Shown here: positions 1-5,940 of the stretch, one piece after another
How the letters are laid out: each line of letters starts with the position of its first letter
Position numbering within the stretch: the first letter of the stretch is position 1
DNA from: a virus
Taxonomy: Duplodnaviria > Heunggongvirae > Uroviricota > Caudoviricetes
DNA: 5,940 nt
Direction: 5' to 3' (one strand)
Virus record (IMG/VR): IMGVR_UViG_2778261394_000001
Span: 1-5,940 of that record
Translations under genes and position numbers: made by a program
The notes under the pieces: model-generated
What the model was told of the DNA's origin: nothing
The model's input: only the letters and a program-made list of their open reading frames with translations
Database searches by the model: none

Positions 1-1052
1 TCGTTGGATTCTTCGCTGAACCAGCAGGTCGCATCCACGATATAGCCGTTTGTTTTCAGCTCACGGAATTTGGCATTGATGCCGTCAACGATGTCGCGAA
101 TCAGCGTTGCGGTGATGGGCTTGTCCACCGCCCACATGTGCGCCTCAGCCATCGTGTCGGCCAGCACCTGCGCGGTGCGGGTGTAGTTTTCAAAGAGGAA
201 CAGCGGGTCATCGGAGCAGGTACGGTTACCCCAGAAGCGGAAACCGTCGCGGCGAATCAGCGTTGTGACGCCTGACTCGTTAAGCAGGTCAGCATCGGTG
301 CCGGACTCCTGCAAATCCCAGAATACAGATGCGCTGATGCCGGTAACACCGTTCACCCCGACATTGGACAGCGTTTTATGCCAGCCCTGCTCCTGGTCGA
401 TTTTAGCGCGCAGACCCAGCGCACGGGCGGTGGCATACGCGGTGGCGGTGGTACTGGTGACCGTATCCCATGCGAGGAAATCCGGCCAGATGACCATCAG
501 CTCACGCTGGCTGAAATTCTGACGGTAGGCTTTCACCTCGGAAATAGTTTTACAGCCCCATGCGCTGATATACCCGAAAGCGCGCAGCTTCTGACAGACT
601 GATGCCAGTGCAACAGCCACCTCTTTGGTATCCAGTCCCGGCACGCCGAGAATGCGAGGTTTAACACCGGTTACCGACTCCGCCGCCAGCAGGGCTTTCA
701 GTCCGGTGTACTGACCGTTTTCGTCAGTGGTGCCGATGATATTGGAAACGGTCTGCGCGAGTTTCGTTTCCTCGTCGTCGCCGGTGCCGTCTTCCACGCG
801 CACAACAACGGTGACCGGTTTTGACTGGTCAGCGATGGCCTGCAACGATGCCGCCAGCGTGCCTTTTTTACCGGCCTTTGCAATTGCGCTCTGCACATTG
901 GTAATCAGCACAGGTTTATTGAGGGGGAAGGTTTCCGCATCCGCATCGCTGGCCGTGCAGACCATGCCGACAATGGCAGTGGATACGGTGGAAATGACGC
1001 GGGTGCCGTCGTTAATCTCCAGCACCTGCACGCCGTGATGATAGTCACTCAT
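1..1052 (-). CDS. FI: Contractile tail sheath protein (P2 gpFI family); 3'-partial, C-terminus lies beyond the window start
   Basis: Open minus-strand frame from ATG at 1052..1050 to the window edge, absent from the ORF track because it has no in-window stop. My translation begins MSDYHHGVQVLEINDGTRVISTVSTAIVGMVCTASDADAETFPLNKPVLITNVQ..., which I recognise as the N-terminus of the P2-type tail sheath. A GGAG Shine-Dalgarno lies 8 nt upstream of the ATG. The short plus-strand ORFs in the track over this region are antisense to it. Confidence 0.88.
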   Translation of the reverse strand, partial: MSDYHHGVQVLEINDGTRVISTVSTAIVGMVCTASDADAETFPLNKPVLITNVQSAIAKAGKKGTLAASLQAIADQSKPVTVVVRVEDGTGDDEETKLAQTVSNIIGTTDENGQYTGLKALLAAESVTGVKPRILGVPGLDTKEVAVALASVCQKLRAFGYISAWGCKTISEVKAYRQNFSQRELMVIWPDFLAWDTVTSTTATAYATARALGLRAKIDQEQGWHKTLSNVGVNGVTGISASVFWDLQESGTDADLLNESGVTTLIRRDGFRFWGNRTCSDDPLFLFENYTRTAQVLADTMAEAHMWAVDKPITATLIRDIVDGINAKFRELKTNGYIVDATCWFSEESN

Positions 1053-1074
1053 CCGTTTAACTCCGTGGTTAATG

Positions 1075-1145
1075 GGTGAGTGATATTTTCAGTTGTGCCG
1101 GAGATGTCAGGCTATTTGTCCCTGTTGGCTAAGGGATGACACAAT
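1075..1145 (-). promoter_or_regulatory. Putative P2-type late promoter (Ogr/Delta-activated) for the FI operon, overlapping the 3' end of the invertase gene
   Basis: On the minus strand, TGTGTCATCCCTTAGCCAACA (1141..1123) is an imperfect TGT-N13-ACA dyad about 45 bp upstream of a TATCAC -10-like hexamer (1085..1080), with the FI ATG at 1052. P2 late promoters carry a TGT-N12-ACA element near -55, so the spacing here is one base off and the assignment is tentative. Confidence 0.25.
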
Positions 1146-1705
1146 TTATTCTTTGTCGCTGATGAGGGAAATTTTTTATAGAGCGTGGACAGACCAATAT
1201 CAAAAATCAGTGCCACGCGTTGACGTGACTCCCCTGCAGCCAGCAAACGCCCGGCCTGCTCCCACTCACTCGTGGTGAGTTTAGGACGTCTGCCACCAAT
1301 ACGACCTTTGGCTCTGGCCGCTTCCAGCCCGGCCCGAGTCCGCTCGACAATGAGTTCTCGTTCCATTTCAGCCAGGGCACCCATCACATGAAAGAAAAAA
1401 CGCCCCATCGGCGTGCTGGTATCAATAGCATCTGTCAGGCTGCGAAAATTAACGCCGCGTTCGCGCAGTTCCTCAACCAGAATGACCAGATGCCGCATAC
1501 TACGCCCCAGCCTGTCCAGCTTCCAGACCACCAGAGTGTCACCTGCCGATAGTGTCCTGAGCAGTTTTTTAAGCCCCGGTCTGTCGGACTTAGTGCCACT
1601 GATTTTGTCCTCAAAAATCCGCTCACATCCCGCGCAGTTCAGTGCATTACGTTGCAAATCGGTGTTCTGGTCATTTGTTGACACGCGTACATAGCCAATT
1701 AGCAT
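1112..1705 (-). CDS. pin: Serine DNA invertase of the Din family (Pin/Gin/Hin/Cin-like resolvase-invertase)
   Basis: Track ORF 1112..1750 (minus) contains MLIGYVRVSTNDQNTDLQRNAL...LVVWKLDRLGRSM...GRFFFHVMGALAEMERELIVERT...GRIGGRRPKLT...LSTLYKK, with the catalytic-serine motif (YVRVST) and the C-terminal helix-turn-helix of Gin/Hin/Pin. I place the start at ATG 1705..1703 (MLIGY, 197 aa), which matches known invertase N-termini and has an AGGGGA Shine-Dalgarno 6 nt upstream. The in-frame ATG at 1750 would add 15 non-conserved residues. The stop is TAG at 1114..1112. The gene sits immediately next to a crossover site. Confidence 0.9.
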   Translation of the reverse strand: MLIGYVRVSTNDQNTDLQRNALNCAGCERIFEDKISGTKSDRPGLKKLLRTLSAGDTLVVWKLDRLGRSMRHLVILVEELRERGVNFRSLTDAIDTSTPMGRFFFHVMGALAEMERELIVERTRAGLEAARAKGRIGGRRPKLTTSEWEQAGRLLAAGESRQRVALIFDIGLSTLYKKFPSSATKNKLCHPLANRDK

Positions 1706-1732
1706 GATCAATCCCCTGAATAAAAACCGGGG

Positions 1733-2269
1733 ATGATGCCAGTTAGCCATTATCTCTGCATTTTCATAAACGTTGGTTTGGGAGAAGGTTCGGCATTACC
1801 CGTTGGCGTGCCTGTTCCGTGGCCTTCCGCCACTCCGCCAACAGGCTGGCTGAAATGCAACGGGGCGGCTTTTTCTGCTGAAGAATACCCGGAACTGGCA
1901 AAGGTTTACCCGACAAATAAATTGCCTGATTTACGCGGTGAGTTTATTCGTGGCTGGGATGATGGAAGAGGGATTGATACTAACCGTAGCTTGCTTTCGT
2001 CACAGGGAGATACCATTCGGAATATAACAGGATTTATAAATGAAGTTAAAGGCACCATTGATACAGCAACTTTCAGGTTACAGACTGGTACTGGTGCTTT
2101 TGCCTTAGCATCTCAAGCTACGCGAAATATCTATAATAACCTAGGCACATATGAAACAAAAAATACCCCTTACACAGGATTCAGTTTTGATGCATCCAGG
2201 GTTGTACCAACAGCATCAGAGAATCGCCCTCGAAACATTGCATTTAACTATATCGTGAGAGCAGCATAA
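1733..2269 (+). CDS. Silent alternative tail-fibre C-terminal cassette (Sv'-like receptor-binding module), probably expressed only as a fusion to the H constant region after inversion
   Basis: Track ORF 1733..2269 (178 aa). The frame runs continuously through the crossover site, so codons GLGE at 1775-1786 match GLGE in tail fibre H in the same phase relative to the 2-bp core. Downstream it encodes ...PVPWPSATPPTGWLKCNGAAFSAEEYPELAKVYP...LPDLRGEFIRGWDDGRGID...RPRNIAFNYIVRA, which resembles the phage tail-collar / tail-fibre C-terminal domain family. The ATG at 1733 lies outside the segment and overlaps a hairpin, so it is probably fortuitous and the functional part is about 1775..2266. The stop TAA overlaps the next start (TAATG at 2267-2271). 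Confidence 0.7.
   Translation: MMPVSHYLCIFINVGLGEGSALPVGVPVPWPSATPPTGWLKCNGAAFSAEEYPELAKVYPTNKLPDLRGEFIRGWDDGRGIDTNRSLLSSQGDTIRNITGFINEVKGTIDTATFRLQTGTGAFALASQATRNIYNNLGTYETKNTPYTGFSFDASRVVPTASENRPRNIAFNYIVRAA
1761..1786. repeat. Invertase crossover site (hix/gix/pix-like, 12-2-12 bp) at the invertase-proximal end of the invertible segment
   Basis: Plus strand reads TTTTCATAAACG-TT-GGTTTGGGAGAA. The inner half-site plus core (1773-1787, TTGGTTTGGGAGAAG) is a perfect 15-bp inverted repeat of 3666-3680. The half-site resembles the recalled hix/gix half-site (TTnTCnnAAACC) around a 2-bp core. Confidence 0.75.
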
Positions 2270-2871
2270 TGGATAAAGCAATATTAAATAGTGAGCTTAT
2301 TGCTACAAAGTCGGGGGATATTACCGTTTATAACTATGATAGTGAGACGCAGGAATATATTTCAGCATCAACTGAATATCTTGCCATTGGTGTCGGTATT
2401 CCTGCATATTCCTGTTTAGATGCCCCTGGCACACATAAGGCGGGTTATGCTATCTGTCGTTCTGCAAATTTTAACTCATGGGAATATGTGTCAGACCATC
2501 GCGGTGAAATCGTCTATAACACCGAAACGGGAGACGCCAAAGAAATCACAGCTCCGGGTGATTACCCTGAAAATACAACCACTATCGCCCCGTTAACGCC
2601 ATATGATAAATGGGATGGTGAGAAATGGGTGACGGATACTGAGGCACAGCATAGTGCCGCAGTAGACGCGGCAGAAGCACAGCGCCAGTCACTGATTGAT
2701 GCAGCAATGGCTTCCATTAGTCTGATTCAGCTGAAATTACAGGCCGGACGGAAGTTGACGCAGGCAGAAACAACCAGACTTAACGCTGTGCTGGATTACA
2801 TTGACGCGGTGACGGCAACAGATACCAGCACCGCGCCGGATGTCATCTGGCCTGAACTGCCGGAGGCGTAG
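2269..2871 (+). CDS. Tail fibre assembly chaperone (Tfa/U'-like) cognate to the silent alternative fibre C-terminus
   Basis: Track ORF of 200 aa, translationally coupled to the preceding cassette (TAATG). The C-terminus ...LNAVLDYIDAVTATDTSTAPDVIWPELPEA matches the conserved C-terminal motif of Caudovirales tail-fibre assembly proteins (P2 G and Mu U/U' end in similar ...WPE.P sequences). A GAGAG Shine-Dalgarno precedes the ATG. Confidence 0.8.
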   Translation: MDKAILNSELIATKSGDITVYNYDSETQEYISASTEYLAIGVGIPAYSCLDAPGTHKAGYAICRSANFNSWEYVSDHRGEIVYNTETGDAKEITAPGDYPENTTTIAPLTPYDKWDGEKWVTDTEAQHSAAVDAAEAQRQSLIDAAMASISLIQLKLQAGRKLTQAETTRLNAVLDYIDAVTATDTSTAPDVIWPELPEA

Positions 2872-3286
2872 GCCATTCAATATCTGGCGCACCGGAAGTA
2901 TCGACCAGCACCAGTGCGTCCAGATAATCCAGCCACAAATTATATTGCGCCAGTTCGTCATCTTTCAGACGACCAATAGCGGCTTTACCGGGCCATTGCT
3001 TACTGTTCATGTATTCGTTGGCCTGGTTAATTAGTAGCTGTCTTTCTGATTCAGTAATTTCAATAAGCTCTTCATGCGTGGGTGGAGGAATATCTGCCCA
3101 CGCAGGCATCCCATCATCTCCGGCAATACGGATTTTTCCTTGTGGCGGTTCAGCCATAAACTCACTGATAATATTTTGATTCACCTCCTTTGCATCTGAT
3201 AAATCCCATCCCTCTGATTTATATTTATCAATCATATCCACAGGGAAAAAAGCATTATGCCTTGCGCTATAAACATATTCGTTCAT
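2843..3286 (-). CDS. G: Tail fibre assembly chaperone (P2 gpG / Mu U-like) cognate to the currently expressed fibre C-terminus
   Basis: Track ORF 2843..3295 (minus), whose C-terminus ...YNLWLDYLDALVLVDTSGAPDIEWPTPPAVQAR carries the Tfa C-terminal motif. The track start is a GTG at 3295 with no spacer after an AGG. I prefer ATG 3286..3284 (MNEYVYSARH...), which has a GGGTGA Shine-Dalgarno 5 nt upstream. The gene lies directly downstream of the tail-fibre stop (TAA 3309..3307). Confidence 0.8.
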   Translation of the reverse strand: MNEYVYSARHNAFFPVDMIDKYKSEGWDLSDAKEVNQNIISEFMAEPPQGKIRIAGDDGMPAWADIPPPTHEELIEITESERQLLINQANEYMNSKQWPGKAAIGRLKDDELAQYNLWLDYLDALVLVDTSGAPDIEWPTPPAVQAR

Positions 3287-3306
3287 ATAAATCACCCTGA
3301 ATAAAA

Positions 3307-4506
3307 TTACTCACCAACAGCCCACCAACTGTAATTCATCGATACTGTGGAACTGGTTGATGCAGTTCTGTAAGCGGAATTAAAACCGGTTAATGTTGGG
3401 CCTTCTGCAGTCATCATGAACCCTCGCCCAGCACCTAAAGGCGCACCACCATCACCAGAATGAGTAAGCATGGCGCAGTCCGCTTTTTTGGGGAAAGGGA
3501 TGCTGAATGTAATTCTCATTGTTTGCGTCGATAATGTCGGCGTAACCGCACCACGACCATATTGCAGGATTTTCCCGTTGGGTAATTTCATCCATCCATC
3601 ACCACTGGCAAAAGAGGCCATGTCCGGTATCTGATTTTCCCCTGTCCCCACATCCCGTTTTGCCGCTTCTCCCAAACCAAGGTATGCGAGAAGACCGGCA
3701 ACATCCTTTCCACTCAAATGAGTCAGCGTCTCATCCAGTGGCTGCTTACCTGACAGCGCATTGTTAATGGTGGTACTGAATTTCGGGTCATTGTTAATGG
3801 CTGCGGCAATTTCTTTCAGTGTGTCCAGCGTGGCTGGCGCACCGTTAATCAGAGCGGTAATAGCGGCCTGAACAAACTCAGTGGTCGCAATCCGCGTGGT
3901 GTTATTCCCTGCGGCAGGCGTCGGCGCTTTTGGTTCTCCGGTAAATGTCGGATTATGTTTCTGTGCATACTGGGTATGAGGATCCTGTGCGGCAATGTGG
4001 TTTCTCATCTGGTCATCCACATACAGCCTTAATTCCAGGACTTCATCATCCACGTATTTACGGGTCGCCAGTACCACCGACGGGTCGATTTTCAGCGTAA
4101 TAGCTTCGGTATTCGTGACAACCAGAATCATGCGGATAGTCTGGGTACGACCACTGCCTTCCTGCAACTGCGGTTTGTACGTTTCCGGGCAGTTCGCCAC
4201 CGCAATGAGTACGCCTTCATCATCATAAAGCCCAATCTCACGGATCCAGAATCCGCCCTCGTTCTCAGGGATGATTTGCTCCGCAATAATCTGGCTCTGG
4301 TTGTTCGGGTCAACACTCAGAAGATTCAGCGGCGCGATGCGTTTCTGGTTAATCAGTTTTGTCTGTGCCGGGTCTGGTGTCGGCAAGACACCATTCGCAT
4401 CACCAACGGCCATTTGCGTCAGATTCAGCTTACTGCCGAGCATCGTCGCGTTAGCCAGCCGTGCTGCGCCCTGATTAGTCAGAATGGCGTAGTATTTCAC
4501 TGTCAT
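3307..4506 (-). CDS. H: Tail fibre protein (P2 gpH family): constant N-terminal region (about 4506..3681) fused to the currently in-phase variable C-terminal module (3666..3307)
   Basis: 399-aa ORF. The N-terminal 200-270 residues (...MAVGDANGVLPTPDPAQTKLI...IIAEQIIPENEGGFWIREIGLYDDEGVLIAVANCPETYKPQLQEGSGRTQTIRM...YVDD...NNTTRIATTEFVQAAITALINGAPATLDTLKEIAAAINNDPKFSTTINNALSGKQP) follow the conserved pattern I recall for P2 H and Mu S tail-fibre N-termini. The crossover site falls at codons 276-280 (L-GLGE). The start ATG 4506..4504 overlaps the stop of the upstream gene (ATGA). Confidence 0.88.
   Translation of the reverse strand: MTVKYYAILTNQGAARLANATMLGSKLNLTQMAVGDANGVLPTPDPAQTKLINQKRIAPLNLLSVDPNNQSQIIAEQIIPENEGGFWIREIGLYDDEGVLIAVANCPETYKPQLQEGSGRTQTIRMILVVTNTEAITLKIDPSVVLATRKYVDDEVLELRLYVDDQMRNHIAAQDPHTQYAQKHNPTFTGEPKAPTPAAGNNTTRIATTEFVQAAITALINGAPATLDTLKEIAAAINNDPKFSTTINNALSGKQPLDETLTHLSGKDVAGLLAYLGLGEAAKRDVGTGENQIPDMASFASGDGWMKLPNGKILQYGRGAVTPTLSTQTMRITFSIPFPKKADCAMLTHSGDGGAPLGAGRGFMMTAEGPTLTGFNSAYRTASTSSTVSMNYSWWAVGE
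3667..3692. repeat. Invertase crossover site (hix/gix/pix-like, 12-2-12 bp) inside the tail-fibre gene, at the constant/variable junction
   Basis: Plus strand reads TTCTCCCAAACC-AA-GGTATGCGAGAA. The two half-sites are dyad-symmetric at 10 of 12 positions. 3666-3680 is the exact reverse complement of 1773-1787. Confidence 0.75.
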
Positions 4507-5114
4507 GCGTTTACTCTCAGGTTATCAATTAAATGAATGGCCGAGGCCGGGAAATAATCCCCTCCGACAATAATGGCCTCCGGGGTGTAGGGATAAACCG
4601 TCAGGGCGTCGCCGTGATAGCATCCCGCACCGGCAAAAATGTTGCCGGTTGTACTTAAACTGATAGCCAGTCCCGTCAGATGGCGGCTTGCAGGTTTTGC
4701 ATCAGCAACGAGACGCTCCAGCTCCTGATACATTTCCTCGGTAATACCCTGCTCAAGCACGCCAACAACGATGCGGAACGTCCCTGGCTCCTCGTTGAGC
4801 TGCCACCACTCCCTCACCTCAATCAGATAGCCGAGCGGCTCCACCACACGGCGAATCGCACCAATAGTGCCCTTATGGCAGTGAATGAAATACGCATCGC
4901 GGATAACAGCGCGTTTGGTCGCTTCCGGCCATTTATCATCCCACCTGTCGACCGAAAATGACCACGCCAGCCACGGCAGCAGATTTGCCGGGCAGGTGTC
5001 CGGGTTCCACAGCTCACGAATACTGACCGGTGTTTTTTCAATTTCCGCACAGGCTTTTGCGGCGGCAACTTCAAGCGGTGATGAGCCGGTCGGCAGCAGT
5101 CGCGAATCACTCAT
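4503..5114 (-). CDS. I: Baseplate assembly protein (P2 gpI family, phage tail protein I)
   Basis: 203-aa ORF beginning MSDSRLLPTGSSPLEVAAAKACAEIEKTPVSIRELWNPDTCPANLLPWLAW..., which I recognise as P2 gpI-like. The start ATG 5114..5112 overlaps the end of the upstream J gene by 8 bp (ATGAGTGA), and the stop overlaps the H start. This is the expected position between J and H. Confidence 0.85.
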   Translation of the reverse strand: MSDSRLLPTGSSPLEVAAAKACAEIEKTPVSIRELWNPDTCPANLLPWLAWSFSVDRWDDKWPEATKRAVIRDAYFIHCHKGTIGAIRRVVEPLGYLIEVREWWQLNEEPGTFRIVVGVLEQGITEEMYQELERLVADAKPASRHLTGLAISLSTTGNIFAGAGCYHGDALTVYPYTPEAIIVGGDYFPASAIHLIDNLRVNA

Positions 5115-5940
5115 CCGAGCCTCCGGTCACGACGCGGTATTCGGTACAGAAAGACGCCTGCGTACTGTTGAGCACGATGTCGGCCAGTGGTGCGGCCAGC
5201 TCGACACGCTGCACGCCTTCCACATGCAAAGCGGCATAAATGGCAGACAGACGGATGTCGCGCCCCAGCCGGTGCTGTGCCGTGATATACGCTTCCAGTT
5301 TTTTCACGGCGGCAGCGCGAATGGGTTCGCTTTCGGGACCAGGGTAAAGATACAGCGTGGCGTTTATCTGGTATTCAACGATGGCGGCAGACTGCACGGT
5401 CACACGGTCAGCCACCGGCCTGACGTCCTCACCATTAAGGGCGTTACGCACCACAGCCAGCAGGTCTTCGGATGCGACACCGTTATTTTCACGTGACAGC
5501 ACGGAGATGGTGACGCAGGCAGGAGACGGACTGGTAACAGAGATATCCGCGACACGCCCGTCAGCACTGCGACCATGATACTGATAGGCACCCACCGACC
5601 CGGCGACGCTTAAACCTTCAAAGGCCTGCTGAATACGCAGACGATAATCGGTGTCAGATTCCATCACGGCCGGTGTCGGCGGGAGGGTCGAATCATCTGC
5701 CGGAGTGATAATCAGGCGCGTGGTGTTGTAATTGGCACCAATCACATCAAGGTCATTACCGGCTGCACAGGCCAGCATCACCGCCCGTGCGGCCTCATTC
5801 ACACGCTGACGCCAGATAAGCTCACGATAAGCATTTTCCTCCAGCAGTTTGACGAGAGGTTCGGATTCCAGCGTCAGGGTACGGGCGACCGCCTCCTGCT
5901 GGTCTTCCGGGTAAAGGGAAATCAGTGTCGCCTTGCGTTC
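5107..5940 (-). CDS. J: Baseplate wedge protein (P2 gpJ family, baseplate J-like); 5'-partial, N-terminus lies beyond the window end
   Basis: The track lists 5107..5802 from a GTG, but I translated the same frame up to position 5940 and found no stop (...ERKATLISLYPEDQQEAVARTLTLESEPLVKLLEENAYRELIWRQRVNEAARAVMLACAAGNDLDVIGANYNTTRL...). The gene therefore enters the window already open. The sequence and its position upstream of I fit P2 gpJ. The stop is TGA at 5109..5107. Confidence 0.85.
   Translation of the reverse strand, partial: ERKATLISLYPEDQQEAVARTLTLESEPLVKLLEENAYRELIWRQRVNEAARAVMLACAAGNDLDVIGANYNTTRLIITPADDSTLPPTPAVMESDTDYRLRIQQAFEGLSVAGSVGAYQYHGRSADGRVADISVTSPSPACVTISVLSRENNGVASEDLLAVVRNALNGEDVRPVADRVTVQSAAIVEYQINATLYLYPGPESEPIRAAAVKKLEAYITAQHRLGRDIRLSAIYAALHVEGVQRVELAAPLADIVLNSTQASFCTEYRVVTGGSDE

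Follow-up and report, generated by a model that had tools for sequence, protein, structure and literature searches.

The region analysed here very probably represents a Gin/Pin-type site-specific inversion switch (“P segment”) within the tail-fibre locus of a P2-like (Peduovirus) prophage. Its components are compiled in Table 1. The window, i.e. the whole stretch of 5,940 nucleotides under study, holds nothing at odds with this reading, and the locus is most likely a real and active host-range switch. An initial annotation had postulated a complete inversion module, and the invertase, both crossover sites, two opposed fibre modules and two chaperones are all located where it had placed them. 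The switch between two receptor-binding fibre tips is an already known module, and an ordinary one because it is annotated in published phages and found in hundreds of E. coli genomes.

Table 1. Features of the inversion switch and of the adjoining P2-like tail genes
Feature	Position	Strand	Basis
Tail sheath gene FI, 5' part, cut off by the window edge	3-1052	-	Pfam Phage_sheath_1, Gp18_domIII_N, Phage_sheath_1C
P2 late promoter PF region	1053-1149	-	alignment to annotated P2 features
Gin/Pin-family serine DNA invertase, 197 aa, ATG at 1705	1112-1705	-	Pfam, Gin alignment, blastp
Candidate recombinational enhancer in the invertase 5' coding region	1621-1683	-	Fis-consensus pair
Alternative, presumably unexpressed fibre C-terminal module, Collar domain, ORF of 178 aa	1733-2269	+	Pfam Collar
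Invertase-proximal 26-bp crossover site, TTTTCATAAACG-TT-GGTTTGGGAGAA	1761-1786		repeat search, consensus scan
Tail fibre assembly chaperone for the plus-strand module, 200 aa	2269-2871	+	Pfam Caudo_TAP, E 2e-32
Tail fibre assembly chaperone for the expressed module, 147 aa	2843-3286	-	Pfam Caudo_TAP, E 2e-30
Currently expressed variable C-terminal fibre module, 119 aa	3307-3666	-	Pfam Gp53-like_C, residues 307-398 of 399
Distal 26-bp crossover site, TTCTCCCAAACC-AA-GGTATGCGAGAA, within the fibre gene, encodes the LGLGE junction	3667-3692		repeat search, consensus scan
Constant N-terminal tail fibre part (H equivalent)	3693-4506	-	Pfam Phage_tail_fib, residues 1-150
Baseplate gene I	4503-5114	-	Pfam Tail_P2_I
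Baseplate gene J, runs beyond the window end	5107 to beyond 5940	-	Pfam Baseplate_J

The framework of the window is that of phage P2, with the gene order J-I-H-(G)...FI, the late promoter PF upstream of FI and an identity of 93-98%. Positions 1-1132, where the P2 homology stops, are 97.7% identical to P2, and the corresponding value for positions 4678-5940 is 92.7%. The baseplate genes I and J lie upstream of the fibre gene in the same late operon and, like the sheath gene FI, form the context outside the switch. The PF region was delimited by the P2 reference features (activator site 17555-17583, transcription start 17626); the invertase gene extends with its last codons over the homologue of the activator-binding site at 1121-1149. 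Canonical P2 (NC_001895), which shares J, the N-terminal part of I, FI and the PF promoter with the window at 93-98% identity, indeed carries the single fixed H-G pair that the initial annotation had ascribed to it, namely an H of 669 aa and G, followed by Z/fun at the equivalent position. The inversion module fills this H-G-Z/fun interval, and positions 1133-4677 of the window substitute a shorter fibre, two cassettes and an invertase.

The assignment of the minus-strand gene next to PF as a serine invertase of the Gin/Pin family is based on Pfam matches to Resolvase (E 2e-52, 177 bits) and HTH_7 and on an end-to-end alignment with the Mu Gin structures 3uj3 and 4m6f (E 4e-95; residues 1-182 aligned), in which the GYVRVST and KLDRLGRS motifs correspond. 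The protein is closer to Gin (320 bits) than to gamma-delta resolvase (118 bits), and its identity amounts to 87.8% with PinE of e14, 85% with the Fels-2 invertase and 80.1% with Mu Gin. The active-site serine (Ser9) is present rather than mutated, and Arg7, Asp64, Arg65 and Arg68 are likewise kept, with an intact D-R-x-x-R motif. In this family, whose members depend on Fis and on negative supercoiling, His106 and Met114 are positions of known Fis-independent mutations; both correspond to the wild type here.

An inverted repeat spanning 1761-1787 and 3666-3692 was found independently by a repeat search, with arms that are 81% complementary over 27 nt. We also scanned the window, allowing up to three mismatches, with an invertase-site consensus (TTCTCNNAAACCNNGGTTTNNGAGAA). 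The two 26-bp sites of Table 1 are its only matches, shuffled sequence yielded 0.00 hits (200 shuffles), and no extra crossover sites of a multi-segment shufflon, as in Min or one EPEC locus, were detected at this threshold. The central dinucleotides read TT and AA on the plus strand, so the cores match in inverted orientation, in agreement with the two inverted sites proposed initially. The proximal site is identical to the e14 pin-proximal site at 26/26 positions, the distal site to its e14 counterpart at 23/26. Two positions in the outer half of the proximal site deviate from the consensus, but the identical site is in use in e14, where inversion has been demonstrated experimentally (PMC4272514, PMC12529663). 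The modest complementarity of the arms could suggest a repeat that arose by chance or recombination, with the cassettes representing a duplicated and diverged fibre locus devoid of programmed inversion. The repeat, however, matches the invertase-site consensus, adjoins a Gin/Pin invertase, is placed so that both fibre fusions are in frame, and bounds exact inversions that distinguish two O157:H7 genomes with no other difference across the locus. This extremely improbable origin is refuted by the scan against shuffled sequences and by the exact inversion in O157:H7.

The two O157:H7 strains are EC4115 and TW14359, whose P2-like prophage is related to phage pro483 and carries crossover sites unchanged from those of the window. 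Their loci are identical over 6.5 kb (4.6 kb of which are the flanks compared) except for the exact reverse complement of the 1875 bp between the sites. Both orientations also occur among assemblies of strain ST2747 (H31 versus H49 and H50), and among complete E. coli genomes 207 show the captured and 200 the inverted orientation. The orientation evidence thus stems from near-identical loci, while the window is a single sequence in one orientation; among the best whole-window matches listed, complete E. coli genomes reach at most about 96% identity over the greater part of its length. The concern raised initially that only one orientation might ever be found is answered by these deposited genomes at identical-site loci, the source strain itself being represented by a single sequence.

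It is very unlikely that the window harbors a fossil, i.e. an intact architecture that no longer flips and leaves the fibre fixed as captured, be it due to poor expression of the invertase or to decay of the enhancer or the sites. Such a state would fit the one orientation of the single sequence and its only about 96% identity to the loci with both orientations documented. It would also fit the upstream region of the invertase, as the minus strand from 1706 to 1800 was searched for a sigma-70-like promoter and none was reported. Yet the invertase ORF is not truncated and retains every catalytic residue, both sites are base for base those flanking the EC4115/TW14359 inversion, the candidate Fis sites are conserved, and related host invertases could act in trans (PMC12529663).

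The consequences of inversion for the fibre can be read directly from the window. The minus-strand ORF at 3307-4506 (399 aa) combines a tail-collar fibre N-terminal domain with a gp53-like C-terminal domain, and its constant part of 280 aa, including the junction, is common to both orientations. An exchange simulated at the central dinucleotides leaves the reading frame of the fibre intact, with 399 aa as captured and 440 aa after inversion, and a 440-aa fibre is annotated in TW14359. ORF and junction analysis agree with the proposal that the 119-aa module and the chaperone at 2843-3286 are expressed in the captured orientation. The plus-strand module, or distal cassette, is presumably silent. 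Its ORF starts with an ATG outside the segment, and the 164 codons assigned to it initially are correct when counted from the crossover core at 1775, but the residues that differ, those beyond the shared LGLGE junction, number only 160. Tail-fibre homology of this cassette is evident from its Collar domain and an identity of 69-71% to HK97-type Stf C-termini; the identity to StfE of e14 is 58%. Its hypervariable tip (1966-2224, GC 0.40) lacked a match in DNA comparisons with pro483 and e14, and an exact 40-mer (2041-2080) found none when searched against one genome per species. The same tip is present in an e14-like element (ECOR29) and in a further P2-like prophage (strain HS4).

Each module has its own Tfa chaperone, as supposed, since two Caudo_TAP genes are located directly downstream of their respective modules. 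The start of the plus-strand chaperone gene overlaps the stop of the Collar module (TAATG), its product is 90.5% identical to TfaE of e14, and the opposed chaperone shows 53% identity to TfaP of e14. Both tfa genes overlap tail to tail by 29 nt. A blastp comparison of the fibre and the chaperones with Mu S, U, S' and U' and with P2 G yielded no hits at E < 1e-3, and the cassettes are therefore of the e14/HK97 type and not of the Mu type.

The 5' part of the invertase gene contains a pair of 15-mers, TGTCAACAAATGACC at 1669-1683 and GCGCGGGATGTGAGC at 1621-1635, which were scored against the Fis consensus GNNYRNNWNNYRNNC and whose centres are 48 bp apart. They are centred at nucleotides 30 (6/7) and 78 (7/7) of the gene, scores that refer to a degenerate consensus in homologous coding DNA. 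Mu gin and e14 pinE carry such a pair at the same positions, a conservation that lies within homologous coding sequence. The enhancer of DNA invertases reportedly comprises two Fis sites 48 bp apart, and by homology the stretch from 1621 to 1683 may act as an enhancer.

We propose that invertase dimers would bind both 26-bp sites, possibly assisted by host Fis on the enhancer in the 5' part of the invertase gene, cut them at the central dinucleotide and rotate the strands, thereby inverting the 1.9-kb segment. The constant 280-aa fibre part outside the segment would be transcribed from the P2 late V operon (J-I-H). It would be fused to the 119-aa gp53-like tip in the captured orientation, with co-expression of the chaperone at 2843-3286, and to the 160-aa Collar-domain tip in the inverted orientation, with the chaperone at 2269-2871. 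A lysogenic population would consequently release two kinds of virions that differ in adsorption specificity. That inversion may alter host range and adsorption is suggested by the unrelated tip domains (Collar versus gp53-like_C) and by the analogy with Mu, P1 and carotovoricin.

A role in the lysogen, beside or instead of virion host range, is an unlikely reading of the ORF that starts with the ATG at 1733. Expressed in the lysogen, it would provide a free receptor-binding fragment, of the 178-aa Collar type as captured and of the 137-aa gp53-like type after inversion, which would block the adsorption of other phages as reported for StfE2 of e14. In either orientation the ORF begins with an ATG of its own that lies beyond the invertible segment (178 and 137 aa), and the 137-aa form is 30% identical to StfE2, with the same leader and gp53-like domain. 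StfE2 has been reported to block T2 adsorption (PMC12529663), but that result stems from over-expression and concerns a cryptic prophage, and the relationship between the tips is only distant. On the plus strand, a sigma-70-like match (10/12) at 1678-1705 points into the ORF; it sits, however, in the invertase codons for the conserved catalytic motif and the start and may be a by-product of coding, and a GGGG run abutting the ATG at 1733 gives a poor Shine-Dalgarno spacing. Moreover, the element has the appearance of an intact P2-like phage, and in such a phage the switching of virion host range would suffice to explain the locus. If the lysogen role were true, one inversion would toggle both virion host range and an StfE2-like receptor-masking defence.

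The module has several known relatives. Its architecture, with the constant fibre part outside and alternative C-termini and chaperones between the sites, is that of Mu G, P1 C and e14 P, as originally recognized. The P segment of e14 (PinE), a cryptic prophage of E. coli K-12, has the same layout from the invertase through the distal site: invertase, proximal site, StfE-type Collar module, TfaE, opposed Tfa, gp53-like module and distal site, likewise with a 29-nt tail-to-tail tfa overlap. However, e14 is a defective remnant of lambdoid or Mu-like type, the module of the window resides in a complete P2-type tail cluster, and the constant fibre part is StfP in e14 but a P2-type tail-collar fibre N-terminus here. 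The Collar modules differ in their tips (58% identity overall, no DNA match across 1981-2210), and the gp53-like module and its Tfa have diverged to 30% and 53%. Mu G/Gin and P1 C/Cin share the proposed mechanism and the logic of a constant fibre N-terminus outside and two C-termini with chaperones inside the segment, with the invertase alongside; an enhancer lies within their invertase gene, as it may in the window. Mu nevertheless belongs to a different phage family, its fibre and chaperone proteins are unrelated at the blastp level, and its gix sites match the sites of the window at 17-18 of 26 positions.

The initial annotation had overrated the novelty of a switchable P2 fibre, as such fibres are annotated in pro483, Fels-2 and others and have been described in the literature (PMC4272514, PMC7953296, bioRxiv 10.1101/2024.10.15.618418). 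The best full-length match is Escherichia phage pro483 (NC_028943, Peduovirus), with 96% nucleotide identity over 96% of the window, the same gene order and orientation and an annotated invertase; the tip of the presumably unexpressed module in pro483-type relatives differs from that at 1966-2224. The same invertase is annotated in further P2-like phages besides pro483 and Fels-2. In Fels-2 with Fin (Salmonella) and in the P2-like prophages of EPEC E2348/69, an invertase lies beside an invertible fibre C-terminus as in the window, but the fibre cassettes are different, and at one EPEC locus three repeats with four variants occur instead of two sites. For these prophages, inversion was documented by genome comparison (PMC7953296) and by sequencing and PCR in culture (PMC4272514).

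The use of these results lies mainly in annotation. The switch explains the two prophage forms among genome assemblies, the pseudogene calls that pipelines make for the fibre gene in one orientation, and occasional spurious assembler contigs. Biologically, the locus represents one more instance of bet-hedging on phage host range by a well-understood device, and the tip cassettes shared by P2-like and e14-like elements illustrate the routine mosaicism of receptor-binding proteins.

The window consists of a P2-type tail gene cluster on the minus strand, and its features are compiled in the table. The invertase gene, the two inverted sites and the opposed cassettes, each with its own chaperone, that were described in the initial annotation were all recovered where it had placed them. 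The chaperone genes on opposite strands share 29 nt tail to tail (2843-2871), and the same overlap is found in e14 (tfaP/tfaE), the cryptic prophage of E. coli K-12, and in the P2-like Escherichia phage pro483 (NC_028943). An inverted repeat at 2790-2807 / 2916-2933 stems from the C-terminal LDYxDA motif common to both chaperones. Another one of 17 nt, which pairs the sheath gene (446-462) with the constant part of the fibre (4063-4079; 16/17 complementary), has no evident function and is probably a coincidence, with about 0.05 such pairs expected by chance at the size of the window.

Features of the window and locations of the split fibre gene in two E. coli records
Feature	Coordinates	Strand
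Baseplate J	5107 to beyond 5940	-
Tail protein I	4503-5114	-
Tail fibre, 399 aa	3307-4506	-
Caudo_TAP chaperone, 147 aa, after the fibre gene	2843-3286	-
Caudo_TAP chaperone, 200 aa	2269-2871	+
Collar-domain ORF, 5' of the 200-aa chaperone	1733-2269	+
Resolvase plus HTH_7 protein, 197 aa	1112-1705	-
Tail sheath FI gene	3-1052	-
Split fibre gene, EC4115 stretch	3604-4803	
Split fibre gene, TUM11352 stretch	20283-21482	

A repeat finder, applied independently of the initial annotation, ranked the pair 1761-1787 / 3666-3692 highest among the inverted repeats. The invertase crossover-site consensus (at most 3 mismatches) has exactly two matches in the window, namely 1761-1786 (site 1, invertase-proximal) and 3667-3692 (site 2, inside the fibre gene), and none in 200 shuffles of it; both approaches thus arrive at the two sites proposed before. 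The central dinucleotides on the plus strand are TT in site 1 and AA in site 2, i.e. the cores are identical given the inverted orientation. Site 1 agrees with the pin-proximal site of e14 at 26/26 positions and site 2 with the distal e14 site at 23/26. The inverted repeats of the e14 P segment, which inverts experimentally, read TTGGTTTGGGAGAAGG (PMC12529663), and this sequence recurs within site 1 (16/16) and site 2 (15/16). When inversion was simulated in silico by exchange at the central dinucleotides 1773-1774 and 3679-3680, the fibre ORF was open in either state, with 399 aa in the captured orientation (as sequenced) and 440 aa in the inverted one. The 280-aa prefix common to both forms ends in LGLGE, which is encoded by the crossover site. 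In the captured state, the constant part carries a 119-aa gp53-like tip and is followed by the chaperone at 2843-3286; in the inverted state, it carries a 160-aa Collar-domain tip, followed by the chaperone at 2269-2871. The parts list, the family membership of invertase and sites, and the preservation of the reading frame are established.

Both orientations occur naturally at loci with identical sites. The prophage is located at corresponding positions in the O157:H7 genomes EC4115 and TW14359, whose sole difference over 6537 bp is the 1875 bp between the sites; these are exact reverse complements, and both 26-bp sites of the window are unchanged in either genome. A chance origin of the inverted repeat is ruled out by this exact inversion and by the lack of consensus matches in the shuffles. 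Among all complete E. coli RefSeq genomes, at least 80% of the window length was matched on a single strand in 207 for the captured window and in 200 for its in-silico inverted version. Strain ST2747 has been assembled in either orientation (H31 as opposed to H49 and H50). The deposited phage pro483 is in the captured orientation; of the others, the P2-like phage of O157:H43 T22, S164 and MET_P1_103_31 show a one-strand match of only 68%, as the opposite orientation predicts, and the annotation of T22 confirms it. Coexistence of orientations in cultures has been reported for e14 and two P2-like EPEC prophages (PMC4272514), and genome comparison documented an inverted fibre segment adjoining fin in the P2-like prophage Fels-2 (PMC7953296). 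The proposed interpretation as a tail-fibre switch in a P2-like cluster is borne out by the frame kept both ways and by these near-identical loci in both orientations. That the switch is locked or a fossil in the window's own genome is very improbable, and nothing in the sequence suggests it.

RefSeq splits the captured-orientation fibre gene of EC4115 and TUM11352 into a 'gp53-like domain-containing protein' and an 'incomplete' pseudogene despite an intact 399-codon ORF; the split is an annotation artefact of one switch state. The 88-kb record NZ_CP134387.1, 'plasmid' pMTY11352_3 of E. coli TUM11352, harbors the prophage in captured orientation and the chromosomal genes cmk, aroA, ycaO, focA and pflB, with many chromosomal genes frameshifted; on the chromosome of that assembly the prophage is in inverted orientation. 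The record is probably a spurious contig from a mixed-orientation culture.

Residues 1-182 of the invertase align with the crystal-structure sequences of Mu Gin (E 4e-95). The protein is 88% identical to PinE of e14 and 80% to Gin, and it retains Ser9 and the D64-R65-x-x-R68 motif. Because His106 and Met114, positions of known Fis-independent mutations, are wild type (chains 3uj3 and 4m6f have Val114), the sequence suggests a normal enhancer dependence. Two Fis-consensus 15-mers are located inside the invertase gene, centered at nt 30 and nt 78, and gin and pinE share their positions and 48-bp spacing. Between them are two AT-rich stretches, ATTTG and TAATG, similar to the ATTTA and TAATG reported for the interval separating the two Fis sites in the Hin enhancer (PMC3798978). 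A candidate recombinational enhancer at 1621-1683 is probable. On the minus strand, a hairpin resembling a terminator (1725-1744; consensus match only) directly precedes the invertase start and could shield the gene from late read-through.

The invertase-proximal cassette might have an StfE2-like role, with the ORF from ATG 1733 expressed in the lysogen. This ORF starts outside the segment and reads into the proximal cassette, yielding 178 aa in the captured and 137 aa in the inverted state, and the shorter form is a homologue of e14 StfE2 (30% identical), which is reported to block T2 adsorption with the P segment inverted (PMC12529663). A sigma-70-like match at 1678-1705 on the plus strand (TTGACA-16-TAGCAT, 10/12; consensus match only) points into the ORF, but it falls in constrained codons of the invertase start region and the ribosome-binding context is poor, and we regard such expression as unlikely.

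The surroundings of the tail-fibre switch are those of P2, with 97.7% identity at 1-1132 (FI and PF promoter) and 92.7% at 4678-5940 (J and start of I); alignment of the window to P2 revealed no close counterpart of 1133-4677. The equivalent P2 interval comprises the last part of I, H (669 aa), G and the Z/fun conversion gene, so that the switch occupies the known Z/fun hotspot, where according to a survey invertases are frequent and adjacent genes inverted (bioRxiv 10.1101/2024.10.15.618418). Homology to P2 breaks off at 1132, midway through the homologue of the PF activator-binding site. The last ~13 invertase codons (1112-1149 region), which show no conservation with PinE or Gin, overlap this site. 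The break at 1132 marks the left boundary of the inserted module, and the right one is near 4678 inside gene I.

TfaE, StfE and TfaP of e14 are 90.5%, 58% and 53% identical to their counterparts in the window, and blastp of the fibre and chaperones against Mu S, U, S' and U' gave no match; judged from these comparisons, the module is e14-like and not Mu-like. The unexpressed module has an AT-rich tip (1966-2224; GC 0.40) that is without match in pro483 or e14. Tips 100% identical to it occur in ECOR29, within an e14-like element, and in E. coli HS4, within a different P2-like prophage that has the tip on the expressed side. Among phages, the C-termini of HK97-type side tail fibres are closest to it (69-71%). 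This distribution indicates cassette exchange between invertase-bearing fibre loci, and it is ordinary shuffling of receptor-binding domain cassettes.

The tail-fibre inversion device is already known, annotated and widespread. In the manner of Gin and Hin, invertase dimers on both sites would synapse with the Fis-bound enhancer on supercoiled DNA, and cleavage by Ser9 at the central dinucleotide would be followed by strand exchange through subunit rotation. On the model of Mu, P1 and carotovoricin, each tip would confer an adsorption specificity of its own, and a lysogenic culture would therefore release a mixed population.

Follow-up and report, generated by a model that had tools for sequence, protein, structure and literature searches.

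The 5,940-nt stretch of DNA analysed here (the window) most probably represents the tail-fibre end of a P2-like (Peduovirus) prophage that carries a Pin/P-segment-type inversion module, aided by Fis, with which the C-termini of the fibre protein H are swapped; the probability of this reading is put at roughly 93%. The features on which the reading is built are collected in Table 1, and include two short crossover sites in inverse orientation, a DNA invertase gene that adjoins one of them, and two convergent fibre cassettes between them.

Table 1. Features of the tail-fibre inversion module, numbered from the first nucleotide of the window
Feature	Position	Strand	Remarks
DNA invertase, Pin-type small serine recombinase, 197 aa	1112..1705	-	Pfam, alignment and structure match
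Candidate recombinational (Fis) enhancer	1616..1687		Invertase gene nt 19-90; homology to P1 cin enhancer
Left crossover site	1761..1786		Adjoins invertase; TTTTCATAAACG / TT / GGTTTGGGAGAA; core 1773-1774, inner half-site 1775-1786
Invertible segment	1775..3678		1904 bp between cores; two convergent cassettes, each a fibre C-terminus with its own assembly chaperone
Silent alternative H C-terminus, 164 aa, tail Collar domain	1775..2269	+	Pfam Collar 3e-15
Silent assembly chaperone, 200 aa	2269..2871	+	Caudo_TAP 2e-32; pairs with the alternative C-terminus
Assembly chaperone of the current C-terminus, 147 aa, ATG 3286	2843..3286	-	Caudo_TAP 2e-30
Current variable C-terminus of H, codons 277-399	3307..3678	-	gp53-like C-terminal domain
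Right crossover site	3667..3692		Within gene H; TTCTCCCAAACC / AA / GGTATGCGAGAA on + strand; core 3679-3680, inner half-site 3667-3678
H constant N-terminal part, codons 1-276	3679..4506	-	Outside the invertible segment; unchanged by in-silico inversion

The sequence TTGGTTTGGGAGAAG occupies positions 1773-1787, and 3666-3680 is its exact reverse complement, with one occurrence of each in the window, and an earlier note on this DNA had given both the sequence and the coordinates of this perfect 15-bp inverted repeat correctly. An inverted-repeat search ranks the pair first in the window, as arms of 27 nt (1761-1787 and 3666-3692) that are 81% complementary. A chance origin of the 15-bp repeat is unlikely, with a perfect inverted repeat of at least 15 bp arising in 23 of 2000 mononucleotide shuffles, or about 1%, when the arms were required to be at least 50 nt apart; the unfiltered count (38/300) is inflated by short self-overlapping palindromes. 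The repeat is the common part of two 26-bp crossover sites, both of which fit the Din pattern of two imperfect 12-bp half-sites, TTC---AAAC- -A -GTTT---GAA, and which lie in inverted orientation. The core reads TT at the left site and AA at the right site, which is TT on the opposite strand, and hence the two sites hold an identical, non-palindromic 2-bp core. In the Din family, an identical core of this type gives the sites polarity, such that religation occurs only after inversion. On direct comparison, TTTTCATAAACG and TTCTCGCATACC, which form the outer half-sites, agree in 7 of their 12 positions, the count also given previously. The accompanying remark that divergent outer half-sites are usual for hix and gix sites is true of hix, as well as of cix and pix, but not of gix, where the two sites are identical.

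Both sites align with the published hix, gix, cix and pix sequences, a comparison that the earlier note had suggested. Read as its reverse complement, the left site has all 26 positions (26/26) in common with the published pixR of E. coli e14 and with the site adjoining pinE in the e14 element of E. coli K-12, with the right site matching the published pixL at 23/26 and differing at 3 positions. A position weight matrix derived from 13 Din-family sites in the literature gave scores of 32.9 bits for the left site and 30.8 bits for the right site, as compared to a maximum of 15.7 over 100 shuffles. No additional crossover sites, as in shufflon or Min-like systems, were found in the window with this matrix, the next-best position scoring 4.3. 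The right site is also present in related prophages (L002, L006, L007, L013 and L016), and an exact-match scan of species-representative genomes with the 27-bp left site returned three loci only, one in Shigella flexneri and two in E. coli.

The position of the core relative to the two reading frames is the same at both sites. On the minus strand, residue L276 of H is encoded by CTT (3681-3679) and is followed by G277, L278, G279 and E280, and on the plus strand, in the frame opened at 1733, a valine encoded by GTT (1772-1774) is followed by G, L, G and E. The TT core provides the second and third codon positions in either frame, and both frames bear out the previous assignment of (L)GLGE to H codons 276-280 and of (V)GLGE to the silent cassette. 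Because the core is at positions 2-3 of H codon 276, the constant N-terminal 276 residues are fused in frame to either C-terminus. In-silico inversion, by reverse-complementing 1775-3678, creates one continuous ORF of 440 aa that runs from 4506 to a stop at 3184, with no frameshift and no stop at the junction, as predicted in the earlier claim of an exact in-frame swap of the fibre C-terminus. The first 280 residues of the 440-aa protein are identical to those of the native 399-aa H. Any exchange point within the 15 bp leads to the same product; the comparative data place the exchange within these 15 identical bases, and from the chemistry of the family it would likely be at the central 2-bp core.

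As judged from the sequences of other genomes, the segment between the sites inverts in nature. A 156-kb contig of another assembly (L013), which encodes an identical invertase protein, agrees at all bases (5940/5940) with the window inverted in silico, and the 440-aa fusion protein is among the genes called on it. The existence of a 100% identical prophage stretch in the other orientation implies a very recent inversion. The loci L003, L006 and L016 are likewise collinear with the inverted form, and both predicted recombinant junctions are present in Salmonella phage MET_P1_103_31 and in E. coli EH10-18-47. In complete E. coli genomes, the left junction is contiguous in its native form in 966 and in its inverted form in 279. 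The recombinant junctions are thus located where they had been predicted.

The constant part of H is transcribed from the upstream late operon J, I, H, and residues 1-150 match the Phage_tail_fib N-terminal domain of Pfam (E = 1e-62). In the current orientation, residues 307-398 of H match Gp53-like_C (E = 1e-11), and phage pro483 and other records list the counterpart of the chaperone gene at 2843-3286 as a tail fiber assembly gene of 444 nt. The silent C-terminus, which joins H codon 276 once inverted, is homologous to e14 stfE (about 82% nucleotide identity), and the silent chaperone is homologous to e14 tfaE (about 90%). Gp53-like_C and Collar are different Pfam families, consistent with the recognition of different receptors by the two versions of the fibre.

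The product of the invertase gene matches the Pfam families Resolvase (2.1e-52) and HTH_7 (9.2e-13), is 87% identical to PinE, 77% identical to Cin and 76% identical to Gin, and over residues 1-182 is matched by the Gin crystal structure 3uj3 (E = 3.8e-95). In addition, a gene of identical length (594 nt) is annotated as a DNA invertase in phage pro483. The protein thus combines a resolvase-type catalytic domain in its N-terminal part with a C-terminal helix-turn-helix, the domain order of the Din family. Judged by Pfam, PDB and direct alignment, the family assignments are unambiguous. Initiation at ATG 1750, which would correspond to the longest ORF, was rejected, and the true start is ATG 1705 (MLIGYVRVST...). 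The catalytic Ser9 is invariant in an alignment with PinE, Cin, Gin and Hin. Residues specific to Fis/enhancer-dependent invertases correspond to Hin K47, R48, K51, Q151, R154 and L155 (PMC3798978), and the aligned positions here are K46, K47, R50, Q150, R153 and L154, with the Gin, Cin and PinE rows taken from database records.

A putative Fis enhancer can be located in the 5' end of the invertase gene on the basis of homology. In the Din family, this enhancer acts in cis and has two Fis sites. The P1 record annotates cin nt 19-90 as 'enhancer of Cin-mediated C-segment inversion', and the match to this stretch is 56/72 for the invertase gene here, 57/72 for pinE, and 55/72 for gin. The candidate enhancer is about 86-157 bp from the left core, a spacing similar to that of the Hin enhancer, which is reported to be ~100 bp from hixL. 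A comparison of synonymous sites in invertase codons 7-30 with those in the rest of the gene gives a mixed picture, with values lower in the comparison with cin and higher or equal in the comparisons with gin and pro483, and with no clear extra constraint.

From what is known of the family, inversion would begin with dimers of the invertase binding to both 26-bp sites, and host Fis, bound to the enhancer in the 5' end of the invertase gene, would promote assembly of an invertasome on supercoiled DNA. Cleavage at the central 2 bp (TT/AA) of both sites, followed by a 180-degree rotation of one subunit pair and religation, would leave bases 1775-3678 inverted. Invertases of the Din family make double-strand cuts staggered by 2 nt at the central dinucleotide, through a 5'-phosphoserine intermediate and with subunit rotation. 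With the late operon J-I-H entering from outside the segment, the present orientation would produce a 399-aa H with a gp53-like end, and the other orientation a 440-aa H with a Collar-domain, StfE-like end, each fibre end coming with its own assembly chaperone. Because H has two alternative C-termini, a lysogen population would be expected to release phage with two receptor specificities, a potential form of host-range bet-hedging.

An active switch is not the only way in which this arrangement could be read. The sites and the invertase may be intact and yet inversion may have ceased here, for instance because the invertase is silent, with the orientations seen in databases representing past events elsewhere. 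Such a frozen relic is improbable, even though a consensus scan of the minus strand from 1706 to ~1800 found no sigma-70-like promoter above threshold for the invertase, and the source contig itself shows a single orientation. Some related prophages also possess a degenerate H-side site (TTCTCCCAATTG/AA/...), and therefore modules of this type do decay. However, the invertase has an intact ORF in which all catalytic and Fis-contact residues are conserved, both sites match functional pix sites, and the identical prophage stretch exists in the opposite orientation. The promoter scan, moreover, has to be set against the very low expression of Din-family invertases from weak promoters.

Two other explanations would remove the invertase from the process altogether. 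That the short inverted repeats are exchanged by RecA-dependent homologous recombination, with the neighbouring recombinase uninvolved, is very unlikely: the restriction of exchange to 15 identical bases would formally fit any homology-based mechanism, but efficient RecA recombination usually needs roughly 20-30 bp of identity. The repeats also match the 26-bp sites of the family to which the encoded invertase belongs, one of them being identical to pixR, and in the records examined the module is always accompanied by the invertase gene. Furthermore, I2 and I3, inverted repeats in the window that are comparable in length, show no sign of rearrangement. The repeat might instead be a by-product of homologous fibre genes on opposite strands that share a GLGE motif, with no recombination at that position, as it does encode G-L-G-E in both genes and a 15-bp inverted repeat turns up in about 1% of shuffles. 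Here, identity extends to all synonymous positions and ends abruptly on both sides, and the Din consensus is matched even in the non-coding outer half at 1761-1772. With the exact inversion product found in nature on the L013 contig, a by-product of shared coding sequence is effectively refuted, and site-specific inversion by the invertase remains the preferred reading, which no observation contradicts.

An additional question is whether the parked cassette is as silent as its name implies. The frame that encodes the parked C-terminus is ATG-initiated (ATG 1733, 1736), starting outside the segment and crossing the left site in frame, and corresponds to an ORF of 178 aa now and of 137 aa once inverted. 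A match to a sigma-70-like promoter (TTGACA-16-TAGCAT, 1678-1705, plus strand) lies inside the 5' terminal part of the invertase gene and is directed toward the parked ORF, and the stretch ATGATGCC is conserved in all Pin-type loci examined. Partial expression of the cassette, whereby the lysogen would produce, in free form, a receptor-binding fragment of the fibre version currently unused, nevertheless seems decidedly improbable. A simpler explanation for the conservation of ATGATGCC is that the region must also hold the promoter and ribosome-binding site of the invertase. If the fragment were made, it could act, for example, as a decoy or exclusion factor.

The module adds little new biology, as it is a clean and consistent case of the classical Din-type tail-fibre switch in a P2-like prophage, and switches of this type are already known and well understood. 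The consequences are mainly for annotation, where an ORF labelled 'tail collar fiber protein' or 'phage tail protein' beside the invertase in such prophages is the parked C-terminus of H and not an independent gene, and where a single prophage will have its fibre protein listed with 399 or with 440 aa, according to the orientation assembled. For host-range prediction and prophage comparison, the two orientations should be treated as one genotype.

Among the closest known systems is the Pin/P segment of the e14 element of E. coli K-12 (pinE, with stfP-tfaP and tfaE-stfE between pixL and pixR). Both loci share a gene order of the constant fibre part, a variable end with its Tfa, a convergent Tfa with the alternative end, a site, and an invertase gene transcribed away from the segment. 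They have the TT core, the inner half-sites and the whole left site (26/26) in common, the invertases are 87% identical as proteins, the stfE/tfaE cassettes are 82-90% identical as nucleotide sequence, and in both loci the two Tfa genes overlap by 29 bp. The elements that carry them differ, being here a P2-like myovirus prophage, in which J-I-H and the sheath context are intact, and in the case of e14 a defective lambdoid element. The outer half-site on the H side differs at 3 positions, the cassette expressed here provides a gp53-like end rather than StfP, and the invertase carries a C-terminal extension of 13 residues that reaches into the P2 pF promoter region.

Among P2-like phages, a DNA invertase is annotated in pro483 and in the 'phage P2' of O157:H43 T22, with pro483 showing about 96% identity to the window over 96% of its length and the same organisation. 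Inversion of tail-fibre segments in e14 and in P2-like prophages has been shown by sequencing and PCR, including the P2-like prophages of EPEC E2348/69, where both orientations coexist in clonal cultures (Goldberg et al. 2014, PMC4272514). One EPEC locus, compared here by its description, has three repeats and four variants in a shufflon-like arrangement, as opposed to the two sites found here.

Hin and the H segment of Salmonella flagellar phase variation belong to the same recombinase family (~66% identity to a Hin sequence), and share the 26-bp site architecture, with an AA core, and a like placement of the enhancer. Unlike the module here, Hin flips a promoter to turn genes on or off, and there is no in-frame swap of a C-terminus.

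The Gin/G segment of Mu and the Cin/C segment of P1 use Fis/enhancer-dependent serine invertases that are 76-77% identical to the one here, 26-bp sites with a 2-bp core located within tail-fibre gene S, and an enhancer in the 5'-most ~90 nt of the invertase gene. They also share the organisation into a constant part and a variable part with its chaperone (Sc/Sv-U versus Sv'-U'). Together with e14 P and p15B Min, the Mu G and P1 C segments represent the tail-fibre host-range switches in which C-termini are exchanged in frame. The differences are a GA core in Mu, unlike the TT core here, larger invertible segments of about 3 kb in Mu and 4.2 kb in P1 (1904 bp here), a cin gene that reads toward the segment in P1, and variable parts of different fibre families. 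In Mu S/S', P1 S/Sv' and e14 stfP/stfE, the core is at codon positions 2-3 of a Leu or Val codon followed by G-L-x-E. Thus, with this codon phase and the L/V-G-L-x-E motif common to Mu, P1 and e14, the in-frame design belongs to the family as a whole and is not specific to the locus described here.

The perfect 15-bp inverted repeat described in the earlier note is present in the window, with TTGGTTTGGGAGAAG at positions 1773-1787, its exact reverse complement at 3666-3680, and one copy of each. The same pair, extended to 27 nt with 81% complementarity, is the top-ranked result of a repeat search of the window, and a perfect 15-bp inverted repeat whose arms are separated arises in 23 of 2000 shuffled windows (~1%). 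The reading frames proposed across the repeat also hold: on the minus strand it encodes L276 (CTT, 3681-3679), G277, L278, G279 and E280 of tail fibre H, and on the plus strand V (GTT, 1772-1774), G, L, G and E, such that the central TT supplies the second and third codon bases in either frame. The outer half-sites diverge to the extent noted previously, matching at 7 of 12 positions.

Scoring with a weight matrix made from 13 published Hin, Gin, Cin, Pin, Min and PinB sites identifies only two crossover sites in the window, a left site at 1761-1786 (32.9 bits) and a right, H-side site at 3667-3692 (30.8 bits), with the next-best position at 4.3 bits and a maximum of 15.7 over 100 shuffles. 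The score of the left site is partly circular because the matrix includes pixR, to which this site is identical, but that of the right site is not. In the published table of Din-family sites, pixR is TTCTCCCAAACC AA CGTTTATGAAAA and pixL is TTCTCCCAAACC AA GGTTTTCGAGAG (PMC3241671). Alignment to these sequences shows that window 1761-1786 is the exact reverse complement of pixR, and that 3667-3692 differs from pixL at 3 positions, all in the outer half-site. In the E. coli K-12 record, the e14 site beside pinE is identical to the left site at 26 of 26 positions, and the second e14 site has the core and inner half-site in common with the window.

Genes of the window, with positions and strands
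Feature	Position	Strand	Remarks
Baseplate J	5940 (cut by contig end) to 5107	minus	
Tail protein I	4503-5114	minus	
Tail fibre H	3307-4506	minus	Phage_tail_fib N-terminal domain and Gp53-like C-terminal domain
Tail-fibre assembly protein	2843-3286	minus	
Fibre C-terminus, 164 aa	1775-2269	plus	Collar domain; converges on minus-strand fibre genes
Second assembly protein, 200 aa	2269-2871	plus	Converges on minus-strand fibre genes
Serine recombinase	1112-1705	minus	Resolvase and HTH_7
Tail sheath gene	1052 to contig end	minus	

The window covers the tail-fibre end of a Peduovirus (P2-like) prophage. Its closest public relatives are E. coli O157 prophages and phage pro483 (~96% identity, with 96% of the window covered), the recombinase of the latter being annotated as 'DNA invertase'. 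It corresponds to the entire 5940-bp contig NMEZ01000062.1 (GCA_002542845.1), of which the database locus L021 is the exact reverse complement. The contig termini fall within the sheath gene and baseplate gene J, and in locus L013 the same sequence sits inside a 156-kb contig; the contig breaks probably arise because the source genome has another P2-like prophage, which collapses the assembly at conserved tail genes. The 3' ends of the convergent assembly genes overlap by 29 bp (2843-2871), like tfaP and tfaE of e14 (3518-3546 of locus L005). An 18-nt inverted repeat, I7 (2790-2807 and 2916-2933), flanks this overlap, and reflects LDY(I/L)DA, a C-terminal motif conserved in both chaperones, rather than a separate DNA element.

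Aligned with sequences from database records, the encoded invertase shows 87% identity to PinE, 77% to Cin and 76% to Gin; its identity to Hin is ~66%. The closest solved structure is that of Gin (3uj3, E = 3.8e-95), and the catalytic serine, Ser9, is kept. Residues uniquely conserved in Fis/enhancer-dependent invertases are K47, K/R48, K/R51, Q151, R154 and L155 of Hin (McLean et al., PMC3798978), the counterparts of which in the alignment are K46, K47, R50, Q150, R153 and L154. The longest invertase ORF opens at an ATG at 1750, giving 212 aa. However, the true start is at 1705 (197 aa), because the alignment with PinE, Gin and Cin, an AGGGGA Shine-Dalgarno sequence before 1705, and database annotations all agree on this position. 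A weak terminator-like hairpin with a T-run lies at 1725-1744 (minus), between the left site and the invertase start, and overlaps the ribosome-binding region (by consensus match only). This putative hairpin could restrict the read-through that reaches the invertase gene from the late fibre operon.

In the P1 record, the Cin enhancer is annotated at nt 19-90 of cin. The homologous stretch of the window, 1616-1687, matches at 56 of 72 positions, a level equal to that of pinE and gin, and lies ~90-160 bp from the left core, a distance similar to the ~100 bp reported for Hin (PMC3798978). No clear extra constraint was seen at the synonymous sites of this stretch. From the homology, we infer a putative enhancer at 1616-1687.

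At its 3' end, the last ~10 codons of the invertase gene (LCHPLANRDK) and the stop codon, at 1112-1150 (minus), lie within a homologue of the P2 pF promoter/activator-binding region upstream of sheath gene FI, and similarity to the P2 backbone sets in at TGTG, ~94 nt ahead of the sheath ATG. Compared with PinE, the invertase is extended by 13 residues at its C-terminus, because its end runs into this pF-region homologue. The same boundary marks where the inversion module is inserted, in place of the Z/fun region of P2.

The central proposal of the earlier note was that exchange at the cores swaps the fibre C-terminus in frame. Reverse-complementing 1775-3678 in silico yields a single unbroken minus-strand ORF from 4506 to 3184, encoding a 440-aa protein that is the same as native H (399 aa) up to residue 280, with the 200-aa assembly protein directly downstream; exchange at any point of the 15 identical bases gives the same product sequence. 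A natural counterpart was found among contigs encoding exactly the same invertase protein as the window. The 156-kb contig L013 (GCA_958328835.1) reproduces the window as inverted in silico, agreeing at 5940 of 5940 positions (0 mismatches and 0 gaps), and among its called genes is a 440-aa H with a Collar domain, as predicted. Against the native window, L013 aligns in three pieces with ends overlapping at 1773-1787 and 3666-3683, and this comparison of two assemblies places the breaks at the predicted sites. Thus, two independent assemblies contain one prophage sequence in opposite orientations. Salmonella phage MET_P1_103_31 has TTTTCATAAACG-TT-GGTTTGGGAGAA followed by a gp53-type cassette, and a Collar-type cassette after the H-side site, while E. 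coli EH10-18-47 and locus L016 are collinear with the inverted form over both junctions. Among 5426 complete E. coli genomes, 966 give a contiguous match to a 300-bp probe across the native left junction and 279 to the probe for the inverted junction, with a best identity of 99% for each.

The window therefore contains inverted, family-typical sites with an identical asymmetric core, an intact adjoining Pin-type invertase, and two complete cassettes of fibre end and chaperone that fuse exactly in frame either way, and the exact inversion product is found in nature. The element is a Din inversion system of the Pin/pix branch, inserted in a P2-like prophage with the fibre genes on one side and the pF/sheath operon on the other. 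A repeat driven purely by coding is ruled out by the natural inversion product, L013. General homologous recombination at the 15 bp of identity is very unlikely to account for the inversion, as the homology is short, the sites match perfectly the family of the encoded recombinase, and the module is linked to the invertase in every case. The one alternative that carries some weight is present inactivity of the module in the source strain, where no invertase promoter was detected and the contig presents one orientation only, and relatives have sites that may be decayed; however, the 100% identical inverted copy favours very recent activity.

For Pin-type inversion, the steps would be those of Hin and Gin (PMC3798978), whereby invertase dimers on each site would be assembled into an invertasome by the Fis-bound enhancer on supercoiled DNA, all four strands would be broken at the central dinucleotide, and a pair of subunits would turn 180 degrees before religation, with only a single exchange owing to the short enhancer-site loop. 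The two fibre ends fall in different Pfam families and, by analogy with Mu and P1, may confer different host ranges.

Loci with an identical invertase protein and different cassettes (L014, L015, L017-L020 and L022) share 97-98% identity with the window as far as 1786, where the left site has its inner edge and similarity ends, returning at 3609 or 3666 on the H side. Phages seem to exchange entire invertible segments as modules bounded by the sites. In L014, L015, L017 (site at 3386) and L004 (sites at 2261 and 3612), the inner half of the H-side site is altered to TTCTCCCAATTG-AA-GGTATGC(A/G)AGAA, with AATTG replacing AAACC and scores of only 18-20 bits, and the left site of L004 is changed as well, to TTCTGCTAAACG. 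These altered sites may be decayed, or locked in one orientation. In the case of phage 'P2' of E. coli O157:H43 T22 (L002, 2257-2298), the outer half-site TTTTCATAAACG at the left junction is followed by an extra 16 bp (GGTC, then TTCTCGCATACC) that duplicates the H-side outer half-site and its 4 flanking bases. Both sites are therefore identical over 26 bp, creating a perfect long inverted repeat like that of Mu gix.

The cassette not joined to H is always an ORF, since an ATG-ATG-initiated frame from 1733 (1733-2269, plus), opening outside the segment, runs in frame over the left site, giving 178 aa now and 137 aa after inversion. A sigma-70-like promoter match, TTGACA-16-TAGCAT (10/12), lies at 1678-1705 (plus), within the invertase 5' end and putative enhancer, and is aimed at this cassette. 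On the basis of the predicted promoter match and this frame, it is conceivable, at low probability, that the parked cassette is not fully silent. Database labels for the parked ORF are 'tail collar fiber protein', 'phage tail protein' and 'gp53-like domain-containing protein', and its K-12 equivalent, stfE, is marked as a pseudogene. The site sequence, recombinase family, in-frame design and inversion in P2-like prophages are already published, and near-identical prophages already carry the 'DNA invertase' annotation. The main value here is a caveat for annotation, namely that gene calls wrongly make the parked C-terminus an independent gene and that H length varies with orientation.

The codon phase of the core was examined at all sites of the annotated Mu, P1 and e14 records. 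In these and in the window, the core forms positions 2-3 of a Leu codon, or of a Val codon where the parked cassette is of the stfE type, and the inner half-site encodes G-L-x-E. The peptides are N-L-G-L-Q-E in Mu, Y/N-L-G-L-R-E in P1, N-L-G-L-G-E and N-V-G-L-G-E in e14, and Y-L-G-L-G-E and N-V-G-L-G-E in the window. Thus, the in-frame swap is a conserved switch architecture and not peculiar to this locus. Coexisting orientations, confirmed by PCR, have been detected for e14 in K-12 and for the tail-fibre segments of two P2-like prophages of EPEC E2348/69 (Goldberg et al., PMC4272514), one of which has three repeats and four variants (PMC4272514), whereas the window has two sites. The organisation of e14, with stfP-tfaP, then convergent tfaE-stfE, then pinE, is the same as that of the window, with 82-90% DNA identity over the invertase, the stfE-like cassette and tfaE.

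Follow-up and report, generated by a model that had tools for sequence, protein, structure and literature searches.

The 5940-bp stretch of DNA analysed here (the window), which is the whole of contig NMEZ01000062.1 of draft assembly GCA_002542845.1 and ends inside phage genes, very probably (probability about 0.93) carries a Gin/Cin/Pin-type invertible tail-fibre segment of a P2-like prophage, with the ORF at 1733-2269 being an alternative fibre tip that is currently unfused. This reading is based on the gene order, the identity of the invertase, crossover cores identical to those of e14, a flip that keeps the reading frame, the natural occurrence of both orientations and the fusion of the same cassette to a fibre in E. 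coli HS4. The switching of host range by inversion of tail-fibre genes is a textbook mechanism dating back to the Mu G and e14 P segments, and the system found in the window is itself already known, with near-identical elements in GenBank in phage pro483 and in an O157:H7 prophage.

In the proposed mechanism a fixed N-terminal part of the fibre (4506-3681, minus strand) ends at a crossover site encoding GLGE, with two convergent units lying between the inverted sites, one a gp53-like tip with its chaperone and the other a Collar tip with a TfaE-like chaperone. In the present state the gp53-like unit is fused and expressed, the Collar unit facing away from the fibre promoter. The serine invertase is predicted to recombine both sites and thereby reverse about 1.9 kb, after which the Collar tip would join the constant part in frame with its own chaperone directly downstream. 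Since inversion would swap both tip and chaperone, a lysogen population should release both types of particle, each with one of two unrelated receptor-binding tips, making the locus one more textbook bet-hedging host-range switch.

Gene content of the window

The minus strand of the window corresponds, by ORF map and Pfam, to the tail module of a P2-like (Peduoviridae) prophage, with baseplate J, tail protein I, fibre H, chaperone and sheath FI in the P2 order and each matching the expected family (Table 1). Taking both strands together the order is J, I, H and chaperone, then the second chaperone and second tip, then invertase and sheath, such that the P2 tail module has an invertase between fibre and sheath. 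Over the aligned DNA the window is 96-97% identical to Peduovirus pro483 and ~95.5-96% identical to a prophage of E. coli O157:H7 EC4115. The plus-strand chaperone is 90.5% identical to e14 TfaE, while the minus-strand U-type chaperone has 53% identity to e14 TfaP and homologues annotated at 444 nt; the two chaperone genes overlap tail-to-tail by 29 nt.

Table 1. Features of the tail module and invertible tail-fibre segment, numbered by position in the 5940-bp window.
Feature	Position	Strand	Basis and remarks
Tail sheath	to 1052	-	Pfam Phage_sheath
Serine DNA invertase, 197 aa	1112-1705	-	True start ATG 1705 (MLIGYVRVSTNDQ...), placed by PinE/Gin/Cin homology
Presumed recombinational enhancer, Fis-dependent 'sis'	1620-1687	-	Inside 5' end of invertase gene; by homology only
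Fixed leader MMPVSHYLCIFINV	1733-1772	+	Outside invertible segment; opens the ORF into whichever cassette faces the invertase
Invertase-proximal crossover site	1761-1787		Core 1773-1787 TTGGTTTGGGAGAAG
Sv'-type cassette, StfE-like Collar module	1788-2269	+	Pfam Collar; alternative fibre C-terminus, unfused in this orientation
U'-type tail fibre assembly chaperone, TfaE-like, 200 aa	2269-2871	+	Caudo_TAP E=1.8e-32; cognate to Collar cassette
U-type tail fibre assembly chaperone, 147 aa from ATG 3286	2843-3286	-	Caudo_TAP E=2.1e-30; cognate to gp53-like module
Sv-type cassette, gp53-like	3307-3665	-	Gp53-like_C PF21882 E=1.2e-11; currently expressed fibre C-terminus
Fibre-proximal crossover site	3666-3692		Core 3666-3680 CTTCTCCCAAACCAA, within fibre codons ...AYLGLGE
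Sc constant part, P2 gpH-like fibre gene, ~275 N-terminal residues	3681-4506	-	Phage_tail_fib N-terminal E=1.2e-62
Tail protein I	4503-5114	-	Pfam Tail_P2_I
Baseplate J	to 5802	-	Pfam Baseplate_J

The invertase and its crossover sites

The invertase matches Pfam Resolvase (E=2.7e-52) and HTH_7 (E=1.1e-12) as well as PHROG 125 'DNA invertase' (E=1e-100), and is 88% identical to e14 PinE, 85% to Fels-2 Fin, 80% to Mu Gin and 77% to P1 Cin. With a resolvase catalytic domain, a C-terminal HTH and a position adjoining the segment it has the characteristics of the DNA invertase subfamily. The listed 212-aa ORF that starts at ATG 1750 is a mechanical extension of this gene. An enhancer is annotated at +19..+86 of cin in the P7 record, and over its first 110 nt, which take in that stretch, the invertase gene has 80% identity to P7 cin as against 70% over 540 nt; inversion of the segment may depend on Fis and on such an enhancer.

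The two crossover sites form an inverted repeat of 26-27 bp with an identical 15-bp core, and contain the GLGE codons. On the gix model, with its 12+2+12 layout, the central TT of the invertase-proximal site would be placed at 1773-1774. The 15-bp core is identical in e14, pro483, O157, HS4 and EC9952, and the repeat given for e14 by Kirigo et al. is the same TTGGTTTGGGAGAAGG (PMC12529663). A scan with the 20-mer AAACGTTGGTTTGGGAGAAG allowing 3 mismatches or fewer returned two matches in the window versus none in 200 shuffled sequences, and beyond these two the scan found no extra crossover site in the window of the kind expected for a Min or shufflon-like multi-site system.

Evidence for inversion

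When the region 1788-3665 was inverted in silico, the constant part was joined in frame to the Collar tip (...AYLGLGEGSALPVGVPV...) with the frame uninterrupted. The locus thus has the layout of a fibre switch, the constant N-terminus lying outside and two opposed C-termini with their own chaperones lying inside, both in frame with it. Among complete E. coli genomes, at a coverage cut-off of 80% or more, 88 records have the orientation of the window versus 101 with the flipped one; both orientations are found in homologues with 95-97% identity, the window itself being a single contig in one orientation. In the flipped records the fusion is in frame, and natural fusions of this type are annotated at 439 aa and 514 aa. 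The view, reached in an earlier sequence-only reading, that 1733-2269 holds an alternative C-terminal cassette for the fibre is upheld by these 101 records and by the fibre of HS4, which uses the same 164 aa.

The O157:H7 strains EC4115 and TW14359 are identical over 5598 bp except for the 1875 bp between the cores, which are an exact reverse complement with no mismatch, the inversion breakpoints falling inside the 15-bp core. In the annotation of TW14359 a 439-aa fibre fusion ends in the Collar tip. Orientation varies among the three assemblies of ST2747, and in TUM11352 the chromosome copy and the plasmid copy are in different orientations. Inversion of the e14 segment and of P2-like prophage segments has been shown experimentally (PMC4272514; PMC12529663), for the P2-like prophages by sequencing of cultures (PMC4272514), and inversion in Fels-2 was inferred from comparison of the LT2 and LT7 genomes (PMC7953296).

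The orientation of such segments also affects annotation. Small entries beside invertases named 'phage tail protein', 'gp53-like domain-containing protein' or even 'integrase' depend on orientation. They are pieces of a fibre gene that can be switched, and annotation sometimes also splits the fibre wrongly, as it does in EC4115.

Two unrelated tip modules

The 178-aa plus-strand ORF at 1733-2269 is present as described, and contains the motifs LPDLRGEFIRGWDDGRG and RPRNIAFNYIVRA that had been called tail-collar-like, a description confirmed by the match of the ORF to Pfam Collar PF07484 (E=3.9e-15, 56 bits against a cut-off of 24). The cassette proper is shorter than the segment first delimited, beginning at the crossover core (1773-1787). 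A remote-homology search, which had been proposed as a check on both modules, aligned the Collar module with a solved short tail fibre (9cuy, E=1.2e-29), the T4 gp37 tip (2xgf, E=1.2e-14) and T4 gp12 (1ocy, E=5.6e-5). From GLGE onwards its 164 aa match, with 100% identity, the C-terminal end of a 514-aa fibre annotated in HS4. The Pfam and PDB matches together with this identity indicate that the ORF is a real coding sequence rather than a chance one. In HS4 the fibre gene is followed by the same chaperone and has a constant part only ~67% identical in DNA, from which it follows that whole cassettes move between lineages.

Alignment of eight homologues divides the Collar cassette into three zones, namely a collar N-half of ~70 invariant aa reaching to about 1980, a hypervariable tip insert of ~75 aa of which there are at least four unrelated types, and a conserved C-terminal strand RPRNIAFNYIVRAA that can likewise be aligned with the C-terminal end of the T4 gp37 tip. 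Against pro483 and O157 the DNA alignment is interrupted at 1966-2224. The collar strands of T4 gp37 flank its receptor-binding needle, and by analogy the insert at 1966-2224 is likely to be the specificity determinant. The insert in the window is of the type found in strains Z217-2 and HS4 and differs from that of pro483 and O157.

The 399-aa fibre ORF on the minus strand (3307-4506) ends in the C-terminal sequence that the sequence-only reading had quoted, and its gp53-like cassette also matches PHROG 4890 and 1396. The GLGE junction is encoded at fibre residues 277-280 (codons 3678-3667) and at residues 15-18 of the small ORF (1775-1786). It had been claimed that the two tips show no similarity beyond this junction, and three comparisons agree. 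The tips belong to separate Pfam families, Collar in one case and Gp53-like_C PF21882 in the other; BLASTP of the 164-aa against the 123-aa tip module detected no similarity (E=5.8); and in hhalign of 15-sequence alignments the match was confined to the leader or constant part and GLGE, leaving the tips unmatched. The hhalign hit of 91% was accordingly rejected as tip homology, lying wholly in the shared upstream leader/constant region and GLGE.

For the structure prediction that had also been proposed, both modules were modelled as monomers with AF2 from 15-sequence alignments and gave models of low confidence (pLDDT 68.9 and 63.4), as is to be expected given that fibres are trimeric. In Foldseek the gp53-like model (pLDDT 69) had as its best match the R1 pyocin fibre (6cxb/6cl5), although this was weak (E=4e-3, TM 0.47), as was the match of the Collar model to the T4 gp37 tip (E=8e-4, TM 0.30); by sequence, PDB matches to the gp53-like module were also weak. 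With models of low confidence and weak Foldseek matches the fold assignments are supportive only. The conclusion that the tip modules are unrelated, and resemble different solved receptor-binding domains, is confirmed by sequence comparison, with the modelled structures as support. By extension from the unrelated tip families and from the precedent of Mu, P1 and carotovoricin, the two orientations would confer two receptor specificities and hence an alternating host range. Mu, P1 and carotovoricin Er are cited as cases in which adsorption specificity or host range depends on orientation (PMC4272514; PMC7953296).

The unfused cassette and alternative explanations

The ATG codons at 1733 and 1736 lie in the 67-bp spacer between the start of the invertase gene at 1705 and the crossover core. 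ATG 1733 had been described as outside the segment and overlapping the invertase leader, and it does lie outside; the overlap involves only the presumed 5' leader of the invertase on the opposite strand and the ATG-1750 extension, and does not reach the invertase coding sequence. The further statement that the cassette has no plausible translation start is too strong, since an in-frame ATG with GGGG or GGAG close by is conserved from Mu to the window. The cassette had been considered truly silent, and it is indeed unfused in the present orientation, but the argument for silence from the lack of a start is weak in view of the conserved ATG, the annotated ORF and the phenotype of e14 StfE2. Silence of the unfused copy is probable. 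In the Mu S' and P7 Sv' records the homologous cassettes are treated as expressed only after inversion, and K-12 stfE and Fels-2 STM2703 are flagged as a pseudogene or probable pseudogene in curated records. It is certain that the product of the small ORF has no N-terminal Phage_tail_fib domain, and it is therefore not expected to act as a fibre, this domain being the one that would mediate baseplate attachment by homology to P2 gpH.

An alternative, on balance unlikely, is that the ORF from ATG 1733/1736 is also a free-standing gene, encoding a 177-178-aa Collar fragment co-expressed with the TfaE-like chaperone and having its own function such as receptor masking or superinfection exclusion; after inversion its product would become a gp53-like fragment. 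Such translation would add to the switch rather than replace it, as both can coexist. In its favour, the sequence ATGCCA stays in frame and in position across Mu, Fels-2, e14 and the P2-like group despite divergence of the rest of the spacer, the ORF is called by PGAP and by phage annotators, and GGGG (GGAG in relatives) ends 3 nt before ATG 1736, although this Shine-Dalgarno spacing is short and the motif is absent in Mu. The conservation of the ATG may reflect a real start codon or, on the opposite strand, the 5' leader of the invertase, and the leader peptide varies (S/A/T, H/R/C, L/F) even among close relatives. A sigma70-like site (TTGACA-16-TAGCAT) at 1678-1705 is directed into the ORF, but its hexamers coincide with invertase codons (VST, ML) that are themselves conserved and neither Mu nor Fels-2 keeps the -10, for which reason the site was given little weight and set aside as evidence of independent expression. 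The calling of homologues as silent or as pseudogenes in curated records likewise speaks against a free-standing gene. For e14, Kirigo et al. (NAR 2025, PMC12529663) report that production of StfE2, a protein made of the leader plus the gp53-like cassette, prevents T2 from adsorbing, and that a strain cured of its plasmid and carrying the segment inverted resists T2. However, the StfE2 effect was obtained by over-production from a plasmid, StfE2 is the e14 counterpart of the invertase-proximal ORF in the opposite orientation to that of the window, and the StfE-type product, which matches the orientation of the window, was 'not effective' in the same study (PMC12529663). The more specific proposal that the conserved ATG outside the segment is a real start, with the lysogen making a free receptor-binding fragment and chaperone from whichever cassette is off the fibre and with masking or exclusion coupled to inversion, is more doubtful still; if true, the function of the free fragment would complement that of the virion tip and would generalise the claim made for e14 StfE2 (PMC12529663).

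Two other explanations bear on whether the switch is real in this DNA. That it is a frozen relic, dead here and with 1788-2269 a decaying pseudogene fragment, is very improbable. The window does show a single orientation, and many related prophages are degraded, with truncated sheath and fibre genes in Z217-2 and an invertase lost to an IS21 element in EC9952, but in the window the invertase, both cassettes and both chaperones are all intact ORFs, the invertase having complete Resolvase and HTH_7 domains, and the two crossover cores are likewise intact and match each other exactly. In addition the cassette protein is 100% identical to the copy expressed in HS4, and near-identical elements show both orientations at similar frequency. 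An assembly artefact, in which a short-read contig would have misjoined repeats, might be suspected of a draft contig that makes up the whole window and ends inside phage genes; this can be almost entirely discounted, as the same colinear arrangement is present in the 88 complete-genome records and in pro483 at 95-97% identity. The preferred reading of the locus is thus an invertible tail-fibre segment with 1788-2269 as its unfused tip, and no observation speaks against the switch as such.

Relation to known systems

Among the closest known systems is the P segment of e14 in K-12 (pinE, stfE/tfaE, tfaP/stfP), which has a 15-bp core identical to that of the window together with the closely similar invertase and TfaE noted above (88% and 90.5%), the same four-ORF layout and the same out-of-segment leader (..IFINVGLGE). 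At its start (~83 aa) and end (16 aa) the Collar cassette of e14 StfE is identical to that of the window, but the tip insert differs, and the e14 gp53-like cassette is only 28% identical to its counterpart. In addition the e14 element, a lambdoid remnant, is defective and its constant part (StfP, 209 aa) is truncated, whereas in the window a P2-type tail module includes the P2 gpH-type N-terminus in full. Both the tip insert and whole cassettes have been exchanged as modules between P2-like lineages and e14, as the locus shows.

Elements of the same type and gene order are present in pro483, in the prophage of O157:H7 EC4115/TW14359, in Fels-2 (Fin) and in prophages of EPEC E2348/69. Those of pro483 and O157 carry the same crossover sites as the window but a Collar insert (about 1966-2224) of a different type, while one EPEC E2348/69 prophage has three sites and three alternative C-termini as against two sites in the window. 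The G segment of Mu (Gin; S/U, S'/U') and the C segment of P1/P7 (Cin) have, as in the window, Sc outside and Sv/Sv' with their chaperones inside. In both Mu and the window the unfused cassette next to the invertase points away from it and is preceded by an out-of-segment in-frame ATG. The differences are that the phage is Mu or P1 rather than P2-like, that Mu has GLQE as its junction peptide where the window has GLGE, and that in P7, a relative of P1, cin is on the same strand as Sv' with its 3' end overlapping cixL, whereas in the window the two are on opposite strands.

Outside the invertible systems, the Collar cassette can be aligned with the T4 gp37 tip, at its N- and C-terminal collar strands, and with gp12, and the gp53-like cassette, to be compared with R-type pyocin and AP22 gp53-like tips, has PF21882 along with the weak fold match to R1 pyocin; the modules in the window are much shorter than T4 gp37/gp12 or the pyocin/AP22 tips, and identities are low (13-40%). 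What is peculiar to the window is the tip combination only, a Collar insert of the Z217-2/HS4 type being paired with a gp53-like tip of the pro483 type.

Cassette exchange and hypervariation

Comparison of the window with the prophage of strain HS4 revealed two very different levels of conservation, with the Collar cassette (the alternative fibre C-terminus, unfused in the present orientation) and its chaperone gene being 97% identical (window 1770-2998) whereas identity drops to just ~67% across the constant part of the fibre and the baseplate genes (window 3751-5916). This disparity at the sequence level indicates that whole cassettes have been exchanged between divergent P2-like lineages. 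Within the Collar cassette itself there is a hypervariable insert (see table), for which at least four unrelated types were found among the eight homologues compared, and which corresponds exactly to the break in nucleotide alignments of the window with phage pro483 and the O157:H7 EC4115 prophage.

The first 47 aa of the gp53-like cassette, the C-terminus currently fused to the fibre, have a 97.9% identical counterpart in the lambdoid phages phi80 and mEp237. In each phage this fragment adjoins a pinL-type invertase, and the phi80 annotation treats it as an internal pseudogene fragment.

Features of the invertible region and its flanks
Feature	Position	Strand	Sequence or detail
Sigma70-like site	1678-1705	+	TTGACA-16-TAGCAT; 10/12 matches
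Terminator-like hairpin	1725-1744	- (invertase strand)	AACTGGCATCATCCCCGGTT then TTTATTCAGG
In-frame start of invertase-proximal ORF	1733-1741		ATGATGCCA; outside invertible segment
Hypervariable insert of Collar cassette	1966-2224		Invariant collar strands on both sides
Internal inverted repeat	2790-2807 / 2916-2933		
Tail-to-tail overlap of two convergent chaperone genes	2843-2871		29 nt

Sequences adjoining the invertase start

The position of the in-frame start of the invertase-proximal ORF is kept across Mu (MPCVPKSTIIQNLGLQE), Fels-2, e14 and P2-like prophages, with the spacer around it having diverged. The conserved start could belong to the 5′ leader of the invertase, or it could be a true initiation codon. 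The sigma70-like site falls inside the invertase gene, at its 5′ end, and is directed into the unfused cassette, its hexamers being composed of the conserved VST and ML codons of the invertase, and its -10 is not kept in Mu or Fels-2. The terminator-like hairpin separates the crossover site from the start of the invertase and might reduce the read-through that reaches the invertase from the fibre operon.

Convergent chaperone genes

The C-termini of the two tail fibre assembly chaperones are conserved (LDY.DA...APDI.WP) and coded on opposite strands, which accounts for the internal inverted repeat. The layout of the chaperone genes in e14 is the same as that in the window.

Annotation and window ends

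A number of database annotations are artefacts that depend on the orientation of the segment. In EC4115 the fibre is intact (399 aa; 3305-4504 of the EC4115 locus); RefSeq divides it in two, with one part entered as a 'gp53-like domain-containing protein' and the other as a pseudogene. Leader-plus-cassette ORFs make up many of the database's protein clusters with lengths of 136 aa or ~177 aa, and several 251-aa Collar proteins have been named 'integrase'. The window is a complete contig of 5940 bp, the ends of which (1 and 5940) lie within the sheath and baseplate J genes, with the assembly probably having broken at sequence of which further P2-like prophages in this genome hold repeat copies.
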